The translations under genes were made by a program, and so were the position numbers. From sequence record NC_004629.1: a stretch of DNA of 64,000 nt, one strand, 5' to 3'. This document shows, piece after piece, positions 1 to 64,000 of the stretch; positions within the stretch are counted from its first letter, which is position 1, and every line of letters starts with the position of its first letter. Below the pieces are notes generated by a model. The model was not told where the DNA came from and did no database searches. It saw only the letters and a program-made list of their open reading frames with translations.

Positions 1-157
1 GACTAGGACCCATTACTGCATTATTACCATCGAAGAACTGATAAATGGATTCGAAAGGTAGATCAAGTTTATTTAGAGCATGCAACTTAGGTGACTGAAG
101 TTTAGCATATTCGCGTACACTATAATTTTTCAGAAACTGTGTAATATTTAAGCGCAT
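1..157 (-). CDS. 5' part of virion RNA polymerase beta-like subunit (phiKZ gp178-like), runs off window start
   Basis: Hand translation of the minus strand from ATG 157-155: MRLNITQFLKNYSVREYAKLQSPKLHALNKLDLPFESIYQFFDGNNAVMGPS, open to the window edge. It starts 2 nt after the beta' exon 2 stop. Product inferred from recalled phiKZ gene order. Confidence 0.7.
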   Translation of the reverse strand, partial: MRLNITQFLKNYSVREYAKLQSPKLHALNKLDLPFESIYQFFDGNNAVMGPS

Positions 158-159
158 GA

Positions 160-345
160 TTAATCCCTTTGTTTGGGTTCCCCAGTCATGTACCGAAGAG
201 TTAAATTGAGTGTATGGACACCAACACTAAATGCCAGTCGACCATCGGCATGTATATATGCAATACGTTTCTTAAAGAAAGCATCTGTTTCAGCGATAGC
301 TTCCTCTGAATAAACTGCGTTAAATGATACAGTGTCCCCGTCGAA
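160..345 (-). CDS. Exon 2 of virion RNAP beta' subunit (61 aa, not in ORF track)
   Basis: Translates FDGDTVSFNAVYSEEAIAETDAFFKKRIAYIHADGRLAFSVGVHTLNLTLRYMTGEPKQRD*. Joined to exon 1 (...LGAD) it restores ADFDGD in frame. Preceded by the intron terminal G at 346. Confidence 0.92.
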   Translation of the reverse strand, partial: FDGDTVSFNAVYSEEAIAETDAFFKKRIAYIHADGRLAFSVGVHTLNLTLRYMTGEPKQRD

Positions 346-659
346 CGTTATGTTCAGTATCAGTCGTTAATTGATACCCGCACCATTACGTGCAGCTCTA
401 GCTCTCGCTAGAAGACCAGACTATATCTTCACCTACAGCATTATCTGTTTAGGTGCTCTCCATTTCGAGTCACTTGACCCTACGGGGCGCAACCCCCTAG
501 TCGTTGAACGTTCCACATATTACAGTTAAGTAACTTAGCGGCTTCGCTGCTGATTGTCTCTACCTAATCATTTTCAAACATTCGCACTTACTGTTTCCAG
601 TTATGCTGTAGTTGATTAGTTTAACGAGAGTTTCCAGCAATTAAAAGAGTAAAACATAT

Positions 660-1733
660 TCATTTCGGAATATGTGGACTTATGTATTTTACTGCATAAT
701 TTCTAAAAATACAACCATGTTCAGATTTCCTTAGATGATAACCTAAGCAACCTGGTGTGACATTGAAAAACTCAGCAGCTTCCTTCAGTGAGTTTTTTAT
801 TAATACAGCTTCAGATTCTAATGATTCAATATGAATTCTACGATGGGTTTCCACATATACGAGATTATCATTATTCCATGGCGTATCGTCATCTTCGTAT
901 TTAAACTGTAATGACTGATTGTAAACAAGATTACTATTTTTAGTTAAACGTAATCTTAAAGTTTCACCATCTACACCAATTTCTCGGGCGCAGTGTTCTA
1001 TGCTGTAATAACGAGTTATATTGGTAGTTATAAGGTCTCTGACCAAAACTGCTTTGGAATTATGAAGTCCATTGATATGCGCATGTTCGCAATTTCTTTT
1101 ACGGGTAGCCCATTCAAGGTTTGTTAAATCATTACAATCTTTAATTGTATTTAAATGATTCACATCGAGTGAATCAACATTACCTGGATATTTTAAGAAA
1201 GCTAGACTAAGAAGACGGTGCATTCCTACAATTGTACGTTTACCTACATCCGGCTGAACACCATACATCAGATAACCATCTTCATTCATGTATGGTGAAA
1301 GATGATTACTGTTAACAGTGCTAAGTACTTGTCCAGCGCGATTAATCATGTATCTACTATATCCGGGAATATAACAGTATTCTTTTATTAATGGATGAGT
1401 AAGTTCGCCTTCAGGACACGCCCAAATAAAATTAGTTAGGCGATGATTACTTTTATTACCGTCTTTGTAAATAACGCGTAGTTTATGTAGTAACCGCATT
1501 GGTAATATGCAGTTTCTATACGTAACACCTAATACAACAGATAGTGACAAACCGTCAAACCATTCACCTGTTATATGTTCAGGAAAAAGATGTTCTCCTT
1601 CATCACTAACCATTGTGGTCAGTACGCGTTTACTTATACTTTCTCTAGCGATACCACTACAGCTGATTTCATACATGCCACCAGTATGTGGTATCTTTTT
1701 AAATCCTGGATTTTCAATGAATTTTTTTAACAT
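660..1733 (-). CDS. Intron-encoded HNH homing endonuclease (NUMOD4-HNH-NUMOD1, I-HmuI-like; gp179-like)
   Basis: HRLLSLAF...DVNHLNTIKDCNDLTNLEWATRKRNCEHA HNH motif; NUMOD4-like segments KKIPHTGGMYEISCSG and YIPGYSRYMINRAGQV; two C-terminal HTH-like repeats (YYSIEHCAREIGV, SLKEAAEFFNV). Confidence 0.9.
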   Translation of the reverse strand: MLKKFIENPGFKKIPHTGGMYEISCSGIARESISKRVLTTMVSDEGEHLFPEHITGEWFDGLSLSVVLGVTYRNCILPMRLLHKLRVIYKDGNKSNHRLTNFIWACPEGELTHPLIKEYCYIPGYSRYMINRAGQVLSTVNSNHLSPYMNEDGYLMYGVQPDVGKRTIVGMHRLLSLAFLKYPGNVDSLDVNHLNTIKDCNDLTNLEWATRKRNCEHAHINGLHNSKAVLVRDLITTNITRYYSIEHCAREIGVDGETLRLRLTKNSNLVYNQSLQFKYEDDDTPWNNDNLVYVETHRRIHIESLESEAVLIKNSLKEAAEFFNVTPGCLGYHLRKSEHGCIFRNYAVKYISPHIPK

Positions 1734-1738
1734 GGTTG

Positions 1739-1765
1739 TTATCCTATTTATTTCCTATAGGATAA
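1739..1765 (-). promoter_or_regulatory. Hairpin sequestering the HNH ribosome-binding site
   Basis: Perfect 9-bp inverted repeat TTATCCTAT-N9-ATAGGATAA; the 3' arm holds the AGGA element just upstream of the ATG at 1733. Confidence 0.55.
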
Positions 1766-1788
1766 CTAGATATACAGTATTACAATTA

Positions 1789-3258
1789 ATCCGCCCCCAA
1801 TGGCGCGAGAATAGAAGGCGATATGGATACTGAGTCGTGCCACTGGGCTGGTTTATTTAATTCAAACACAGGGAATTCTAAGGCTGGTTCCAACGTATCA
1901 TCACGTTCCCATTGATCATTTAACGGATAACGTAATTCACCCACTACAGTTGTTTTAACATACATCTTACAGGGGATAGAGCTATTGTAGTTTTCTACAG
2001 GATATCGTGTAACAAACGCTGAGTTTGTTCGCCACATACTTAATCCACTGAGGTAAACTAACTCAGCGTATGTGATAGGTCTTACAAACTTCTTATTTAG
2101 GTTTGTAGGTAATTCGTCAATATTGCGGAATATCCTGAAATTTTGTTTATCATCGACGTAGATAAGTGCTAAATAATGATCAGCAATTTCAATTGCACGT
2201 GAACGTTTTTCAATGACATCTAACTCATTGATGATTTGTTCTTGCCCTTCAGGAGTTCCCCATAAATCCATATCTTCGTTAGATATATCAACCCATTCTA
2301 AACGTAGTGTTTTCTTATTGATGAGCTGCACAGTGTTAGTAACTGTATCAAACACTTCACCAACTACACCTTGCCTTAGTGCAAAGATTGTACGCGGTGC
2401 AACAGAACGAGCTGCTTGATGTAAGCCAACTACGGCATCTTTGAATGTTGGTCGATTAGGTGAATCAAGATCAGCCGCATTAGTATCTAGCGAACTAATG
2501 ACGTTACGGGTACCATTGGCAATACGACGGGATGCCCATTTAGATTGGATATAACCTCGTTTACTACCTGCTAATAACCTTTCATAATGTTCATAAATAG
2601 CTAATACTGTATTTTGCATCGCTACTCGTTTGCGATCATAGATACTCAAGTCATCGTTTGGTCCAAAACTGTCAGGTACACCAAACGACTGATTTAATAG
2701 ATATCTATAATGTTCATTGACCTCATCCATCTCAACACGATTATTCTCATCAATCTCTGCATCACGATAAGCAGCAGGTGTTACAATCATGTCTTTAAAA
2801 ATACAGTTATCTTTATATTTTTCGATTAATTGTAACCTTGATAGCCGAATCCCTGACTTAGTGGTCCCAAAGTCAATTCGTTTCCAGTTATCAAAAAAGA
2901 ATGTATAACCAGTTTTACCAGTTAGTTCATCAGCGCGGATAAAATCTTTAATAGATTCATCAAATACTGCAAATGCCTTACCAAGAATAATTTCTTCATA
3001 GAAAGCTTTTAATTTAATTAAGTTTCGATATACAACTGGATGGATAAGTTCTAAACCTAAATGGATATATCCAAATAAACTCTCACGATCAGTTGATCCA
3101 ACTCTTCCAAAAATGGAAACAGAGAACAAACCATCTTCATGAAAGTTACCACCTAAACCTTCAAATATCTCATGACTCTTTACTTGACCTAAGAACTTTA
3201 ATTGTTCTTTAGTAGGAATAAGTAAAGAAATATTAAAAGGAACTAATGCCTTCTTCAT
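1789..3258 (-). CDS. Exon 1 of virion RNA polymerase beta' subunit (gp180-like); spliced product 551 aa
   Basis: DGLFSVSIFG, GYIHL, PAAYRD, RRIANGTRNVI and RYP motifs typical of beta' subunits; the ORF stops exactly at LGAD, inside the catalytic motif. Confidence 0.92.
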
Positions 3259-3333
3259 TTTCTATTTTCCTATTTTGGTAATACTAAGTTAAACAACGAT
3301 ATGATACTTTACTAATCGTCAATGGAGTTTAAT

Positions 3334-12097
<8,764 letters not shown>

Positions 12098-12155
12098 ATA
12101 CTTGGAATAGTTATTTATTGTAACCATTCTTAAACCAATGTAATAGGTAATTAAC

Positions 12156-12461
12156 ATGTCTCTACTTAAAAAGATCGGTCTAGCTTTAATTGGATCAGAA
12201 GGACGTAAGGAAGTTTTTGAACAAGAATTAACTAAACTATCAAATTCTAATGCAGTTATTGATCAAATGGTGATTAATTTACTGGGTAGTAAGAAGAAGT
12301 TAGATGACTTCCTAATTAAAGCTGAAGAAATTGATAATAAGAAACTAGGCTTCATTAAAAATCGAGCCGAACTTATTAAACTAGTCAAATCTAAATATTC
12401 ACAAGACCCTCGGGTTGCCGATGTAGTAGTGTCACTTTACATTGGTGGTTTCATTTATTGA
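12156..12461 (+). CDS. Hypothetical protein (101 aa)
   Basis: ORF with AGGT RBS; Lys-rich and helical. Confidence 0.7.
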   Translation: MSLLKKIGLALIGSEGRKEVFEQELTKLSNSNAVIDQMVINLLGSKKKLDDFLIKAEEIDNKKLGFIKNRAELIKLVKSKYSQDPRVADVVVSLYIGGFIY

Positions 12462-12468
12462 GGTAAGT

Positions 12469-13161
12469 ATGTCTAAACCTAATCTTGAGTGGTTAGCTTC
12501 CTTAGAAAGTAAAGAAGCTAAGAGTACAGTAGATTCTTCCGATATGGATAATGATCAAAAGGAAGGTAGCGATAAGTCTCAACAAGATGAAGCTACTGAA
12601 CCTGAGAAGAAAATTACTGCAACTGATGTACAAATTGCAATTGAAGAATATGCGCGTATCCGTGCATTAACCACTACTAAAGATCTTCCAACTGACCCTG
12701 AACCAGGTGATACTTATCATGTAAATGGGGTAGATTGGATTTATCAAGAAGATGGTGGATGGGTAACTATGCAAGGTATTTATGGCCATGAACATTTTGA
12801 TGAAAATGGTCTAAATATTGAAGCAAGTGGTATTGATCAGAAATCAGGTGCAACTAAACGTTATGTGGTAACTGGTTATAATGCTCAGACTAACCCAGCT
12901 GCTATGCCTGGTGATAATCTGACTGAATGTGTTATCCTAATGCAGAATGGACTTGTTCCAGAAGTTGGTGTAAATGGCCTAACTGCTGACTGTCTACTTA
13001 AAATCGTTAAAGATTTATTTGAAGGTTATCAAGCAGGCCCATTTGCATGTGAAGAGAATCAGGTAGTGATTAATTCAATGGACCGTGCTCTTAGTGCAAT
13101 TCATCAACGCCTCGTAAGACGTAAAGAACAAGGTACTGAAGGTACCTATAGTGGTAATTGA
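12469..13161 (+). CDS. Tad1-like nucleotide-signal sponge domain fused to an acidic N-terminal extension (230 aa)
   Basis: C-terminal MQNG..EVGVNG..DCLLKIVKDLFEGYQAGPFACEEN...R..RRKEQGTEGT aligns by eye to recalled Tad1 (FQKG..[30 protein letters not shown]...RRVEDRIERNVLGT). GAGGT RBS at 12460 favours a start at 12469. Confidence 0.75.
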   Translation: MSKPNLEWLASLESKEAKSTVDSSDMDNDQKEGSDKSQQDEATEPEKKITATDVQIAIEEYARIRALTTTKDLPTDPEPGDTYHVNGVDWIYQEDGGWVTMQGIYGHEHFDENGLNIEASGIDQKSGATKRYVVTGYNAQTNPAAMPGDNLTECVILMQNGLVPEVGVNGLTADCLLKIVKDLFEGYQAGPFACEENQVVINSMDRALSAIHQRLVRRKEQGTEGTYSGN

Positions 13162-13168
13162 CATAAAT

Positions 13169-13186
13169 GCCTCCCTTCGGGGAGGC
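13169..13186 (+). terminator. Intrinsic terminator (UUCG loop)
   Basis: GCCTCCC-TTCG-GGGAGGC then TTTATTT. Confidence 0.85.
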
Positions 13187-13204
13187 TTTATTTCGTATTA
13201 AAAA

Positions 13205-13224
13205 AAATTTGAGATTTATATTAC
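13205..13224 (+). promoter_or_regulatory. phiKZ-type early promoter
   Basis: AAATTTGAGATT-TATATTAC; TATATTAC is the established phiKZ early promoter core (13217-13224). Confidence 0.7.
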
Positions 13225-13269
13225 TAGTGTGTAATTAGGAAACCATCTATCTAGTAAAGAGGAATCACA

Positions 13270-13824
13270 ATGAGCGTTGTAATTTTCACTGCCAGACCTA
13301 TTGGTTATAAAGTTCCTGGCGCTAATTCCACTGTAAATAAGTTTGCACTAAATACAGCTAATGCACCTAGTGTATATAGTTCTTCACCAGGATCACCAAT
13401 TACTGCTCAGGAGAGTAGTTGTATCTATACACTCACTTCAAATCATGAGTTAATCGCTGGGGACACCGATAAAGATAACTCCCTAATGAGTTTCAAACTA
13501 GTGCTTGCGTATAATAACGATACAGCTAATTATCTAATTAGTACGCAGGTTATTGATAGTATCGATAAACTAAAAGGAGTGGAAATTATTAGTGAACTCA
13601 GTTTCAGTGTAATTGATACTGGTGCACATATGATCCGTAGAGTGAATTCGATCGGTGTATGTGAGGCTGTCGCCGCTCGATGGTCTCCAGTTGCAATTGA
13701 ACACGTGGCTAAAGCAACCGAGCGTGAGCACCCTGGTACTCCCATCGGTGATGCTCGTGAGATGATCGACTCTGGTGAAGACCTGGGTGACGTATGTACT
13801 TCATATATCAAATCGAGTAACTAG
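13270..13824 (+). CDS. Hypothetical early protein (184 aa)
   Basis: GAGGA RBS; first gene after an early promoter. Confidence 0.75.
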   Translation: MSVVIFTARPIGYKVPGANSTVNKFALNTANAPSVYSSSPGSPITAQESSCIYTLTSNHELIAGDTDKDNSLMSFKLVLAYNNDTANYLISTQVIDSIDKLKGVEIISELSFSVIDTGAHMIRRVNSIGVCEAVAARWSPVAIEHVAKATEREHPGTPIGDAREMIDSGEDLGDVCTSYIKSSN

Positions 13825-13825
13825 C

Positions 13826-14068
13826 ATGGTAGATAAAGACAAAACAATGGTAGATTTGATTAAGTCAGCGCAAGAACTGACTTCACATCTTGGCCCACTG
13901 AATAAAGTATTAACTACCATTAATCTAATTGGTATGCCAGATGCTTTAAAAGAAGTAGTTAAACTCCCCGATGTAAAATGTGTTGTATATAAACGACCAT
14001 TAACTGATAATCTAATTAAGGTTGTCTTTAATGATGGTAGTTGCTTTGTGATAAAAGATGTAAATTAA
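13826..14068 (+). CDS. Hypothetical protein (80 aa)
   Basis: In-frame ATG 13826 just after the upstream stop is more likely than the 13775 start in the track. Confidence 0.65.
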   Translation: MVDKDKTMVDLIKSAQELTSHLGPLNKVLTTINLIGMPDALKEVVKLPDVKCVVYKRPLTDNLIKVVFNDGSCFVIKDVN

Positions 14069-14098
14069 ACCACCACCGTAAATAGAGAGAGTACTAAA

Positions 14099-14503
14099 AT
14101 GTCCATCGAAACCACCAAGAAGTTTATCGAAACCCACAACCTAAATGAAAAAGTAAGCATGTCTGATGCCGGGGTATTTGAGATCCCTGACGGTCTATTT
14201 GAAGAAGTTGTTCTTCAACCAGCAGGCGTTACTGCCGAGCAGTATGCGCAGGTACATGAAGGTGCAGGTCAACTAGCAGCGGCTGTAAGTTATGTATTTG
14301 CTGAAAAAGCCGCACCGTACATGAAAGAAAATGAAAGCATTGCTGAGCTTGGTTATTCTTATAATGCAGGCGGTGCAACTGTTTCTGGTATCATTGATCG
14401 CAGTGGTGCTCTTGTAACAGTTGTAGATACCAAATATAAGAGTAGCGCTATGACTGACGTTGTTGAAAGTGTAGCCAGCTTCTTTGAAGATGTCAATAGC
14501 TAA
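14099..14503 (+). CDS. Acidic hypothetical protein (134 aa)
   Basis: ORF with RBS, followed by a terminator. Confidence 0.75.
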   Translation: MSIETTKKFIETHNLNEKVSMSDAGVFEIPDGLFEEVVLQPAGVTAEQYAQVHEGAGQLAAAVSYVFAEKAAPYMKENESIAELGYSYNAGGATVSGIIDRSGALVTVVDTKYKSSAMTDVVESVASFFEDVNS

Positions 14504-14533
14504 TATATACTAGCTATTTCAATATAATAAGAT

Positions 14534-14554
14534 CAGTGGGTGCATTGCCCACTG
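14534..14554 (+). terminator. Intrinsic terminator
   Basis: CAGTGGG-TGCATTG-CCCACTG then GTCATTTTTT. Confidence 0.7.
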
Positions 14555-14623
14555 GTCATTTTTTATATTAAAAAAGTTTAATGGCTAAATAGTACATTTT
14601 AATAATTTAAGGAACTGAGTATT

Positions 14624-14953
14624 ATGGCGGATCAGAATTTATTTAAAGAAGTTCATGGTGATAATAAAAAATCACATTCTGACAATATCAAATATAATCT
14701 AGTTATTGCAATTGTACAAACTGCCCGTCAAAAAGCCATTTCTCAAAAAGTATTGATTGATGATGTTTTCACTAAACTAGGCATCTCTGATGAACTTAGT
14801 GAGAATATTAAAATGTTTAATTTACCAGCTTTAAGCATTGATGTATTAGTTGATGTTCTATATAGCTTAGGTTATAGAGCTTCATTAGAATTATCGCAAC
14901 AAGATTTAGAAGATAATGTTGAAGCAGTAATTAAACTTAAGATGAGGGATTAG
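14624..14953 (+). CDS. XRE/HTH_37-like DNA-binding protein
   Basis: NLVIAIVQTARQKAISQK...LSIDVLVDVLYSLGYRASLEL matches the pattern of XRE-family HTH proteins. Confidence 0.55.
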   Translation: MADQNLFKEVHGDNKKSHSDNIKYNLVIAIVQTARQKAISQKVLIDDVFTKLGISDELSENIKMFNLPALSIDVLVDVLYSLGYRASLELSQQDLEDNVEAVIKLKMRD

Positions 14954-14955
14954 TA

Positions 14956-16014
14956 ATGAATGGTTTATTTGTATGTATCGAAGGAACTGAAGGTGTTGGT
15001 AAAACAACTGTTACAAAGATGGTTGTTGAGGAACTACGTAAGCGCAATTACGATGTAGTAGCAATGCGTGAACCAGGTGGTACAGCTACATCGGAAAAGA
15101 TTCGACAAATGTTAATTTGGCCAGAATTTAAAGATGAAGTTCGTCCGCCAGAATTCGATGTATTGATGCATAGTGCAGGTAGGATGCTTAATGTAGAAAA
15201 CATTATTCGACCTGCTTTAAAAGATGATAAAATCGTTATCACTGAACGTTTCATTGCATCTACTTATGCTCTTAATGTAGTACCTTTTGAAGAAACTAAT
15301 CCATACCTATCAAAACTATTTATGGATATTCTTCAAGGAACACTACATTCTATTCCAGAACCGGCTACTTTCTTTTTAACTGCTCCTGAAGAAGTTCGTA
15401 AAAAACGAATTGAAATGCGCGACCGAGGTCTTGACTATTATGAGTCTAAGGGTTCCAGTTACTTTAATAAAGTAGATGAAGGTTATGGACGCTTAATTAA
15501 TCAACCTAGTTCAATTGTTGTAGATACCAATCGCGATCTAGACATCATTGTTAATGAGATTGTTGAATCAATTATTTTCCTGCGTGATAAACAGAAAAAT
15601 AAACAATCATCATTTGATGAACAACTAGCTAAAACTACAACTAGTGATCAGTTTGATGATAGTGTAAGTTCTGAAATACCATGGAATGATGAACAGCAAG
15701 AAGATACTGTCGCAACAACCGATGACACTATTAATTTTGATCTAGATGCTGAAATCAGTAAGTATCTTGATGAAAATATTATCCCTCAGTTATTCGAAGG
15801 TGATGATCGTTTCCTTGCATCTGGTAAGGTTGTGGCACAGAAGTACTGCCAACGAGTTTACGATCAGCTACCTGATAGTGAAAAGCACAAGATGTTCTTA
15901 GGTTCAAATAAAGAACGTCTAAATCAACAAATTCATAGTTTACTTTACTATGGACATCAATTAGATGCATTCATTGCAGAAAATGATCTAATTGGTAAAA
16001 CACTCTGGAAATAA
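14956..16014 (+). CDS. tmk: Thymidylate (dTMP) kinase with about 140-aa C-terminal extension
   Basis: IEGTEGVGKTT P-loop, REPGGT, TERFIASTYA, LDYYESKG lid; the kinase domain ends near residue 210. Confidence 0.9.
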   Translation: MNGLFVCIEGTEGVGKTTVTKMVVEELRKRNYDVVAMREPGGTATSEKIRQMLIWPEFKDEVRPPEFDVLMHSAGRMLNVENIIRPALKDDKIVITERFIASTYALNVVPFEETNPYLSKLFMDILQGTLHSIPEPATFFLTAPEEVRKKRIEMRDRGLDYYESKGSSYFNKVDEGYGRLINQPSSIVVDTNRDLDIIVNEIVESIIFLRDKQKNKQSSFDEQLAKTTTSDQFDDSVSSEIPWNDEQQEDTVATTDDTINFDLDAEISKYLDENIIPQLFEGDDRFLASGKVVAQKYCQRVYDQLPDSEKHKMFLGSNKERLNQQIHSLLYYGHQLDAFIAENDLIGKTLWK

Positions 16015-16051
16015 AATTAATTTATTATTTCGTAATTGGTGAAGAAATTAA

Positions 16052-16303
16052 ATGAGCACTACCCTGACTCTGAAAGAATCTAAATACATCCCTGCAACTA
16101 ATCTAGATAACCTAGAAGATTATATTGGTCGTACTTTTCTAGTCGAACGAAATGGCGTGTCTACAGCGCATAAGCTAATTAAACTCTCTCGCCGAGATGT
16201 TTATCTTGGTTATCCGGATGGTAGGGAAGATTCATTTACATTGTCTATTAATAAATTCCGGAAGTTTTATAAACTAGCACCATCTAATCGCGATAAAAAA
16301 TAA
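16052..16303 (+). CDS. Hypothetical protein (83 aa)
   Basis: ORF followed by a terminator. Confidence 0.65.
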   Translation: MSTTLTLKESKYIPATNLDNLEDYIGRTFLVERNGVSTAHKLIKLSRRDVYLGYPDGREDSFTLSINKFRKFYKLAPSNRDKK

Positions 16304-16317
16304 AATACGATATAATA

Positions 16318-16338
16318 GAGTCCCCATTACGGGGACTC
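16318..16338 (+). terminator. Intrinsic terminator
   Basis: GAGTCCCC-ATTAC-GGGGACTC then TTCTTT. Confidence 0.8.
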
Positions 16339-16372
16339 TTCTTTATAATTTTTTTGTTAAAAGGTATATCAA

Positions 16373-16813
16373 GTGTTCAATAGAATTGTTAGAGCTTTTC
16401 ACATTATCGATAAAGACCAATCTAAACATGGTGAACTAGATCTACCACAATGGCCAGCCTATGTATCGGTTACTCCTAAAGTTATCGATATTAGGGATAA
16501 AGAATTTAATTATCATGGTTTTATTTCACATATCAATGCCCCTTTAAAAGTTATAAAACCAGATGAATATATTAAAGCCAGGTATACTTTATCTTCATAC
16601 TTTATCCATCAGAATGAAGGAGATGATGATCCAGTTGATGCACCAGGTTTTAGTATTGACATTGAATACAGGTTAGTTACTCAAAATACTAAGACATGGC
16701 ATTTAGATATCAACATCATCACTGATAAATCAATTAGTTACAATATCGAAAGTATTCTAAATGCGGAATTCATGTGTCAATGTCCATTTAATCTTTATAT
16801 AAACGGTAAATAG
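16373..16813 (+). CDS. Hypothetical protein (146 aa)
   Basis: GTG start with AAAGGT RBS. Confidence 0.65.
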   Translation: MFNRIVRAFHIIDKDQSKHGELDLPQWPAYVSVTPKVIDIRDKEFNYHGFISHINAPLKVIKPDEYIKARYTLSSYFIHQNEGDDDPVDAPGFSIDIEYRLVTQNTKTWHLDINIITDKSISYNIESILNAEFMCQCPFNLYINGK

Positions 16814-16840
16814 CTAATCATTTATAATAGAGGAAAGAGT

Positions 16841-17632
16841 ATGTTTAAATCCTTGAACTTTAACTACACCACTCAACCTTCTACTGAAGGTATCTGTTTG
16901 TATATCGGTCATGGCGATATTGGACTACTTGAGGGTAATAAATCTTCAACTGGCATTACTAAGAAATTAGAACAATGTCCTTATTACCTACATGTTACTG
17001 TTGGTGAATCAAATACAGCTAACCAATTGACCATTACTGGTTATACTAATAACCAACCTAACATCCGTAGTTGGCATGGTCAAGAAGCTATGGACATTCT
17101 GCTGAATAATATCAACAGCAATAACAATGTGGTGCAACGAGAACTTAACTTTGAAGTACTCATTGAATCAGTTGAACGTAAAGACCCGCGCGTTATTATA
17201 CTAATGGCGCTAGGTGCACTTCCATCTCAAGATTACCCTGGTCATTTTGATGATTTAGCATCCGATAAGCAACTATTCAAACGGGTAGGCTCTTTCATTG
17301 ATTATAATGAAAAAGAATATAGTGATACATACAATACCATTACACGCAAATTATTTAACCTGTGTGGCTGTGGTTATCCAGAAGCGGAGTTGCGTTATAT
17401 TGATGATGTATTGGATATATATCGCCAAGGTCGGAATACTTCTAAACGTAATGAATGTAATAAGAAATATGGGTTTGGTCCAACTACATTCATGCTACAT
17501 TATCTAGATAGTCTTGGATTTGCCGAGCATGGTACAGGCGCTGCTGGTTGGCTGCTCGATGAAGGTGCATGGGTTAATGTATTAGTAAAATTGGCAATTA
17601 AGGAAACCGAGGGTGGATGCACTGATGTTTAA
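16841..17632 (+). CDS. Hypothetical protein (263 aa) with C-terminal YLDSLGFAEHG..AGWLLDEG motif
   Basis: GAGGA RBS; the C-terminal motif looks like a winged-helix-like segment seen in phage proteins of unknown function. Confidence 0.7.
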   Translation: MFKSLNFNYTTQPSTEGICLYIGHGDIGLLEGNKSSTGITKKLEQCPYYLHVTVGESNTANQLTITGYTNNQPNIRSWHGQEAMDILLNNINSNNNVVQRELNFEVLIESVERKDPRVIILMALGALPSQDYPGHFDDLASDKQLFKRVGSFIDYNEKEYSDTYNTITRKLFNLCGCGYPEAELRYIDDVLDIYRQGRNTSKRNECNKKYGFGPTTFMLHYLDSLGFAEHGTGAAGWLLDEGAWVNVLVKLAIKETEGGCTDV

Positions 17633-18350
17633 ATTATCGATGCGTGTATTTTGTGCGGTATTTCTGATTAGTATCGGCATGTGTACTAAAGCTAGTGTTA
17701 ATTACGAACCACTTGCTTTTTATGGTGTACCACTATTCTACTCTAATCATACTCCGCGAATTGCTCCATGTAACTTCGACCAACAATCTGGACTTGGTAG
17801 TTGCGGATGGACTAGTTATCCAGAATATTCAGTTATTCCATTAGTTAAACCAAGTGATCCAACTAAACAGATTCTTGTTAATTATTCGATGTATCAAGAA
17901 GTCATCTGTAATGATGAACAATGCTTTACTTCTGATTATCATGAGCCGTATGGTTTACTTTCAGGATTTAAAGGCACCACATATTGGTCTGTGCCAACTG
18001 GTTATTATCTACTAAATGGACCCAATGGTGTACATGGTGTTAAGTTTGGTAACGGACCATTAAAAGATAATTATCCTATTCGTGATATTTACATGATAAA
18101 TAATGATAGAGATATTGATGGCGAATACCTCTCTCTAAAAAATACTAAGGGAATTTATAATGTGATGTGTAGTCCATTGACCCAGATGTGTAAATATTTG
18201 GGTAAAGAGTACACTCTATTGGAACTAAACCAATTGATTCCTTTTGTAAAGACTACCATTTGTGATGAATACCTTTGTTACATCGATAATAGTAAAGGCA
18301 AGGTTGCAGGCATAAATCCAAAACGAAAGGATATTTATGAGGGGTTATAA
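17613..18350 (+). CDS. Exported Cys-rich protein (signal peptide; likely start 17625)
   Basis: MFKLSMRVFCAVFLISIGMCTKA signal-like N-terminus; 8 mature Cys in four close pairs. Confidence 0.7.
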   Translation: MDALMFKLSMRVFCAVFLISIGMCTKASVNYEPLAFYGVPLFYSNHTPRIAPCNFDQQSGLGSCGWTSYPEYSVIPLVKPSDPTKQILVNYSMYQEVICNDEQCFTSDYHEPYGLLSGFKGTTYWSVPTGYYLLNGPNGVHGVKFGNGPLKDNYPIRDIYMINNDRDIDGEYLSLKNTKGIYNVMCSPLTQMCKYLGKEYTLLELNQLIPFVKTTICDEYLCYIDNSKGKVAGINPKRKDIYEGL

Positions 18351-18712
18351 TGAATATTACCAATATAAAGCTCATCCAAACGATGGATGATGTATTGAAG
18401 GAACTCACGAAATATCATGATAACCTCAAGCCTCATGTAGATATTAAAATAGAGGTTTCACCGTGGGGCGCTAAGTGTACACTCTTGTCTGAGGATACGG
18501 TTCGTAAGGTAGTTGTTGAAATCAATATAGATAAACCACTAAATATGTGCGTAACCTATTTCTTTGATGAGAAAGTGGTTACTAAGATTAACAAAGATAA
18601 TTCACATCACCATACTGAATTAGCTAAACAAATAAATACGTTCTTTTCGGATACAAGTATCCCAACACGAACATTCGATTACCATGGGTTCCTAGATTAT
18701 CTTGGATTCTAA
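18350..18712 (+). CDS. Hypothetical protein (120 aa), probable paralog of 19231-19605
   Basis: Shared DTVRKVVVEI/DSTRTVKLTV segment and C-terminal GFLDYLGF/GYLQWLGI. Confidence 0.7.
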   Translation: MNITNIKLIQTMDDVLKELTKYHDNLKPHVDIKIEVSPWGAKCTLLSEDTVRKVVVEINIDKPLNMCVTYFFDEKVVTKINKDNSHHHTELAKQINTFFSDTSIPTRTFDYHGFLDYLGF

Positions 18713-18724
18713 AAGGAGATTACA

Positions 18725-19081
18725 ATGGGTTCTCTAACTCTTGAAACAGGGCGACAGATTGAGCATTATTTGCTGAATGCTATTAGTACCCATATTAATG
18801 CATCCCAGATTGACGCTACATTACGTGAAACAGTTAATGTCATCGATAACCCTGTAACAAAACGATCTATCGCATATGTGGTTGAAAGGGGCAAGGATAT
18901 CCGCATTGCAGTTTATGATACTAGTAATGATCATCATGCCATGATATCTTATATTGAGTCTGGTGATAGTGAATTTAAAGTTCTTAATATGGCACAGGCT
19001 GTTCGGATAACCAAATTCTCATTGAATCAATTTGATGAAGCAGCAACATGTGCAGTAAACTGGCTTGCCGGGAATCCATAA
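18725..19081 (+). CDS. Hypothetical protein (118 aa)
   Basis: AAGGAG RBS. Confidence 0.75.
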   Translation: MGSLTLETGRQIEHYLLNAISTHINASQIDATLRETVNVIDNPVTKRSIAYVVERGKDIRIAVYDTSNDHHAMISYIESGDSEFKVLNMAQAVRITKFSLNQFDEAATCAVNWLAGNP

Positions 19082-19230
19082 TACGTCATTAATTAAAGTG
19101 TCACTACAGCTTAATACTCAATCTCAGTCTAAACACTGATCTGATTAGATTGAAGACTACTGAGTCAACCCACTATTACCTAATTCTAATTCGATATAGG
19201 TAAATTATAAATACTAAATCAGGTAATGTC

Positions 19231-19605
19231 ATGGATTCATTAAAAATACAAAACATTCTCTTATGCAATAAAGCATTCAAGGCGATTGTCGAACATCCAC
19301 TTCAGATTAAATCTGATAGGTCTACTAGTATTCAAGTATTAAATAATGAATTGAATTATGGGTTGACTTATATCTTTCATGATGCTGATTCCACTAGAAC
19401 TGTGAAATTAACAGTACGTTACGGTAATGTAGTAATCTCATTAGTGGATAGTAATAATAGATTAGAAAAAGAATTTACCTTTGATAATGAAACTAGTTAT
19501 CAATTAATGGGTAAAATAGTTTATTGTTATTTACGTAAAAATAAAGATGATTATTATCGTGGATTAAGTGATAGTGGATATTTACAATGGCTAGGGATTA
19601 CTTAA
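19231..19605 (+). CDS. Hypothetical protein (124 aa)
   Basis: AGGT RBS; similar to 18350-18712. Confidence 0.7.
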   Translation: MDSLKIQNILLCNKAFKAIVEHPLQIKSDRSTSIQVLNNELNYGLTYIFHDADSTRTVKLTVRYGNVVISLVDSNNRLEKEFTFDNETSYQLMGKIVYCYLRKNKDDYYRGLSDSGYLQWLGIT

Positions 19606-19606
19606 T

Positions 19607-19969
19607 ATGCTATTTAATAAAGTTATCCGATATTTTAAAAGAAGGCGGTGTAATACGTCTGAATTAATTGAGATTAATGAACTTATATTAAAAGCAGCTA
19701 GGCGACAGAATTATGATCTAGGCCATTTAATTAGTTATCTTGGTGATGGCAATGATCCAAAATTTATTGATTTTATAAAGAAAGAATATTCTGAGATACA
19801 CGCTTATTACAATTCCGTATTCAACCCAGCTGACTTCGGTAAAAACTATAAGACAAAGTTACATTCTGATCTATTAGAAGCTGAAACTAAATTAAATAAG
19901 TTTAAAGAATTATGTAAAAAACATAATATCGACTATTCACACATTGTTGAAGATGAAATACCTTTCTAG
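19607..19969 (+). CDS. Hypothetical helical protein (120 aa)
   Basis: Tightly coupled ORF. Confidence 0.65.
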   Translation: MLFNKVIRYFKRRRCNTSELIEINELILKAARRQNYDLGHLISYLGDGNDPKFIDFIKKEYSEIHAYYNSVFNPADFGKNYKTKLHSDLLEAETKLNKFKELCKKHNIDYSHIVEDEIPF

Positions 19970-19980
19970 GCGGAAATAAA

Positions 19981-20343
19981 ATGGAATTAATCAGTGTCAG
20001 CTCAATGGCATTATTCTTTGGTTTAATTGTAGCACACTTCATCTTTGATTTTTCATTGCAAAATGATTTTATTGCAAAGGCTAAAGATCATACCACTGAA
20101 CTAGGTTCTCTATATTGGAAATGGGTATTACCCGCGCATAGTTTTATGCATGGCGGTGCAGTTTATTTCATCACTGGTTCATTAGTTTTAGGACTTATTG
20201 AAACAATTGCTCATTGCATTATTGATTATTTAAAATGTGATAATAAAATTACATTTAATCAAGATCAGTGGTTACACATTGGTTTTAAACTGATGTATAC
20301 TTATCTAATTGTTTATGAAGTACCTTTTGTAATGTACGGCTAA
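19981..20343 (+). CDS. DUF3307-family membrane protein
   Basis: AHFIFDFSLQNDFIAKAK, HSFMH, ETIAHCIIDYLK, DQWLH motifs with hydrophobic helices. Confidence 0.8.
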   Translation: MELISVSSMALFFGLIVAHFIFDFSLQNDFIAKAKDHTTELGSLYWKWVLPAHSFMHGGAVYFITGSLVLGLIETIAHCIIDYLKCDNKITFNQDQWLHIGFKLMYTYLIVYEVPFVMYG

Positions 20344-20354
20344 AGTTATATATT

Positions 20355-20376
20355 ACCCTCTCCTTCGGGAGAGGGT
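20355..20376 (+). terminator. Intrinsic terminator (UUCG loop)
   Basis: ACCCTCTCC-TTCG-GGAGAGGGT then TTATGTTT. Confidence 0.85.
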
Positions 20377-20483
20377 TTATGTTTAATATTTTTTTTGTTA
20401 AGTTTTATTACCCAATCTGATAGGGCTATAATGGAGTTTAGTCTTGTGGAAGTTTATAAAACCCTATTGGGAAGAGAACTACA

Positions 20484-20972
20484 ATGGTTATTACACATCA
20501 AACTGTAGACCAGATAGATACACAAGTGAGTTTAGGTTTACCTATTGGTTACTATGGTGCTAATGATGATCTATCTACATTAATTAGGATGATTGGTGAT
20601 TGGAACATCAGACCCATTGAAGAGCGTAGGACACTAGGTACAGGTTATATTGTAGCTGTCCCATCGAATACTCGTACACGAGTGATTTACACTGCTGGTC
20701 GTAAGAAATGGCTAGAAGCATTAGATTTTAGCCCCGAATTAGCCGAGAAGTATATTCGTGCTTGTAGTGCAATAAAACGATGCTGGGACCACGATGTCGC
20801 AACCTTTGTCCTAACACATAATAAAATTAGCGACGAATTACTTAAAGAATTGATGAGTGTTGAGAATCCTAAAGCTGTACTCAATCACTATAAAATTCCT
20901 GTAAAGATTTCTAGAAATAGAATAATTGCAGCTTGTCAAATAATCTTCAATATTCGTGGACTAAAAGTCTAA
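20484..20972 (+). CDS. Hypothetical protein (162 aa)
   Basis: ORF between two terminators. Confidence 0.7.
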   Translation: MVITHQTVDQIDTQVSLGLPIGYYGANDDLSTLIRMIGDWNIRPIEERRTLGTGYIVAVPSNTRTRVIYTAGRKKWLEALDFSPELAEKYIRACSAIKRCWDHDVATFVLTHNKISDELLKELMSVENPKAVLNHYKIPVKISRNRIIAACQIIFNIRGLKV

Positions 20973-20983
20973 TACTTTTATAG

Positions 20984-21006
20984 GAGAGAACCATGATGGT
21001 TCTCTC
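20984..21006 (+). terminator. Intrinsic terminator
   Basis: GAGAGAACCA-TGA-TGGTTCTCTC then TTTT. Confidence 0.75.
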
Positions 21007-21062
21007 TTTTTGACGTAAGTGCATTATTGTTATGATAAGACTTTCGTACAAGGAAAACTACT

Positions 21063-21494
21063 ATGTTACTTTTTGTTGATACAGAATTTGATACGCCTAC
21101 TGGTACTCTTATTTCACTCGGTATTGTTAGTGAAGATCGACGTTGTGAATTCTACGAAGTTCTACCATATGACAATATTGAAGATGAATGGGTTAAAGAA
21201 AACGTTATTCCTATTCTTCAAAAAGAACCAATCTCTTTAGAAGAATTCCATGATAGACTAGCCAAGTTTCTTGGTCAGTTTGCTCGATTACATTTTATAG
21301 CTAATCATGTTAACGATATGGTTTACACTGGTAAAGCTATGGATATGGGTAAAGGTAAACAAGTTGTTGAGTTACCAACTATATTTGAATTAAATCATGA
21401 GCTAAGTGGAAAAGGTTCTAAAATGCTTCACAACGCACTATTTGATGCTCGTGCAACTCTAGATGACTGGGAGCGTTTAAATGGTGTGAACTAA
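21063..21494 (+). CDS. DEDDh 3'-5' exonuclease (Rv2179c/RNase AS-like)
   Basis: LFVDTEF (ExoI), LISLGIVSED, WVKENVIP, D in HVNDMV (ExoII), HNALFDAR (ExoIII). Confidence 0.8.
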   Translation: MLLFVDTEFDTPTGTLISLGIVSEDRRCEFYEVLPYDNIEDEWVKENVIPILQKEPISLEEFHDRLAKFLGQFARLHFIANHVNDMVYTGKAMDMGKGKQVVELPTIFELNHELSGKGSKMLHNALFDARATLDDWERLNGVN

Positions 21495-21513
21495 CCTTTT
21501 TGGGATAGCCATC

Positions 21514-22173
21514 ATGACTAACACCTTTGAGAAGATGTCAGGCGACAAATATAGAAAAAGTCGTCCAGAAATCGTACTGCGTTTGCTGATCGCAACCAGT
21601 TTTCCTCAATCCGTTTTAGCCGATTTGACTTTTGATATTACTAAGCAAGTTGGTATTACTGATAACGATGAATTAGAGAAGATTGCTAATGACATGCGTG
21701 ATGTTGAACGTAAGTTTGACATGACTGATTTCGTTAGATGTATTGATCTACGTCGTAATGGTAATGACGTAAATATAACTGTTAATTGTTGGGATTTTGA
21801 TCCACGTGCTAAAACTATCGAGGATCGTGCGGAGAACCATGAATTCCTGGCAAACAGTAATATTACCTTACATTCACCAGAAGCAGATTTTAATGATCCA
21901 CGTGAACTGGCTAGTAAATTAGTTGGACTATTTTTTCGTAGCAAGATAGGTCAAAAGCCATCAGCTAGTAATTTTACTAAGGGATGGAAAATTCTTAGTA
22001 AACCAATTAGTAAATCTAAAAATACAGGTGATATAGAATCAATCGATCTAGTTGATGCTATTGAACTAGTAGCTCAGAGTTTAGCTAAACGTAGGTTTAA
22101 CATTAAAATTACCACAAGCGCTATTTTATTACTTGATCAGAAAAGACGGTTATTTAATATAACGCGTGGTTAA
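21514..22173 (+). CDS. Hypothetical protein (219 aa)
   Basis: Last + strand ORF before the convergent terminator. Confidence 0.75.
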   Translation: MTNTFEKMSGDKYRKSRPEIVLRLLIATSFPQSVLADLTFDITKQVGITDNDELEKIANDMRDVERKFDMTDFVRCIDLRRNGNDVNITVNCWDFDPRAKTIEDRAENHEFLANSNITLHSPEADFNDPRELASKLVGLFFRSKIGQKPSASNFTKGWKILSKPISKSKNTGDIESIDLVDAIELVAQSLAKRRFNIKITTSAILLLDQKRRLFNITRG

Positions 22174-22184
22174 AACAACATAAT

Positions 22185-22205
22185 GCCCTCCCATTGCGGG
22201 AGGGC
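22185..22205. terminator. Terminator between convergent genes
   Basis: GCCCTCCC-ATTGC-GGGAGGGC; identical to 60647-60667. Confidence 0.8.
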
Positions 22206-22213
22206 TTATGCCG

Positions 22214-24163
22214 TTAAACTTTTACAAGTTTATCATTTTCTATTTTCCAATTAGCATGGAAAGAAATTGGTTGACCAGTGGTCTCATCAAGAATGTCACC
22301 AGTCTTTAACCTATTTTTAATAGCTCGGTTATTTCCAAAGAATGGAACTAGTTTAGCTACTGTTACATCAGCTAATCCTGGATCTTTCATTACATACCAG
22401 CCAGGTGTTGAAGCCAGTTCATCATACTGGACAACTTTAGAAGTATCTGCAAAGATAACAATATCACCATGTCGTCCGTTCTGGACACGTTGTGATAGTT
22501 TACCCCATGTGGAGTTATTATCATAAACATATACATTAGCTGTATTTAATGTCTCACCAAGGAATGTACGGCGTAATGCAGTCAATACTATTGGTTTTAT
22601 ATTAATGTTATTCTTATATGCATTCGCTACACGATACATATACTTGGTCATGCTAAGATTAATATATTCATAAATTTTAGCTTTACTTATCCCTTTATAA
22701 TCATCCCATGCCATTGTACCTATAAGGGATGCTTCATTATAAAGAGAAGCAGGTTTTGAACTAAGTACCACTTGATGCTGCATTGTGTAAGTATAAGGTA
22801 CACGTACGTTAATACGTATCTGATCATTATCATGGATTAAAAGAGTTGATCCATGAGTTATCAGATCCCACTGAGTAATGCCCTGACTAAATAAGAATGA
22901 TCCAACTAAATAGCCATTTATTTGAATATCGCCTAGATAATCCTGATGGTCAGTACCATTTGAGTAACCTAGATTAAGATCAAAATAACGCTTAGCTGTT
23001 AGTATCTGAGTAGTATCAATAGCTTGGCCATTATCACGTGCAACAAAGATACCATCATCTACACCAACTTGGAATCTAAATGAAATAGCATACGGTTTAT
23101 TAGGATTTTCAGATGTCGTACAAAGAAAATTGTAAATGTACTCGCCAGTATGATCGAAGGTAAATTCAGGAATATCTTCTTTGTTATACGCTGGGAAAGT
23201 AACAAGCTTAATCTCACTTTCACTTGAATCACCTTTGATAACAAAGTCAGTTACTTGACCATTACCAATAGATTTATTCATACCTGTAAACAAACCAGAT
23301 GATGCAGCTTTTGGTGACCAGCTTAGCATCTGATTTACAGTATATTGAACATCTGACCTATCAACAACACCAGAGAAATAAGAACCAAAATTAAAGGCTA
23401 GTCTATTAGCGGTAAATGCAAAACTACCATTATTTTCTTTAGCATCTTCAATATTAGTGTAATCTCTTGAAGCAGAATCAGTTATAACAAAGATACCATT
23501 ACCCGATTTACGCCAAGTAGCTAGATTATCAATAGTCGCCTGACTCACTCTTTCAGGAGTTAATGCACCAGTATTATGATCTTTAGTAGAGAATAGAATA
23601 CATGCATAATACTTATTAAGATCTGTTAAAGTAAGGTCTACTGTGCCACCCATCATTTCTGGGTAATAAACATCATAGGTAGAATCTTGTACACGAGCAG
23701 CCGTATCTAGTATCTTTTTAAAACCATTACCTGACGTATTGAGGACTGAATAAGGTTCACTAGGATTACTATCTGTGATTACTAAGAATTTCTTTCCAGT
23801 TGATTCGTACTTACTACCATTCCTAATAAACCCAATAGCATTATAAAAATATCTTACCCATCCCCATAGATCTTGAGGGTTTGTTGTATTAGCCGGAATT
23901 TGGTAAGTATCATAGTTTAAATTATAGAATTTTGGAAAACTACAATCATAAAGAACATTACCAGTGCCATCTTGCACAACAGCAATAAATGGACTACCAC
24001 CTGTTGCAGGGTCACCATCATAAGCAATGTATTCAGAGAGCACCGGAGGTAACTCCGGGCTCACTGTATAATACACCTTCTGAATATCTGAACTAAAGTT
24101 AAATTTAACTTTAGAGTTTAGTGCCACAGGACCCGGCACTTGCGACGGGACAATAGAAGGCAT
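22214..24163 (-). CDS. Probable virion structural protein (649 aa) with a central GATase-like alpha/beta domain
   Basis: Beta-rich, Gly/Thr/Asn-rich; the segment TLTDLNKYYACILFST..IDNLATWRKSGNGIFVITD..ANRLAFNFG resembles class I GATase-like scaffolds. Co-transcribed with the next two minus-strand genes. Confidence 0.55.
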   Translation of the reverse strand: MPSIVPSQVPGPVALNSKVKFNFSSDIQKVYYTVSPELPPVLSEYIAYDGDPATGGSPFIAVVQDGTGNVLYDCSFPKFYNLNYDTYQIPANTTNPQDLWGWVRYFYNAIGFIRNGSKYESTGKKFLVITDSNPSEPYSVLNTSGNGFKKILDTAARVQDSTYDVYYPEMMGGTVDLTLTDLNKYYACILFSTKDHNTGALTPERVSQATIDNLATWRKSGNGIFVITDSASRDYTNIEDAKENNGSFAFTANRLAFNFGSYFSGVVDRSDVQYTVNQMLSWSPKAASSGLFTGMNKSIGNGQVTDFVIKGDSSESEIKLVTFPAYNKEDIPEFTFDHTGEYIYNFLCTTSENPNKPYAISFRFQVGVDDGIFVARDNGQAIDTTQILTAKRYFDLNLGYSNGTDHQDYLGDIQINGYLVGSFLFSQGITQWDLITHGSTLLIHDNDQIRINVRVPYTYTMQHQVVLSSKPASLYNEASLIGTMAWDDYKGISKAKIYEYINLSMTKYMYRVANAYKNNINIKPIVLTALRRTFLGETLNTANVYVYDNNSTWGKLSQRVQNGRHGDIVIFADTSKVVQYDELASTPGWYVMKDPGLADVTVAKLVPFFGNNRAIKNRLKTGDILDETTGQPISFHANWKIENDKLVKV

Positions 24164-24173
24164 TTCTCACTCC

Positions 24174-24644
24174 TTACGGGGTATACACGGGAATATCAGC
24201 CGTCTTAATAGGTGAGTCAACTCGAATATAATAAGTGATTGGTACAGACAGGCTATACCCACGGATATTTAAAATCCCTGTAGATGAATCGAGATCCCAA
24301 CCAATACTAGCAGAAGCGCTAATAAGCTTACCACTAGTAGGACTAGTAGTTTCAGGGTCGATAATCTTGAGATCAACGATGGATGTAGCCAGAGTATAAT
24401 CACCCATAGAAGTAATAACTTTGGAAAGATCATAAGTAACTACATCTCCTGGGTTTAATGTACCAGTTTGAAATAGAATTGGTTTTAAACCAGTACTAGG
24501 ACCTGGACCAGGGCCACCACCAGATTCTAGGATGGTTGTTACTTTGTCAACCCACCTTAAAATCGCATTATACATTTCTTCACTGGTGGCTTCAGGCCCA
24601 AGAATAAGATCTTCACCAGTATTAGATGAATGTGGATCAGACAT
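24174..24644 (-). CDS. Probable tail-fibre/baseplate-type small virion protein (156 aa)
   Basis: GGGPGPGPSTG linker plus YDLSKV..VDLKIIDPETTSPTSGKLISA beta domain, reminiscent of phiKZ gp131-family C-termini (from memory). Confidence 0.5.
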   Translation of the reverse strand: MSDPHSSNTGEDLILGPEATSEEMYNAILRWVDKVTTILESGGGPGPGPSTGLKPILFQTGTLNPGDVVTYDLSKVITSMGDYTLATSIVDLKIIDPETTSPTSGKLISASASIGWDLDSSTGILNIRGYSLSVPITYYIRVDSPIKTADIPVYTP

Positions 24645-24655
24645 TTCTGTCTCCT

Positions 24656-26767
24656 TTAAAACCGCATATATGCGGGCTGATATGGTTTATACATACGTGT
24701 ATCAAAGTCATTAAAATCAATTGCGATATCATACTTCTCAAATGATTCTTTTAGCATCTGATAAATGATTTTATTTTCATCAAAATTATTATTTTTATCA
24801 ACATAACTTTCTAATGACTCTGTGATCTCAAATGGAGATTTAATACCCATAATAGCTTCAACCATTGCCTGACTCCATTTTAGAATGTCATCTGACCTTG
24901 TTGAGATATTCGGTTCATCTTCTGTATCGAGAGTACATTGATATACGACTGTTTGTGAATCCTGACCTTTACGGTAAATTCGAGCAATAGCTTGTTCTAG
25001 AATGTAATGCCTAAACGGTGAATTAATTGTCACCATAGTATCAGCCATCGTCATACGGACCGCTGTTGAAAGGGAAGCATATGTAGCTACCAATGGATTT
25101 AATTTAGGGTCTTTCTCAAATCTACTGATTATTTGAGGTAAATTGTCATTGGTTTTACCATACACCACCGCCGGATGCATACCTAATTTATTGGTGTACT
25201 TATCAACAGTATCAACAACCTCAACAAACGATGTAAATGCAATCGTTTTCTTCATAGTTGATTCAGTGATACCAACCCAGTCAATATACGGTACCATGTC
25301 CACATGGCACTGAATGCGTTTAGCACCTAAAACCCTTCCCAAACATTCACCTTGTATCTTTAGCATAACGTATTTTATAACTGATTTAATATCTCTAAAA
25401 GCAGCTATTTCATTACGAGGTAAAGTTGGCTCTATAAACATTTTTTCATATTGGTTAGATTCTTTAATTTCTTCACCAATGTATCGCGGGTCTTGATTCT
25501 TCTGAATTATTTTAATCAAATTCTTATAGCGAGCGAAACCATCTTTCTGCGCCTGGGTCTTAAGAGAGTTCTCGTGTATCGCCATTAGTTTAGCCCAATA
25601 CTTCTCATCTTCTGGTCGGCGCGCAGCATAGAACTTTACACGTTCTCTAATAAAAGCTTCACAATCACGTTTAATGGCATTAAGAGTATACTGTGATCCA
25701 TTTGGTATCTTGATACGATACGCTTTTATCCTCGGTGGTAAAACCTCAGTATCTTTCTTTTCAATGACGTACGCAATTAACCCAAAGCGATGTTGGACAA
25801 TATCTAATCCTTTCTGTGTCTCTTTTCCAAATGCTTTCTTAAAACGTTCTTCAACCTCATTGGTGAAGAGATCGTCTAATACTCTTAATGCACTTACTAA
25901 TTCAGAACCAAGTGCTTTAACAGGGGTACCTGACGCTAATAATCTGTTATTAGAGTTAGACATAAAACATATTTGCTGGAACTTAAGAGATTGTGCAGAA
26001 TTAGGATCGTTCATATTGTGTGATTCATCCAGAATCACCGTAATGTTCTTACCTTTGAATATACCGCTTCTTAATAGATCAATTATTTTATCTTGCGCCT
26101 GGTAATGGGATATAAGTATTCTTTGACCGTTGTAGGCTTTATCATCAATGGTCGACCATACTTTTTGTCTTTCCTTATACATCTCAATAATAGATGGCTT
26201 CCATATTAGATCAATAGACTTCTTTTCACAAACAACTATAATGATATCCGACTCAACCATTTCAGCAATAGCCATCGTCATGAATGTCTTACCAGTACCA
26301 GGTTTACCTGCAACAATATCACCACGTAAACCATACTGGTCAATTCGATAATTATAATTTTCAAAATAAGCTTTTTGAGACTCATCTGGTGTAAATGTCA
26401 ATTTGTCTAACATCTTGAAATTGAGTCTACCTGGTACAGAGTTGGTATCTACAGGACGAGTATTTTTTAACCAGGTATATTGAAGCATTGCTTCACGGAT
26501 GGCATTAACAGTTTTAATAGAGATGTATCTACTTCTATAATTCTTTACTGCTTCTAGCATGTAATATATTTCAGGAGCAAAGAATTTATAAAATGAAATA
26601 CTACGACGACTAACCGTGTTAAATAACTGCGTAGCTAATTTAGTGGTTCGCCAATACTTGTTAATATCTCTAATGAATGCAGCACCATCAAAACCACTGA
26701 TGATAATTTCTTGATCAGTTTCAGTAATTGATAGCGAGCCCATTAGCTTCCTAAATGAGTCTATCAT
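24656..26767 (-). CDS. SF2 (SNF2-like) helicase/ATPase (703 aa)
   Basis: GKPGTGKT Walker A, VILDESH motif II, ASGTP motif III, QAIARIYRKGQ motif VI. Confidence 0.88.
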   Translation of the reverse strand: MIDSFRKLMGSLSITETDQEIIISGFDGAAFIRDINKYWRTTKLATQLFNTVSRRSISFYKFFAPEIYYMLEAVKNYRSRYISIKTVNAIREAMLQYTWLKNTRPVDTNSVPGRLNFKMLDKLTFTPDESQKAYFENYNYRIDQYGLRGDIVAGKPGTGKTFMTMAIAEMVESDIIIVVCEKKSIDLIWKPSIIEMYKERQKVWSTIDDKAYNGQRILISHYQAQDKIIDLLRSGIFKGKNITVILDESHNMNDPNSAQSLKFQQICFMSNSNNRLLASGTPVKALGSELVSALRVLDDLFTNEVEERFKKAFGKETQKGLDIVQHRFGLIAYVIEKKDTEVLPPRIKAYRIKIPNGSQYTLNAIKRDCEAFIRERVKFYAARRPEDEKYWAKLMAIHENSLKTQAQKDGFARYKNLIKIIQKNQDPRYIGEEIKESNQYEKMFIEPTLPRNEIAAFRDIKSVIKYVMLKIQGECLGRVLGAKRIQCHVDMVPYIDWVGITESTMKKTIAFTSFVEVVDTVDKYTNKLGMHPAVVYGKTNDNLPQIISRFEKDPKLNPLVATYASLSTAVRMTMADTMVTINSPFRHYILEQAIARIYRKGQDSQTVVYQCTLDTEDEPNISTRSDDILKWSQAMVEAIMGIKSPFEITESLESYVDKNNNFDENKIIYQMLKESFEKYDIAIDFNDFDTRMYKPYQPAYMRF

Positions 26768-26832
26768 TGCATTTTTCCTTAAGGGGTATGTAAATATAAC
26801 TCTAAGTCATAAGATTAGCTAACGAATAAAAA

Positions 26833-27035
26833 TACGCACAGTGCAATGATATAGAGCAAGGCAGTTTGCGTAAAACGCACTGCACTTTAAGGGGGTGATC
26901 CAGTCGTAAATAAACCGGGGTACTAAAGTATCGTCAGGAACGACACGAACCCCAACTACGGTGCCTTGCTACTCACCGACCTCTAGATAGGGGTCGGACC
27001 TATTACATTAAAGGAGCCCACCAGGGGCTCCTTTA
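26833..27035 (+). ncRNA. Candidate structured non-coding RNA (about 170-200 nt) ending in a terminator
   Basis: ORF-free. 81/160 G+C over 26841-27000 by hand count versus 14/50 and 10/60 in flanking samples. Perfect 9-bp long-range stem 26855-63/26962-70 and a 9-bp hairpin 26976-97. Strand inferred, not proven. Confidence 0.6.
27009..27035 (+). terminator. 11-bp hairpin terminator
   Basis: TAAAGGAGCCC-ACCAG-GGGCTCCTTTA. Confidence 0.8.
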
Positions 27036-27063
27036 TGCCATTCATTATAAATTAATTTAAATC

Positions 27064-27071
27064 TATATTAC
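27064..27071 (+). promoter_or_regulatory. Early promoter core TATATTAC
   Basis: AATTTAAATC-TATATTAC upstream of 27118. Confidence 0.6.
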
Positions 27072-27117
27072 AGGATTACCATAAAGATATTTATCCTTTT
27101 ATAATGAGGAAAAGATT

Positions 27118-27513
27118 ATGTCCGATATTAATAGCACCAATGTAACAGATGAATTAGTACCTTATTTTCCATCGGCGGATGCCATTACTAGTTCTACTAT
27201 TAGGGATGAAGTAATTCCTAATATTTTGTTATTCTACAAGAATGCTTTTAGTGACTTCCAACACGTTAGTAATATCACAGGTACTAACCAGATTGCATCA
27301 GGTTATTTACCAGGTGTAGGTTATTATTTCGAGTATAGTGTTACCGGTAATGCTAATCTTATTCCACCTGAAGCAATTAAAGTATTACGTAATGTAATCA
27401 CTAAAAATGGATATAAAGATGACATTACCATCACACCAAAAGGTTTTGGCCTAATCAATTGGTTCATTGTAAGAGTATACGTAGATGAGCAAATTAAGAA
27501 GACTACTCAATAA
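27118..27513 (+). CDS. Hypothetical protein (131 aa)
   Basis: GAGGA RBS. Confidence 0.75.
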   Translation: MSDINSTNVTDELVPYFPSADAITSSTIRDEVIPNILLFYKNAFSDFQHVSNITGTNQIASGYLPGVGYYFEYSVTGNANLIPPEAIKVLRNVITKNGYKDDITITPKGFGLINWFIVRVYVDEQIKKTTQ

Positions 27514-27661
27514 AGAATTAGAAAAAGAGTTAGTTAAAAAACTAGATTTTCTAGAACGTGATTTTAGAGCTATAAAAGAAGTTATCAAAACTGGAAAATA
27601 TCCTGATCCTGTTAATCCGAATCGCAGACAAAGTGATTATGATTTATCTTTTAATAATTAA
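27485..27661 (+). CDS. Small basic coiled-coil protein (58 aa, below track cutoff)
   Basis: MSKLRRLLNKELEKELVKKLDFLERDFRAIKEVIKTGKYPDPVNPNRRQSDYDLSFNN*; fills the gap between its neighbours. Confidence 0.55.
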   Translation: MSKLRRLLNKELEKELVKKLDFLERDFRAIKEVIKTGKYPDPVNPNRRQSDYDLSFNN

Positions 27662-27677
27662 CCTATAAGAGGATGCT

Positions 27678-28079
27678 ATGGAAATCACATTTCCATCTGT
27701 AAAAGAAGTAATGACAACTGATCCAGCATTTATTGATTTGGTTCTGAAAAGTAAATTACTTACTATCCGTAAAGCAATGATTGATGTTATTCGAAATATT
27801 GAGAATACATCACTAGCATCTAGTAGGCTTGTTAAACAGAAAAGCTATCCATATCAAACTACTTTCGAACTTGTATTTAACCCAAAGGTTTTTAAATGGT
27901 TTGATAAAACAGATGCTATCAATATTAAAAATATTCTTCATGCTGAAGTAGTTAACCAGGATTGGGAGAGTATTGATATTTCTTATAATGGTAGGGATAT
28001 ACATGGTTTTGAAAAAGTGACTATTGTATTAACTCCTATGAAAGATGAAGCTATTAAATATGATCTTTCAAAAGCATGA
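27678..28079 (+). CDS. Hypothetical protein (133 aa)
   Basis: GAGGA RBS. Confidence 0.75.
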   Translation: MEITFPSVKEVMTTDPAFIDLVLKSKLLTIRKAMIDVIRNIENTSLASSRLVKQKSYPYQTTFELVFNPKVFKWFDKTDAINIKNILHAEVVNQDWESIDISYNGRDIHGFEKVTIVLTPMKDEAIKYDLSKA

Positions 28080-28095
28080 ATTAAGATAACATATA

Positions 28096-28117
28096 CCCTC
28101 CCCTTTATTGGGGAGGG
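28096..28117 (+). terminator. Intrinsic terminator
   Basis: CCCTCCCC-TTTATT-GGGGAGGG. Confidence 0.75.
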
Positions 28118-28321
28118 ATTATTTACTTATATGTTTAATAGAATAAGGACTCTACCTTGGAATAATGCTAATGCTCTTCACCAGAGAAAAGAGATATATA
28201 GATAGACGTATTACACATTATCAGGTTGAGTAGTAAATTAAAACAACCAATAATACGTTATTCAATATTGAAATAGTTGTTATAAAACATTTATATTAAT
28301 CTAATACAGGAAATAAAGAAA

Positions 28322-29032
28322 ATGGGTGATTATGTATATTTAGAAACTCAAGCTAAAGTAAATAATGAATGGATTGGTATCGAAGATATTGAACTAACAC
28401 AGAATTATGATCTTTATGCATATCTACTTGATATTCGCAATTATTGGGATGTAAAACCATTTGCTTACCATAATGGTGTTCCTGATGATCTGAAAAAGAA
28501 ACCAGAATGGTGGAGTAGTTATGATGATGATCCACGCTGTGATGCATGGATTAGTGGTGAAGCTATTCTAAAAGGTATGAGTGAGCTTAAACCAGTTACT
28601 AAAACAGTATATATGAGTCTATATACTTATATGTCCTGGGATCGTATGTCAGAACCAGATTGCTATTCACGGTATAGCCCACGTCTTGTAACAGATGAAC
28701 CAAAAATTAATAAAATCTCTCAAAAACAATTACAGTATTATAAGAATTTAACTGAAAGTTTTTATTCTCTAAACCTTAAAGCTAATTATGATTGGAAGGT
28801 TATCGACGGTCGGTTACAACGAGTCGGGCCTAAATGTGGTAAGAATCACCTACGTAATCTACGTCGAGTATCGCGTTATCTATCTTTCTGCAATGTTCCT
28901 AATGAACCTATCAAAGTAACTTATACACTCACGGCTGATCAACAGCGAAAAGAATTTAAACCTTTTATTTATCAAGTCCGAAATGCCGTTCTTAAGTACG
29001 GTGATATCCGTCTTCTAATGAGGGTTAGATAA
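28322..29032 (+). CDS. Phage protein of the MG.D..E...W...RNY.LF..L..VRN type
   Basis: MGDYVYLETQ..EW..ELTQNYDLYAYLLDIRN..GVPDD; function unknown. Confidence 0.7.
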   Translation: MGDYVYLETQAKVNNEWIGIEDIELTQNYDLYAYLLDIRNYWDVKPFAYHNGVPDDLKKKPEWWSSYDDDPRCDAWISGEAILKGMSELKPVTKTVYMSLYTYMSWDRMSEPDCYSRYSPRLVTDEPKINKISQKQLQYYKNLTESFYSLNLKANYDWKVIDGRLQRVGPKCGKNHLRNLRRVSRYLSFCNVPNEPIKVTYTLTADQQRKEFKPFIYQVRNAVLKYGDIRLLMRVR

Positions 29033-29685
29033 TGGCAATGACAGCTATTGTCGGTAGTCGCTATGCCCCTACATGGGCCCTAGAATTGATGATACGCGCA
29101 GGAAGAACATTTGTTGATCTAGGTATAGGTATTTCATCAGGCGATGCATATGGATCAGATAGAGCTGGTTGGTATGGTGCAATTCAGTCTGATAAATGGG
29201 ATACAGTAGAAAGTCGTATTTACATTATTCGAAATGGATTTCTTGGAAGACGAATTGAGAATCTAGCGTGGTTTCATGATGCCTCCGTATATACTGATAC
29301 CATTCCCACAGCTATGGCAATGGCCTGTGCAGCTCGGGGAAGTTTCAATGGTTTAGGTAGAACAGGTATTGAACTACATACTCGTAATGTATTTCAAATT
29401 CATGGCCATACTTTACGTGAACCTGTTTCAACTATTATTGCATACGGTGAACAAAAGACACCAACCTCTGTAATTAGTGGTGGTACTAATACAGCGTGGC
29501 AGTTGGCATTAGATGCAAATGTGCCAACTATGTATAACCTATACTGGTCCGATGATGTAAAGAGACTAGAAGAATGGTTAAATAAAAATGAATCTGATGA
29601 GCCATATATGCCAATTGATTGGTCTGAAATCTTAGATCCTAGAGATAGCCGTCTACCTGAATTGATGGATGAATATAATAATTAA
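29032..29685 (+). CDS. SLOG-superfamily (DprA/Smf-like Rossmann) protein
   Basis: AIVGSR, SSGDAYGSD, HTRNVFQIHG, SGGTNTAWQLA motifs. Confidence 0.75.
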   Translation: MAMTAIVGSRYAPTWALELMIRAGRTFVDLGIGISSGDAYGSDRAGWYGAIQSDKWDTVESRIYIIRNGFLGRRIENLAWFHDASVYTDTIPTAMAMACAARGSFNGLGRTGIELHTRNVFQIHGHTLREPVSTIIAYGEQKTPTSVISGGTNTAWQLALDANVPTMYNLYWSDDVKRLEEWLNKNESDEPYMPIDWSEILDPRDSRLPELMDEYNN

Positions 29686-29719
29686 TTTTCTCAAATGAAT
29701 TAGTTATAATAGCCAAAAT

Positions 29720-29745
29720 AAACCCTCCTCTTAGTAGGAGGGTTT
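29720..29745 (+). terminator. Intrinsic terminator
   Basis: AAACCCTCCT-CTTAGT-AGGAGGGTTT. Confidence 0.8.
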
Positions 29746-29788
29746 ATATCGTCTCAAATTAGATTATCAATTAGAAAAGGAACATCAA

Positions 29789-30889
29789 ATGAATTATCGT
29801 AATAGCAAACTTACGTTAGTCCAGCAGAAGTGGATTGATCGTTTTATCTCCATTGCTATGGAGGTTGATAATGGCCGTGCAATTTCCAATGCATATCGCT
29901 ATACTCTTAATGAACAGGGAATTAGTTCAGATAGTGAAGATCTACGTATTCACTATCCTTTTGGAGTTGATAGAAAAGAATTCATCAAAGAACAAATTTA
30001 CAAACTATGTGATGAAGTTATAAGCCCTTTAAATCTGAAAGCATTCAGAATTAGTGGTGGTTTTGCATTACTAGATGATGAAGGAATCATTGGTTTCCTA
30101 ATGAATGGAATGGAAGGTACCACTAGTCAGAACTTTAGATTATACTCCAATGAAGAACTGATCAAAGTATTTAAATTACGTTTTGAAGAAGTATTTGATC
30201 AGACTCGTCCACCTAGTATTAAAAGAATTCGGGTTAACTATCAAAATAATGAACTATATAGCTTTAGTGAAGTTATTTCTGTTCGTAACTACAATCCAAA
30301 TATGATGGAAATGTATCCATTCCTAGATCGATCTCCAGCTGAAATCTGGACTGAATTCGCTGCATCTGAATCTAATGTTCTACTATTGATTGGTCCTCCT
30401 GGTACTGGTAAGTCTAATTATATCAATGAGATTATTCGGGCTCGTGGTTATAATGATCGTAATGTGTATCTAGCTGATCAAGATGATGTACTTGGCCACG
30501 CCGGTTTGACTAATTTTATTCGTGGTGTTGAGGATAATTCACTCATTATTACAGAAGACTCTGATAAAATGGTGGCTAAACGTGTAGATGGTAATAGTAA
30601 TATGTCAGGGCTATTAAATGCTACAGCTGGTCTAGTATCTACTAAGACCAAGATTATCATTTCTACTAATCTTCCGACTCTTCGTGATGTTGATGAAGCT
30701 TTAGTTCGACCTGGCCGTGCTTTCGATATTCTTACCTTCAAAACACTTACTGCTGAACAAGCGATTGCAGCTCGTTTAGCTAATGGTCTAGATCCAGTTG
30801 AGTTTGTCGGTAATAATCTTACTTTAGCTGAAGCATTGAATACTAGTTCTTGCAGTAGCCCACGCAAAGCAAGTCGTGTAGGTTTCTAA
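29789..30889 (+). CDS. AAA+ ATPase (366 aa)
   Basis: LLLIGPPGTGKS Walker A, IITEDSD Walker B, IISTN sensor 1, ALVRPGRAFD arginine finger. Confidence 0.88.
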   Translation: MNYRNSKLTLVQQKWIDRFISIAMEVDNGRAISNAYRYTLNEQGISSDSEDLRIHYPFGVDRKEFIKEQIYKLCDEVISPLNLKAFRISGGFALLDDEGIIGFLMNGMEGTTSQNFRLYSNEELIKVFKLRFEEVFDQTRPPSIKRIRVNYQNNELYSFSEVISVRNYNPNMMEMYPFLDRSPAEIWTEFAASESNVLLLIGPPGTGKSNYINEIIRARGYNDRNVYLADQDDVLGHAGLTNFIRGVEDNSLIITEDSDKMVAKRVDGNSNMSGLLNATAGLVSTKTKIIISTNLPTLRDVDEALVRPGRAFDILTFKTLTAEQAIAARLANGLDPVEFVGNNLTLAEALNTSSCSSPRKASRVGF

Positions 30890-30996
30890 GGAAAAGTAAG
30901 CTGCTTTTAAACTAGCGAAGAAACATGAATTCCAACGTGTTGTTTATAATCCTGATGACCTTAAAGTAAAGCATTATTTCACATACGGAGATCAGC

Positions 30997-31599
30997 ATGC
31001 AGCGCAATAATGACCCGCAGCAAGTAATCATGTCGATTGAGATGTACAATAGCCTACTGGCTATGGCTAATGATTCACCTCATTACACGACAAAACTTAT
31101 CCAACGTCACGTGCGAAAGATGAATCCTTTTTTACAACCTGCACATCTAAAGAATGTCAGAACTAAGGAAGCTATTCGGTCCCAACGTATTCGTGAAGCT
31201 CGGACTTTCTTCGAAGCCAATCATAGAAAAATTCTGTACGCAAAGGTTGATATGGGTAACTGTAAAAAAGGAGATGATCCGGTTTACTTCCCATGCATAT
31301 CTGAACGTATTGCCAAGAATAGACAACTAATCCAAGTTCGTCATGCCAATGAAGTTGGTTATGGACGGTGCATCCGGTTGGTAGAGGCTAAATATCTCAC
31401 AACCATTATTCCTGATGGATATATCCAAGGAACTGGGCCGTATAAAAAATATCTTGTTAAAGAGAATGGTCCTTACGATATCCGTGAACAAGAAGAAAAA
31501 CGTAAACAAGCTTTTTCGAGTGAGATAGCTAAGAAGTTTGAGTTCAAACATGATTCTTACGATATGGATAATCTCAAAAAGAATTATTATACACAATGA
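30997..31599 (+). CDS. Basic hypothetical protein (200 aa), paralog of 56280-56663
   Basis: GGAG RBS; N-terminal 80 aa align with the 56280 ORF. Confidence 0.75.
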   Translation: MQRNNDPQQVIMSIEMYNSLLAMANDSPHYTTKLIQRHVRKMNPFLQPAHLKNVRTKEAIRSQRIREARTFFEANHRKILYAKVDMGNCKKGDDPVYFPCISERIAKNRQLIQVRHANEVGYGRCIRLVEAKYLTTIIPDGYIQGTGPYKKYLVKENGPYDIREQEEKRKQAFSSEIAKKFEFKHDSYDMDNLKKNYYTQ

Positions 31600-31690
31600 G
31601 ATTAGTATAAATGGACATTAGTTTATCTCCAGTATGAGTATTCCAACTTCTTAAATATTACTAAAGAGCAGACTATGAATATATCAGTGT

Positions 31691-32059
31691 TTGCTCTTTG
31701 GAGGTAATTACTCTGGAGCATCTAATATGTGTGCAATTCCTGTAATACCTGTATCAAATGACATCACTGTTATTAAGCCAGGTGATACAGTTTGGTCAAC
31801 AGGTGTTCTCGGTATGAAAGCATCCTGTGAGCATCCACCAGCGCTATTCTGTATACGGGGTGATGAACTTGAAGTTCTAGAAATTAGCCCTCCCACGGAA
31901 TATGAGAAAAAAGCAATGTATAAGTGCCGCTTAAAAAGAGGCACTGGTCATTTCTGGATTTATCGTAGTGGGTTTACTAAAACAAAGCCATTTAATCACA
32001 ATATGACTGGTTATGAGTTTTGGGATGGTGAGAAAATTAGAGAATATGGTGGGTATTAG
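31691..32059 (+). CDS. Hypothetical protein (about 110-120 aa; start uncertain)
   Basis: KPGDTVW segment is SH3/KOW-like. Confidence 0.6.
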   Translation: MLFGGNYSGASNMCAIPVIPVSNDITVIKPGDTVWSTGVLGMKASCEHPPALFCIRGDELEVLEISPPTEYEKKAMYKCRLKRGTGHFWIYRSGFTKTKPFNHNMTGYEFWDGEKIREYGGY

Positions 32060-32070
32060 AGTAAAAGAAA

Positions 32071-32196
32071 ATGACTAGCGAAAATAATAAATCAGACATA
32101 CAACATGAACAAGAAGAACCACCCATATTCAAGATGCTTTTTCTAAGTGCAGTTATAGGTGGATCATTATGGGAAATAATTAGACAGTGGTTTTAG
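32071..32196 (+). CDS. Small C-terminally anchored membrane peptide (41 aa)
   Basis: MTSENNKSDIQHEQEEPPIFKMLFLSAVIGGSLWEIIRQWF*; the stop lies within hairpin 32182-32205. Confidence 0.45.
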   Translation: MTSENNKSDIQHEQEEPPIFKMLFLSAVIGGSLWEIIRQWF

Positions 32197-32230
32197 CCAC
32201 TGTCTTTATAATGTATTTTGAGTTATAAAA

Positions 32231-32395
32231 ATGTCCATAGAAAAAGCCTATTCCAATTTAATAGCTTCAATTAAAACAGTTAGAAAACATTTTCCTAAAT
32301 TAATTCAAGAGAAGAATTTAGATGAGGAATTACGACGGGAGTTTACGACTCCTATTCAATTCGACCCGACTAAGAAATCGGGAAACTCCTTTTGA
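32231..32395 (+). CDS. Small hypothetical protein (54 aa)
   Basis: MSIEKAYSNLIASIKTVRKHFPKLIQEKNLDEELRREFTTPIQFDPTKKSGNSF*. Confidence 0.45.
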   Translation: MSIEKAYSNLIASIKTVRKHFPKLIQEKNLDEELRREFTTPIQFDPTKKSGNSF

Positions 32396-32411
32396 TAACG
32401 AACAGTCAGAA

Positions 32412-32579
32412 ATGGATAAGTTAAAACCAATCGATGACTTTTGGAAAACTAAAACAATTAAACCATCAGATGCTTATTTAGAAAGAAAGAATGAGCAACT
32501 AAAGATGATTAATCCGCATAAAGTTTATAATCCATTCAATGAAAAAGATACGATATTAAAACCTATTTCTAAATTATAA
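32412..32579 (+). CDS. Small hypothetical protein (55 aa)
   Basis: In-frame ATG (MDKLKP) of the track ORF 32322-32579 avoids overlap with the upstream ORF. Confidence 0.45.
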   Translation: MDKLKPIDDFWKTKTIKPSDAYLERKNEQLKMINPHKVYNPFNEKDTILKPISKL

Positions 32580-32591
32580 AAAGGATTTACT

Positions 32592-33011
32592 ATGAAACAA
32601 GATCATCAATTCTGGCATGATAAACCATTTTCAGAAAATGAAGTTAGGAAGAAACTTGGCGGATCGTCATTATCCAAACTAAGTACAGAACAGATTTTAG
32701 AAGAGTGGCGAACAGAACATATTGAACGTAATACTCCTTTAAGTAAAAGGCTATATGACATTCGTAATAAAGCCATCAATGATTACTCACTTACTGATAA
32801 TCAACAAGTTAATAATTTGTTGCAATGTGCAGTGGATCAAGTCTTAGCAGATGTGATCATTATGTTAGATGGTTCAGTGCCACATAAGCAATTTCAAATT
32901 TCTGAATATGAAATTGAAATGGACAGTAAGGAATTATCGATTAAAGAACATACTCGTCCAATAACTGAAGATCTACTAAAAAATTATTTTGAATTGGTGA
33001 ATGGCAAATGA
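32592..33011 (+). CDS. Hypothetical protein, distant paralog of 59091 and 59822 ORFs
   Basis: KPFSENEVRK, IRNKAINDYSL and DVIIMLDG segments are shared. Confidence 0.7.
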   Translation: MKQDHQFWHDKPFSENEVRKKLGGSSLSKLSTEQILEEWRTEHIERNTPLSKRLYDIRNKAINDYSLTDNQQVNNLLQCAVDQVLADVIIMLDGSVPHKQFQISEYEIEMDSKELSIKEHTRPITEDLLKNYFELVNGK

Positions 33012-33352
33012 CTGAACGTATTCATTACTCAGATCGTAAGTTACCGCTGTGTTTTAAAGGTGTTTATGACATTCCAGTTGTAACCATCGAAAACTATTGT
33101 AAGTGGTATGGTCTTAATATTGTCTATCCAGATGGGTGTGTTGAATGGGTTGACACTGATTTACTTGCTGAAATAGAACGGGAAAGCAAGTTCTCAGTAA
33201 TGGGTGATCACAACTATCATCCAATTCTGCTGGACAAAGTAGCTGAGAAGATTGGCGGGGTGGCATGTGAGGTTGCACGTGAGTTGATGACTGGTCGTTG
33301 GGTACTAGAGGTTATGGACGGTAAAATCCCTGGTCAAGAAAAATTCTGTTAA
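33008..33352 (+). CDS. Hypothetical protein (114 aa)
   Basis: ATGA-coupled ORF. Confidence 0.7.
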   Translation: MTERIHYSDRKLPLCFKGVYDIPVVTIENYCKWYGLNIVYPDGCVEWVDTDLLAEIERESKFSVMGDHNYHPILLDKVAEKIGGVACEVARELMTGRWVLEVMDGKIPGQEKFC

Positions 33353-33356
33353 ATGG

Positions 33357-33905
33357 ATGATTAAAATGGGTATTGATGTTTTCCCTGTAGTTACCAAACG
33401 TTCCACACGTTCTTCAGATGGTGCACGTGTACTTAAATTCATTGACATGCATACATGCGAGGCTCTTAACTTTAGCCGTTGCTATTATCTTTGGGATTGG
33501 TTAACCGATAATAATGAGTATACCAACCGATTCTGTCGACCGACTCTTAAAGGCTGTGGATTTGGTACACTCGTCAGTGATGACTCGCATCCAGTATGGA
33601 ACAACTTTGAAGGTCGCCTTTCACAAATTGTCAATTCCAAACAGGACAATCTAACACCGTACGCCTATTATAGTGAAGATGGTTGGTACCCACTTACAAT
33701 GATCTTCAATATGGAAGACCTCTGGAACTTCGATTATGATCAGAAGCCAACGATGTTCGATCAAGATGTTAATGGTGAAGTCATTTCGGAAAAAACCTAT
33801 CGCCAGCTATTTTTGAGCAATGGTGTGGATGATGGTTATTTCAAGTTCCTGGAAGAAACTAAAAAGATGGAGTGTGTTCACTTCATCGCCCGATTCTGGG
33901 GATGA
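33357..33905 (+). CDS. Phage protein of unknown function (182 aa), same broad family as 28322
   Basis: MGIDVF..SRCYYLWDWL..EDLWNFDYDQ..TYRQLF..YFKFL. Confidence 0.7.
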   Translation: MIKMGIDVFPVVTKRSTRSSDGARVLKFIDMHTCEALNFSRCYYLWDWLTDNNEYTNRFCRPTLKGCGFGTLVSDDSHPVWNNFEGRLSQIVNSKQDNLTPYAYYSEDGWYPLTMIFNMEDLWNFDYDQKPTMFDQDVNGEVISEKTYRQLFLSNGVDDGYFKFLEETKKMECVHFIARFWG

Positions 33906-33928
33906 TTACTTAACAGGAAAAGTTAAAA

Positions 33929-34498
33929 ATGGCTATTCTATCTGATAAAACAATCACTGACTTATCTAAAGGTCGTGAACCAATGATTACGGATTTCATT
34001 GGTCACCAGGTCCGTGAAAAAGATGGTAAAAAGATTATTAGTTATGGGCTTAGTTCATATGGGTACGATGTAAGGCTAGCCCGTAATTTTAAGATCTTTT
34101 CTAATGTAACAAGTGCAGTTATTGACCCATTAGACCCTAGTGATGGATTCTTAGTAGATTGGACTGGTGATTATTGTATTATTCCACCTAACAGTTATAT
34201 TCTTGGTCATACTGTAGAATCGTTTAATATTCCAGATGATGTCCTAGCTATTTGCACAGGTAAATCAACCTATGCACGACTAGGTGCAATTGTTAATGTC
34301 ACTCCTATTGAACCAGGTTTCAAAGGACAAGTCGTTATTGAGATTGCAAACTGCACTACACTACCTCTAAAAATTTATGCTGATATGGGTATTGCTCAGT
34401 TTATGTTCTTTAGAGGTGATGCCCCATGTGAAGTTAGTTATGCAAAACGTAATGGTAAATATCAAAATCAAATTGGTATCACAACAGCGAGACTTTAA
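33929..34498 (+). CDS. dcd: dCTP deaminase
   Basis: SYGLSSYGYDVRL, GKSTYARLG, VTPIEPGFKGQ, Y..RNGKYQNQ.GIT. Confidence 0.95.
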   Translation: MAILSDKTITDLSKGREPMITDFIGHQVREKDGKKIISYGLSSYGYDVRLARNFKIFSNVTSAVIDPLDPSDGFLVDWTGDYCIIPPNSYILGHTVESFNIPDDVLAICTGKSTYARLGAIVNVTPIEPGFKGQVVIEIANCTTLPLKIYADMGIAQFMFFRGDAPCEVSYAKRNGKYQNQIGITTARL

Positions 34499-34500
34499 TA

Positions 34501-34737
34501 ATGCTTAGTCCTAACCAAGAAAAGTTTGTCAGTCGGCTAACTGAAATTACAAAAGCATCTGATTCAGAACTTTGTGCAGTTAATGATACAATCTCATTTG
34601 ATATTTCAACTGATAACATGCATGCTGAATTCTTTAATTTGGTTGCTGAACTGCATTTTAAGATTGTTCATATGTTTCCAATTAACCAATATAACACTCG
34701 TTATCGGGTTGTTATTCATGAACCATTCTATCTATGA
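34501..34737 (+). CDS. Hypothetical protein (78 aa)
   Basis: Coupled ORF after dcd. Confidence 0.6.
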   Translation: MLSPNQEKFVSRLTEITKASDSELCAVNDTISFDISTDNMHAEFFNLVAELHFKIVHMFPINQYNTRYRVVIHEPFYL

Positions 34738-34760
34738 TTGACCAACATAGTGGTTTATAC

Positions 34761-34800
34761 ATTTAAAGCATTTTAAACAGTATATCACAAATGTGATATA
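34761..34800 (+). promoter_or_regulatory. Early promoter (class B) with a 20-bp palindrome over the core
   Basis: ATTTAAAGCATTTTAAACAG-TATATCACAAATGTGATATA; 37/38 identical to 60687-60724. Confidence 0.7.
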
Positions 34801-34827
34801 ATCAACATATATAGGAGATTCTAATAC

Positions 34828-35304
34828 ATGTCACGCAATACTATTTCTTCCTGGAGTGAACTTGGTTCAATGCTGGGTGTACAGCCGAAGCCGGTTCAGA
34901 AGAAACAGAAAAATCGAGCTAAAAAGAATCATGAAGCTGCGGTTCGTAAAAATTCTAGGGAAACCTTTATGGACATTGCTGCAAAACAAACTAAATCAAG
35001 TCCTAACTTCCGTAAGAACAAACAAAAAGATGTTCGTCATTGCAGTGTATGTGATAATATTAAACTAAAAGAAAATGGTATCGAAGAAGGGCGGGCCAAA
35101 CCAATTGGTATGACCGAATTAGCTAAGTTCAAAGTTGAGCTAGCAAAAAATGGTCTTGAGCTATTCGGTTGTGAAGTACGTAAGCAAGAATCTTTTGCAG
35201 ATGCATTTTATGGTAATAATACCATTTGTGAAGAAACTGCAAAGCTGATTAAAGCATACCAGGAAGAGTTTGATTCAGTCTTCCGCCGCGCTATTACTGC
35301 CTAA
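34828..35304 (+). CDS. Basic early hypothetical protein with CSVC motif (158 aa)
   Basis: AGGAG RBS after an early promoter. Confidence 0.75.
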   Translation: MSRNTISSWSELGSMLGVQPKPVQKKQKNRAKKNHEAAVRKNSRETFMDIAAKQTKSSPNFRKNKQKDVRHCSVCDNIKLKENGIEEGRAKPIGMTELAKFKVELAKNGLELFGCEVRKQESFADAFYGNNTICEETAKLIKAYQEEFDSVFRRAITA

Positions 35305-35310
35305 CGATAT

Positions 35311-35330
35311 AGGGGACCTTCTGGTCCCCT
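35311..35330 (+). terminator. Intrinsic terminator
   Basis: AGGGGACC-TTCT-GGTCCCCT. Confidence 0.7.
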
Positions 35331-35362
35331 TAGTCATTATTATTTTTTTTTGGATTTTAGCT

Positions 35363-35554
35363 ATGGATGATATTGAAAAGAAAATAGCCAAAATGGAAGC
35401 TCTATTTAGGTACCATGGTATTACCGTTGATATTAACCATAAGTTGAAACCTAATGCTAAGACAAAATTAACTCGTGCGGAAATTAACCGATTACAAATA
35501 CAATATGATAAGCTTTTAGCTGAACGCGAAGAAGCTTTAAAAGCAATTCCTTAA
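35363..35554 (+). CDS. Hypothetical protein (63 aa)
   Basis: The in-frame ATG after the terminator is more plausible than 35270. Confidence 0.55.
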   Translation: MDDIEKKIAKMEALFRYHGITVDINHKLKPNAKTKLTRAEINRLQIQYDKLLAEREEALKAIP

Positions 35555-35558
35555 ATTA

Positions 35559-35789
35559 TTGAGGATTTATAAAATGTTCAAGCGCGTTATGAGATATATT
35601 CGTGTTTTGAAATTAATTGTTATTTTCTATGTTAGGCGACAACTGGGTTTACACGATTATTGTACACGAAAAAATACAATTGCATTAGATCGTGAAAATA
35701 ATAAACGTGTTCAAATAAATGCTATTTCTCGTAAAGTCGAAGAAGCATTATTTAAAGTTGAACTAGTTGCGATAATGAGTAAGCGGTAA
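35559..35789 (+). CDS. Basic hypothetical protein (76 aa)
   Basis: ORF before the terminator; start may be ATG 35573. Confidence 0.55.
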   Translation: MRIYKMFKRVMRYIRVLKLIVIFYVRRQLGLHDYCTRKNTIALDRENNKRVQINAISRKVEEALFKVELVAIMSKR

Positions 35790-35801
35790 TGTTGTCATAA
35801 A

Positions 35802-35846
35802 GCCCTCCCTTCGGGGAGGGCTATTGCACTAAATTTTATTTGAGAT
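35802..35846 (+). repeat. 45-bp terminator+promoter cassette, copy 1
   Basis: GCCCTCCCTTCGGGGAGGGCTATTGCACTAAATTTTATTTGAGAT, identical to 51241-51285. Confidence 0.9.
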
Positions 35847-35899
35847 CTACATTATAGATTAGCATATACTAATGGAAACATCTACATGAGGTAATTATC

Positions 35900-36199
35900 G
35901 TGAACGAAGCTATTATTTCACTGGACCGCAGAGGAGCCCATCATTTAGGATCTCGCGGTTATCCAATTAGATCAATTGGAGATGTTACAGTATTTGATTT
36001 GAATCATAATCAACTATATCCCAAAATCCATTCTCTTAAAGATCAAAATCATGATGGATGGCACTCCATTAGTGTTGATGATGAAAATGGAGTAACAGCG
36101 TATACGTTTGTTTTGAATATGGATCTTAATCTAGGATGGCTAAGACCTAAGCAGCCTAATGTTGGTGGTGGATATATCAAAATCAAATTTGAACAATAA
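35900..36199 (+). CDS. Beta-rich hypothetical protein (99 aa)
   Basis: GAGGT RBS, GTG start; followed by hairpin 36198-36217. Confidence 0.7.
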   Translation: MNEAIISLDRRGAHHLGSRGYPIRSIGDVTVFDLNHNQLYPKIHSLKDQNHDGWHSISVDDENGVTAYTFVLNMDLNLGWLRPKQPNVGGGYIKIKFEQ

Positions 36200-36248
36200 G
36201 CGGTGTGTACACCGCTTTTATTCCGTGTTTATACTCAAAAGGTAATTT

Positions 36249-37382
36249 ATGATTATGTTTAAGTACTTAAAAAATGTTATTGATATTTTTAACAAACCAA
36301 AAAAGGTAGATACATTAGAACAAAAGATAGCTAATCTAAATGATAAATACATCAGAGAAAATGTAGATGTTGATCAAATTGATATTCTGTCAGGTTATTT
36401 CACAGGAATGCTATCTGGGAAATTACATGATCGAAGTTTAGTATGGGGTTATTATACCAAAGAAACTAAGACATGGATGATTTATTTTGTTGAACAAAAT
36501 TTTGATTCATTCATGTATAAAGTAACTAATAATTCATTAGATATTATTAATCTAACTGATATAGAAGATCTTAAATTATTCTATTTCTCTAATGAACAAT
36601 ACATACCTGTAAATACACCAATCAATAGTGATCTAAATGTGGCTGTAATTTTCACATCAAAACCACTCACTAAGGATTTCATTGATCCATCTTTAATAGA
36701 TCAAGTTAAATCAGTTAATAGTAATTACAAGATTGTGATGGGTGGGTTATCTAATAATTCCAAATTTGATAGTAACCCAATAACTCTAATTGTAGAGTCT
36801 TATGAAGCAGATGGTGATATCGTCGTAGTTGAACTAACTAATGGTACAACTGTGGCCATCAATAGAAAACTACTTAATATGTTTATGTATCAGTCAAGAA
36901 TAGTTGATACATGTAATAACTCAAAAGTGCTTATAGATTTCAATGGACGGCTAAAGTTCACACCTATGGAGAATCATTTAGGTGGTATAAATAGTGCAAT
37001 GCATTATTGGTCAAGTAATGGAATTATCAAAATTAGGTGTGACTATAGTATCATATTAGATCTAGATAAGTTTCCAGAGATTGCTAATCATATTGGAAAC
37101 TGGATACATATTGAAGCTAAGACAATTGCAAAAGTAATTGACTCGGTTGTGGTACCATACTTAACAAATGGGGAGCTTAGTACGCTCATTGTTGATTTAG
37201 ATAATATCGATATTCAGTATCGTGGTTTAACATTATCTGGTAATATCAGCTTGCGTGATCGTTTAGATAAATGCAAAATCAAACTGATAAATCCATCAAC
37301 TGATCCATATGAGATACCTAGTCTAAATGGTAAACGTGATGTCCATGGTTTTTATAGAGTAGATGGAAGTTTATTAAAATGA
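36249..37382 (+). CDS. Hypothetical protein (377 aa), very AT-rich
   Basis: Long ORF with AAGGT RBS. Confidence 0.75.
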   Translation: MIMFKYLKNVIDIFNKPKKVDTLEQKIANLNDKYIRENVDVDQIDILSGYFTGMLSGKLHDRSLVWGYYTKETKTWMIYFVEQNFDSFMYKVTNNSLDIINLTDIEDLKLFYFSNEQYIPVNTPINSDLNVAVIFTSKPLTKDFIDPSLIDQVKSVNSNYKIVMGGLSNNSKFDSNPITLIVESYEADGDIVVVELTNGTTVAINRKLLNMFMYQSRIVDTCNNSKVLIDFNGRLKFTPMENHLGGINSAMHYWSSNGIIKIRCDYSIILDLDKFPEIANHIGNWIHIEAKTIAKVIDSVVVPYLTNGELSTLIVDLDNIDIQYRGLTLSGNISLRDRLDKCKIKLINPSTDPYEIPSLNGKRDVHGFYRVDGSLLK

Positions 37383-37849
37383 TTAAATTAGTGATTAGTC
37401 TTTTTTATAAAATAGTTAATGAAAAGATGTCTCCCACATATAAGAAATTAGTTACATTAGATAGAAATGGATACATTTTCAATAATAAACAAGATCTGTA
37501 TTCGATTAATCTTTCACTCTATCTTGAACTCATTCATTCAGTGACGAATGACTATATTGTTCAAGAAATTATAATGTGTCTAAGTTCTAAGCCACAAGCA
37601 GTGAAAGAACTATTCCTTGAAGACCTAAGTACTAATAATCAACTACATTATTCATTGTTAGCTTGTAAAATAATGAATGAGAGGAAAATCATTAATAAGA
37701 ATATTAATAAAGCGTGTGCTAAAAATATGGCTACTTTTTTAAAGGGTTATTTCCCAAGAGACTACTTCACTTGGTATAGTTGTCTCTATTTAGCCCTATC
37801 GGCTAAAAATAAAGCTGAGAATAACAAAGTATCTGTTATTAATGAGTAA
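37379..37849 (+). CDS. Hypothetical protein (156 aa)
   Basis: ATGA-coupled ORF. Confidence 0.6.
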   Translation: MIKLVISLFYKIVNEKMSPTYKKLVTLDRNGYIFNNKQDLYSINLSLYLELIHSVTNDYIVQEIIMCLSSKPQAVKELFLEDLSTNNQLHYSLLACKIMNERKIINKNINKACAKNMATFLKGYFPRDYFTWYSCLYLALSAKNKAENNKVSVINE

Positions 37850-37951
37850 ATACAATACTATGTAGTAGTATTTCTATTACGTACCTTTCGAGGCATATAC
37901 TCCATGACTTATGTTGTGGGGTATATGTGTTATAATGTTTAAGAGGTTAAA

Positions 37952-38299
37952 ATGCAAAAGCAACTAAATTCTGATGATCTAGATGTTCTTGACTCCTTTA
38001 ATGCAGCATGGGAAATTGTTAAGGAAGAACATACTGATCTATTCTCACGTATAGCAATGATGGCTATTAATAAGTTAACTGATGATGATATCTCAGTCAA
38101 TGATACTAAAGTAAGTATTCAGCAAGTAGTTAATTTCCATGAGAGAATTCGAGATATCATTCCTAGCTCTGAGATTGTTAATCTTACGATTGTTAAAACT
38201 ATCTTAGGTGAAATGAATGGTTGGTTAGAATTTGATGAACTTAATGAAGAACTATTTACAGCATTAGGTAAAGCTTATAGCACTGTTAACTTTAATTGA
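37952..38299 (+). CDS. Acidic helical hypothetical protein (115 aa)
   Basis: GAGGT RBS; hairpin 38328-38347 downstream. Confidence 0.75.
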   Translation: MQKQLNSDDLDVLDSFNAAWEIVKEEHTDLFSRIAMMAINKLTDDDISVNDTKVSIQQVVNFHERIRDIIPSSEIVNLTIVKTILGEMNGWLEFDELNEELFTALGKAYSTVNFN

Positions 38300-38367
38300 T
38301 CATTAATATGAAAATTAAAACAATATAAGTGAGGCATGTGCCTCACTACATAGTAGAGGACTAACAC

Positions 38368-38700
38368 ATGCAGATTCAATTAGATCCATTAATGGTTTAC
38401 CATGGTAGCACTAGATCTTTATTTAATGAAGATTCTAGTTTAAATGTTGTTGATGTAAGGGGCATTCAATTAAATGCTGAAGGGATAGCTGATAACAAAA
38501 ATTACTATTTTGATTATGGACGTAAGAAAGATGATGATGGTGAAATACTCACTATTTACGTACATGATCGAAATGTAGCTAAAGATTTTATTGTACTGTA
38601 CGTTGAATTCCATTTAGGCACACATAAATTTCATACGTATGTACATCCACAATATCGGCATAAATTTCCAGTATTAGTACTGGAGTTATTATTCGTTTAA
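38368..38700 (+). CDS. Beta-rich hypothetical protein (110 aa)
   Basis: GAGGA RBS; terminator 38706-38728. Confidence 0.75.
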   Translation: MQIQLDPLMVYHGSTRSLFNEDSSLNVVDVRGIQLNAEGIADNKNYYFDYGRKKDDDGEILTIYVHDRNVAKDFIVLYVEFHLGTHKFHTYVHPQYRHKFPVLVLELLFV

Positions 38701-38888
38701 TATTAAGGGACTCTTAATGAGAGTCCCTATTTATTTTGCGTAAGTGTATATATGAAAAAGAAAGCATTTATTGAAACTAGTCTAAAATATTCAAACACCA
38801 AATATAACAAAGCGATCATCTGTAATGAAATAAAATTCAAACGGTACTAAACATACTAACCCTATGAATTAAAACGCACGGTGGTTGT

Positions 38889-39287
38889 ATGAAAATCTAT
38901 GGTTCTTCTTTTCATGAAGTCACACTAGAATATGGAAAACCCTTTATACGCAATGGGGTTTTAAAACATTTACCTGATCTAGGTACACCAGACTTAGGAT
39001 GGACTGATTTTAATATCCTTGAAATTATTCCAGGACCAGGTTATATCGATAAGAATACTCTAAACTTTTATAAAGAAAGAGATTGCTTATTTCCAGCAAT
39101 CGTCAGGTTTACTGTATTTGAAGAAGAGCGTAATCGTATTATATCAACAATTAATGTTGATCTGGCGAAAAAGGAATTAGAGTGGAATAAGACTGATCGT
39201 TTTTGGGAAATCGAAAACTTTGCAATTAGATTCCAATTAACTCAAAATCCTTATTCAGTTTTATGGGCATCCAATGGATCACTATAG
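38889..39287 (+). CDS. Beta-rich hypothetical protein (132 aa)
   Basis: ORF; IISTINVDLAKKELEW resembles 63330 and 39274. Confidence 0.7.
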   Translation: MKIYGSSFHEVTLEYGKPFIRNGVLKHLPDLGTPDLGWTDFNILEIIPGPGYIDKNTLNFYKERDCLFPAIVRFTVFEEERNRIISTINVDLAKKELEWNKTDRFWEIENFAIRFQLTQNPYSVLWASNGSL

Positions 39288-39708
39288 GTGTCATATGCTT
39301 ACAATGGTTCCGTTATACCCTGGTGTGAGAGGATATCTTGAAGACTCGGTATTTTCAAAGAATGGGATTAATGATATTGGTTATCATAAATGGCTATCCC
39401 CTAAACGAGTGGTAGGTCCAGATGGGCTAATCATTAGTGAGGTAAAGATAACTCCACGTATAGCCAGAATGGAAGGCGAAGTAATTCTTAAAGTATGGGA
39501 TAAATGGCGAAGAGCCCAGCCTAAGCTAGTTGCTACTGTGTATATTGATCCTAAAGATAATTCATACAGGGTAGAAGTAGAGCCTTTTTATGCATGTCGT
39601 CGGATATTACTTGAAGTGGATTTATGGGCTCAAGTAATACCTGGTGACCGTGCACCATTTGTAAATGACTCTGTAGATGGTACATGGGCATCAAGAGATA
39701 TTATTTAA
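39274..39708 (+). CDS. Beta-rich hypothetical protein (about 138-144 aa)
   Basis: ORF overlapping the previous stop. Confidence 0.65.
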   Translation: MDHYRCHMLTMVPLYPGVRGYLEDSVFSKNGINDIGYHKWLSPKRVVGPDGLIISEVKITPRIARMEGEVILKVWDKWRRAQPKLVATVYIDPKDNSYRVEVEPFYACRRILLEVDLWAQVIPGDRAPFVNDSVDGTWASRDII

Positions 39709-40007
39709 TGCTTATACCAATTAAACTTCGTAAGACATTTAAAAGACTGGGCAAAAGACATTCTAAAAGAGTGTTGGCTGCCCAGTCATCTTTTCTGCCG
39801 TTTGGTGAATTAACGTTGAGGAAGCAAAGAATGCCTAAGAAAAATAAAGAATATATTCTTGATGTTATTGATACTAATACTAAAGAACTACAGGCACAGA
39901 TTAATACGTTAAGTGAACTTGTATGTGAACAACAGAAACAAATTAGTTTATTAAACAGAACACTAGTTGAGTTACAAGATAATTTGAAAAAAAAAGATAG
40001 GGATTAA
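39708..40007 (+). CDS. Basic protein with C-terminal coiled coil (99 aa)
   Basis: TAATG-coupled start at 39708. Confidence 0.65.
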   Translation: MLIPIKLRKTFKRLGKRHSKRVLAAQSSFLPFGELTLRKQRMPKKNKEYILDVIDTNTKELQAQINTLSELVCEQQKQISLLNRTLVELQDNLKKKDRD

Positions 40008-40009
40008 AA

Positions 40010-40339
40010 ATGAATGTAGTTGATGAGTACCTACTTTTGACCTTATTCTGGATAGTTGTTTTATTTTCATTTATCCATGTATCGCAACGTTATAAACGAA
40101 TTAAAGAAAAACGAAGAGTTGATTTTCTAGTTAAAAGAGAATTAGTATATAATTATTTCAAAGTAACAGATCCTTCTGAATTAACTAATGATTCTATAGA
40201 AAGTATTATACTTAAATTAATTGGTGATAATTATAGAAAATTAACAGATATGCAGAAATTAGTAATTAGGGCAGCAGCAGGTCGTGGTTATATGTATAAC
40301 CCTAACAGACCAATTGGCAAACATTTGAAATATATGTGA
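40010..40339 (+). CDS. N-terminally anchored membrane protein (109 aa)
   Basis: LLLTLFWIVVLFSFI transmembrane segment followed by basic residues. Confidence 0.7.
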   Translation: MNVVDEYLLLTLFWIVVLFSFIHVSQRYKRIKEKRRVDFLVKRELVYNYFKVTDPSELTNDSIESIILKLIGDNYRKLTDMQKLVIRAAAGRGYMYNPNRPIGKHLKYM

Positions 40340-40348
40340 GTTATAAAA

Positions 40349-40864
40349 ATGTCAGAAAACCGCCCGTTATATATAGCTGCTATTAAAAAAGATCTTTTAA
40401 AAACAACAGGTTTGTATAAACCTTATAATGATTCACCAATAGCTGTGGTTAGTAATGAAACCAGTAAGTGGCATGTAATGCTAAATATATTACGACATGG
40501 TTGGGAATGGATTGAAATACCTGAAGGTGAGATTAAACAACCGGAAAGTTACCATGACTATGTTATTCTAGCATTAACCACTGTATTAACTGATACTTTA
40601 GATTATAAAAATGATCCAAACTCTGATAAATATATCAAGCAAATAATCTGTACTGATATAGCACTAAAAGTTGAATATGATAAATTAATCAATGTGCTAG
40701 AGACAAGTAACGAGTTAGATTTAGCTGATGAATACACCTTTACTAAACAAGGTAATCTCAGAGGATATTTCCATTATGATGAGTATTATGGTTTAGATGT
40801 ACTGGCATGTGCATCTTATGTGATCTGTTCACATATCGAACTAACACCTAGAAATGTTAAATAA
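40349..40864 (+). CDS. Hypothetical protein (171 aa)
   Basis: ORF in operon. Confidence 0.7.
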   Translation: MSENRPLYIAAIKKDLLKTTGLYKPYNDSPIAVVSNETSKWHVMLNILRHGWEWIEIPEGEIKQPESYHDYVILALTTVLTDTLDYKNDPNSDKYIKQIICTDIALKVEYDKLINVLETSNELDLADEYTFTKQGNLRGYFHYDEYYGLDVLACASYVICSHIELTPRNVK

Positions 40865-40876
40865 TAGGAACTACTG

Positions 40877-41476
40877 ATGAAAAAACGTACCGCTTATATC
40901 GATCGTGCTAAATTCCGAGATTTTCTAGCCGAGAAAAAAATTAGCGTAAGTAGCCGACAGTGGATTGAAAAGAGCCACCCAGATCATAAAGAATATTACA
41001 AGGCAATCCTAGATTACGTCGTATCTAATGTAAAATTCAAAGAAGAACGTTATATTGAAAAGGCAAATGAGGTTATTATTAATGGGTGTATTCGATATCA
41101 TCTACCCATTCACGCTCAACGTGCACTAACTGTAGTTGAAGAAGAATTCATTAATAATGCTAGTCTTCAATTTACTTATCTGAATGATAATGATACTAAT
41201 ATTGCCAATATTAACTTTGAAGAAGTTCTTGATGCACAAGTAACTGAGAATGAAACTGAACTAAGACAAAGTTGGGAATATGTCAATTGTGATATCAACC
41301 CATCAGAATACTTTATTGATGTTGTTGATGTACCAGAAGAACTAATTCTTCGTCTATCTGTATTCCGTTTTGTACACAGTATCAAGAAACTGGAAGTAAA
41401 AGATAAGTTAGATCTTGCCGATGTTGTAGGTAAAGATCTAGTTATTGAAGATGGTAACGTTAAGGTTGTAGAATGA
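40877..41476 (+). CDS. Hypothetical protein (199 aa)
   Basis: AGGA RBS. Confidence 0.8.
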   Translation: MKKRTAYIDRAKFRDFLAEKKISVSSRQWIEKSHPDHKEYYKAILDYVVSNVKFKEERYIEKANEVIINGCIRYHLPIHAQRALTVVEEEFINNASLQFTYLNDNDTNIANINFEEVLDAQVTENETELRQSWEYVNCDINPSEYFIDVVDVPEELILRLSVFRFVHSIKKLEVKDKLDLADVVGKDLVIEDGNVKVVE

Positions 41477-41529
41477 TTTAAGGCTATTTTAGTAGCTTTA
41501 TATTCTGATCTTAGCAACCTAGGTACAAC

Positions 41530-41898
41530 GTGATGCAATGTTTAACACACGTAATGAAGTTAGTGGCCGTATTAAGTACGTTGTTATACGTATCAAACCC
41601 ACTAGCTGCATCGTTGGTAGTTGACGAGAATTACTGTAATGGTGTTGCACTTATAGCACATGCCACAGCAGAAGCACGTCAGCGTAAAACACCCATTTTA
41701 CAATGGGAAGAAAACCTACGATCCCTAAAAGGGTACGGCGTGAAGAACAAAGATAACGTTCTTTACAATGTTCTCCCAGCAGCAATTAAAGAGGTGCACG
41801 TTGTGTATTCACGTAGACAAAGCCCACGTGATGCATACGTTACATCATTTAAAACCTGTATGGATAACAACTACGGTAAAGCTGTGGTTGTAAAATAA
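41530..41898 (+). CDS. Exported two-Cys helical protein (start 41530-41554)
   Basis: MKLVAVLSTLLYVSNPLAA signal; NYC near the mature N-terminus and TC near the C-terminus. Confidence 0.7.
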   Translation: MMQCLTHVMKLVAVLSTLLYVSNPLAASLVVDENYCNGVALIAHATAEARQRKTPILQWEENLRSLKGYGVKNKDNVLYNVLPAAIKEVHVVYSRRQSPRDAYVTSFKTCMDNNYGKAVVVK

Positions 41899-41900
41899 AT

Positions 41901-41920
41901 ACCAGCCCTTCGGGGCTGGT
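41901..41920 (+). terminator. Intrinsic terminator (UUCG loop)
   Basis: ACCAGCCC-TTCG-GGGCTGGT then TTATTT. Confidence 0.85.
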
Positions 41921-41933
41921 TTATTTCATCTAG

Positions 41934-42251
41934 ATGAGAATCTGTGGGTTGCAAATGTATAAAGTATTTGTTATATCAATGATAACACTAACGGCTATAT
42001 CAACATGTGTAACTTTCATTATTAATATAAAAAATCATTATATTCACTGGATGGGTGTTTATAAGGTTAGATATGTATTAGATAAAATGCCCAATGGCAT
42101 AAGTTATTTTTTCTATCAAAATGCTGTCCAAGACATTATAGATAAAGAATCATCTAAAATAACAAATCAACATATTTTTACATCTTTTATTTACGATATC
42201 AACTCATTGATTATATTAAAATGTAATAATAGGGAAACAGCAAATGAATGA
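41934..42251 (+). CDS. N-terminally anchored membrane protein
   Basis: VFVISMITLTAISTCVTFII hydrophobic segment. Confidence 0.55.
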   Translation: MRICGLQMYKVFVISMITLTAISTCVTFIINIKNHYIHWMGVYKVRYVLDKMPNGISYFFYQNAVQDIIDKESSKITNQHIFTSFIYDINSLIILKCNNRETANE

Positions 42252-42534
42252 TATCATGACAGTAATTATAGGTATTTTGTTTCTGATTATAATGATGGCT
42301 TTAATTAACTGGGGTTATTATGCCATCAAACACACGATAAAGTGTAACAGGCTTTATAAAGAAGCACTATCAATTATTGACAATATGAGTGATGGTTTAT
42401 CTGAATACCAGTATACAGTAGCTATTGGACGTTTACGTAAAAAGGCATACTCTATCGACCATTTAACTGCTGTTAAAATGTTTGAAGCATTAGACTTAGT
42501 TATTAAAGATAAGTCAAGAAAGAAAAATAAATAA
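42244..42534 (+). CDS. N-terminally anchored membrane protein (96 aa)
   Basis: IMTVIIGILFLIIMMALINWGYY transmembrane segment. Confidence 0.7.
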   Translation: MNDIMTVIIGILFLIIMMALINWGYYAIKHTIKCNRLYKEALSIIDNMSDGLSEYQYTVAIGRLRKKAYSIDHLTAVKMFEALDLVIKDKSRKKNK

Positions 42535-42542
42535 GCATAAAT

Positions 42543-42600
42543 AGGAGAGCTATTTAGCTCTCCTTTATTGCATTAAATTTTTTTTGAAATCTATATTACA
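42543..42600 (+). promoter_or_regulatory. Terminator (42543-42564) plus early promoter (TATATTAC 42592-42599)
   Basis: 42571-42600 CATTAAATTTTTTTTGAAATCTATATTACA is identical to 58001-58030. Confidence 0.8.
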
Positions 42601-42808
42601 TATTTGGTCAAGTCATATCAAAATAGGTAGTTATAATGCTAGCATTACATTCACTACTATTATTAGTTATAGTGATTTGTTATATAATTCATAAGTGGTT
42701 GTGGTATACTTTCAATATGTTTAAACTAAAAGACATTATTAAAAATAAAGACAATTTAACTAATGATGAACTATTAAAATTACTCATTGATAAAATAAAG
42801 GCAACCTA

Positions 42809-43276
42809 ATGTATCCATTCTTTACAGGTAATGAGAAAGTTACTGTAGATGTTCTTGATGATAAACATAATCTACATAGAAGTTGGACTGATTATAAACA
42901 TCCCATCACGACGCGTGTGGACGGTAAACTAACCAATGTGTGGTATAAAGTTGAACCACCGATGAGTGCTAAGGATATTGAAAATAACTTTACAATTGAC
43001 AAAGATAAAGTTAAATTATCTAATCGTTTGCACCAAGCTTTAGATGCAACGTTGATTAAAAATGAATTAGAAGAGTTTAACAAATTAATTGATCTATGCG
43101 TAAAACATGTTAATTCAGTTAGTATTCATCTAGGTCTTACTATTTGGAAATTAGCAGATACTGTAAAATATGAAAAAGCAGATTTAAAGAAACTATTTAA
43201 TGCACATTATACCAAATCTACTGAACTTGTAAAAGAAAAGAATATAGTGCCCTCAGTAGAAGATATCTTCCTATAA
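42809..43276 (+). CDS. Hypothetical protein (155 aa)
   Basis: ORF preceded by a coupled 30-codon ORF (42718-42810). Confidence 0.7.
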   Translation: MYPFFTGNEKVTVDVLDDKHNLHRSWTDYKHPITTRVDGKLTNVWYKVEPPMSAKDIENNFTIDKDKVKLSNRLHQALDATLIKNELEEFNKLIDLCVKHVNSVSIHLGLTIWKLADTVKYEKADLKKLFNAHYTKSTELVKEKNIVPSVEDIFL

Positions 43277-43298
43277 TTTATTTAAAGGTAATACAAAT

Positions 43299-44207
43299 AT
43301 GCTAAAGGTAAAATCATTACTCACTGGCCATATTCTTCGAGCTACCTATGATTGGTTTCTTGAGAATAACTTCAGAGATATTCTAATTGTAGCACATACT
43401 CAATTAGTACCTGATTTATCTGAGGTAGCTCTAAAGCATGCGAAAGAAGATCACACTATCACTTTCAATATCCATCCACGCTGTGCAAAGAATTTTTATA
43501 TCAGTGACGAATATATCTCTTTCAATGTAACAGTAAATGGAGTTGGGGTCAGTATTAAACTTCCTCTTTATGCAGTATTGGGTGTAGTTACACCTATTGA
43601 TGATAATTCTAACGCATTCTTTGAAATGCCACTAGTAGATAGATATCTCAATGCAGATACTATTCGTGCAACATTAGAAGGAACTGTTAATAATGTAGTT
43701 GACAAAAACCCAGTATTAACTACCGTAGGTAATGTCACTGAGGTTAATTTTAAAAATAAAGCCGATACCACTAATGGTAAGTTAGTTGTAAGGAATACAT
43801 CTGAGAATGAGCATGATCAGATGATTGAAAGCGCCATTAACAGAGTAACTGAATTTAGTAATCCAGAATTAGATGCACATATTAGAGTAGCGGTAACTGT
43901 AATTAAACAGAATGCACCAGAATTAATTATGGATTGGTGTGAGCGGGTTATTAATTGTACACGTAATGAAAACTATCAGGATAACATCAATGTACTTATG
44001 ATGGAACTCCTCAGTTACCCTATTTCAAATGTGGTTAGTGAATCAACTGTGGACTCGGGTGATAATACATCTAATTCATTTGACAATGATGTAAATAAGA
44101 TGGTTGAGGATTTCAATAATTCTTCCAATTCGCAGGTTATTATTAATAAACCTTCTCGTCCTACCGGTACACCAAAACTCACTGTTATTAAAGGTGGTAA
44201 GAAATGA
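43299..44207 (+). CDS. sspB: SspB-like ClpXP protease adaptor with inserted domain (302 aa)
   Basis: HILRATYDWFLEN, ITFNIHPRCAKNFYISDEYISFNV and LPLYAVLGV match the SspB core; C-terminal RPTGTPKLTVIKGGKK resembles the ClpX-binding tail. Confidence 0.82.
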   Translation: MLKVKSLLTGHILRATYDWFLENNFRDILIVAHTQLVPDLSEVALKHAKEDHTITFNIHPRCAKNFYISDEYISFNVTVNGVGVSIKLPLYAVLGVVTPIDDNSNAFFEMPLVDRYLNADTIRATLEGTVNNVVDKNPVLTTVGNVTEVNFKNKADTTNGKLVVRNTSENEHDQMIESAINRVTEFSNPELDAHIRVAVTVIKQNAPELIMDWCERVINCTRNENYQDNINVLMMELLSYPISNVVSESTVDSGDNTSNSFDNDVNKMVEDFNNSSNSQVIINKPSRPTGTPKLTVIKGGKK

Positions 44208-44461
44208 ATGCAACTTTAGCAATTCTTTTTAGTAGTATCAGTATCGCTGGTTATCAAGCCAATGGTGCATCGTAGTCAACCGCTGAGTTCTCTGACATGG
44301 CTACTTGTTTTAGCGCGATTGAGCGCATTCAAAAACTAGCTAAAGCAAGTGCTATTCGTAATAATGTAGAGACTGTAAAAATCAGTGATGGTGTTCTATT
44401 ACGTTATTTTTCTTCTAGTACTAGTAAAGTAGAACATACTCTAATCTGTGTAAATAAATAG
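44204..44461 (+). pseudogene. 85-codon exported-type ORF interrupted by one in-frame TAG (44273-44275)
   Basis: MNATLAILFSSISIAGYQANGAS*STAEFSDMATCFSAIERIQKLAKAS...TLICVNK*; ATGA-coupled to sspB and exactly fills the gap. Confidence 0.55.
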
Positions 44462-44469
44462 GTACGGAT

Positions 44470-45177
44470 ATGTCTGAGAAAATGTATTTATCTTTTTCTG
44501 GAATTGGACACAATGACGTAATCAAACAAGATCTTAATGGATTCGTTCCAATGGATGTATCAACTATTGATAATGAAGTGGCTGATCGATTATTTTATAC
44601 TCCATTCAATAGTTCTGAACCAGGTACCTCATTACCTAATGTTGCTAATGTGGTATTCAAGGTATTACCTATCCATATCGAGGATAACACTATCTGTGTT
44701 TTAGATAGTTGTTCTAGTACCGAATACTCATTGAATGACTTAGTTGATACCAGTGTCTCATCATTAGAAACATATGGTCCATTAATAGATTTACGTAGTA
44801 GTGATCCAATTGAGACATATGCTAATCAGGCAGTGTATACTTGGTTAAATAAGAATATCTGTGATATCGAATTTGAAGTACATGGCGGGCTGCAAGTGCA
44901 ACTAACTGCTGACCAAGTGCGTTCCAATGTTAATGCATTTGTAGCAGGTATTGATCTTGACATCGACGATAAATTGATGGTATATGTGGTGATTAAAATC
45001 AATGATCGTTTATACGATGCTTGGTCTAGTCAACATGTGGTGGAACCATTAACAATGTATCATGTGCAAGGTGGTCATGAGCCTATTGTCTATAGTGAGA
45101 CCCATATTGAAAATAGCCTATTGCGATATGCTAAAGAGAAAGGTTGGGCTGAAATTTTGACTCGTATTGGTCTGTAA
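44470..45177 (+). CDS. Acidic hypothetical protein (235 aa)
   Basis: AGGT RBS. Confidence 0.75.
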   Translation: MSEKMYLSFSGIGHNDVIKQDLNGFVPMDVSTIDNEVADRLFYTPFNSSEPGTSLPNVANVVFKVLPIHIEDNTICVLDSCSSTEYSLNDLVDTSVSSLETYGPLIDLRSSDPIETYANQAVYTWLNKNICDIEFEVHGGLQVQLTADQVRSNVNAFVAGIDLDIDDKLMVYVVIKINDRLYDAWSSQHVVEPLTMYHVQGGHEPIVYSETHIENSLLRYAKEKGWAEILTRIGL

Positions 45178-45241
45178 TAAAAATACTTCTTATAGACTAA
45201 TAATATAGGTAAGATACTAGCCGATTGGTTAGTTGCGCTTA

Positions 45242-45261
45242 GGGAGTCCTTCGGGACTCCC
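45242..45261 (+). terminator. UUCG hairpin (terminator or 5' stabiliser)
   Basis: GGGAGTCC-TTCG-GGACTCCC; lacks a U-tract. Confidence 0.55.
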
Positions 45262-45282
45262 GTATATCGTCTAGGAGGTTTT

Positions 45283-45576
45283 ATGTATACAGTTACACTT
45301 GAACAAGTAGGACACCGTATACCGTCTAGTTTAAGTGCTTTTGTAATTAGACCGTTTGAAAATACCATTACGCATAATGATACGTCTTATTACTTGATCA
45401 TGGGTAAAGATGATTTCGATAACATGCACATGGAATGGCGAGATGTAGCTGTAGTTGATAGTCAAGCCGTTATAGTTGCTACATACACTCCATCGAAAAA
45501 CTCATTTAATCTTGTAAAAAATGAATTAGGTATTCCAGTTAATATCAAATACAAACGGATAGAGGTTGATCTATGA
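45283..45576 (+). CDS. Hypothetical protein (97 aa)
   Basis: AGGAGG RBS. Confidence 0.75.
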   Translation: MYTVTLEQVGHRIPSSLSAFVIRPFENTITHNDTSYYLIMGKDDFDNMHMEWRDVAVVDSQAVIVATYTPSKNSFNLVKNELGIPVNIKYKRIEVDL

Positions 45577-45603
45577 TTACCAGTAAGGTTAGAGGAATGA
45601 AGT

Positions 45604-45804
45604 ATGGATCGTCTTGATGAAAGAATCGCATTCAGTGTAAAGTCGTACAAAATTTTCAATGCTCTCTCCCATGGCCGAGTTCGGGCATTGATTATTAACT
45701 TTAAAGATGGTAAGGGTACGATCGTATCTATTAGTGATGATCGCCGCCATGATAAACATCTCTGGTTCAACTGTGGACTAGTAGACAATCCGAGGATCAA
45801 GTAA
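45604..45804 (+). CDS. Hypothetical protein (66 aa)
   Basis: GAGGA RBS; TAATG-coupled to thyA. Confidence 0.6.
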   Translation: MDRLDERIAFSVKSYKIFNALSHGRVRALIINFKDGKGTIVSISDDRRHDKHLWFNCGLVDNPRIK

Positions 45805-47270
45805 TGGAACAATATCTTAATTCAATCCGTTTAGTTAAAGAACACGGTGTACATAAAGGTGACCGTACTGGTACTGGTACTCAGAGCATGTTTGGTCAAC
45901 AAGAACGTTATAGTCTGCGTAATAATCGGCTACCAGTTGTAACCACCAAGAAGATTCATCTAGCTTCTGTAATTCATGAATTGTTCTGGATGCTGTCAGG
46001 TGATACTAAGGTGGATTACCTGATCGCTAATGGTGTACGCATCTGGAACGAGTGGGTTAAACCTGAAACCGCAGTATATGAGCCGATGACCGATGAGGCC
46101 GTTCTTAAAGCAGTAACTGCCCTCATTGGTGCCCCATTCGTAATGTACTTACATTGTATGAACGATGACTCTACTCCATTCATTGAGACTGTAGCGGAAT
46201 TCGAGTCGGGTATGACTCCAGAGACTATTCAGGCCTTCTGGGATGAATATCCAGTTAACCGTGAGGAAATCCAATACATCATTGGAGTTAGCGTAACGTC
46301 GTGGAATAGGTTCGCTACTGAAGGGTTCGATGAAGCCAAAAATCCTGAAGGTATTCGTGCTGAATATAACAAGCGACTGTATCGTGCTTTGATGCATAAA
46401 GAACCAGAGCGTCTGGTCGGCGGCGATCTAGGTGCTGTTTACGGTAAGACATGGCGTAATCTTGAAGACACTCGTGTAATCCCTAAATATGAGTGGTTTG
46501 ATTATGAGAAGCGTGGTTTTGACTTCGTGGCGGATATCCCAGGTACAACCATGGAAACCGATAGATGCGTGGTTACTCGACGTATCGACCAAATCCAAGA
46601 CATCATCGATCAACTTCGCACCAACCCGGATTCTCGTCGGATCATTGTTTGTGCATGGGCGCCACATCTTATTGATGAGCAGGCACTCCCACCTTGCCAC
46701 GCATTTATTCAGTTCTGGACCCGTGAACTGACCGTAGATGAACGAGTGCAAGCTCTAGACCAAACCCAGTTCGAAGCTGATGCTTATCATGATAAGATTA
46801 GTGGTGAGATTACTCGTGGTCAACCTCCATTCGATAGTGCTGAGCAGGTTAAAGCACTTCTGCGTGTCTGTCGTGGTTATGAAAAGGCTACAGATGAAGC
46901 AGTAGTAGAATGGCTGGATCAACATGGTGCTCCGAAACGAGCCATCAGTTGTCAACTCTATCAAAGATCTTGTGATACTTTCTTAGGAAAACCCTTTAAC
47001 ATCACGTTCTATAGTCTGCTGACTCACATGTTAGCTAACCAAATGAATATGATTGCTGAAGAGTTTATCTGGACTGGTGGTGATGTACATATTTACTCTA
47101 ATCACCAAGAACAGACTGATCTTCAATTAACTCGTGAACCGAAGGTTCTACCAACTATTCGTTTCAAACAAGAAGCTATTGGTAAAGATATTCGGGAAAT
47201 TGGTGTAGATGATTTTGTTATCGAAAACTACGAATATCATTCACACATTGCTGGTAAAGTTGCTGTCTAA
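45804..47270 (+). CDS. thyA: Thymidylate synthase with large insertions (488 aa)
   Basis: GDRTGTGT, HELFWMLSG, IWNEW, GDLGAVYG, PDSRRIIV, ALPPCH (catalytic Cys), YQRSCD.FLG.PFN, GDVHIYSNH. Confidence 0.96.
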   Translation: MEQYLNSIRLVKEHGVHKGDRTGTGTQSMFGQQERYSLRNNRLPVVTTKKIHLASVIHELFWMLSGDTKVDYLIANGVRIWNEWVKPETAVYEPMTDEAVLKAVTALIGAPFVMYLHCMNDDSTPFIETVAEFESGMTPETIQAFWDEYPVNREEIQYIIGVSVTSWNRFATEGFDEAKNPEGIRAEYNKRLYRALMHKEPERLVGGDLGAVYGKTWRNLEDTRVIPKYEWFDYEKRGFDFVADIPGTTMETDRCVVTRRIDQIQDIIDQLRTNPDSRRIIVCAWAPHLIDEQALPPCHAFIQFWTRELTVDERVQALDQTQFEADAYHDKISGEITRGQPPFDSAEQVKALLRVCRGYEKATDEAVVEWLDQHGAPKRAISCQLYQRSCDTFLGKPFNITFYSLLTHMLANQMNMIAEEFIWTGGDVHIYSNHQEQTDLQLTREPKVLPTIRFKQEAIGKDIREIGVDDFVIENYEYHSHIAGKVAV

Positions 47271-47277
47271 CATAAAT

Positions 47278-47295
47278 GCCTCCCTTTGGGGAGGC
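47278..47295 (+). terminator. Intrinsic terminator
   Basis: GCCTCCC-TTTG-GGGAGGC then TTTATTT. Confidence 0.85.
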
Positions 47296-47403
47296 TTTAT
47301 TTCCCTATGGTTCATTTGGGATATTCAGCGAATACTACTATGCACAGACTCCTGCCTAGTGGACCGATGTAGTACGTAAATACAATACAAAGGAATTTGT
47401 CCT

Positions 47404-47811
47404 ATGAACAACACTGAACTGAAGCGTCAACTTGAAATGGTTATTGAACTGATGGGGGTCTTTCCTGATCCTCTCACGATCGGTATCGCCGGTAATAGAG
47501 TAACCAAAGAAACTCGCTGTAGCCTTTTTAACGGAAAAGATCCAGGTGAAGAGTTTAGTATTGGTCTTGGTATCAGTAGTCGCAAGCAATGGTTGAAGCT
47601 TGCAGATCATGCACTGATTCTTACTAAGCCCGAGAAAGAGCCTATTGTCATCCCGTACGAGGCTATATGCGAACTATCGGCACCACTGAAATTCGAAGAG
47701 GAACTTGTGAGCAAAGGTTGGTTTGTATACAACTTGCTGGGTACATCGATGTTCATGTATCTGGACACAGGTAAAGAAGAAAAACTCAAATTTGAAAAGG
47801 TTGGTGGATAA
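47404..47811 (+). CDS. Hypothetical protein (135 aa)
   Basis: AAGGA RBS; coupled to the next gene. Confidence 0.75.
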   Translation: MNNTELKRQLEMVIELMGVFPDPLTIGIAGNRVTKETRCSLFNGKDPGEEFSIGLGISSRKQWLKLADHALILTKPEKEPIVIPYEAICELSAPLKFEEELVSKGWFVYNLLGTSMFMYLDTGKEEKLKFEKVGG

Positions 47812-48644
47812 TGGATCAACGTCATCCAGTTAACGATGAGATGCGGGTAACGATTAATGTAGAACTAGACCGTATCGAAAAGAAATATGGTGTAAAGATT
47901 ATTTATGCTTGTGAGTCCGGTAGTCGTGGATGGGGCTTTGCTTCAACCAATAGTGACTATGACGTTCGTTTCATTTACGTTAACCATCCGAGTCATTATG
48001 TTCGTGTGGATAATGAAGCACGTGATACTATTGAAGAGATGGTGTCTAAAGAACTAGACCTAGCTGGTTGGAGTATCACTAAGACTCTTCAGCTTGCTTA
48101 CAAGTCTAACCCCACTCTCTTGGAATGGCTAAACTCCCCAATCGTTTACCGTAAGGTTGATCGGGACTACAAGTTAATCCGTGATGCTGCGCTAAAGCAC
48201 TTCATCCCTGAATCGAGTTACATGCATTATATCTCGATGGCCAAACAAACCAAAATGCGTTGGTTGTCAGATGAGAAAGTCCGGATGAAGAAATACTTCT
48301 ATTCTCTTCGTCCTCTGTTGGCTGCAATGTGGGTCCGTGAAAGTCTGGAACATCCACCGATGGTATTCCATGATCTACTGCCTCTTCTAACAGATCCTAT
48401 CCTTTATAAACGTATCCAAGAACTGGTTAATGATAAGGTTGGGGCTACTGAACAGGATCTGATAGATCGTTGCCCTATATTAGATCAGTTCATCGATTTT
48501 CAATTGAGTCGTGAGAAACCAGACTTCGGTAAATACGAACGTCCGGACATCTATGCACTTACCGATCTAGCCTGGCATTTTGTTGACCAGTACAAGATCG
48601 ACACATTCGCGAAACTACAGGGCATCGAACGAAGAAAATATTAG
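47811..48644 (+). CDS. Pol-beta-superfamily nucleotidyltransferase, RlaP/YcgL (PF10127-like)
   Basis: IYACESGSRGWGFASTNSDYDVRFIY, DLAGWSITK, KSNPTLLEWL.SPIVY, KKYFYSLRPLLAA.W. Confidence 0.88.
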   Translation: MDQRHPVNDEMRVTINVELDRIEKKYGVKIIYACESGSRGWGFASTNSDYDVRFIYVNHPSHYVRVDNEARDTIEEMVSKELDLAGWSITKTLQLAYKSNPTLLEWLNSPIVYRKVDRDYKLIRDAALKHFIPESSYMHYISMAKQTKMRWLSDEKVRMKKYFYSLRPLLAAMWVRESLEHPPMVFHDLLPLLTDPILYKRIQELVNDKVGATEQDLIDRCPILDQFIDFQLSREKPDFGKYERPDIYALTDLAWHFVDQYKIDTFAKLQGIERRKY

Positions 48645-48693
48645 TCAATAAAGAAAAAAGTTTAATACCATCTTATTAAAAGGAAAATATTTT

Positions 48694-49194
48694 ATGCTAT
48701 TTAAAGATGAACTATGCATCGAAAATATCTTAGTAAAAGAAAAACTATATCTAGTTAAAAATATTGGTCGGACTCGTGAGGTATATCCTAATCCAGAAGT
48801 AATGTATAAGGATATTAAGAAGTTCACTAAAACGTATGGTGTGATTCCAATGCAGTTCTTAGGGCCACTACTTCATGAAATCGTTGAACGAGAAGATTTC
48901 GCCCTAAGAGAAAAAGAAGCACAGAAATTCATTGATAATAATCCTTATACTTTAGTTGAACCTATCGGTAATATTCATCTTGACTACGTTATTCGTAATT
49001 ATATTATCCCAACTACTACTGATCCAGATTGTAATAAATTCACTATTAATCTTTATAAGTATAAAGAATTTTTAGAAGAGGTTACTAATAGGTTAAACAT
49101 GCGACCTTTTTGGGCTGGCTGGATGCCTAATCGTAATTACTTACTGGCGATGCGTGAACGTCTACTTACCATCCAGGATATTGTGGAAAATTAA
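48694..49194 (+). CDS. Hypothetical protein (166 aa)
   Basis: AAGGA RBS. Confidence 0.7.
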   Translation: MLFKDELCIENILVKEKLYLVKNIGRTREVYPNPEVMYKDIKKFTKTYGVIPMQFLGPLLHEIVEREDFALREKEAQKFIDNNPYTLVEPIGNIHLDYVIRNYIIPTTTDPDCNKFTINLYKYKEFLEEVTNRLNMRPFWAGWMPNRNYLLAMRERLLTIQDIVEN

Positions 49195-49293
49195 TGAAGT
49201 TTAGAATGTTAAAAGTTAATGTATTCAATTTACTCTACTACATACTTTACCCTACTCCATATTGGGGTAGGGGTATTAAGGTGGGGTATAAAT

Positions 49294-49587
49294 ATGTCAA
49301 GCAACAAACTATCTGCACAACTTAATCGTCATCACAATACTCGTATAGTTAATTATTATGTTTCACTAGCCGCGAGTCGTTATAATGACACTAATCCTTC
49401 AGCAAAGGCTAAAGGTAAATGGCGTAAACATAATCCGTTTAACTGCGGTAGGTCTCGTTGTATGCTATGTGGTAATCCGCGTAAACATTGGAATAGGATT
49501 ACTCTTAATGAATTAAAAATAAATATTTCATTAAAAGAGCAACTCAATGATCTTTATGTAGATTATACTACGCTGGCTGAGGATTAA
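49294..49587 (+). CDS. Small basic putative Zn-binding protein (97 aa)
   Basis: GKWRKHNPFNCGRSRCMLCGNPRKH; the ATG after AAGGTGGGG is preferred to 49219. Confidence 0.65.
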   Translation: MSSNKLSAQLNRHHNTRIVNYYVSLAASRYNDTNPSAKAKGKWRKHNPFNCGRSRCMLCGNPRKHWNRITLNELKINISLKEQLNDLYVDYTTLAED

Positions 49588-49658
49588 ATTATGCATGAAG
49601 AATATGAAGCAATTTAATAGTTTAGATTAACCATTCGAAATAAATTTGGAATTAGCAA

Positions 49659-49781
49659 ATGAAAGTTAAAAATAAGCAACAGCCTAAGTTTGTCAATCTA
49701 GCTACTATGCAAGCTGCTTGGCGGCTTAATAATGCAGAACTCAAAGCTAAACGTGAAGCTAAAGAGAAACAAAAAGAGTAA
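49659..49781 (+). CDS. Small basic protein (40 aa)
   Basis: MKVKNKQQPKFVNLATMQAAWRLNNAELKAKREAKEKQKE*, followed by terminator 49798-49826. Confidence 0.5.
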   Translation: MKVKNKQQPKFVNLATMQAAWRLNNAELKAKREAKEKQKE

Positions 49782-49868
49782 AACTATTTAGTTGCATAAA
49801 GAGAGAGGATAAATTCCTCTCTCTTTTTATGTTGTTTTATAATTTGTATACTACAGGTATATTTCAAT

Positions 49869-50285
49869 ATGGAATCTTATTTACACATACCACTACTGAA
49901 TGCAGCTATTCATGCAATGCATAATGAAATGATGCGTATTCTATCATCGAAGTATTCTTTAAATAAACTGCCGCAAATTTTAAATAAAAAATACTATATT
50001 GGGGATGATGTATTTTTTAATATAGCTTGTAACATGGTGAATCATACGCCTAATTTAATTACAACTACAATTGAAGTTGAGGCATACATTCCGGATTTAT
50101 CCATATCTGAATATATGTATCGCTTTATTCTTTCTAACACTTATATAAAAAATAATGATCTAATATCAATAGCCAATGGAACTATTCAACTAAGTATTAA
50201 AGATAATTATGAACTAGATAGAAATATCCTAACTGATATGTTTGTTCTTTATTCTCAGATCACTGAACCTAAAGAGGATTTTTAA
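49869..50285 (+). CDS. Hypothetical protein (138 aa)
   Basis: AGGT RBS. Confidence 0.65.
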   Translation: MESYLHIPLLNAAIHAMHNEMMRILSSKYSLNKLPQILNKKYYIGDDVFFNIACNMVNHTPNLITTTIEVEAYIPDLSISEYMYRFILSNTYIKNNDLISIANGTIQLSIKDNYELDRNILTDMFVLYSQITEPKEDF

Positions 50286-50286
50286 G

Positions 50287-50769
50287 ATGATTGAGCATTT
50301 AAATAAAGATAACTTCTTTTCATGGGGTGCTGTAGTAGGCGGTGTGCTATTACAGTATTTTGAAAATGGTAAACTTGAAGGTGGGTATGATATATCTAAA
50401 TTCAGTGATTATGCCAACGGCCTAGTTATTACAGGTGGTATAACTCATCGAAAAAATATCGGGATCCTGAGTGGTCAAGGTGATGATGAAGATCTGTTTT
50501 TAGTATTTGTCATAAGTAATACAGATAGTCCACATGTTGTATGGTATTATGATATTTATAAAGATAATGAAGGTATTTGTTTTACAAATGCTTCGCCTAC
50601 TAGTGGTCGTATTTTTAAATCAAATACTGATGAAAATAATGACCTGTCGATAAGTCAATTACTTAAAGTAGTTAAATACTTAGTAGATGAACGAGTTCGT
50701 TTAAATAAAAATATAGTTAATTCATCAGGTTATGAAATCATTGAAGAAGATAAAGACTTTCAACTATAA
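50287..50769 (+). CDS. Hypothetical protein (160 aa)
   Basis: GAGGA RBS; ATG right after the upstream stop. Confidence 0.7.
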   Translation: MIEHLNKDNFFSWGAVVGGVLLQYFENGKLEGGYDISKFSDYANGLVITGGITHRKNIGILSGQGDDEDLFLVFVISNTDSPHVVWYYDIYKDNEGICFTNASPTSGRIFKSNTDENNDLSISQLLKVVKYLVDERVRLNKNIVNSSGYEIIEEDKDFQL

Positions 50770-50792
50770 TAGGTCTTTTACAAAGTTACCAT

Positions 50793-50862
50793 AAAGTCCT
50801 CCCTTCGGGGAGGCTTTATATTGTGTTTTTTTGTATTCAAATGTATTTAAACAGTATATTAC
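50793..50862 (+). promoter_or_regulatory. Terminator (50793-50817) plus class B early promoter (TATATTAC 50855-50862)
   Basis: TTTGTATTCAAATGTATTTAAACAG-TATATTAC. Confidence 0.8.
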
Positions 50863-50898
50863 ACATATGAATTCAATCTTGAAAAAAGGAGATATGTC

Positions 50899-51228
50899 AT
50901 GAATATGTCAACTATTTCCACTGGTGTTCTGGTACTAGGTGGCATCGCATTTGGTTATCATCTTTTTGATGGGGCGCGCTCCATTTACAAAGAATGGTCT
51001 ATGGAATACATTTACAAAAAGCAAATGGCTAAGGTAAAGGAGCAGCTTACCGAATATGAAAATAAGTATGTTGAGATTCCATCAATAGCTGAAATAAATA
51101 TCTATATCGAACCAGTTCTAACTGAAGCTTTAAATAAACTTGATCGGTATAGCTACAGCTGCTTCTTACATGATGTCGAACAGTACATCGAGTTTATTAT
51201 TGATAATTATCGTGTAGTTAATCGATAA
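50899..51228 (+). CDS. Early single-gene unit, N-terminal membrane anchor (109 aa)
   Basis: AAGGAG RBS; ISTGVLVLGGIAFGYHLF hydrophobic segment; flanked by a promoter and a terminator. Confidence 0.8.
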   Translation: MNMSTISTGVLVLGGIAFGYHLFDGARSIYKEWSMEYIYKKQMAKVKEQLTEYENKYVEIPSIAEINIYIEPVLTEALNKLDRYSYSCFLHDVEQYIEFIIDNYRVVNR

Positions 51229-51240
51229 TAAGAGCATATG

Positions 51241-51294
51241 GCCCTCCCTTCGGGGAGGGCTATTGCACTAAATTTTATTTGAGATATATATTAC
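51241..51294 (+). repeat. 45-bp terminator+promoter cassette, copy 2 (TATATTAC 51287-51294)
   Basis: 51241-51285 is identical to 35802-35846. Confidence 0.9.
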
Positions 51295-51339
51295 ATGTGT
51301 GTATTACAAAATCAAATTAATGTGTCGAGGTTTTAATAG

Positions 51340-51777
51340 ATGGACGTAGTTACTAACATTTGGGAGGACGTTCTTACGAACGTGCATCACAAACTAAAGG
51401 TAATGGCCACTACTGCTGGCGATGTCATTCATACAGTGGAACCCAAATTAAATGAAATGATTAAATCGAATATTAATCAACTACAGACAGAAAGGTATAG
51501 TCTTAGTTTAAACAAAACTAAAGACAATAAATACTACGCAAAATACCATGATAATCATCATGGCTGGGATGTTTATTTATTTGTTGAACAAACTAGGTAT
51601 GGGGCTATTGTTGGTAGTGGGTTACGCCATCGTGCTAAAGAAGCTTGGGGGCTTAATAAATTCAGAGAATATAATCTTATCAAAGTAAGGTGTACTCGAC
51701 AAAATAGTGTTGTTGATAGTATTGTCTTCTTCGATGATCCATCTGAATATTTTCTTAGAGCTGTAAATAAATTTTAA
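51340..51777 (+). CDS. Early hypothetical protein (145 aa)
   Basis: GAGGT RBS. Confidence 0.75.
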   Translation: MDVVTNIWEDVLTNVHHKLKVMATTAGDVIHTVEPKLNEMIKSNINQLQTERYSLSLNKTKDNKYYAKYHDNHHGWDVYLFVEQTRYGAIVGSGLRHRAKEAWGLNKFREYNLIKVRCTRQNSVVDSIVFFDDPSEYFLRAVNKF

Positions 51778-51797
51778 ATTAACTAAAAGGTAAAAAA

Positions 51798-52694
51798 ATG
51801 AATAATCTACAAGTTAATACCACTATTAAAGAATTACATAAACTTCTAATCTGTAATATTATTGATGGTAAACTAATTGAATATAATGACATTGTGAAAG
51901 AACTGAAAATTACTAATGATGAATTAGATAATCTACTAATAGCTATTTCAAAGTTATCTGATACACCAATTAATAATATCTTTAAATCGCTTTCACTAGC
52001 GATTGATCTACGTACGATTACACCCGTCATTGAAAAACTTAGTAATTCTACGAAACTATCTAAAAAAGAAATCCAACTAGACCTGTTAACTAGTTTAGGA
52101 ATAAAAGATAATTATTTTTCGAATAGTTGCACTAACGTGTATCATGAACTAAGTGATATTATCAAAAAGCTTGAACATAGTGATAAACTATATCAAACAG
52201 ATTATCAAAACTTTATTATTGATAAAGTAACTAGTCATTTTAAAGATGTATTGTATTCGGCTGGTTATGCAATCAGTGATATTTATAAGTACACTGATTC
52301 TAAAGTAGTTAATGTAGATAAAAATGGACTATTGATAGGTATGAGCATTACCAATTATAGCTTCCATAATAAGGATGAACCAATTAGGACTATTGGTTTT
52401 TCATTAATTGATAAAACCGAATGTTGTGTTGGAAAATCTGAAACTATTAAAAAGTTTGATGTTGAAGATTTTCTTAATGCAATGGATACTATCAATATTA
52501 ACCCTACTTCTATTATTTTTTCAAACCAGTATCGAGAAAAAGACTTAGCCATTCATAATGGGATCATGAATGAATTTAAGGTGAACAAGATTTCAAATAA
52601 TACCCGTGATAATATAGTATCTTACTATATTGACATGATGGGACATAACTGTATTATCTCATTTAATCACAATGGGCTCCTATTAAAAATTTAA
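51798..52694 (+). CDS. Hypothetical protein (298 aa), very AT-rich
   Basis: AAGGT RBS; helical N-terminal half and beta-rich C-terminal half. Confidence 0.75.
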
Positions 52695-52751
52695 TAGAAT
52701 ATTAATTAAAAATTATCTTATGTAGTTTATCTAATTAAGGAAACAAAAAGA

Positions 52752-53108
52752 ATGCCAACTTATATTGAATTAATCAATATTGTCAATGATGATACTCCTG
52801 TAGATGATGCAGTTATTAGTGATCTGATGAGTCAAATGAATGATAAACAAACTGTTCTTGACAGTTGTCGTATCAATCATAAAGGCTATGCTTATTTTAA
52901 GTTCCATGTTAAGGGATCAATTAGTAAGGATAAACTTAAGGCTCTAAATGAAACTTTAAAAGATTCTAATCTTGTTGTGACTGATGCTAGTACACAACGT
53001 GGTTTCATGCCACCTAATAAGTTTGATGATATCACTTATACTGAAGAGAGTGTTGGTTATAGGGCAATGGTCTGGACAAGCTTCACTATTGAAAAGCTAC
53101 TTGTATAA
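52752..53108 (+). CDS. Hypothetical protein (118 aa)
   Basis: AAGGA RBS; terminator 53110-53129. Confidence 0.75.
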   Translation: MPTYIELINIVNDDTPVDDAVISDLMSQMNDKQTVLDSCRINHKGYAYFKFHVKGSISKDKLKALNETLKDSNLVVTDASTQRGFMPPNKFDDITYTEESVGYRAMVWTSFTIEKLLV

Positions 53109-53158
53109 TAAGAGCCCTTCGGGGCTCTTTCTATTTCGCAATTAGGTATCTGTATTAA

Positions 53159-53593
53159 ATGGATAAGTATCCTATTCTACAAGCTATGTCTAAAGAAGAG
53201 GCATTTAGACTTTTAGACATACAAGGTGAGTTTAGAAAAACTCAAATGAAAGAAAGGTATTGGAATGAGGAAACTGGTCTATGGTGGTGGGAACAACATC
53301 CCGATGTGAAATTAAGGATAGTTGCCGCCTGCAATAGATGGAAGGATGTTTATTTCATTGCAGCGAGGCATTCATCAATCATAATGACTCAACAACAGCT
53401 AATGTATGGTGGTCTTAAGGTATTGCATGAATATGCAGGAGATGATCATGAACAAGGTTTTATTGATCAGTATGAAAACTTCCACTCTAGGGAAGAAGCA
53501 GTAATTATCGCTAAGAATAATAATCAGTTATATCGAGCTGAATTAGAAAATAGATTAGTAACTAAATATTTATTTAGTGAAGACCTATATTAG
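53159..53593 (+). CDS. Conserved phage protein with RH / QGF / SREEA / SEDLY motifs
   Basis: IVAACNR..IAARHSS..EQGFIDQYENFHSREEAVIIAK..LFSEDLY. Confidence 0.75.
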   Translation: MDKYPILQAMSKEEAFRLLDIQGEFRKTQMKERYWNEETGLWWWEQHPDVKLRIVAACNRWKDVYFIAARHSSIIMTQQQLMYGGLKVLHEYAGDDHEQGFIDQYENFHSREEAVIIAKNNNQLYRAELENRLVTKYLFSEDLY

Positions 53594-53623
53594 GTTTCCA
53601 ATAATTTAAATAGGAATATAGCT

Positions 53624-54280
53624 ATGCTAATGAATGAAATTATCGATATTCTAGAAGGAGGGAAAGAGAATATTCTCTTAACTAACCATCTAGGTAATGG
53701 CAAATATTCCAATGCGGGTAATGCAATGGCTGCATCATATGCCATTGCGGCACATACTGCTGTTGGTCAATTGCGAGATGGTTCAGGAAAACCTTACTGG
53801 CATCATTTATTACAAGTAGCTGAGATGGCGCAATTATTCGACCTATCTCACGCTGCTTATAAAGCAGCATGGTTACATGATGTAATTGAGGATACTGCTG
53901 TAACTGCTTCTGATCTAACTAAACTATTCTCAATCCCTGTTGTTAATTTAGTAACTGAACTAACAAATGTAACTTACGAAGGTAATCGTAAAACTAGGAT
54001 TAGTTTACAACATGAAAGACTTTCTCGCATTTCATGGAGTGGTCAATCTCTTAAGTTACTAGATTCCATTTCAAACATGTGGTCGATTGTTAATGATAAG
54101 CCTGATTTTGCTGAACTGTATCTGACTGAGAAAGCTCAACTAATCAGTAAGTTAAATAATTGTCACCCCGCTATTAAAGATCTGGCTATATCTGTTCTCT
54201 ATGGCAGGTGTACTATGGTTGGTGGGGATGCACTAAAAGAATATAATAAACTATTTTCTGATAATGAAATTGTATGTTAA
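53624..54280 (+). CDS. Mesh1/SpoT-type HD hydrolase (small alarmone hydrolase-like)
   Basis: RDGSGKPYWHH, AAWLHDVIEDT (HDxxED), VTELT and KLLDSISNM motifs of RSH hydrolase domains; no synthetase domain. Confidence 0.85.
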   Translation: MLMNEIIDILEGGKENILLTNHLGNGKYSNAGNAMAASYAIAAHTAVGQLRDGSGKPYWHHLLQVAEMAQLFDLSHAAYKAAWLHDVIEDTAVTASDLTKLFSIPVVNLVTELTNVTYEGNRKTRISLQHERLSRISWSGQSLKLLDSISNMWSIVNDKPDFAELYLTEKAQLISKLNNCHPAIKDLAISVLYGRCTMVGGDALKEYNKLFSDNEIVC

Positions 54281-54298
54281 AATAATTACTTAATATAC

Positions 54299-54365
54299 AC
54301 CCTCCCTTCGGGGAGGGTTTTATTTATCTTTTTTTGTATTTAAACTATTTAAAAAGCTATATTAC
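54299..54365 (+). promoter_or_regulatory. Terminator (54299-54318) plus class B early promoter (TATATTAC 54358-54365)
   Basis: TTTGTATTTAAACTATTTAAAAAGC-TATATTAC-AAATATGA. Confidence 0.8.
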
Positions 54366-54398
54366 AAATATGAATTTAATAACCAAGAGGGCAATACA

Positions 54399-54662
54399 AT
54401 GACTGAACGTTTGAAATCCGTATGGTGCGCTTGCAGCTTACTGCGTGAACGCTGGAGACACATCCAAGACATTGCTGTCGGGGATGAACATCATGTCATA
54501 GTAAAAAACGATATGCTGATGGTGTTTCGTGGTCAAGTACCGGTAGGTAGCATGTACCGGGGTGACAGTGACCCACTCATCTACGAGGGTGGTGCACTGG
54601 AAGAATTTACTAAAGTTGTATTGGATTTAGAATTCAATACTCGTGGTGAAACCAATAGTTAA
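54399..54662 (+). CDS. Early hypothetical protein (87 aa)
   Basis: GAGGG RBS; first gene of the operon. Confidence 0.7.
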   Translation: MTERLKSVWCACSLLRERWRHIQDIAVGDEHHVIVKNDMLMVFRGQVPVGSMYRGDSDPLIYEGGALEEFTKVVLDLEFNTRGETNS

Positions 54663-54688
54663 TAAAATTAATTTTGAGGTAATTCATT

Positions 54689-55096
54689 ATGAAATATGTA
54701 ATTGTATTTATGTTGTCTATTGTAACTATCACTGCTAACTCGGCTGTCATGTACACTAATCGTGATTCATGCATCGAGTTTGTAAAACAGGCAGATGAAT
54801 TGTTTGTAAAAGGTGCATCTGTAACTGAAGTGCAAATGAAGACTTATGAAAGGATTCATTATATCCTTAATAACACTAAAGATCTAAAGACCAACCAGTC
54901 TAAAGTTGAAGAACTCACTGGTCTATTTTACCTATGGTCTAAGGTAGATAAAATGGCAATTGAGGCAAGTTTGCCACGTGCAACAAATGCTGCTAAAGTC
55001 TATAAGACCACTCCTGAGAAATTCATCATTGATGGTTATTTCCAGCGTTGTGTAGCGGCAGGTGCGTTTGAAGCAAAACCACTTACTCTAAAATAA
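54689..55096 (+). CDS. Exported two-Cys helical protein, array member 1
   Basis: Signal MKYVIVFMLSIVTITANS; RDSC...FQRC. Confidence 0.8.
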   Translation: MKYVIVFMLSIVTITANSAVMYTNRDSCIEFVKQADELFVKGASVTEVQMKTYERIHYILNNTKDLKTNQSKVEELTGLFYLWSKVDKMAIEASLPRATNAAKVYKTTPEKFIIDGYFQRCVAAGAFEAKPLTLK

Positions 55097-55108
55097 TGGA
55101 GGTACAAC

Positions 55109-55468
55109 ATGCTTAAGAATTGGCTATTATTCCTTTTCCTGCCAATCCTGTCCATTGCATGTCAGCCTGCCCACGCTGTAGAAGTGGGTATTACTAAGAA
55201 ATCATGTAATGTGGCAGTAAATCTTTCACAAAAAGCAACTGAGCTTTATGATAAGAACCTATCCCAATTTGAGATAATGATGCAGTTAGATATGATCTCT
55301 CGTAAGGATATGGATGACTTAGAGTTCTATGCAGGTACCGTATATGCTAAATTAAACTTAGTTGATATTCGCGTAAATAAACGAAAAGGATTTACCAATG
55401 GAGCTATTCTAGATAGGCTAGCTGAAAACTGTGTTGAAGCAATTGGTACTAAATTTAACTTGGAGTAG
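55109..55468 (+). CDS. Exported two-Cys helical protein, array member 2
   Basis: Signal ending AHA; KKSC...AENC. Confidence 0.8.
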   Translation: MLKNWLLFLFLPILSIACQPAHAVEVGITKKSCNVAVNLSQKATELYDKNLSQFEIMMQLDMISRKDMDDLEFYAGTVYAKLNLVDIRVNKRKGFTNGAILDRLAENCVEAIGTKFNLE

Positions 55469-55471
55469 AAT

Positions 55472-56266
55472 ATGGTTAGTATTTATATTGTCATTATACT
55501 CATGGCTATGCTAGCTGCATTGACATGTGGTAATTTGGTAGATAGCTGGGTAAGGCCAGCTATTCTAAAGTGGTTAAATGATGATGTCGCTATTCATTTC
55601 ACCAATGCTACCTGGATGGTTGGGGGGATCCCTAATAGTGTTCCAATGCAACTAGGTAAAGCTGTTTGGTTACCCAAATACGTGGGTGACGGAATACGTC
55701 TTTATATCACGGCTGATGAAATAAAATTTGGATGGAATGGTAAAGAAAAAGATGCTTTAGCACGAGCCATTGTTGAAGTTATCTTTATTGGTAAAAATCC
55801 AAATAGTAAACTTCTTGAAGTAAGTATTAAACCTATTTGGTTACACCCTTCTATCCAAAAAGAAAGTTTCTATTTAATGTTTGATTGGGAAAAGCTTTAT
55901 ACAAAAAATGAAGAGATGCGTATTTGTTGGAAGACAATACGTCACACTTTTTTCTATGGATTCCTAGGTTTGCTATTTGGCGGTAGTGCCAATGCAGATA
56001 ACCTTGTATTAACTGAACGTGGATGTGACCAATATGAAGCAATGGTGAGAACTATTGCATCTAAAGCTTATATTGGATTAGATCCAGTTATGGGTAGGGA
56101 ATTCATTATTAATGATCCTGATATGTTAAATGCCCGTGAGAAAGCACAACGTAATACCCGTATCATTATCGATATGGTGGAAACTGGACAAGAACCCAAA
56201 GACATTGCATTATGGATGAATACTCAATGTAAACAAGAAGCAGTGTCAAATTTAATCAAACAGTGA
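55472..56266 (+). CDS. Membrane protein fused to exported two-Cys domain, array member 3 (possible internal start 55916)
   Basis: N-terminal TM; internal signal-like MRICWKTIRHTFFYGFLGLLFGGSANA; ERGC...NTQC. Confidence 0.75.
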   Translation: MVSIYIVIILMAMLAALTCGNLVDSWVRPAILKWLNDDVAIHFTNATWMVGGIPNSVPMQLGKAVWLPKYVGDGIRLYITADEIKFGWNGKEKDALARAIVEVIFIGKNPNSKLLEVSIKPIWLHPSIQKESFYLMFDWEKLYTKNEEMRICWKTIRHTFFYGFLGLLFGGSANADNLVLTERGCDQYEAMVRTIASKAYIGLDPVMGREFIINDPDMLNAREKAQRNTRIIIDMVETGQEPKDIALWMNTQCKQEAVSNLIKQ

Positions 56267-56279
56267 AAAAGGCATAGAT

Positions 56280-56663
56280 ATGAAAAGAAATTTTGAAGAT
56301 GATCACGTGGTAATGGCAGTGGAAGTATATGAGAAACTGAAAGAAGCTGCTGCTTATTCATTACACTCTTCTGAAATTAGTAAGATCGAACGACATATGC
56401 GTAAGTTTAATCGTGTTCAACGCGATAAACATATTGAAAATATGCATATGGAAATGCTTGAGAAACGCGAGGCTATTAGAAAAGCAAAATCTTTCTTTTC
56501 TCAAAATGCCGGTAAAATTGGTTGCGTAGTAGATAGGCTTGTCAAAGTATGTGAAGTGTATAAAATGGATAAGTCTATGGTGGTTGTTGAGTTTCTCCAA
56601 CATAAATCTAAAATTAAAGTTCCAGTAAATCCTGAAAAAATTACTATTCTTACCATTAAATAA
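56280..56663 (+). CDS. Cytoplasmic hypothetical protein, paralog of 30997-31599
   Basis: Aligned N-terminal 80 aa. Confidence 0.75.
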   Translation: MKRNFEDDHVVMAVEVYEKLKEAAAYSLHSSEISKIERHMRKFNRVQRDKHIENMHMEMLEKREAIRKAKSFFSQNAGKIGCVVDRLVKVCEVYKMDKSMVVVEFLQHKSKIKVPVNPEKITILTIK

Positions 56664-56680
56664 ATGAAGAAGGATTTAAA

Positions 56681-57136
56681 ATGAAAAATGTAATTGCAGC
56701 AGCTTTCGCTGGTCTCATTGCCATTACCGGTATCATGTTCAATACCGCAATGGCTGAAATCAAGATTGGTAAAAAAGATGCTCAACTCACTGTGCAGTCG
56801 TGTGCAATGGTTGAAACCATTACTAAACAAGCTGTATTTCGAATGAGTGAAGGTCATAGCGCAGATGAAGTTGGTGTGCTTATGCTCAACAACTCTGCTA
56901 AACTCAAAGATGAGTTGGATACCAATAATTGGATTGCGTTAACATTCGTATTCAATAGTCTTAATAAAATCAATAATGACCTTAACAGTAAAGAGATCCA
57001 TGATTATATCCGTAGTCAAGGTTACAATGTGACTACTCCTAATCTGGCAGCTTTTATCAGCGGGTATTATGGCAATTACTGCATGAAGCATATTGGTGAG
57101 AAATTCACTCACATGGTAATTGTTGAACTCATTTAA
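56681..57136 (+). CDS. Exported two-Cys helical protein, array member 4
   Basis: Signal ending AMA; VQSC...GNYC. Confidence 0.8.
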   Translation: MKNVIAAAFAGLIAITGIMFNTAMAEIKIGKKDAQLTVQSCAMVETITKQAVFRMSEGHSADEVGVLMLNNSAKLKDELDTNNWIALTFVFNSLNKINNDLNSKEIHDYIRSQGYNVTTPNLAAFISGYYGNYCMKHIGEKFTHMVIVELI

Positions 57137-57168
57137 TTCATATCGAATACTTTCAAAAGGAAAATAGG

Positions 57169-57546
57169 ATGAAATACGTCTTCTCGCTCATTATCACTAT
57201 GGTAGCAATGTCGGTTAATGCACAACCCGTAACCGTGTCATCTTGCTACGTGCTGCACAGCTTGGCAAAGAATATGGTTCAATTCTACACTAATGGCGGT
57301 GAGCCATTGGAGATGTATGCAATACTGCAAGATGAACTATCCATTGCCATAGATAAAAACCAGAGTGATAAGGCACTCGCTATTAATATCGCATTGGATA
57401 ATGTCGATGTAATATACCAAAATCTCACTGATCCCGCACTTAAGCTTTTGGCAAAGAGCGAGGGAAGTGATCTTGGTGAGATGCTGACTGAAAAACTCAG
57501 TAATGGGTGTTTCAATATAGTCGGCGAGGAGTTGTATGATAACTAG
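57169..57546 (+). CDS. Exported two-Cys helical protein, array member 5
   Basis: Signal ending VNA; VSSC...SNGC. Confidence 0.8.
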   Translation: MKYVFSLIITMVAMSVNAQPVTVSSCYVLHSLAKNMVQFYTNGGEPLEMYAILQDELSIAIDKNQSDKALAINIALDNVDVIYQNLTDPALKLLAKSEGSDLGEMLTEKLSNGCFNIVGEELYDN

Positions 57547-57775
57547 AATCATCCTAATTGTTGCATGGGTATGGGTAATCTCTCTTATGGGAATGATTAC
57601 GTATGTTCTTTATGATACGTATCAATTTCGTAAGAAATTAGAAATGCCTGTTGTAGAATGGGAAGATAAGGCGAAGGACACTCCTGTTAAGAAGTGTCCA
57701 GATGAAGTATTATTCGCTGAAGACCCAAAGGATGGCAAACTCAAAATGGGATGCCCTGAGAGTTATAAGAAATAA
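57536..57775 (+). CDS. Bitopic membrane protein with two-Cys C-terminal loop (79 aa)
   Basis: IILIVAWVWVISLMGMITYVLY TM; KKCPDEV..MGCPES. Confidence 0.7.
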   Translation: MITRIILIVAWVWVISLMGMITYVLYDTYQFRKKLEMPVVEWEDKAKDTPVKKCPDEVLFAEDPKDGKLKMGCPESYKK

Positions 57776-57777
57776 TT

Positions 57778-57797
57778 AGAGGACCTTCGGGTCCTCT
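57778..57797 (+). terminator. Intrinsic terminator closing the exported-protein operon
   Basis: AGAGGACC-TTCG-GGTCCTCT then TTTT. Confidence 0.88.
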
Positions 57798-57857
57798 TTT
57801 TAACCGACTGGACGGTTAAAACTAGGTGGGATAAATTAAACTATTTGAGGAAATCTA

Positions 57858-57965
57858 ATGCAACTTAGTAATGAACTTTTCTATGTGGGTATGGTAGCTG
57901 TATCAATGTCAATCGGTATGCTATTTAGCTATATTTATCACACTCATAAGAAAAAATATAAATAA
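57858..57965 (+). CDS. Small membrane peptide (35 aa)
   Basis: GAGGA RBS; [35 protein letters not shown]. Confidence 0.6.
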
Positions 57966-57974
57966 AGTCATAAA

Positions 57975-58030
57975 CCCTCTCCCAAAGGAGAGGGCTTTTA
58001 CATTAAATTTTTTTTGAAATCTATATTACA
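57975..58030 (+). promoter_or_regulatory. Terminator (57975-57994) plus class A early promoter (TATATTAC 58022-58029)
   Basis: 30 bp identical to 42571-42600. Confidence 0.8.
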
Positions 58031-58068
58031 CTAATACAACATTAAACTATTAAATAGGTAATTAAAAA

Positions 58069-58443
58069 ATGAATGAAAATATTAAACGCTCATTTATTGG
58101 TATGCCACTGTCTATCAATATTGGTAAAGATATTGATTTATCAATGTATGAACGAATTGTATTTGTATCACAAGTAGATAAAAATGATATAAAATACTTT
58201 GTTTATAAATTAAATAAATCCAAATTTAAACATGAACCAAATGTAGTTAATTACGCCGAAACAGATAAGGATATTATTATTTATCCCCCGCTTGATTTCA
58301 TTCAGACAATTAATGAATATTATCGAGTATCATTGGAAAATGAATTTATGTGTCATCCTGTTATTCTAAAAGCAGATGATAGTAATAATCAAGAAGTATT
58401 TTTGAAAACTATTAAAATGGTACATGAGTATGTCGATGAATAA
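58069..58443 (+). CDS. Early hypothetical protein (124 aa)
   Basis: AGGT RBS. Confidence 0.7.
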   Translation: MNENIKRSFIGMPLSINIGKDIDLSMYERIVFVSQVDKNDIKYFVYKLNKSKFKHEPNVVNYAETDKDIIIYPPLDFIQTINEYYRVSLENEFMCHPVILKADDSNNQEVFLKTIKMVHEYVDE

Positions 58444-58891
58444 CTGCGCATTTATTAATTTAAGGCAACGTTTAGTTAATGATAAACTAACCTATGTGAT
58501 TCATCCCATAGTGAAGGTTTATGATTTCACTAGAAAGGCTATTAGACAATTAACTGATTTTGCTATTTTAGATAGTTATAACTTCCCAGAGGAAACTTCC
58601 AATATTAGTGTTCAGCCAACTATCACAGATGATACTAATAATAGAAATTCTTTGATACATCTTGGGGTTATAGAAGAGCCTGATTTTGGACCAACTAGAT
58701 TATACGCCATCTTAGATAGAGAAATCAAAGATGATTCTAATCTAATTGAAACAACTGATGATGGCTGGTATACATTGGATGAGTTAATTCTAGTTGAAGA
58801 CGATATGGATGAATTCGCGCGACTTATTGTTCAGTACTTGCGAACTATTCCGAGGAAGCCACAATGGTTAACTTCGACAAAAGATGTTTAG
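58424..58891 (+). CDS. Hypothetical protein (155 aa)
   Basis: ORF; DDGWYTLDEL resembles a segment of the 33357 ORF. Confidence 0.65.
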   Translation: MSMSMNNCAFINLRQRLVNDKLTYVIHPIVKVYDFTRKAIRQLTDFAILDSYNFPEETSNISVQPTITDDTNNRNSLIHLGVIEEPDFGPTRLYAILDREIKDDSNLIETTDDGWYTLDELILVEDDMDEFARLIVQYLRTIPRKPQWLTSTKDV

Positions 58892-59094
58892 AAATAGAGC
58901 CTAATCAGTTAGGTTATGTATTTACAAAGATCGGTTGGGAAATATGTGTTACTATTGGCATACGACATATATGTGCTAAAACCTATTATACAGTGTATTC
59001 ACTTAATGATAAATGCATTTATTACATTGAGCATTCAGCGCAATTTACTAAACGCATAAAACCAAACTATATACAAAGGTTTCATGTTCTATGA
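58864..59094 (+). CDS. Hypothetical protein (76 aa)
   Basis: GAGGA upstream; overlapping ORF. Confidence 0.45.
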   Translation: MVNFDKRCLEIEPNQLGYVFTKIGWEICVTIGIRHICAKTYYTVYSLNDKCIYYIEHSAQFTKRIKPNYIQRFHVL

Positions 59095-59777
59095 TCAATA
59101 CAACCGATAAAACTATAGTTGGTATAGGATTTGAAACAAAGGTTTCAGATTCACCGATTGAACAACCTGTAAAGAAAACTAAGACTCCTAAGATAAATAA
59201 ACAAAAAGAATGGGAGAAAGTAGATGATCCGAGAGAATATACAAAAGAGGAACAAACTTCTCTCTTTGTAAATTGGCTTCAAAGCACACGTAATTACTGG
59301 CATAAACAGTATACCGATACTCAAAATACAGATAAGGCACTATCTATCAGAGATATGCTTGATGGATTTATATATAGCATCGCAGCTGGCCTAGATGGCA
59401 ATGATCCAAATATACCCGGATTCAAACTTATACCTAATGTTACTCAAGAGGATATTGACTACCTAATAAGTATTGGTGAGAATTATTGGCCAGTAAACCC
59501 AGTTGAAAATTTAAAAGATAATATCCGTGCAAAGTGTGATGCAGTTGATATTTCTGGTAATCTACGTTATCAAGTTTCTAAGACATTTACGGAACCTTTC
59601 AAAGGACCACATGCACTATTGAACCATTTCCTTAGTTTAGCAGGTGAGAAACCTGTTAAGTATTACTCGGGTAATTTTACGCAAGAGCAACTTGCTATGT
59701 TAGTAGAAAAAGCTAAAGAAAAAGCGGAAAAGATACAATCACAAATAGCTGATGATATCAGTCGAATAATGCGTTAA
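59091..59777 (+). CDS. Hypothetical protein (228 aa), paralog of 59822
   Basis: LDGNDPNIPGFKLIP..Y..ENYWP..DISGNLRY. Confidence 0.8.
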   Translation: MINTTDKTIVGIGFETKVSDSPIEQPVKKTKTPKINKQKEWEKVDDPREYTKEEQTSLFVNWLQSTRNYWHKQYTDTQNTDKALSIRDMLDGFIYSIAAGLDGNDPNIPGFKLIPNVTQEDIDYLISIGENYWPVNPVENLKDNIRAKCDAVDISGNLRYQVSKTFTEPFKGPHALLNHFLSLAGEKPVKYYSGNFTQEQLAMLVEKAKEKAEKIQSQIADDISRIMR

Positions 59778-59821
59778 TGAACTAATAAATTTATAAGCTA
59801 CTGATAACAAGGTATGTAATT

Positions 59822-60196
59822 ATGATCTATTTTGAAGGCGATGGTAATGTTAAACCTGTAACACAGGAACAAGTTAAAGAACTATTTATTAGTAGTGTTG
59901 TCAATATGCGTGATAATGCTATCAATAACTCTAAACTTGATCAATTTACAGAGCCAGCTGATCGGGACAGGGCTGTAGCAGATAGTGTCATTACAGGCAT
60001 GCTAGATATACTAGATGGCAATAATGACGATTGCCCAGCGTTTCATTTAATTCCAGCAGTTGGTGAGGAAGAATATTTAGCGGCTGTAGAAGCAGGTGCT
60101 GATTATATCCCTTATGATGATGGTAGTGATAATTATCAACCATTAGATTTAGCTGGTGAACTACGAGATTATTTTATCTTTGTTAATAGGGGTTAA
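59822..60196 (+). CDS. Acidic hypothetical protein (124 aa), paralog of 59091
   Basis: LDGNNDDCPAFHLIP..ADYIP..DLAGELRDY. Confidence 0.8.
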   Translation: MIYFEGDGNVKPVTQEQVKELFISSVVNMRDNAINNSKLDQFTEPADRDRAVADSVITGMLDILDGNNDDCPAFHLIPAVGEEEYLAAVEAGADYIPYDDGSDNYQPLDLAGELRDYFIFVNRG

Positions 60197-60198
60197 TA

Positions 60199-60633
60199 AT
60201 GGCTGATATAGTAATTGCACTAATCCTGTCAGCAATTATTGTTTATCTAATTAATATTTTTAAACACCCAAAAATAATTTATGCCAATAGTGTAAATGAT
60301 AATGTCTTCATTGTTACTGGTTGCTCTTATATATCTGAAAATAATGAAGATGGTACATTAACAACTTTTTCACCTAAATTAAATAATAGGTTAATAATTG
60401 ATTTAACTAAAGGTCAACCCAATAAAGACTTTTATATTTCAGTATTAGATAACACACTTAAATTCCATCACACTGTTGATGAAATCATCACAGCTAATAA
60501 ATGGGAAGCTTTATTTAAAATTAGCATAACCAAAGAGGATGTGTGTATCTCAGGAATGTCTCTTAAAAATAAACACATTAAATGTAATTTACACTGGGTT
60601 ATAGTACCAGGTAAAATGGCGAATAAATTGTAA
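60199..60633 (+). CDS. Membrane-anchored beta-rich protein (144 aa)
   Basis: IVIALILSAIIVYLINIF transmembrane segment. Confidence 0.7.
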   Translation: MADIVIALILSAIIVYLINIFKHPKIIYANSVNDNVFIVTGCSYISENNEDGTLTTFSPKLNNRLIIDLTKGQPNKDFYISVLDNTLKFHHTVDEIITANKWEALFKISITKEDVCISGMSLKNKHIKCNLHWVIVPGKMANKL

Positions 60634-60646
60634 TAGTTATTATATT

Positions 60647-60724
60647 GCCCTCCCATTGCGGGAGGGCTTATATTTTATTTTTTTGTATTTAAAGCATTTT
60701 AAACAGTATATTACAAATGTGATA
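60647..60724 (+). promoter_or_regulatory. Terminator (60647-60667) plus class B early promoter (TATATTAC 60707-60714)
   Basis: Hairpin identical to 22185-22205; promoter 37/38 identical to 34761-34798. Confidence 0.82.
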
Positions 60725-60757
60725 AAACTATCTAAATTTCAAATAGGTAAATCAATT

Positions 60758-61117
60758 ATGTTGGATTATGCTTTGGAAAAGTGTCGCGAGATCCCTTATG
60801 TAAAACATCGTCAACGTGTTTATTCAGTCATTACTGATAAGCGTGGCAGGATTATTAGTGAAAGCCAAAATATGTATGGTAAAACACATCCTGTTCAGAA
60901 ACGTTATTCTCTAAAAGCAGGATTGTCTGATCTACGTTGTGAGATGCATAGTGAGTTGCGTTCTATCATCCTCTCCAAAGGAAAAGGATATAGGATCTAT
61001 GTTGCGCGGGTCGGTGCTGATGGCAGGCCATTGGATGCGTATCCGTGCCCCACTTGTCAGATGGCAATTAATGACCATGGTAAATTAAAAGAGGTAATTG
61101 TATCTATTGGTAAATAA
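60758..61117 (+). CDS. Zn-dependent cytidine/dCMP-deaminase-fold protein (119 aa)
   Basis: HSE and PCPTC motifs; AGGT RBS before ATG 60758. The track start 60656 lies inside the terminator. Confidence 0.72.
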   Translation: MLDYALEKCREIPYVKHRQRVYSVITDKRGRIISESQNMYGKTHPVQKRYSLKAGLSDLRCEMHSELRSIILSKGKGYRIYVARVGADGRPLDAYPCPTCQMAINDHGKLKEVIVSIGK

Positions 61118-61170
61118 TAAACCATCAAAACGCGTATTAAAATTTATTTAACTCACGGGGAACTGATACG

Positions 61171-61515
61171 ATGACTCTTGGTATTTCAAAATCTCTTTTG
61201 GAAAATGCAATCAAAACTCTTCAAATAGAAACTGGCAATTGCTCTATTCCGACCAAAAATGAAATTCATGCAATGTTGGTTGAACGGCAAGCCAATGAAG
61301 TCTGTGCGGGTATTCGGAGAAAGATGCTTGAAGACCTACCTGGTTTCAACAACTTCCATTTTATTCGCAGTTATGAAATTGTTGTCGAACATAAGGATGA
61401 AATTGCTCCATCTGTAATGAAGGTTGTTAAAGCACGATTGCGTGAAGCGGGCTGGAGAAAAGTCGAGTTCGGTGAGCACGATTGCGGTATTACAAAGATT
61501 AGGATTAAGCTATGA
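61171..61515 (+). CDS. Hypothetical protein (114 aa)
   Basis: GGGGA RBS. Confidence 0.75.
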   Translation: MTLGISKSLLENAIKTLQIETGNCSIPTKNEIHAMLVERQANEVCAGIRRKMLEDLPGFNNFHFIRSYEIVVEHKDEIAPSVMKVVKARLREAGWRKVEFGEHDCGITKIRIKL

Positions 61516-61934
61516 AAAATACACGCTTAGTTGAAGTTGCTGAACATGCATATTGCCTGATTGGTGGACTTCCTAAACCAGAAGAAATGGATGAAGCAGA
61601 AAAAGAGTATTGGGCATCTGTACCAAGTGAGGATATTAAATTAGCTTCATATTGGAAAATGGTTCAACCACCACTATATGCCCTAGTGATGAAATATAGT
61701 GGAATTGATTACGAAAGATTTTATCCTTATCCTGGTGGTCCTTCTCTTAACACTGACGAGCTAAAGACTTTCAGGCTCAATGATATCGATGAAGGTGCGC
61801 TTATTTGGCGTGATGTCTGCATTACTTGGTATAAACGACCAGGACGGTGTATGTGTGTTTCACGCGACATCGCAGATGATGAACTCGTGCAACTTGAACA
61901 GGAACTCATTAAAGCTATCGCAAAACCGAAATAA
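61512..61934 (+). CDS. Phage protein with ITWYKRPGR motif (140 aa)
   Basis: ATGA-coupled ORF. Confidence 0.75.
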   Translation: MKNTRLVEVAEHAYCLIGGLPKPEEMDEAEKEYWASVPSEDIKLASYWKMVQPPLYALVMKYSGIDYERFYPYPGGPSLNTDELKTFRLNDIDEGALIWRDVCITWYKRPGRCMCVSRDIADDELVQLEQELIKAIAKPK

Positions 61935-61985
61935 CTTATAAAAGAAGTTTAACAGATTTTTAATCCAACTAAAAGGAAATTGTAA

Positions 61986-62219
61986 ATGCAACATGTAACT
62001 GTAAAAACTATGAACTCTGGACTGAAAGTCATTGATCTGGATGGTATCCGACTCAAAGACAAAAATATTATCCAGCTACGTTCTATTATGAATCACGATG
62101 CAGCAAAGCAATCGTCAGCTTTTATGCATCACGATAGCCAGTTCAATAATGTACGTATTGAATTTTGGCGCGAACCATCAGCGCGAATTATCTCGCTGAT
62201 TAAAGATGCGGTCGCATGA
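61986..62219 (+). CDS. Hypothetical protein (77 aa)
   Basis: AAGGA RBS. Confidence 0.7.
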   Translation: MQHVTVKTMNSGLKVIDLDGIRLKDKNIIQLRSIMNHDAAKQSSAFMHHDSQFNNVRIEFWREPSARIISLIKDAVA

Positions 62220-62246
62220 CCGCTTTCTTTTAAGAAGGTAACTAAT

Positions 62247-62525
62247 ATGTCTATCTCTGATGTAGTATATGAAGCCGCTGTCAAAAGTGGTGTTAGTCTT
62301 GAACACCTTGGTAAAGAAGAGCCTATTCTAAAAATTCGCTCTGTTAAAGAAAGTGATGGATGGGATATCATCCTCTATTATCCTGGTAAGATTACCAAGA
62401 CTGTGAAACTACTATCAAGCGATGTAGCTGGGTCAGATGCATCAAAGTTTATTGAACATGTATTTGGAGATGTTCAATTTGCTAAAGAAGCAGTACGCAA
62501 TGCTGAAGGCATTGTAATAAAATAA
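62247..62525 (+). CDS. Hypothetical protein (92 aa)
   Basis: AAGGT RBS. Confidence 0.75.
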   Translation: MSISDVVYEAAVKSGVSLEHLGKEEPILKIRSVKESDGWDIILYYPGKITKTVKLLSSDVAGSDASKFIEHVFGDVQFAKEAVRNAEGIVIK

Positions 62526-62551
62526 TCAATCTGGAAAAAAAGGAAATATAA

Positions 62552-62971
62552 ATGTATATTGATGAAAAGTACTGGGCTCATTCTGTAAAAGCTATGGATA
62601 ACAAACATCCAGTTTTGATGAATGTGCATGGTCTTCATTGGTGTTCACCGTCTTTGGTTAATTGGAGCCTAACTGCCGTCAAACGCGATGGATCACTTTC
62701 ATCAAAAGAAGTGTTTGATATCACTAGCAAATATGCCAGCCATCTCATTGATCATGAAGTTAAAATCGTTAATGATCAATTGGTCTACCTGATCAAAAAT
62801 AATCTGATTAGTGGCATTACTGAGCTTGATGATGGTTTCTTTGTATTTGCAAATATTGATGGCGAGTCATGGTCCATGCATGTTGTAATTGAATGCTTGA
62901 TGGAACATGAAGAAAATTGGGAAAAACTCGCTGCCGTTAAGTGCAATGAGTTGACCATTTCTGCATTCTAA
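62552..62971 (+). CDS. Hypothetical protein (139 aa)
   Basis: AAGGA RBS; hairpin 62986-63003 downstream. Confidence 0.75.
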   Translation: MYIDEKYWAHSVKAMDNKHPVLMNVHGLHWCSPSLVNWSLTAVKRDGSLSSKEVFDITSKYASHLIDHEVKIVNDQLVYLIKNNLISGITELDDGFFVFANIDGESWSMHVVIECLMEHEENWEKLAAVKCNELTISAF

Positions 62972-63049
62972 TTAATTATGAAAATGGGGGTCTAAAGACC
63001 CCCTATCTATTTAATAGAATGAAACTAATCTTAATAATGGTGAATACTA

Positions 63050-63346
63050 ATGAATAAATATTACCATTTGAAGAAACAGAAGGATGCTACATGGACAATT
63101 GAATTTCTAGGAAAGATGCGTAATTTTAAATTCAACCATGTAACTAAACAGAATAATAGCTGGGTTAGCATGGGTATTGAAGGTTATCCAGCACTTAAAT
63201 TTAACTGTGATGGATTTGGTAGATTAGAAAGTATTCAACCCATTGATGATGATTTAACCATCGATGAAATATTTATTCCACGTAAACATTCTGTTTCACA
63301 GTGTATCGATATAACAACACTTTACATAGGTGGTCAATGTGACTGA
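63050..63346 (+). CDS. Beta-rich hypothetical protein (98 aa)
   Basis: ORF. Confidence 0.65.
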   Translation: MNKYYHLKKQKDATWTIEFLGKMRNFKFNHVTKQNNSWVSMGIEGYPALKFNCDGFGRLESIQPIDDDLTIDEIFIPRKHSVSQCIDITTLYIGGQCD

Positions 63347-63776
63347 GATAATATTAGTTATTTTATCATTGTTTGTTCTTTCAGTCATAACCGGCTATTG
63401 TATAACCCGGTTAGAGAAAACCGAAGATATAGCCTATTATGTTAAATCAATTACGTATTACTTAGGTGAATCCGGTGATACATTTTTTAATAGTGAACCC
63501 AAAGTAATACAGCTGGATAACCCTGTAAAACTAGTTTTCACTAATGAACCAGTTCAAATAAAAACACTTTATTTAGACCTAGATAAGAAAGAATTATATC
63601 TTAATCATCCCGAACATGCTTGTATTGTAATGCGTGTTATTTTCTTTTTAAATTATCATAACCAGAAAAAACTCATCGGTTATTCAGATGAGTACTATCA
63701 TGACAATGAGTATGTTGATAGTGAGTTTGATATGGTCATAAAGAAAATTAGTGTAGAATGCTATAAAGGTTTATAA
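63330..63776 (+). CDS. Membrane-anchored beta-rich protein (148 aa)
   Basis: IILVILSLFVLSVITGYCI transmembrane segment. Confidence 0.7.
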   Translation: MVNVTEIILVILSLFVLSVITGYCITRLEKTEDIAYYVKSITYYLGESGDTFFNSEPKVIQLDNPVKLVFTNEPVQIKTLYLDLDKKELYLNHPEHACIVMRVIFFLNYHNQKKLIGYSDEYYHDNEYVDSEFDMVIKKISVECYKGL

Positions 63777-63812
63777 TGGTCAATTTTATAGACCATCAAT
63801 CAGGAGTTAATA

Positions 63813-64000
63813 ATGAGTGTTCTACAACAGCTAGGAAGTTTCCCAGTATATAAGAAAACTAATGGTGAAACTCGATTTCTATTAGACCATGATGTTGCTA
63901 TCAGCATGGTTACAACTGAGCAAGGTAGTTTTATGACTGCCCCACTAAAAACAGATGGGGTAGAGTTCAATCTATCTGAAGTCTTTGGTGATTATAAAAA
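63813..64000 (+). CDS. Hypothetical protein, truncated by window end
   Basis: AGGAG RBS; MSVLQQLGSFPVYKKTNGETRFLLDHDV..., open to 64000. Confidence 0.65.
   Translation, partial: MSVLQQLGSFPVYKKTNGETRFLLDHDVAISMVTTEQGSFMTAPLKTDGVEFNLSEVFGDYK

Follow-up and report, generated by a model that had tools for sequence, protein, structure and literature searches.

The locus of gene 180 of phage phiKZ raises the question of how a subunit of the virion RNA polymerase (vRNAP) comes by its catalytic aspartates. gp180, of which about 10 copies are packaged in the virion, has been treated experimentally as a vRNAP subunit carrying the universal DFDGD Mg-binding element (PMC10612078), whereas RefSeq gives PHIKZ180 as a plain 490-aa CDS, and an exon join is absent from both the GenBank and RefSeq records. 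The window analyzed here is a stretch of 64,000 nucleotides corresponding to 186001-250000 of phiKZ (AF399011 / NC_004629), with positions 1-3400 of the window being identical (100%) to 186001-189400; the part under study spans PHIKZ180, PHIKZ179, and the start of PHIKZ178, and the tail lysin gene PHIKZ181 adjoins it. We conclude, with near certainty, that a mobile group I intron carrying an HNH gene splits the (G)ADFDGD motif of gp180 between D490 and F491, and that its removal by splicing yields a protein of 551 aa.

The anatomy of the split gene can be read directly from the DNA. On the minus strand, the ORF at 3258..1786 encodes 490 aa with the C-terminal sequence ...PLGAD, followed by TAA. 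The GAT codon of the last D residue ends exon 1 with U1789, and the intron starts with UAA, so that an in-frame stop codon immediately follows the 5' splice site, and its last base is a terminal G (omegaG) at 346. From position 345 the frame reads FDGDTVSFNAVY..., opens with TTC GAC GGG GAC (FDGD), and stays open for 61 codons to the TAA at 162-160, a pattern of boundaries, frame, and second exon that is far beyond chance. Joining of exons 1 and 2 gives 551 aa and brings GAD/FDGD together across the junction. An earlier note on this DNA had described the 490-aa ORF with its PLGAD terminus and stop codon, a gap of 1443 nt, a G, and the resumed frame, all at coordinates that hold in the sequence, and had assigned the gene to the virion polymerase, as does the literature cited above. 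Its remark that the ORF track misses exon 2 extends to the databases, since RefSeq has no feature between PHIKZ179 and PHIKZ178, and exon 2 is unannotated in GenBank too. The AUG of gp178 is located 2 nt past the true stop codon of gp180.

Comparison with related proteins gave the same junction. Searched separately, exon 1 matched positions 1-484 (E 3e-203) and exon 2 positions 485-538 of PHROG 2986, contiguous at 484/485. The intronless gene of phage PA7, taken as the continuous comparator, is one CDS of 551 aa, as predicted for the spliced product with its restored motif; its residues 1-490 are 99% identical to exon 1 and residues 491-551 are 98% identical to exon 2, with neither gap nor overlap between them. 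In the nucleotide alignment with PA7 the gap is exactly 1788..346, although it may be slid by one base, with a T starting both sides. Group I intron boundaries obey a U...G rule, and the splice sites were placed at 1789/1788 and 346/345 because this is the sole placement that leaves a U at the end of the exon (U1789) and a G at the end of the intron (G346), both read from the sequence; the pairing of the exon end with a guide, discussed below, is a prediction.

The protein family itself is less easily recognized. PHROG 2986 is named 'RNA polymerase beta subunit', Pfam searches with gp180 and with its PA7 ortholog found no family, and neither exon had a match in a PDB sequence search, indicating that no vRNAP structure is available. 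When the PA7 ortholog was compared with the PDB, the motif aligned weakly with the largest subunit of Pol V (E 0.37). The subunit assignment was therefore taken from the literature and PHROG 2986, the direct sequence evidence being weak.

Table 1 Features of the gene 180 locus in window coordinates
Feature	Position	Strand	Basis
Exon 1 of gp180 (PHIKZ180), vRNAP beta-prime-like N-terminal subunit, 490 codons	1789..3258	-	ORF, PHROG, PA7 match
Group I intron, 1443 nt	346..1788	-	Rfam, PA7 gap, RNA contigs
Hairpin, perfect 10 bp, over gp179 Shine-Dalgarno	1738..1766	-	Read from sequence
PHIKZ179, HNH homing endonuclease, 357 aa	660..1733	-	Pfam, PHROG, literature
Internal guide sequence GUCC, proposed	676..679	-	Inferred; matching pairs in two paralogous phiKZ introns
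P2 hairpin, 8 bp + 6-nt loop, directly 3' of guide	654..675	-	Sequence; conserved in fMGyn-Pae01
Ribozyme core P3-P9	396..717	-	Rfam Intron_gpI, full model
P7.1 + P7.2 hairpins between P7 and P3'	467..497	-	Rfam alignment; fMGyn-Pae01 changes
P9.1 + P9.2 hairpins, after P9	357..395	-	Sequence comparison
Exon 2 of gp180, FDGDTVSF...KQRD, 61 codons + TAA (162-160)	160..345	-	PHROG, PA7 match
gp178 start (vRNAP beta-like subunit)	2..157	-	ORF, PHROG, annotation

The intron is precisely absent from most relatives. Among 47 phiKZ-like records matching the region, 10 have the full intron, 2 have a shorter one, and about 35, the intronless orthologs for which the earlier note had proposed a search, lack exactly 1443 nt and cover just the 58% of the query outside the intron. 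The shorter form, in phages OMKO1 and fMGyn-Pae01, is 481 nt long and has no endonuclease gene. Aligned to the phiKZ intron, that of fMGyn-Pae01 lacks 1685..726, and it still scores 88.4 bits with the Rfam model; the requirements for splicing would thus be confined to 1788..1686 and 725..346.

The RNA fold of the intron is that of a group I ribozyme. The Rfam model Intron_gpI (RF00028) matched 717..396 (-) over its full length (model positions 1-253) with 92.2 bits (E 1.4e-23), compared with a gathering score of 50 bits, and is one of three such matches in the phiKZ RefSeq record. The four group I core elements that the earlier note had listed as present were located at 642..630 (P), 555..546 (Q), 509..498 (R), and 429..418 (S). 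A 33-nt insert at 497..467, between P7 and P3', folds into two hairpins, P7.1/P7.2, which suggest an IA-like subgroup, as in the T4 td, nrdB, and sunY introns. P5 and P7.2 carry compensatory changes in fMGyn-Pae01, indicating selection on the intron fold. An additional Rfam match, to SNORD74 at 2950..3010, was regarded as due to chance (21 bits, below threshold).

The most probable internal guide lies on the other side of the endonuclease gene from the 5' splice site. GUCC at 679..676, directly 5' of the P2 hairpin, is complementary to the exon end GGAU (1792..1789), and the pairing, of 4 bp only, would place a G-U wobble at the splice site. Two other phiKZ introns have their candidate guides in the same place before P2: GUUA for the exon end UAAU in the gp55 intron, and GCC for GGU in the gp71-73 intron, whose junctions (...APN/ADFDGD... 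and ...HGG/KGV..., respectively) are fixed by the proteins deposited with the structure of the non-virion RNA polymerase (nvRNAP; PDB 7OGP). The assignment is thus supported by three differing exon ends having three matching guides, and we infer it from this set of paralogous introns. A guide before P2 would put the endonuclease ORF within the loop closed by an extended P1; the last gp179 codons overlap the guide, and the gp179 stop codon falls within the P2 hairpin. Another candidate, AUCC at 1762..1759 near the intron 5' end, was rejected, as it would form U-A instead of the G-U wobble and is located inside the 10-bp hairpin.

On this basis, the following course of events may be proposed. 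In the pre-mRNA, GGAU of exon 1 would pair with the guide GUCC located 3' of the endonuclease ORF, a guanosine would attack after U1789, the terminal G346 would set the 3' splice site, and ligation of the exons (GAU/UUC) would produce the active 551-aa subunit. The P1 loop would encode gp179, and the splicing, presumably autocatalytic, would be independent of gp179, which presumably nicks gene 180 in co-infecting phiKZ-like phages whose allele is intronless, leading to copying of the intron into them.

By sequence, gp179 is an HNH endonuclease. It scores 35.6 bits with the Pfam family HNH_3 (cut-off 24.8) and 15.1 bits with NUMOD1, which is under the cut-off of 22.8, and matches PHROG 59 with E 1e-30. 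The Shine-Dalgarno sequence AGGA of gp179, 7-10 nt before its AUG, is in the 3' arm of the 10-bp hairpin (1766..1738), which is likely to limit translation of the endonuclease. The pattern of full, endonuclease-less, and intronless alleles fits a homing cycle.

Among the alternatives, the one that survives best accepts the splicing as real and makes it dependent on a protein, which could be gp179 in the role of maturase or else a factor of host or phage origin. Some group I introns do require maturases; nevertheless, we consider such dependence unlikely here, as the canonical core is complete, introns naturally devoid of the endonuclease persist in an essential gene, and mutants with orf179 deleted are viable according to a 2025 preprint, in which gp179 is called an intron-encoded homing endonuclease (PMC12676376). 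The deletion mutants together with the natural endonuclease-less introns argue against a maturase role for gp179 in particular; other cofactors may still take part. In the same preprint, transposon insertions in orf179 were not recovered, which was ascribed to polarity on the 'downstream orf180' (PMC12676376). Exon 1 of gene 180 lies upstream of orf179, which is followed by the ribozyme core and then by exon 2 and gp178. A broken intron or the loss of exon 2 accounts better for the gap in transposon insertions than the function of the endonuclease does.

Ligated exons were observed in public RNA-seq data. At least half of the sampled words of the stretch are present in 16 runs, four of which (X1, X5, X9, and X10, from four studies) were examined as assembled contigs. 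In X5, X9, and X10, thus in three studies, a contig covering 100..344 continues at 1788, skipping 1443 nt; the joint 344/1788 has one shared base and equals 345/1789. The earlier note had named an absent or different junction in RNA as the finding that would speak against it, and the joint that it predicted is the one found. X5, X9, and X10 also contain intron contigs and unspliced junctions, so that precursor, product, and intron coexist in the same runs, the contigs giving the presence of the joint and not the spliced fraction. Furthermore, a short contig of high depth in X1 and X5 covers 433..346 and runs into the Illumina adapter at 346, which shows that an RNA has its 3' end at this last G of the intron. 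X1 has unspliced contigs only, which was not counted against splicing, because contigs lose minor forms.

These data bear on the reading that the intron does not splice at all, gp180 being a dead polypeptide of 490 aa and the FDGD frame an untranslated relic or a separate peptide. It would agree with the annotation of the 490-aa ORF alone and with a 2024 ONT-cappable-seq study, which found no evidence of splicing for the introns of gp56, gp72, and gp179 (PMC10914365). The short-read contigs contradict that long-read report in the case of gp180; exon 2 lacks a start codon and its reading frame is conserved at 98%, the endonuclease-less intron retains its fold, and the experimental treatment of gp180 presumes the DFDGD element. 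Taken together, these points make the absence of splicing extremely improbable. Equally hard to believe is that the joined contigs are artefacts, arising from an intronless phiKZ-like contaminant or from template switching by reverse transcriptase: even though intronless alleles predominate among the matching records and all runs were examined as assembled contigs instead of raw reads, the joint is identical in three studies, homology at the joint is 1 nt only, the boundaries are U...G, as group I introns require, and the flanks of up to 245 + 595 nt have 0 letters differing from phiKZ, whereas PA7, the nearest intronless allele, has 30 differences over the length covered by the X10 contig, so that the joined RNA came from phiKZ itself.

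The spliced intron in gene 180 has counterparts in other phage genes. HNH nicking endonucleases are encoded in classical group I introns, such as those for I-HmuI in SPO1 and I-BasI in Bastille. Like these classical phage introns, as judged from background knowledge and, for the core, the Rfam model, the gp180 intron has an IA-type core with P7.1/P7.2, interrupts an essential nucleic-acid enzyme at a catalytic motif, and occurs as coexisting intron-plus, endonuclease-less, and intron-minus alleles. The classical hosts, in contrast, are genes of DNA polymerase and nucleotide metabolism, whereas the host here is a subunit of a multisubunit RNA polymerase, with the ORF in the putative P1 loop.

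A close relative is in phiKZ itself. The gp55/gp56 intron interrupts the paralogous gene for the nvRNAP beta-prime-like subunit (PDB 7OGP chain A) at the same NADFDGD motif and carries an HNH endonuclease in the same intron position as gp179. Over 319 nt the two cores share 75% of positions, among them a 3' block of 83 nt (433..351 here) without any difference. The gp55 intron differs in being inserted 6 nt upstream (N/ADFDGD vs GAD/FDGD), in having a guide that fits its own exon, and in its endonuclease, which shares no more than about 32% identity with gp179. PhiPA3, a Pseudomonas jumbo phage that like phiKZ forms a nucleus, has a group I intron with the HNH endonuclease gp210 in a conserved catalytic-site region of a virion RNA polymerase gene, and nicking by gp210 as well as competition against phiKZ have been demonstrated (Birkholz et al. 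2024, PMC11620839). gp210 and gp179 are distant homologs (31% identity over 58% of the query), and their hosts differ, the gp210 intron being in the vRNAP beta gene (gp178 ortholog) and the gp180 intron in the beta-prime-like gene.

The intron in gp180 of phiKZ was already known, and it is otherwise an ordinary mobile phage intron. Mesyanzhinov et al. 2002, as cited in PMC10914365, predicted the intron-borne endonucleases gp56, gp72, and gp179, and Ceyssens et al. 2014, as cited in PMC11512511, placed introns in gp55 and gp180. The novelty, rated moderate in the earlier note, is lower accordingly, with the same intron in the same phage on record. The value of the present analysis lies in the correction of the annotation and in the RNA evidence, which answers from public RNA-seq data the published doubt over splicing of the gp180 intron.

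Among the nucleus-forming jumbo phages phiKZ is the type phage, and its records give gp180 without the catalytic aspartates; anyone relying on the annotated ORFs for automated analysis, for antisense or transposon screens, or for the modelling of proteins will misread this subunit. As for the sister introns, two ideas that we did not find stated in the literature accessible to us may be put forward tentatively, as possible and less than probable: that the introns of gp55 and gp180 arose by ectopic movement between paralogous sites with continuing gene conversion, and that gp179, in the manner of PhiPA3 gp210, may serve phiKZ as a weapon against the many intronless phiKZ-like phages.

The intron of gp55, the nvRNAP beta-prime gene, and that of gp180 (window 1788..346) are sisters that interrupt a common catalytic motif, the gp55 insertion lying 6 nt upstream of its counterpart in gp180. 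Their cores are 75% identical and share an 83-nt block without any difference (window 433..351 in the gp180 intron), yet identity between the two endonucleases (gp56 and gp179) is only about 32%. This pattern suggests movement of the intron between paralogous sites and recent gene conversion. At another locus, gp71/73, the junction taken from the 7OGP chain C sequence makes N394, the last annotated codon of PHIKZ071, intronic. Bases 1–14 of this intron are perfectly complementary to a segment close to where orf72 ends, a pairing predicted to form a long P1 extension enclosing orf72.

Two other phiKZ introns and the junctions assigned to them
Intron	Gene	NC_004629.1 coordinates	Position	Junction	Source of junction
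gp55 group I intron	nvRNAP beta-prime	49172-50539	outside the window	N|ADFDGD	PDB 7OGP chain A
gp71/73 intron		64456-65672	outside the window	...HGG|KGV...	7OGP chain C sequence

Intron-derived RNA was seen in contigs assembled from public RNA-seq runs. In both X1 and X5, the last 88 nt of the gp180 intron (window 346..433) are covered by a short contig with adapter directly at its G346 end; its depth is 459–559, as compared with 35–112 in its neighbours, and the identical block of the gp55 intron contributes part of that depth. This contig may represent a stable 3′ intron fragment. A contig from run X9 (record 14) consists of window 433..351 plus 35 loose letters, with its partner at about 50172 of NC_004629.1. 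It connects the terminal G, at the 3′ end of the gp55 intron, with a position inside that intron which precedes its proposed guide sequence by 3 nt. This back-joint looks like a 368-nt truncated circle of the gp55 intron, similar to the L-19 form known from Tetrahymena; among the listed contig joints, none of this kind was found for the gp180 intron.

Between phiKZ and the intronless phage PA7, 22 of the 35 differences in window 1–3400 are clustered in 2050..2172, mostly at every third base and 260–380 nt upstream of the gp180 intron site. The cluster may mark the boundary of a recombination tract or of a co-conversion tract from homing. In the relatives fMGyn-Pae01 and OMKO1, a 960-nt deletion (homologous to window 1685..726) has removed nearly the whole endonuclease ORF, retaining its AUG and first codons, and the ribozyme is nevertheless intact. 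The intron parts are 89.7% identical to phiKZ, versus 94.6% across the whole flagged region. Such an intron would represent the endonuclease-loss stage in the homing cycle.

Follow-up and report, generated by a model that had tools for sequence, protein, structure and literature searches.

The protein gp184 of phiKZ, a jumbo phage of Pseudomonas, is very probably a two-part protein in which a delivery module is followed by a sponge: it would be docked in the head, cut by the protease gp175, injected, and left to sequester immune signals. The N-terminal ~108 residues, which run from a conserved motif through an acidic linker and a short helix to a 35-residue β module, would carry gp184 into the phiKZ prohead, and the protein would be wedged there between gp86 and the centre of the vertex-adjacent hexamer, with five copies per vertex. 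Cleavage by gp175, most likely after G106-H107-E108, would leave a free 122-residue Tad1 domain in the head. At the next infection, this fragment would exit the head with the DNA and the inner-body proteins, and in the new host it would bind Thoeris gcADPR and CBASS cyclic dinucleotides at a dimer-interface pocket formed by Y187, N197, R214, and R218. With the signals sequestered, the immune effectors would stay off.

Earlier papers name gp184 as Tad1, capsid-docked, and injected. Hence, gp184 as an injected Tad1 minor capsid protein is already known in every main respect, virion packaging included. Specifically, its location in the capsid, its processing, its injection, and the assignment of Tad1 as anti-Thoeris and anti-CBASS were demonstrated by others, and the homology, the fold, the conservation of the pocket, and the module boundaries are established here. 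Three observations are added, namely a conserved G-x-E at the module boundary, an anchor-only homologue in Psa21, and N-terminal extensions in 42% of the relatives.

Locus and neighbouring genes

The window is a stretch of 64,000 nucleotides from NC_004629.1, and the coordinates of its features are collected in Table 1. Position 12469 of the window is genome position 198469, and the open reading frame starting there with ATG and ending with TGA is therefore PHIKZ184. The 1.2-kb stretch around it has 100% DNA identity to phiKZ AF399011/NC_004629 (198100–199300), and many phiKZ-like isolates are also 100% identical. RefSeq labels the product merely as 'PHIKZ184, structural protein'. The first-pass annotation, made from the sequence alone, had placed the gene at the end of the tail-protein block, and the neighbours agree: gp184 follows gp181, the tail lysin, and gp182, which is the baseplate spacer ring by cryo-EM (PMC13250141). 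A thymidylate kinase gene lies downstream. As one terminator-like hairpin is found 3′ of gp181 and another just past the gp184 stop codon, gp182, gp183, and gp184 sit between two terminator-like sites.

Several further features were observed in the window. Both hairpins are strong, and the one behind gp184 can also be read on the minus strand. The mechanical open reading frame of gp181 (3322–10047, +) begins with an ATG 12 nt upstream of the annotated start at 3334, and encodes 2241 aa versus 2237 aa. On the minus strand, positions 396–717 match the full length of the Rfam group I intron model RF00028 (92 bits, E 2e-22). This intron lies between PHIKZ178 and PHIKZ180 and overlaps the 3′ end of PHIKZ179. 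PHIKZ178 and PHIKZ180 are both labelled RNA polymerase beta subunit and head protein. It looks as if an intron with an inserted open reading frame interrupts the virion RNA polymerase gene. No tRNA genes were found in the window.

Table 1. Features of the gp184 locus, segments of gp184, and the Psa21 homologue (window coordinates unless another record is named).
Feature	Coordinates	Strand	Basis or remark
gp181, tail-associated lysin	3334-10047	+	upstream of gp182; annotated start
Terminator-like GC hairpin and T run, 3′ of gp181	10055-10082	+	hairpin search
gp182, baseplate spacer protein	10103..12097	+	ORF list, annotation, PMC13250141
gp183, 101 aa, adjoins gp184 upstream	12156..12461	+	ORF list, annotation
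GAGG ribosome-binding site (Shine-Dalgarno), 5 nt 5′ of ATG, overlaps gp183 stop codon	12460..12463	+	sequence reading
PHIKZ184 (gp184) CDS, 230 aa and stop	12469..13161	+	198469-199161 of AF399011/NC_004629; protein is PDB 8y6v chain I
Residues 1-13, conserved motif (L.W...LES) ending in S-L-E protease-type site; candidate head-targeting/propeptide segment	12469..12507	+	alignment, [SAG]xE
Residues 14-50, acidic linker, predicted disordered	12508..12618	+	pLDDT 30-40; ~30% D+E
Residues 51-72, short helical segment before anchor	12619..12684	+	model helix 51-61, low confidence
Residues 73-107, small aromatic β module, capsid anchor; bounds approximate	12685..12789	+	8y6v_I match, strands
G106-H107-E108, candidate gp175 protease site at anchor/Tad1 boundary	12784..12792	+	[SAG]xE, P1 = 108
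Residues 109-230, Tad1 domain: antiparallel β sheet and two long helices	12793..13158	+	model, Foldseek, HMMER
Terminator-like GC hairpin (13169-13186) and T run, 8 nt past gp184 stop	13169..13193	+	hairpin search
Psa21 gp249, anchor-only homologue	NC_062581.1 206787-207062; L004:2357-2632		slot after gp182-like gene

The C-terminal region of gp184 is a Tad1 domain

The first-pass annotation had read a Tad1-like sponge from a set of strings, all of which are present in gp184: QKSGATKRYVV at residues 124–134, MQNGLVPEVGVNG at 158–170, LLKIVKDLF at 176–184, YQAGPFACEEN at 187–197, and R...RRKEQGTEGT at 214–226. That reading was upheld by every type of comparison with solved Tad1 structures, and the protein is named Tad1 in the literature. 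When gp184 was searched against all PDB sequences with phmmer, residues 117–226 matched six distinct Tad1 sequences with E values of 2e-6 to 4e-6. The matched sequences come from Clostridium botulinum and Clostridioides mangenotii prophages, and the Tad1 chains in PDB are 123–125 residues long. A profile of gp184 and 19 relatives searched against PDB gave E values from 3.7e-12 to 7e-11, with 3.7e-12 for CmTad1 and ~5e-11 for CbTad1. In phage genomes, tblastn matched the annotated Tad1 gene of Bacillus phage SBSphiJ7 and the 'anti-thoeris viral protein' of phage Atlee.

Structure prediction led to the same family. Residues 109–230 were modelled as a monomer with a 61-sequence alignment, and the model has a mean pLDDT of 94.6 and a pTM of 0.83. 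It contains three strands followed by two long helices, which span 65–81 and 87–112 in domain numbering. Foldseek against PDB placed Tad1 chains at all ranks from 1 to 20 (TM 0.76–0.77, probability 1.00, E ~1e-7), and the first match below rank 20 has an E value of 0.09. This domain model supersedes a first whole-protein model made with 20 sequences (pLDDT 55.8), to which Tad1 matched with an rmsd of 16. The modelled domain begins at residue 109, and the alignment to CbTad1 begins at residue 117, opposite residue 15–17 of the CbTad1 chain. By sequence, profile, and fold, the C-terminal 122 residues of gp184 are a true Tad1 domain.

Family databases gave a divided outcome on the profile side. 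The profile of the family against PDB reached 3.7e-12 as described above, but local Pfam and NCBIfam scans of whole gp184, its C-terminal part, and four relatives returned no relevant family. PF24729 (Acb2_Tad1_hairpin) was absent from the local hmmscan even at E 10; in the precomputed table it is assigned to 15 of 19 relatives and marked weak. A PHROGs search of gp184 found families of unknown function only. Tad1 is the single anti-defence gene that AntiDefenseFinder detects in phiKZ (PMC11724313).

The precomputed Pfam family of the relatives is shared between Acb2 and Tad1, and would also suit a domain that sequesters cyclic oligonucleotides like Acb2 instead of binding gcADPR like Tad1. 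We regard this identity as extremely improbable. No Acb2 chain was returned by the sequence and fold searches of PDB, in which all significant matches were Tad1, and the Acb2 identity was rejected on this ground. Furthermore, the model of residues 109–230 has the N-terminal β sheet typical of Tad1, and the residues of the Tad1 cA3 site are not conserved.

The dinucleotide pocket is conserved and the trinucleotide site is not

In CbTad1, residues F82, N92, R109, and R113 make up a common pocket for gcADPR and 2′,3′-cGAMP, and R90 and T97 bind cyclic trinucleotides at the threefold interface and support the hexamer (Li et al. 2023 preprint). We mapped these positions onto gp184 by the HMMER alignment to chain 8kbh_I, in which residue numbers run one below the native ones. 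The four pocket residues align to Y187, N197, R214, and R218 of gp184, respectively, and R90 and T97 (R88 and T95 in CmTad1) align to E195 and N202. An exhaustive search at E ≤1e-3 gave 2136 representatives, and the pocket columns were read in 123 of the relatives found. With hardly an exception, the four columns read F/Y, N, R, and R. In the R90 column most relatives have E, D, or A and only nine of the 123 have R, and the T97 column is variable.

As judged from these aligned residues, the gcADPR/cyclic-dinucleotide pocket of gp184 is intact. At the two positions that hold cA3 in CbTad1 and CmTad1, gp184 has E195 and N202, and it is therefore predicted to bind cA3 in the CbTad1 manner weakly or not at all. 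We also infer a hexameric state for the domain. Only some Tad1 proteins possess the cyclic-trinucleotide site, which does not define the family. A shifted ligand specificity had been proposed from the differences KRY versus HEY and DLF versus DRL, both of which are visible in the alignment. The proposal is upheld only in part: the cyclic-trinucleotide site differs (E195 and N202), and the core gcADPR/cyclic-dinucleotide pocket is conserved.

The ligand spectrum of gp184 itself is taken second-hand from citing papers, and Li et al. 2024 (Nature 635:719) is the source that these papers cite for phiKZ Tad1 activity. The 2023 preprint of Li et al. does not mention phiKZ. A review describes CBASS and Thoeris as being blocked by the Tad1 that phiKZ injects (PMC13282480).

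The N-terminal extension contains a capsid anchor

The extension in front of the Tad1 domain exists as the first-pass annotation had claimed, but its length is ~108 residues and not 125. The acidic disordered stretch described there was borne out by residues 14–50, which are predicted to be disordered (no secondary structure and a pLDDT of 30–40 in the model) and have ~30% D+E by direct count. The aromatic module quoted as LPTDPEPGDTYHVNGVDWIYQEDGGW corresponds to residues 73–98. Strands of the β module are predicted at 82–85, 88–92, and 98–100 in the whole-protein model (mean pLDDT 55.8), and the helical segment of residues 51–72 is kept only in the phiKZ-type relatives (P0001–P0004). In the alignment of close relatives, M1 and E13 are almost invariant.

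In 8Y6V, a structure of the phiKZ capsid, gp184 is present as chain I (100% identity over 230 aa). Only 34 residues of this chain are modelled, and they match the gp184 model at 100% identity with a TM of 0.82 and an rmsd of 2.0 (Foldseek). As these 34 residues match the aromatic module and the predicted strands, the small aromatic β module (73–107) is the capsid anchor. [quoted passage not shown] The same paper reports that the head protease gp175 cuts gp184 and that a large part of the protein is unseen in the capsid map, and it allows either removal or mere flexibility of the unseen C-terminal part (PMC11297242).

Such a position would also suit a protein whose main role is to cement the capsid vertex, with a Tad1-like domain that is a relic, or that stays tethered and flexible in the head, and has little role in counter-defence. 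Within the vertex-binding complex, gp184 fills the gap between gp86 and subunit d of the major capsid protein, and flexibility explains the unseen C-terminal part as well as removal does (PMC11297242); Psa21, moreover, retains the anchor alone. We consider such a role improbable nonetheless. The gp184 gene is dispensable at 37 °C in TnSeq, and insertion mutants compete approximately like controls (10.1101/2025.11.23.690004), and the C-terminal tag is detected in translation-blocked infected cells (PMC10449902). Selection on ligand binding is indicated by the pocket residues, which are invariant or F/Y in 123 relatives, and relatives of the phiPA3 type retain Tad1 without the β module. That the protein might be tethered or virion-packaged had been proposed from the sequence, and this is confirmed by its presence as chain I of 8Y6V and by a western blot of injected, C-terminally tagged gp184.

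Proteolytic processing and injection

The gp175 motif S/A/G-X-E was confirmed by Fossati et al. 2023 (PMC10449902). Matches to [SAG]xE in gp184 have P1 at residues 13, 16, 44, 59, and 108, and two further ones (195 and 224) lie within the folded domain. G106-H107-E108 is exactly at the boundary between anchor and Tad1, and a cut after E108 would leave a Tad1 of 122 aa, the size of stand-alone Tad1. G-x-E occurs at this boundary in every relative having both the β module and Tad1, as GHE in P0001 and P0002, GFE in P0003, and GIE in P0004. On the strength of the motif, we treat E108 as a candidate gp175 site for the release. Mapped gp175 cleavage sites, including that of gp184, were reportedly published by Thomas et al. 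2012. The supplements of PMC10449902 contain no peptide-level cleavage data for gp184.

At the other end of the extension, the N-terminal motif ends in S/G-L-E-S and is near-invariant in the close clade. It can be likened to the cut that gp175 makes after E13 of gp93 (E13/S14), and gp184 may be cleaved at E13 as well; residues 1–13 may serve in head targeting or as a propeptide. In the wider family, [SAG]xE is found near the start of the domain in 33 of the 56 extended relatives (59%) versus a background of 0.39. As this enrichment is only mild, the protease model is limited to the close clade.

Injection was addressed by others. gp184 with a C-terminal 3xFLAG is packaged in virions and is detected by western blot in translation-blocked infected cells, which means that it is injected (Fossati et al. 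2023, PMC10449902). The preprint of Chan et al. 2025 names the protein 'Thoeris anti-defense protein 1 (Tad1, gp184)', describes its N-terminus as wedged in the capsid and its C-terminus as freed by the head protease and injected, and counts orf184 (tad1), by TnSeq, as one of the minor capsid genes that are not essential (10.1101/2025.11.23.690004).

Five anchors per vertex correspond to at most ~55–60 copies per virion and hence to about as many pockets, which would be a small buffer. Newly made gp184 may matter as much as the injected dose, and may even account for much of the protection. In an alternative reading, the sponge acts mainly as a full-length or newly made cytoplasmic protein, with packaging and injection as a minor side route. 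The small number of pockets at the anchor sites would favour this, and stand-alone Tad1 proteins of other phages are active without packaging. We rate this option as possible but rather unlikely. It has to be set against the demonstrated injection of gp184 (PMC10449902), against the N-terminal motif with its protease-type site, which is present in 19 of 19 close relatives and points to selection for head delivery, and against the gene's surroundings, which are late structural genes, and its placement between two terminator-like sites. Delivery from the virion with release of the Tad1 domain remains the preferred reading.

Modular architectures among relatives

Three architectures occupy one genomic slot, located after a gp182-like gene. 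The phiKZ type (P0001–P0004; 219–230 aa) is composed of motif, acidic linker, helix, anchor, and Tad1. The phiPA3-like type (P0005–P0019 and phiLBG22; 190–207 aa) has the motif, the acidic linker, and Tad1 without the β module. The third type is that of Pseudomonas phage Psa21, in which gp249 (YP_010347798.1) has 91 aa and matches residues 64–107 of gp184 with 41% identity (E 3e-12). Its last residue aligns with H107, exactly at the point where a Tad1 domain would be expected to start, and tblastn detected no Tad1 domain elsewhere in the Psa21 genome.

Tad1 homologues of 193–202 aa that lack the β anchor were also observed in phiLBG22 (OU343167.1; L005:2273-2854) and in a metagenomic phiKZ-like contig (L002:8001-8609). 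Both retain the L.W...LES motif and the acidic linker, and both are syntenic with gp184, having the giant SLT-domain protein and a 660-aa protein upstream and the thymidylate kinase downstream.

The extension of gp184 had been called unusual, and this description did not survive the comparison. Among the 133 relatives that cover most of the Tad1 domain, 56 (42%) have at least 60 residues before it, and seven have at least 200. In some relatives of 440–484 aa (P0072, P0086, P0142, P0156, and others), the Tad1 domain forms the very C-terminal end and is preceded by more than 320 residues, and these proteins may be other fusions of a cargo to a carrier.

Taken jointly, these architectures would fit a broader reading, which we put forward tentatively and rate as doubtful in its entirety: that the slot is a modular cassette for head delivery, that packaging of sponges is common and overlooked, and that the clade gave up cyclic-trinucleotide binding. 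In some lineages, Tad1 would have been attached as cargo behind a targeting motif at the N-terminus, which may or may not be accompanied by a β-hairpin capsid anchor. In this view, phiKZ would have anchor and Tad1, the phiPA3 type would have motif, acidic linker, and Tad1, and Psa21 would be free of cargo. Extensions of 60 to more than 350 residues on 42% of the Tad1 relatives could then reflect virion packaging of sponges.

Comparison with known systems

A sponge carried in the virion is present before any phage gene is read, and answers the timing problem of counter-defence. For phiKZ gp184 this argument is already in print. What the present analysis leaves to build on are the module boundaries, the anchor-only relative in Psa21, and the frequency of extensions on Tad1, which could guide a survey for packaged sponges.

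An anti-defence protein that acts before any phage gene expression is known from phage T4. IPI* is small, is targeted to the prohead by its N-terminal part, is trimmed by the prohead protease, and is injected with the DNA. Neither its sequence nor its target is related to that of gp184. IPI* blocks a restriction enzyme by binding to it and sequesters no signal, and inside the head it is present free, with no attachment to the shell.

Within phiKZ, the inner-body and minor capsid proteins gp93 and gp162 are described in the literature as following the same route as gp184: their N-terminal part is bound on the inner capsid surface, and their C-terminal part is released by the gp175 cut at S/A/G-x-E and injected. 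The cargo differs, being helix-rich inner-body domains in gp93 and gp162 and a nucleotide sponge in gp184. So does the anchor, which consists of extended S-shaped arms in the former two and of a β module in the latter.

Compared with solved Tad1 proteins, the domain of gp184 shares the fold of a β sheet and two long helices with CbTad1 (7UAV/7UAW/8SMD/8KBE-H), CmTad1 (8KBB-D), and SBSphiJ7 Tad1, while the identity is only 24–28%. In the loops of the β sheet, gp184 has KRY in place of HEY, and its 138–152 loop is longer. Unlike these Tad1 proteins, gp184 carries the N-terminal delivery module of ~108 residues.

Follow-up and report, generated by a model that had tools for sequence, protein, structure and literature searches.

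A conserved structured RNA of phiKZ-related jumbo phages complements the 16S rRNA tail and may act as a Shine-Dalgarno decoy

In this study, we describe an RNA family of phiKZ-related jumbo phages that is previously undescribed and absent from Rfam. The member encoded by phage phiKZ is, as we believe with high confidence, an independent and free-standing gene for a structured non-coding RNA on the plus strand. Its most conserved part is complementary to the 3' tail of the host 16S rRNA, and the best explanation for the element, to which we give a probability of roughly 45%, is a structured-RNA gene that presents in trans a Shine-Dalgarno (SD) decoy for the host 30S subunit.

The window analyzed here, a stretch of 64 kb, corresponds to phiKZ bases 186001-250000 (100% identity to AF399011/NC_004629), and the element at 26833-27035 of the window corresponds to phiKZ 212833-213035. 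It is housed in a gap of 350 nt between PHIKZ203 (24656-26767, minus strand), which encodes an SNF2/DEAD helicase, and PHIKZ204 (27118-27513, plus strand), the gene downstream of the terminator of the element. A sequence-only reading of this DNA had described the gap as GC-rich and free of ORFs, and recounting gave the same picture. The G+C content of 26841-27000 was exactly 81/160, the flanks, counted by hand at 28% and 17%, came to 0.30 (26768-26840) and 0.18 (27041-27117), and the gap had no ORF of at least 30 aa on either strand, the longest being 27 aa. The MFE of the plus strand was -75.3 kcal/mol, compared with -55.0 +/- 4.5 kcal/mol for 200 dinucleotide shuffles (z = -4.5), and none of the shuffles (0/200) was equally stable; the minus strand gave a z of -3.6 in the same test. 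The same reading had recognized no RNA family in the element. When Rfam 15 was searched with 26700-27150, no family overlapped the element meaningfully at the gathering score or at E <= 10, six further family members had no match at E <= 1, and ARAGORN and Rfam showed neither a tRNA nor a tmRNA at the element. In phiKZ-like genomes, the locus is left blank or is mis-called as small 'hypothetical proteins' across the element.

The blastn results showed that the element was unchanged in about 47 phiKZ-like isolates, and partial matches were obtained in far more distant jumbo phages, namely PA1C/PS119XW, PhiPA3, Phabio and 201phi2-1, whose helicases are 51-58% identical to the phiKZ helicase. Further queries added Viktualia, D6 and pPa_SNUABM_DT01 as members, and about 17 others, on contigs of 223-307 kb or on fragments of such contigs, came from three pattern scans of IMG/VR. 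The DNA polymerase of one IMG/VR group was 43-48% identical to that of phiKZ-related phages. The IMG/VR patterns demanded GGNGGTGATCCA, and the isolates found by blastn are the independent members. At least 25 relatives of the element were found in phiKZ-related jumbo phages. Model R2, applied within 8 kb of the helicase, found no member in Goslar, RP12, RTH11, pEa_SNUABM_54, OBP or EL, and the family may occupy only part of the phiKZ group, or its members may be located elsewhere in those six genomes. OBP and EL likewise infect Pseudomonas. No isolate was matched by blastn with the group-A element as the query, and a related-locus search that used the helicase protein gave the PA7 copy alone. 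Linkage to tRNA was seen in contig L157 only.

All members share a common plan, which runs from a promoter box through the 5' strand of P1, the P2 hairpin and a conserved unpaired stretch to P3 enclosing P4, the sequence ACGG, the 3' strand of P1, P5 where present, and a terminator. P1 closes a multi-helix junction by pairing AGCAAGGCA (26855-26863, plus strand) with UGCCUUGCU (26962-26970, plus strand; quoted as TGCCTTGCT in the sequence-only reading). The covarying pairs of P1 numbered 4/7 in alignment A4 and 7/7 in alignment A6, and its inner A-U, G-C and G-C pairs were invariant in A4 and near-invariant in A6. The P2 hairpin, GCAGUuuGCG-UAAAA-CGCA-CUGC (26861-26883, plus strand), overlaps P1 with its outer bases and is present in every member with differing sequences (CAG/CUG, UAC/GUA, CAA/UUG, UGU/ACA, CGU/GCG). 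P3, formed by GGGGU (26917-26921) and ACCCC (26949-26953) on the plus strand, was changed on both sides in 5/6 pairs. The inner pairs of P4 (UCGU, 26931-26934; loop CAGGA, 26935-26939; ACGA, 26940-26943; plus strand) also covary, and its loop is a GNRA (GGGA, GAGA, GCGA or GUGA) in 20/21 curated members, the exception being the CAGGA of phiKZ itself. The conserved junction AACUACGG (26954-26961, plus strand) contains ACGG, which is nearly invariant in the family. P5, CCGACCUCU-AGAU-AGGGGUCGG (26976-26997, plus strand), belongs to the phiKZ-type subgroup only; by eye, hairpins of differing sequence occupy its position in PA1C, PhiPA3, Phabio, 201phi2-1, Viktualia, L150, L132 and D6, and it is missing from the TATG-type members.

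Two alignments were used because a plain MAFFT alignment of the whole family put the 3' half out of register, and only P1 and part of P4 emerged from it with RNAalifold. A4 is a curated, gap-free alignment of helix segments from 19 sequences, for which the strands were extracted by hand and their order was confirmed by a script. In A4, 99.4% of the cells were paired and 15/18 pairs were changed on both sides, compared with 31-39% paired in slid controls whose 3' partner was shifted by 1-3 columns, values that are biased towards the structure because the alignment was chosen to fit it. A covariance model, R1, was built from five sequences of one subgroup (A5), and its search returned 23 members, including the window at 26850-26974 (plus strand, 33.5 bits, E = 6e-6). 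The Infernal alignment of these members, A6, is more independent than A4; here 90.6% of the cells were paired, 21/25 pairs were changed on both sides, the slid controls gave 29-38%, and 0/500 shuffles reached the observed pairing values. The compensatory changes that the sequence-only reading had proposed to look for in orthologues are present (21/25 pairs in A6). Every pairing on its list was found where it had been placed, including P1, the hairpin at 26861-83 that we call P2, GGGGT (26917-21) with ACCCC (26949-53) as P3, and CCGACCTCT-AGAT-AGGGGTCGG (26976-97) as P5. Four of its five helices (P1, P2, P3 and a P4-like one) covary across at least 23 relatives, and P5 recurs in phiKZ-type relatives. 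The crossing pair AGTGCA/TGCACT, which it had offered as a pseudoknot or alternative fold, did not hold up, as it reaches upstream of the predicted start and its upstream half is unconserved.

The RNA is placed on the plus strand because four observations agree, namely the G.U cells, the cmsearch orientation, the promoter box and the terminator. About 30 cells of A6 are G.U, which would be A.C mismatches if read on the minus strand, and the cmsearch matches had one orientation for every member. Studies of phiKZ have described a middle-promoter motif, AAanTTACc, centred at about -24, and have proven the late-promoter consensus TATG, in which G is +1 and which is used by the non-virion RNA polymerase (Yakunina 2015, PMC4666361). 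A middle-promoter-like box, AAAAATACG (26828-26836, plus strand), is assigned purely as a sequence match to AAanTTACc, and a TATAG box (26850-26854, plus strand) would place the start within a few bases of G26854 (phiKZ 212854). Each of the nine phiKZ-type members has a (T/A)TAC whose end is 18 nt (19 in L132) upstream of the G of TATAG. In every member, TATAG (phiKZ-type) or TATG (other subgroups) abuts P1 or lies within about 10 nt of it: TATG is about 8 nt upstream of P1 in group A and abuts P1 in most other non-phiKZ-type members. Because G is +1, the transcript of phages with an abutting TATG would start at the first base of P1.

At the other end, an intrinsic terminator was assigned by motif match (27010-27037, plus strand), with the stem AAAGGAGCCC/GGGCUCCUUU, the loop ACCAG and then UUUAUG. 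The stretch 27010-27040 reads ...GGAGCCC ACCAG GGGCTCC TTTATGCCAT and fits the phiKZ motif BCCYCCCCHWWDGGGRRGGBYTTATKYYGT, which was derived from 61 mapped terminators (Putzeys 2024, PMC10914365). The terminator noticed in the sequence-only reading is a GC-rich 10-bp stem at 27010-27034 followed by TTTAT. An equivalent stem with TTTATG or TTATG follows the element in every member, and the terminator stem of 201phi2-1 has a G.U pair that is workable on the plus strand only. The predicted transcript runs from 26854 to about 27036, approximately 182 nt, and would be of the middle or late class; the phage's own RNA polymerase probably makes it from a middle-class promoter. As far as a transcript can be deduced from such signals, the covariation, promoter box and terminator support the earlier suggestion of a discrete RNA, some 170-200 nt long, that stops at the terminator. 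Transcriptome and Grad-seq papers on phiKZ and 201phi2-1 deal in their main texts with short RNAs from other loci and do not mention this one. The transcript may already be listed by these studies as a short-RNA candidate, perhaps among the 17 of Table S7, with its 16S match unnoticed.

In the relatives, the element sits each time in an unannotated gap of 260-320 bp. It is always intergenic, and its neighbours and its orientation to the helicase vary between phages, which bears on the idea that it is a cis-acting leader, riboswitch or attenuator, either for PHIKZ204 or, on the minus strand, for the helicase. Many phiKZ 5'UTRs give short transcripts by premature termination (Putzeys 2024, PMC10914365), and the terminator of the element is upstream of PHIKZ204, as would suit a leader. 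Even so, we consider a leader very unlikely. The downstream genes vary between phages, the gene after the element in PA1C is convergent, and PHIKZ204 has an early-promoter-like box of its own, ATCTATATTAC (27063-73, plus strand), past the terminator of the element. The helicase lies downstream of the element on the same strand in PhiPA3, whereas it is divergent in phiKZ, other ORFs intervene between element and helicase in Phabio and Viktualia, and the G.U pairs exclude the minus strand. The earlier suggestion of a minus-strand leader of the helicase is therefore contradicted by the approximately 30 G.U cells, by the strand of the promoter and terminator, and by the varying synteny. The known class of riboswitches and 5' leaders was likewise rejected, since the element does not keep one place ahead of a homologous, same-strand gene; PA1C has its convergent gene there.

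The feature that the sequence-only reading missed lies between P2 and P3. It is the SD mimic UAAGGGGGUGAUCCAGUCG (26888-26906, plus strand), the complement of 16S rRNA 1524-1542 with two G.U wobbles. In the family, this stretch is the near-invariant UAAGGGGGUGAUCCAGYC, and in most relatives it reads UAAGGGGGUGAUCCAGCC. The mimic includes GGGGGUGAUCC. No other block of the family is as conserved as the mimic (12/13 consecutive columns invariant in 20 sequences, where the mean column identity is 59%), an invariance that is partly circular among the IMG/VR members because their search patterns required part of it. The 3' end of Pseudomonas 16S rRNA, GGCUGGAUCACCUCCUUA-3', was verified by exact genome search and with the Rfam SSU model; a 49-mer ending in GGCTGGATCACCTCCTTA was recovered from many Pseudomonas genomes, and the P. 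putida copy stops exactly at the final position of that model. The hosts of all isolates are Pseudomonas, with one shared 16S tail, and the IMG/VR contig L229 carries GAUCCAAGG.

A1542 through G1529 are paired, with one G.U among them, and the duplex goes on to 1525 or 1524, within the 3' strand of helix 45. The predicted duplex of the mimic was -25.3 kcal/mol with the last 14 nt of 16S rRNA and -33.5 kcal/mol with the last 18 nt, and it was the best duplex with the 16S tail on either strand of the 64-kb window. The second-best site in the window (-19.0 kcal/mol) lies inside the PHIKZ209 ORF, and the best SD upstream of the 64 ORFs (>=120 aa) sampled in the window reached -10.9 kcal/mol. When the window was searched for other copies of the exact complement GGATCACCCCCTT, only the element and one chance site in PHIKZ209 were found. 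The complement is conserved and accessible, as an RNA targeting the 16S tail would need: it is invariant and is left unpaired in the junction of the covariation-supported structure. Folding of the single sequence left the mimic only about 40% unpaired. Opening the site was predicted to cost about 7 kcal/mol, leaving a net -25 to -30 kcal/mol with the 18-nt tail.

A textbook SD sequence could also be the real ribosome-binding site of a tiny unannotated ORF, since small proteins are often missed, or the conserved block could be an element at the DNA level, such as a protein-binding site or an origin. We regard both as hardly credible. AUG, GUG and UUG are absent at SD spacing (4-12 nt) after the mimic in any subgroup, the only GUG in register lies inside the SD itself, and no conserved ORF was found behind the mimic, the reading frames differing in length and sequence between members, so that the marks of functional translation initiation are missing here. 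Compensatory changes that include G.U pairs indicate an RNA and not a DNA element.

Another possibility is that the RNA works as a protein sponge, in which RsmA/RsmN, S1, Hfq or a phage factor would be bound by the GNRA hairpin, by the SD-like stretch or by the two together, and the likeness to an SD would then reflect the preference of that protein and not pairing with rRNA. Pseudomonas RsmY and RsmZ work in this way through SD-like GGA motifs, and the sequence-only reading had remarked, as weak evidence, that an AGGA in a loop would fit RsmA. This AGGA turned out to be a peculiarity of phiKZ, and the RsmA idea falls because the loops are GNRA in the relatives and GGA is unconserved: most mimics read GGGGGU, and the P4 loops are of four GNRA kinds. 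Furthermore, each RNA carries a single SD-like site whereas Rsm sponges carry many, and the conservation over 14-19 nt tracks 16S rRNA into GAUCCAGCC, far past any known protein motif. We therefore consider a sponge quite unlikely. Assignment to the Rsm/Csr sponge class was rejected, as there is one SD-like site and a GGA in the GNRA loop of fewer than half of the members. The A-to-G change from GGAGG to GGGGG keeps pairing through G.U and loses GGA, and it may have been favoured to avoid RsmA.

Returning to the 16S rRNA match, we lean towards the view that the RNA, if made as predicted, acts by pairing with the 16S tail. That the specific outcome would be a decoy or blocker of initiation is a more tentative proposal, and we speculate on it as follows. 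The RNA would fold into a P1-closed junction with P2, P3 enclosing P4, and in phiKZ also P5, and the mimic, an extended SD without a start codon, would be exposed between P2 and P3. It would pair in trans with the 16S anti-SD, nt 1529-1542 and possibly to 1524, of host 30S subunits or idle ribosomes, binding the tail far more tightly than any mRNA. With the mRNA-docking site occupied, SD-led initiation would be damped or re-partitioned from mid-infection, an outcome that we prefer over capping and over action on unfolded 16S rRNA. Oligonucleotides that pair with the 3' end of 16S rRNA are inhibitors of initiation in vitro, and the chemistry of a decoy is therefore plausible. The sampled phiKZ ORFs had a mean SD of -5.6 kcal/mol, compared with -3.6 kcal/mol at internal control positions. 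Because phiKZ genes use SDs, translation of the phage would suffer as well from an abundant anti-SD blocker, and for the same reason the benefit of a decoy to the phage is uncertain. In its widest form, the proposal is that this may be the first natural RNA to act in trans at the anti-SD tail, that it captures 30S subunits mid-infection to re-partition or silence SD initiation or else to cap and preserve them, and that it perhaps arose from an inverted 16S 3' end; we put the odds of this somewhat below even.

The reach of the duplex differs between subgroups. In phiKZ-type and TATG-type members, UAAGG pairs up to the terminal A1542 and gives a blunt duplex. Such a duplex would suit a protective cap, in which a double-stranded 16S 3' end would keep 3'-exonucleases, or single-strand-specific toxin RNases that cleave the anti-SD, away from host ribosomes, as a form of anti-defence or ribosome preservation. 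We consider a cap improbable: group A and 201phi2-1-type members leave A1542 unpaired, and a capped ribosome would likewise be unable to use SDs. We know of no such nuclease in phiKZ-infected Pseudomonas. The predicted middle to late expression is in keeping with a cap, and so are two processes documented for other bacteria, the breakdown of idle ribosomes that begins at the 16S 3' end and cleavage of the anti-SD by toxins (PMC8406268, PMC13284704).

A second, weaker likeness to 16S rRNA was found in ACGG and the 3' strand of P1, which resemble the reverse complement of 16S at about 1497-1514. In every member, the best duplex outside the mimic falls in the same register, CUACGGyGCCUUG against CAAGGUAGCCGUAG, and group A has 10 contiguous pairs with 16S there. 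Compared with shuffles, the z-scores of this block ranged from 0 to -3.6, 23/24 being negative, although most single scores are weak and the sequences are related, so that the evidence is not independent. The likeness may record an origin from an inverted 16S 3' end. It could also mean that the RNA is an antisense RNA against unfolded or nascent 16S rRNA (the tail plus about 1497-1514) that blocks late maturation of the 30S subunit or forms a long duplex for RNase III, and that mature ribosomes are not its target. The constant register of the second duplex agrees with this, as do the (near-)invariance of the inner P1 pairs and ACGG, which is beyond what base pairing alone explains, and the 5-6 nt (CCAGCC/CCAGUC) by which the mimic reaches past the tail into helix 45, whose 3' strand is base-paired once subunits are mature. 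On the other side, the second block would be locked in P1 of the folded RNA, the mimic of Phabio has no extension into helix 45, and stopping the assembly of new ribosomes would bring little gain to a lytic phage. We think that action on unfolded 16S rRNA is about as unlikely as a cap, and we keep the SD decoy for the 30S subunit as the preferred reading.

In nucleus-forming jumbo phages, the phage mRNAs must exit the phage nucleus and compete for host ribosomes. To our knowledge, only proteins have been implicated so far in the takeover of translation by jumbo phages, and phiKZ encodes a ribosome-binding protein. A conserved RNA with the strongest possible anti-SD complement is a directly testable handle on this takeover, and the decoy reading predicts a specific duplex of RNA and rRNA, a sedimentation behaviour and a mutant. 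If binding to the 30S subunit is true, anti-ribosomal antisense agents in Pseudomonas aeruginosa would have a natural precedent in this RNA, which would represent a new class of decoy RNA. If the mimic tracks the host tail, CCAACC would be expected for CCAGCC in hosts whose 16S rRNA carries GGUUGGAUCACC. Even if the mechanism is wrong, the element is a solid new structured RNA family to be annotated in phiKZ-like genomes, marked by four covarying helices, one of them GNRA-capped, and by a putative promoter and terminator of its own. In the literature searched, we found no account of SD mimicry, or of targeting of the 16S tail, by a phage RNA and no relevant counterpart in jumbo phages.

The mimic can be compared with several known systems. 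The SDs of mRNAs, including extended ones, likewise complement the 16S 3' tail, and in both a GGAGG or GGGGG core is followed by UGAUCC. The mimic spans 14-19 nt, whereas mRNA SDs span 4-9 nt, it has no start codon, it lies in the conserved junction of a terminated, structured non-coding RNA, and its duplex is 2.3 times tighter than that of the best SD of the ORFs sampled in the window. The STAB-SD 5' stabilizers of Gram-positive mRNAs such as cryIIIA are SD-like, do not initiate, and are thought to bind the 30S subunit. Their action is in cis, at the 5' end of the mRNA that carries them, and is directed against 5'-exonuclease, whereas the phiKZ element has no downstream message and its host is Pseudomonas. 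RsmY, RsmZ and CsrB are likewise structured decoys that imitate ribosome-binding sites, but they titrate RsmA/CsrA through many GGA loops, whereas the phiKZ RNA has one site and a match to rRNA.

Short RNA candidates of phiKZ and 201phi2-1 from ONT-cappable-seq and Grad-seq are also short, structured and bounded by terminators, and one of them, upstream of gp182/gp277, is also conserved among jumbo phages (PMC10914365, PMC11512511, PMC8545117). Those described in the texts lie at gp182, PHIKZ221, PHIKZ302, p40 and PHIKZ298, and none is reported to match 16S rRNA. The Haloferax Val-tRF (PMC5711459, PMC11009984) and RMF take up the region of the small subunit where mRNA binds, in competition with it; the former is a tRNA fragment without anti-SD pairing, the latter is a protein, and neither is viral. 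Finally, 6S RNA is a decoy that imitates a nucleic-acid ligand and sequesters a core machine, as is proposed here for the phiKZ RNA. It mimics an open promoter and targets RNA polymerase, whereas the phiKZ RNA differs in shape and has no Rfam match. If the decoy reading is true, the phiKZ RNA would be the counterpart in translation of what 6S RNA is in transcription.

An early-promoter-like box, ATCTATATTAC, lies directly past the terminator of the RNA and ahead of PHIKZ204 (window 27063-27073). Because the same box is shared by phiKZ and three related phage loci, being also found 3' of the element in Phabio, D6 and the phiKZ-type member L132, the order of terminator and then early promoter is conserved. 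The genes for tRNA-Trp and tRNA-Asp were found beside the element in one metagenomic jumbo-phage contig (L157, 60-136 and 872-948), on the same strand and 0.6-1.5 kb downstream, and in none of the other members. In the deposited annotations of pPa_SNUABM_DT01 and Viktualia, small 'hypothetical protein' CDSs span the RNA gene (L196 2524-2646 and L197 1517-1606, respectively), and we believe that these CDSs are probably mis-calls.

In the phiKZ-type members, a CUAAUCUA / CUAUUCUA-like motif is common to the loops of hairpin P5 (window 26976-26997; loci L002-L005, Viktualia and L150). A candidate minimal relative was observed on the minus strand of L228 (3771-3847; 28 bits, E = 0.006), with the closing helix P1, the 16S-tail complement (mimic) and a terminator but without P3/P4, and its AAAGGG could pair with CCCUUU further 3'. 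Elsewhere in the window, a Group I catalytic intron (RF00028) was matched over the full length of the model at 396-717, minus strand (92 bits, E = 2e-22).

The second-ranked 16S-tail complement of the window, AAGGAGATGATCC (31268-31280), falls inside the coding frame of PHIKZ209 and most likely arose by chance. Four small IMG/VR contigs (L170, L181, L183 and L191) carry AGGAGGTGATCCAGCC, a perfect 16-nt match to the complement of the 16S tail, and an HNH-endonuclease-like ORF lies about 50 nt downstream of it. Two of them, L170 and L183, were searched with the covariance model of the RNA and gave no match. Other phage contexts may contain extended 16S complements.

In all family members, ACGG and the 3' strand of P1 (CUACGGUGCCUUGCUAC, window 26954-26970) resemble the reverse complement of 16S rRNA at about 1497-1514, and the 5' strand of P1 is similar to the sense 16S sequence CAAGGUAG. 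This likeness may be left over from an inverted 16S 3' end, or it may mark a second contact with 16S rRNA.

Follow-up and report, generated by a model that had tools for sequence, protein, structure and literature searches.

Proteins of Pseudomonas phage phiKZ, the model nucleus-forming phage, face host proteases and defences when they stay outside the phage nucleus, and the locus described here raises the question of whether one such protein, gp232, is an SspB-type partner of host ClpX. Our answer has two parts of different strength. From sequence and fold comparisons gp232 is a member of the SspB family, and this family assignment is well supported; its putative role, to which we give about an even chance, is that of a cytoplasmic adaptor or competitor that acts outside the phage nucleus and is tethered to host ClpX. 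For the established mechanism of SspB we refer to PMC9963277.

The window analysed is a stretch of 64,000 nucleotides from NC_004629.1, in which a window position plus 186000 gives the NC_004629 coordinate. The gene, labelled just 'PHIKZ232' (hypothetical) in the reference record, runs from ATG to stop with AAAGG about 9 nt upstream of the ATG, and both the open reading frame list and the translation confirmed the protein length given by the sequence-only reading (Table 1). The gene is present in 47 phiKZ-like genomes with protein identities of 98–100%, and in two of these records (Bobae and Churi) its product is named 'stringent starvation protein B'. Its PHROG is a family of its own.

Table 1. 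Features of PHIKZ232 in the window, with residue numbers (res) of gp232; the relatives P0002 and P0006 are described in the text
Feature	Position	Strand	Details
PHIKZ232 coding sequence	43299..44207	+	302 aa plus stop; 100% identical to PHIKZ232 of Pseudomonas phage phiKZ, NC_004629 229299-230207; phrog_25970
SspB-type substrate-binding domain, res 1-127 (sequence match 11-113)	43299..43679	+	PDB, NCBIfam, hhalign, AlphaFold2 (AF2), Foldseek
Linker 1, res 128-168, predicted disordered	43680..43802	+	pLDDT 36-46 (res 131-168); 54% identity to P0002
Internal motif GNVTEVNFKNK, res 144-154	43728..43760	+	kept in P0002, partly in P0006; possible counterpart of a family linker motif
Clade-specific four-helix insert, res 169-238	43803..44012	+	AF2 pLDDT ~90; 43% identity to P0002
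Linker 2, res 239-262, acidic and polar, predicted disordered	44013..44084	+	pLDDT 42-52; 50% identity to P0002
Short helix with D-F motif, res 263-275 (VEDFN 269-273)	44085..44123	+	D271 and F272 invariant in family alignment; 85% identity to P0002
Basic pre-tail and C-terminal tail, res 276-302	44124..44204	+	83-93% identity to P0002
Docking-like heptad PKLTVIK	44172-44192	+	part of C-terminal tail
Extension GGKK	44193-44204	+	directly after PKLTVIK

An SspB fold had been read from the sequence in residues 1–110, and this was borne out for residues 11–113 by sequence, profile comparison and predicted fold. The E. coli and H. influenzae SspB proteins in the PDB matched residues 11–110 of gp232 with an E value of 1.4e-8, and nine NCBIfam SspB models matched the protein with a best E value of 3.9e-13. 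The best NCBIfam score (49.7 bits) lay below the 202-bit equivalog cut-off, and the Pfam family PF04386 matched with an E value of 6e-5 at 23.5 bits, below its gathering cut-off of 27 bits. By these scores gp232 is a divergent SspB homologue and not an equivalog. PF04386 matches are precomputed for two of its relatives, P0002 and P0003, and the phage SspB-like family phrog_8945 matched gp232 weakly (E 2e-4). When a profile built from the long phage proteins only, without any classical SspB sequence, was compared by hhalign with the classical SspB profile, the two aligned with 98.3% probability and an E value of 1.3e-14.

The predicted structure agreed with this assignment. An AlphaFold2 model of gp232 made with 18 relatives had a pLDDT of about 90 for residues 5–127, and Foldseek searches with this model returned 13 SspB chains with E values of 3e-7 to 3e-6 and target-normalised TM scores of 0.69–0.82, among which the E. 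coli and H. influenzae SspB structures (1ou8, 8et3, 1yfn) had TM scores of 0.76–0.82. The alpha-proteobacterial SspB structures of Caulobacter (2qas, 2qaz) gave E values of only 0.1–0.2 and TM scores of 0.46–0.60, against an E value of 3e-7 for the gamma-type. Because gamma-type structures match well and alpha-type structures only at an E value near 0.1, the domain is a divergent gamma-type SspB domain. Of 55 columns with at least 85% conservation among classical SspBs, gp232 keeps sixteen, including W19, I54, N57, I58, P60, G81 and P89. Alignment comparison showed that the gp232 loop equivalent to the AlgU-contacting R91/E92 of P. aeruginosa SspB is not conserved. The SspB domain is 74% identical to that of P0002 and is without changes among phiKZ-like isolates.

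The C-terminus of gp232, PKLTVIKGGKK (residues 292–302), had been likened to the ClpX-binding tail of SspB, a likeness that holds for its first seven residues and breaks down at the last four. Comparators were 120 bacterial SspBs of 125–136 aa obtained by protein search, Salmonella SspB and four short phage SspBs. PKLTVIK fits P-x-L-x-V-[VI]-K, the ending of 119 of the 120 bacterial proteins, and [KR]-P-x-L-[RH]-[VI]-V-K likewise closes 119/120; the gp232 heptad also fits the Salmonella ending RPALRVVK. The terminal GGKK was absent from all 120 bacterial tails, none of which has GGK near the C-terminus. In the four short phage SspBs (RAY gp39, pf16 gp18, Xoo-sp14 gp69 and DT01 gp271; 128–169 aa) the heptad lies at the very C-terminus. 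Its fourth position is T in gp232 and R in bacteria, and is occupied by T, R, M or K in the four short phage proteins; a comparison with Erwinia phage RAY gp39 showed two differences (x2 and V to I). Within the window such an ending occurs in one of 436 stop-to-stop segments, that of gp232 alone.

Conservation within the phiKZ clade points to the same region. P0002, a relative of 318 aa, is 61% identical to gp232 overall; identity to P0002 peaks in the last 40 residues, at 83–93%. The tail region has zero substitutions among phiKZ-like isolates. This concentration of conservation at the C-terminus indicates a linear docking module under selection. In the host, SspB (PA4427) of P. aeruginosa is 135 aa long and its last eight residues, R128–K135, bind ClpX with a Kd of 27 nM, while alanine substitution in this stretch weakens ClpX binding about 7-fold (PMC13251409; length and residue numbering are taken as given there).

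The lengths of gp232 and its bacterial counterparts differ greatly. Host SspB had been put at about 140–165 aa, a range into which the E. coli protein (165 aa) falls, whereas the P. aeruginosa protein (135 aa; PMC13251409) and the sampled bacterial proteins (125–136 aa) are shorter. gp232 shares with bacterial SspBs (PF04386; 1OX9, 8ET3) the fold and the layout, in which a disordered linker connects the folded domain to a short docking-like peptide at the C-terminus, but with 302 aa it is about twice as long as these proteins of 125–166 aa. The heptad fits the bacterial pattern, but GGKK follows it, and the linker that precedes it spans about 180 residues and includes a folded domain, in comparison to 18–27 residues in the sampled bacterial SspBs. 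Relative to bacterial SspB the additional elements of gp232 are the four-helix insert, the D-F motif and GGKK, along with T in place of R at heptad position 4.

Several of these elements were found outside the phiKZ clade. Using tblastn and profile searches, relatives of gp232 of 196–265 aa were identified in D6, Psa21, RVTF4, PA1C/PS119XW-type phages and phiPA3, and further members on metagenomic contigs of 305–318 kb, while narrower profile queries of viral contigs gave one and four loci. This grouping was made in the present analysis and is referred to here as the long SspB-like family; in the phiPA3 record a similarity to SspB was already noted. Its members (phiPA3 gp270, PA1C, Psa21 gp299, D6 and RVTF4) share a plan of SspB domain, long linker, D-F motif and GGK ending, but are only 21–25% identical to gp232 and have no detectable counterpart of the phiKZ four-helix insert. 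A D-F-type motif lies 27–34 residues from the C-terminus in 16/16 long-family members (VEDFN in phiKZ, LLDFG in Psa21) and in 0/120 bacterial SspBs; in gp232 it stands about 31 residues before the end. All 16 members likewise carry the ending L/W-x-V/L-I-Q/K-G-G-K, which in gp232 is LTVIKGGK (residues 294–301), spaced 32 residues from VEDFN. Across 19 members the I-x-G-G-K core was conserved in 18 (I), 19 (G), 19 (G) and 18 (K) sequences, and the position of the classical Leu was L in 13/19 and W in 6/19. When the last 45–46 residues of gp232 and Psa21 were used as tblastn queries, they matched their own gene family alone, including phiPA3 gp270.

The family-invariant I-x-G-G-K and the Leu-to-Trp variants suggest that the partner or the binding mode may differ from that of classical SspB–ClpX docking. 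One alternative is that the docking partner of the I-x-G-G-K end and the D-F motif is a phage ATPase, such as a Bcs1-like protein, and not host ClpX, a reading that we regard as very unlikely. It draws on the position of the invariant GGK outside the classical ClpX-docking tail, and on a gene order of the D6/Psa21 type, SspB-like gene, a gene without assigned function for 224–240 aa and Bcs1-like AAA+ gene (BCS1_N + AAA), that is kept in 6/6 loci (L002, 3178-5231; L004, 3088-5178; L042–L045), which come from five different phages because Psa21 is represented by both L004 and L042. A Bcs1-like homologue is present in the phiKZ-like phages as well. This adjacency is confined to one lineage, however, and may reflect shared ancestry of the gene order; about 30–46 kb separate the SspB-like and Bcs1-like genes in genomes of the phiKZ and PA1C types, and the phiKZ-like homologue, matched by tblastn in two pieces, lies about 30 kb downstream, beyond the window. 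Bcs1-like ATPases are also widespread in jumbo phages that lack the long SspB-like family (PMC7824862), and no SspB-type adaptor for a Bcs1-like ATPase is known.

Docking on host ClpX had also been read into a second site, as the sequence-only reading saw two ClpX-docking-like motifs in gp232, one of them the internal GNVTEVNFKNK, which it likened to alpha-proteobacterial SspB tails. This second part was not upheld, as GNVTEVNFKNK is unlike the docking heptad of the comparators above and loosely conserved, and the predicted fold of the protein is of the gamma-type. Judged by conservation in the alignments, the second strongly conserved motif of gp232 is the D-F motif at residues 269–273 and not residues 144–154. 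The internal motif was aligned by MAFFT to PA1C NPTYVHPF and may represent, in degenerate form, the first of two more linker motifs of the long family (PYAVH and PTNVELM in Psa21), whose strict patterns are found in 14/16 members, the exceptions being phiKZ and P0002. A relaxed linker pattern, which was fitted after the fact, gave one match per family member (VTEVN, residues 146–150, in gp232) in comparison to 7% of shuffled linkers. A PDB search with the gp232 linker gave no match.

The helical insert, initially estimated at about 75 aa, was predicted to consist of four helices as its helical reading implied, with a somewhat smaller extent of about 70 residues. Its pLDDT was about 90 in the full-length AlphaFold2 model and 86 when folded alone; in the full-length model residues 131–168 and 240–262 were disordered, residues 264–273 formed a weak helix and the tail was disordered. 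Fold searches with the insert against the PDB and BFVD gave no significant match apart from the insert itself, BLASTP found no similarity between the insert and PA1C, and a HMMER search of 1.84 billion representatives with residues 111–302 recovered P0002 and one fragment and no other homologue. The alignment of the insert with P0002 contains 12 indel columns, and the six substitutions between phiKZ and the 98% cluster all fall in residues 158–256. These regional identities and isolate substitutions indicate that constraint on the protein is strongest in the C-terminal module and weakest in the insert; on sequence comparison the insert is the fastest-evolving part of gp232 and is confined to the phiKZ clade.

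Two database matches to this part of the protein were set aside. SSL7, a superantigen-like protein of staphylococci, matched residues 129–197 (window 43683-43889) locally (PDB E 6e-4; NCBIfam E 5e-6 with 26 bits, where the cut-off is 313 bits). This match was judged to be due to chance, because it is absent from P0002 and P0006, Pfam gave no superantigen family, and the AlphaFold2 model shows disorder and helices with no beta-grasp. A Pfam match to FUR (E 0.0076), below the cut-off and in the same composition-biased region, was ignored. P0006 itself is a partial protein of 164 aa, annotated as a bacterial SspB and 70% identical to gp232, from a 625-bp contig labelled Pseudomonas aeruginosa; it almost certainly comes from a phiKZ-related phage and not from a bacterial chromosome.

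Published proteomics places gp232 in the infected cell. In PMC10449902, PHIKZ232 was detected in infected cells by SEC-MS, was absent from virions, and was enriched in the shell preparation and grouped with the shell-enriched non-virion proteins, while a PHIKZ232-mNeonGreen fusion was diffuse outside the phage nucleus and not located at the shell. The RAY homologue gp039 is, like gp232, cytoplasmic (PMC10299810). [quoted passage not shown] The diffuse fluorescence is at odds with this idea, as are the retention of the docking-like heptad in phiKZ and the fully canonical tails of the short phage SspBs from related nucleus-forming phages, and we give it little probability.

In the favoured reading, that of an adaptor or competitor tethered to host ClpX, the SspB domain of gp232 would dimerise and hold a short peptide signal of a cargo protein, and the PKLTVIK tail would tether the complex of gp232 and cargo to host ClpX. 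In this way ClpXP would receive the cargo, and gp232 would simultaneously take up the docking sites on which the 135-aa host SspB relies. A clade-specific binding or regulatory surface is the most likely contribution of the four-helix insert, and the D-F motif would provide a second contact. An adaptor is favoured because both halves, SspB domain and tail, are retained, whereas a simple blocker would not need both; GGKK, the Leu-to-Trp variants, the unexplained D-F motif and the very long linker hold this reading at about the even level given above. The lack of conservation in the R91/E92 loop makes it unlikely that gp232 copies the host delivery of AlgU–MucA, and its cargo is probably not the host AlgU–MucA complex. 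Competition with host SspB for the ClpX docking site is possible.

Such competition could also be the whole function, with gp232 as a decoy that occupies the ClpX N-domain and/or sequesters tagged proteins without delivery, and so dampens host SspB-dependent proteolysis (for example AlgU release or clearance of ssrA-tagged proteins). We consider this fairly unlikely. The gp232 tail resembles the host docking tail and host SspB uses the same site (PMC13251409), the very long linker with its folded insert could misposition cargo, the AlgU-contact loop is not conserved, and the SspB of pf16 was proposed from modelling in 2017 to be a competitive inhibitor of host SspB (PMC5587285). A tail alone would suffice for a blocker, yet the SspB domain has been retained at the identity to P0002 given above and unchanged among isolates. 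Nor is a ClpX link of PHIKZ232 flagged in the SEC-MS text and tables of PMC10449902 that were covered, in which some table columns are not fully interpretable, and the literature searched contained no connection between phiKZ gp232 and ClpXP.

A broader view of the long family can also be taken, in which it would represent a multi-motif hub built on a proteolysis-adaptor fold, with I-x-G-G-K and the D-F motif docking on a partner besides or instead of ClpX (a phage AAA+ ATPase or a nucleus-surface component) and the fast-evolving phiKZ insert adding clade-specific recognition of cargo such as host defence proteins. We regard this as decidedly unlikely; if true, it would give nucleus-forming phages a programmable cytoplasmic route of degradation or remodelling. 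Should gp232 instead be the ClpXP adaptor favoured here, or a blocker of the docking site, the phage would control protein turnover in the cytoplasm, and in P. aeruginosa the SspB-dependent AlgU/MucA stress switch could be affected as well.

Phage SspB homologues have been reported previously, in 2011, 2017 and 2023. The short phage SspBs (pf16 gp18, PMC5587285; RAY gp039, PMC10299810; Xoo-sp14 gp69; pPa_SNUABM_DT01 gp271; phrog_8945) resemble gp232 in being carried by phages, in several cases by jumbo or nucleus-forming ones, but differ from it in having 128–169 aa and a canonical terminal tail without insert, D-F motif or GGK. A phage protein shown experimentally to dock on a host AAA+ unfoldase and to alter the targets of the protease, the concept put forward in the sequence-only reading, is Gp53, although this protein is unrelated to gp232, has no SspB fold and targets ClpC rather than ClpX, and serves as an analogy only. 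The 'SspB' named in a restriction-modification review is an unrelated phosphorothioation protein. As phage SspB homologues and phage proteins resembling Clp-protease adaptors were already published, gp232 introduces no new principle; it is a long, multi-motif phage SspB homologue with an orphan helical insert, of a kind already known. What is gained is a family assignment for PHIKZ232, hypothetical in the reference record, and the definition of a small family of long SspB-like proteins with conserved linear motifs.

The genes neighbouring gp232 are phiKZ-specific and without assigned function. Directly downstream, PHIKZ232.1 (23 codons, 44204-44275, plus strand) begins with an ATG that shares bases with the stop codon of gp232 (ATGA), an overlap that suggests translational coupling of the two genes, and PHIKZ232.2 follows at 44297-44461. 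A generic scan identified terminator-like G+C-rich hairpins upstream at 41901-41920 (palindromic and scored on both strands) and 42543-42564, and none between 42565 and 46000, so that a shared transcript from PHIKZ230.2 to PHIKZ235 is possible. Near gp232 the published phiKZ terminator motif had no match, its sole match in the window being at 22175-22214.

Further observations were made at this and related loci. PHIKZ235 encodes a thymidylate synthase of 488 aa (45804-47270, plus strand); typical ThyA proteins are much shorter, which suggests large insertions in this enzyme. In phage U5 (MT995928.1) an 'HNH homing endonuclease' feature is annotated under or beside the gp232 orthologue at 3590-4495, and in DT01 a GIY-YIG homing endonuclease gene lies directly upstream of the SspB gene. 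Elsewhere in the window, positions 30374-30718 (plus strand) were weakly matched in tblastn (E 6e-4, 26% identity) by the AAA module of the Bcs1-like ATPase of D6, which indicates another AAA-type gene.

Follow-up and report, generated by a model that had tools for sequence, protein, structure and literature searches.

Stand-alone hydrolases of the RelA/SpoT-homologue (RSH) superfamily are already known from phages. In the work of Jimmy et al. (2020), the small alarmone hydrolases (SAHs) of phages SSU5 (PaSpo) and PVP-SE1 (PbcSpo), together with the antitoxin ATfaRel, neutralised all the toxic alarmone synthetases (toxSAS) tested; for the two phage enzymes these were the five toxSAS CapRel, PhRel, PhRel2, FaRel and FaRel2 (PMC7229694). 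The same authors proposed that phage-encoded alarmone hydrolases could bypass alarmone-mediated defence on entry (PMC7229694). For jumbo phages, Iyer et al. (2021) placed an 'HD-alarmone PDEase' among the counter-nucleotide enzymes, with counter-defence as the proposed role (PMC7824862), and a phage SAH is presented in like terms in the 2025 article on Pseudomonas phage Adele, with the remark that the preference for (p)ppGpp or (p)ppApp is unpredictable from sequence (PMC12846349). Later work also describes several toxSAS that pyrophosphorylate the CCA end of tRNA, and implicates them in antiphage immunity. What is new here is only the careful placement of one protein, gp246 of Pseudomonas phage phiKZ: the gene is already annotated, RelA/SpoT kinship is noted in the records of related phages, and the SAH concept has been demonstrated in other phages and proposed for jumbo phages. 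No paper testing or discussing phiKZ gp246 itself was found in our literature search, and the matches to the name 'gp246' were proteins of other phages, for example those of Goslar (chimallin) and MIJ3.

The window analysed is a stretch of 64,000 nucleotides from sequence record NC_004629.1, and the phiKZ genome coordinate is obtained by adding 186,000 to the window coordinates used below. The open reading frame at 53624-54280 on the plus strand is PHIKZ246 (gp246, NP_803812.1), a protein of 218 aa, and the 2.8 kb around it are 100% identical to phiKZ (AF399011 / NC_004629). A Shine-Dalgarno AGGA is read directly from the sequence at 53612-53615 on the same strand, 8 nt 5' of the ATG. The RefSeq product name is "metal-dependent phosphohydrolase", and in near-identical phages the product is labelled 'GTP pyrophosphokinase' or '(p)ppGpp synthetase'.

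The sequence-only reading of this gene had described a stand-alone alarmone hydrolase, with three quoted RSH hydrolase motifs and no synthetase domain. All three motifs were recovered exactly, letter for letter, on the plus strand. The nucleotide-binding loop with the first metal histidine (53774-53806) is R51-D-G-S54-G55-K-P57-Y58-W-H-H61, which gives R..SG.PY..H; the HD metal ligands and the catalytic ED pair (53876-53893) are H85-D86-V-I-E89-D90, or HDxxED; and the third conserved block (54053-54076), K144-L-L-D147-S-I-S150-N151, gives KL.D..SN and contains the distal metal aspartate and the substrate-contacting Lys and Asn. Judged from the letters of the protein, the presence of all three is far beyond chance. 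In the alignment with Mesh1, the loop corresponds to 'TPYVNH', the HD block to 'HDVVEDT' and the third block to 'KLADKLDNL'. We take H61, H85, D86 and D147 to be the metal-binding set, as in the RelSeq and Mesh1 structures, and the roles of H85 and D86 as HD metal ligands and of E89 and D90 as the catalytic pair are those of RSH hydrolases.

The profile searches agree with this assignment. Pfam HD_4 (PF13328) matches gp246 with an E-value of 6.7e-12 (45.8 bits against a cut-off of 27.2), and the PHROG profile phrog_990, 'metal-dependent phosphohydrolase', matches at 6.5e-56. Two models of about 700 positions that represent long RSH proteins match in the hydrolase region only: NCBIfam TIGR00691 spoT_relA (3e-16) covers profile positions 2-119 of 687, which is the N-terminal hydrolase part, and the SpoT equivalog NF008303 reaches 6.6e-12. 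Among PDB sequences, Drosophila Mesh1 is matched at 9.4e-9 and the Rel/SpoT hydrolase domains at 1e-7 to 1e-5, followed by Lmo0812, human MESH1 and several bacterial SAHs. An AlphaFold2 model was built from the alignment of 25 homologues described below and has a pLDDT of 90.1 and a pTM of 0.88, with low confidence in the N-terminal linker (residues 11-30, pLDDT 52-62). When this model was compared with the PDB by Foldseek, the Mesh1 structures 3nr1, 3nqw and 5vxa were the best matches (target-normalised TM 0.83-0.85, rmsd 2.0-2.4 A, about 175 columns), and the P. aeruginosa SAH structures 6yvc, 6z3n and 6z3o (TM 0.78-0.81) were matched together with RelH, SpoT and Rel. The matches listed at E<=1e-3 are RSH hydrolases in 28 cases out of 28.

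These matches bear directly on a broader possibility, namely that gp246 is an HD phosphohydrolase acting on a non-alarmone substrate, either dNTPs or NMPs for shaping of the nucleotide pool, or the immune signalling nucleotides of other defences. Members of the HD superfamily catalyse diverse reactions, gp246 does give a weak match to the generic Pfam HD model (2e-4), and the database records say only 'metal-dependent phosphohydrolase' or 'polyphosphate hydrolase'. Against this, the protein has the RSH-specific loop R..SG.PY..H, the ED pair after HD and the KL.D..SN block, its significant PDB and Foldseek matches are all RSH hydrolases with no dNTPases or HD-GYP proteins among them, and none of the PADLOC models matched gp246. 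A non-alarmone substrate is thus very unlikely in our estimation. The same PDB matches raise a second possibility, that of a Mesh1-like metabolic phosphatase which would act mainly on NADPH (giving NADH) or on a 3'-phosphorylated adenine nucleotide of the PAPS type, and would reshape host redox or sulfur metabolism, not alarmones. The best PDB matches are indeed metazoan Mesh1 proteins, including the Mesh1-NADPH structure 5vxa and the Mesh1-PAPS structure 9chy, and hydrolysis of NADPH by Mesh1 is reported (PMC9765508). However, Mesh1 also hydrolyses ppGpp and (p)ppApp (PMC7644958), and therefore the resemblance of gp246 to Mesh1 does not favour NADPH. Moreover, the identity of the two proteins is only 23-25%, and the nearest tested phage relative of gp246 is an anti-toxSAS hydrolase. 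We regard a purely metabolic phosphatase as quite improbable.

A word-based protein search with gp246 gave 25 homologues, all of them HD_4 proteins of 165-285 aa, and the alignment of these sequences was used for examining conservation. Invariant positions are H44, Y58, H61, H85, D86, E89, D90, R122, K144, D147, N151 and E169, and P57 is nearly invariant. gp246 keeps every invariant metal or catalytic position (H61, H85, D86, E89, D90 and D147), as well as Y58, R122, K144 and N151 of the substrate loop. One deviation was found, Asp52 after R51, where most homologues and the long RSHs have Lys (QLRDGSGKPY versus Q.RKYTGEPY); the substrate preference of gp246 could be shifted by it. Conservation also bears on whether the protein could be a remnant that has lost its catalysis or is decaying, or could bind nucleotides as a 'sponge' without being an enzyme. 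Drift within the family does occur in such phages, as seen in the PhiPA3 orthologue (gp301), which has a very long branch and carries Y58 -> A and D147 -> E at otherwise invariant positions. In gp246, by contrast, the invariant catalytic residues are all intact and the fold is predicted with confidence. The phiKZ-like records listed show no amino-acid difference in it, and comparison with the 80%-identical gp246 of a Logan contig, which derives from a divergent phiKZ-like phage, gave a dN/dS of 0.066. With the caveat that dS is near saturation in this comparison, the ratio indicates that gp246 is under purifying selection. An inactive remnant is accordingly extremely unlikely, and neither this explanation nor the non-alarmone HD enzyme or the Mesh1-like phosphatase is favoured by the data.

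The whole of the 218 aa is accounted for by one HD fold and an N-terminal extension of 35 residues. The extension (residues 1-35, 53624-53728, +) lies outside the Mesh1/SAH core and is modelled as two short helices and a low-confidence linker. It is unaligned in most homologues and is kept in a relative of 80% identity, and because of this conservation we consider it to be coding. Under the narrower counter-defence reading given below, the extension might direct the enzyme to ribosomes or tRNA. A search of a near-identical genome of 266.7 kb for the RelA_SpoT synthetase domain PF04607 found none, with control genomes positive in 11 of 14, and the HD_4 search of the same genome found exactly one gene, that of gp246. 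The absence of a synthetase domain in gp246, which had been read from the letters, is thus borne out by the single-domain protein, by its position in a gene pair bracketed by terminators, and by the lack of PF04607 in the near-identical genome. The description as a stand-alone RSH-type hydrolase similar to Mesh1 and the SAHs likewise stands, with sequence, motifs, fold and domain architecture all in agreement. By sequence, architecture and modelled fold, gp246 is classed as an RSH-type SAH, and its enzymatic activity is a predicted one.

By tblastn, gp246-like genes were found in about 200 phage records, many of them longer than 250 kb. Among the records listed, the phiKZ-like ones carry gp246 at 100% protein identity and the other matches are below 60%. 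The relatives include PhiPA3 (gp301), 201phi2-1 (gp325, 'putative polyphosphate hydrolase'), Salmonella phage SSU5 and Rhizobium phages, and many jumbo phages of Erwinia, Serratia, Dickeya, Klebsiella and Burkholderia. The orthologues of PhiPA3 and 201phi2-1 are flagged as RelA/SpoT-like in their records, whose notes mention similarity to phiKZ gp246; that of PhiPA3 adds 'GTP pyrophosphokinase'. In direct comparisons, BLASTP aligned gp246 with the SSU5 SAH over 137 aa at 33.6% identity (E 7.5e-18), and with the PVP-SE1 SAH only in part (73 aa, 3e-8). For the 201phi2-1 protein, identity to the SSU5 enzyme (47.6%) is higher than to phiKZ gp246 (37%). The maximum-likelihood tree joins phiKZ gp246 in one clade (support 99/98) with PhiPA3 gp301, the 80%-identical relative and a protein from a metagenomic phage, and puts the 201phi2-1 protein in a separate supported clade. 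SSU5 falls in the same unresolved half of the tree as gp246 and PVP-SE1 in the other half, with weak support for this deep split (54/45). The subfamily references in the tree were the SSU5 (PaSpo) and PVP-SE1 (PbcSpo) enzymes, and membership of gp246 in the PaSpo subfamily is plausible from these sequence relationships. Recent capture of a host SAH gene was also considered as the origin of gp246 and was rejected, since its similarity to the P. aeruginosa SAH (PaSAH) is weak (E 0.03-0.07).

The gene is the second of a pair. Upstream of it, on the same strand, is PHIKZ245 (gp245, 53159-53593), a protein of 144 aa in the T4 Y16D / Arn.3 family: it matches phrog_839 at 2.7e-43, PF26092 (T4_Y16D) is recorded on a homologue of 85% identity, and the Atlas agrees. 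Strong terminator hairpins of the phiKZ type lie at both ends of the gp245-gp246 unit. Its 5' boundary is a terminator after the late gene gp244, in which a hairpin of 8 pairs (53110-53129) is followed by a T tract (feature 53110-53133, +). The 3' end is an intrinsic terminator of the phiKZ type at 54299-54328 (+), consisting of the hairpin ACCCTCCC-TTCG-GGGAGGGT at 54299-54318 and then TTTATTTATC; this hairpin agrees with the terminator motif published for phiKZ, which has a TTAT tail (PMC10914365). The terminator scan gave 4 terminator-like sites compared with 0.6 expected. gp244 is a capsid decoration protein (PF25621, 1.2e-49) with a late-type TATG motif 5' of it at 52719-52722, and the other neighbours of gp246 are small proteins with no assigned function. 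The order gp244-gp245-gp246-gp247 is kept in the Logan contig.

The early promoters of phiKZ have been described before (PMC8244752, PMC7598289). In the window, eight sites have in common an extended AT-rich consensus ending in TATATTAC, and one of them, at 54327-54365 (+) with TATATTAC at 54358-54365, is the early promoter of the next operon (gp246.1, gp247 onward). As it sits 3' of gp246, gp246 is outside that early operon. The window scan found no extended-consensus early promoter 5' of gp245 or of gp246. A candidate directly 5' of gp246, TATATTAG at 53586, differs from the 8-mer in one letter and lacks the extended AT-rich consensus, and was rejected. For the pair as a whole, the promoter is only hinted at, either by a TACT motif of the middle type around 53095 or by a possible start near 52987.

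Transcription of the stretch containing gp246 is seen in public RNA libraries of at least five studies. The poly(A)-tailed contigs from a Nanopore cDNA run stop at 53131 and 53133, which coincides with the upstream terminator. In a 2018 Illumina run, the contigs 52987-53553 and 53540-54283 span gp245 and gp246, there is a gap at 54284-54378, and coverage resumes at 54379, just past the early promoter; hardly any coverage falls on the late gene gp244. Such contigs cannot fix the starts, levels or timing of transcripts, and what this contrast in coverage suggests is that the pair is not simply transcribed by late read-through from gp244.

The surroundings of gp246 allow several kinds of partnership to be assessed. 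The phrog_990 profile is longer than gp246, an observation which prompted the idea of gp245 as a fused domain. As a functional partner, or as a split N-terminal domain of the SAH, gp245 was rejected: its family is very widespread (1,389 phage records, mostly T4-like), and in PhiPA3 the gp245 homologue lies about 34 kb from the hydrolase gene. An island for repair of tRNA 3' ends around gp246 was rejected as well, as neither a CCA-adding enzyme nor MazG was found in the near-identical genome. No synthetase partner gene adjoins gp246, the neighbours being gp245 (T4_Y16D) and the small proteins. Because there is no synthetase gene nearby or in the near-identical genome, gp246 does not act as the antitoxin in a type IV pair of the ATfaRel kind, with a toxSAS gene beside it. 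It is instead an orphan SAH, as in SSU5 and PVP-SE1.

From the above, we consider it probable that gp246 is a catalytically competent, cytoplasmic, metal-dependent 3'-pyrophosphohydrolase, an SAH of the RelA/SpoT-homologue superfamily, which spares the translation and the nucleotide supply that the phage borrows from its host. Like other proteins of the nucleus-forming phiKZ, it would be made in the cytoplasm by host ribosomes, and we assume that it stays there. It would strip the 3'-diphosphate from (p)ppGpp and/or (p)ppApp, and a further possible substrate is the 3'-pyrophosphorylated CCA end of tRNA, as supposed for its phage relatives. Which of ppGpp, ppApp, NADPH and tRNA-PP is the substrate is not predictable from sequence. 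The alarmones could come from RelA/SpoT output during infection, from toxSAS abortive-infection defences, or from (p)ppApp-making toxins of neighbouring cells. As to the benefit, phiKZ uses its own RNA polymerases, and so relief of the host RNA polymerase would not be what gp246 provides; its useful targets would be those alarmone-sensitive host functions that the phage still needs. Alarmone-sensitive functions include translation factors, tRNA charging and purine nucleotide synthesis. The hydrolase would then protect the translation GTPases, the charging of tRNA and the supply of purines, ATP and GTP.

The roles suggested in the sequence-only reading, blunting of the stringent response and countering of toxSAS, are supported in so far as both have already been proposed, and partly shown, for phage SAHs. 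In its simple form, the idea that the phage overcomes the stringent response fares less well, since phiKZ is reported to be unable to replicate on (deep-)dormant P. aeruginosa hosts (PMC10761892). On the strength of that report, gp246 does not enable phiKZ to break through a stringent or dormant state once this is fully established, and the weight is shifted toward the countering of acute alarmone or tRNA-pyrophosphate that is triggered by infection, or toward modest homeostasis. An anti-toxin or anti-defence role, or a modest homeostatic one, therefore fits better in our analysis. A more specific form of the anti-defence role would make gp246 a dedicated counter-defence of nucleus-forming phages, which mainly reverses the 3'-pyrophosphorylation of tRNA CCA ends by CapRel-type toxSAS triggered by the capsid; in such phages, the nucleus shields the DNA and translation stays exposed. 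On this reading gp246 might, in addition, protect the infected cell for a time against toxins that make (p)ppApp, for instance type VI effectors from neighbouring Pseudomonas, so that the cell survives until the phage yield is obtained. We hold this narrower version to be unlikely.

Among jumbo phages that form a nucleus, phiKZ serves as the model, and its use in phage therapy is being considered. As nucleases are kept away from its DNA, few defences can still stop it, among them those directed at translation or at nucleotide pools, and gp246, if active, would be one answer of phiKZ to them. Once its target nucleotide or modified tRNA is shown, gp246 would tie toxSAS and alarmone immunity to the biology of Pseudomonas jumbo phages.

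We finally compare gp246 with the known systems. The long RSH enzymes Rel and SpoT share with it the hydrolase domain, as matched by TIGR00691, NF008303 and the PDB sequences, but gp246 lacks their synthetase, TGS and ACT domains and scores far below the full-length cut-offs (58.9 versus 499 bits). Mesh1 (3nqw, 3nr1, 5vxa) is its best PDB match by both sequence and fold and is likewise a single domain with HD..ED and KL.D..N; it differs in being eukaryotic, in having no N-terminal extension and in being a proposed NADPH phosphatase, and is 23-25% identical. PaSAH (6yvc, 6z3n, 6z3o), the host's own SAH and called promiscuous in the Adele paper (PMC12846349), is also a single domain with the fold of gp246, yet the two are only weakly similar in sequence, and therefore gp246 has not been copied recently from the host. 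The 'HD-alarmone PDEase' of Iyer et al. has the same predicted activity and the same rationale of counter-defence in jumbo phages; on the other hand, the groups named for it in their text are 2 and 3, phiKZ being typical of group 1, and their example protein is not of the phiKZ type (PMC7824862). The SAH of PVP-SE1 (PbcSpo) and ATfaRel of C. marina are toxSAS-neutralising SAHs with the HD..ED core of gp246, but the PVP-SE1 enzyme is on a long branch in the other half of the tree and gives only the partial BLASTP match. The closest experimentally tested relative of gp246 is the SSU5 SAH (SSU5_099, PaSpo), a stand-alone HD_4 hydrolase of phage origin, about 213 aa long, in which the three motif blocks of gp246 recur. 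This enzyme comes from a phage of 103 kb which forms no nucleus and has an enterobacterial host, and gp246 differs from it in the 35-residue N-terminal extension and in having Asp, not Lys, after the loop arginine. Since the neutralisation of toxic alarmone synthetases by phage SAHs has already been published, gp246 is best seen beside these enzymes as a well-placed example and not as a new principle.

The gene upstream of the gp245-gp246 pair, gp244, encodes a capsid decoration protein and is preceded, 30 nt upstream, by a late-type TATG start motif (52719-52722, + strand). The gp244 transcript has its 3' end at the terminator at 53110-53133 (+), as marked by poly(A)-tailed contigs from Nanopore cDNA that stop at positions 53131 and 53133. 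At the terminator downstream of gp246, contigs from three RNA runs match the window only over the 31-nt hairpin (54295-54325), with unrelated sequence on both flanks. The simplest explanation is that further copies of this terminator sequence are present in the phiKZ genome and make the assembly graph branch.

An extended early-promoter consensus, approximately a T-rich stretch and GTATT.AAA....ATTT.AAA.. followed by TATATTAC, is common to eight sites in the window, all on the + strand (13217, 27064, 42592, 50855, 51287, 54358, 58022 and 60707). The plain 8-mer TATATTAC is not significantly enriched in the window (12 found compared with 7.1 expected), and therefore it is the extended context that identifies the true early promoters. 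Directly after the early promoter at 54358 lies PHIKZ246.1 (54399-54662, +; 87 aa; phrog_23594), between gp246 and gp247. No counterpart of this ORF is present in the contig of a divergent phiKZ-like phage (positions 1861-1994 compared), where the gap between the gp246 and gp247 homologues is only about 130 nt, and in phage PA02 another short ORF is annotated in that gap. From these sequence comparisons, PHIKZ246.1 has the look of a small accessory gene or of a recent gain.

PHIKZ245 (53159-53593, +) belongs to the T4 Y16D / Arn.3 family (phrog_839; PF26092 on an 85%-identical homologue). By tblastn, 1,389 phage records contain a similar sequence, for the most part T4-like and Vi01-like; their annotations vary among 'anti-restriction nuclease', 'C-N hydrolase superfamily' and hypothetical. 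The conservation in this family lies in the C-terminal two-thirds.

The gp246 orthologue of PhiPA3, gp301 (L003, the PhiPA3 locus: 2896-3528), lies in a locus of partial synteny with phiKZ, since the second gene downstream of it is a homologue of gp248. Its branch in the tree is very long (3.1 substitutions per site), and two otherwise invariant positions are substituted: in the PY..H loop Y58 is replaced by A, and further on D147 by E. Judged from sequence, an altered or relaxed function may lie behind this divergence. The small alarmone hydrolase (SAH) of 201phi2-1, gp325 (L004, the 201phi2-1 locus: 2962-3603), adjoins a homing endonuclease, with a putative Thg1 tRNA-His guanylyltransferase six genes away, a genomic context unlike that of phiKZ gp246. 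It is also closer to the enzyme of Salmonella phage SSU5 (47.6% identity) than to phiKZ gp246 (37%); together, these differences suggest more than one acquisition or exchange of SAH genes among Pseudomonas jumbo phages.
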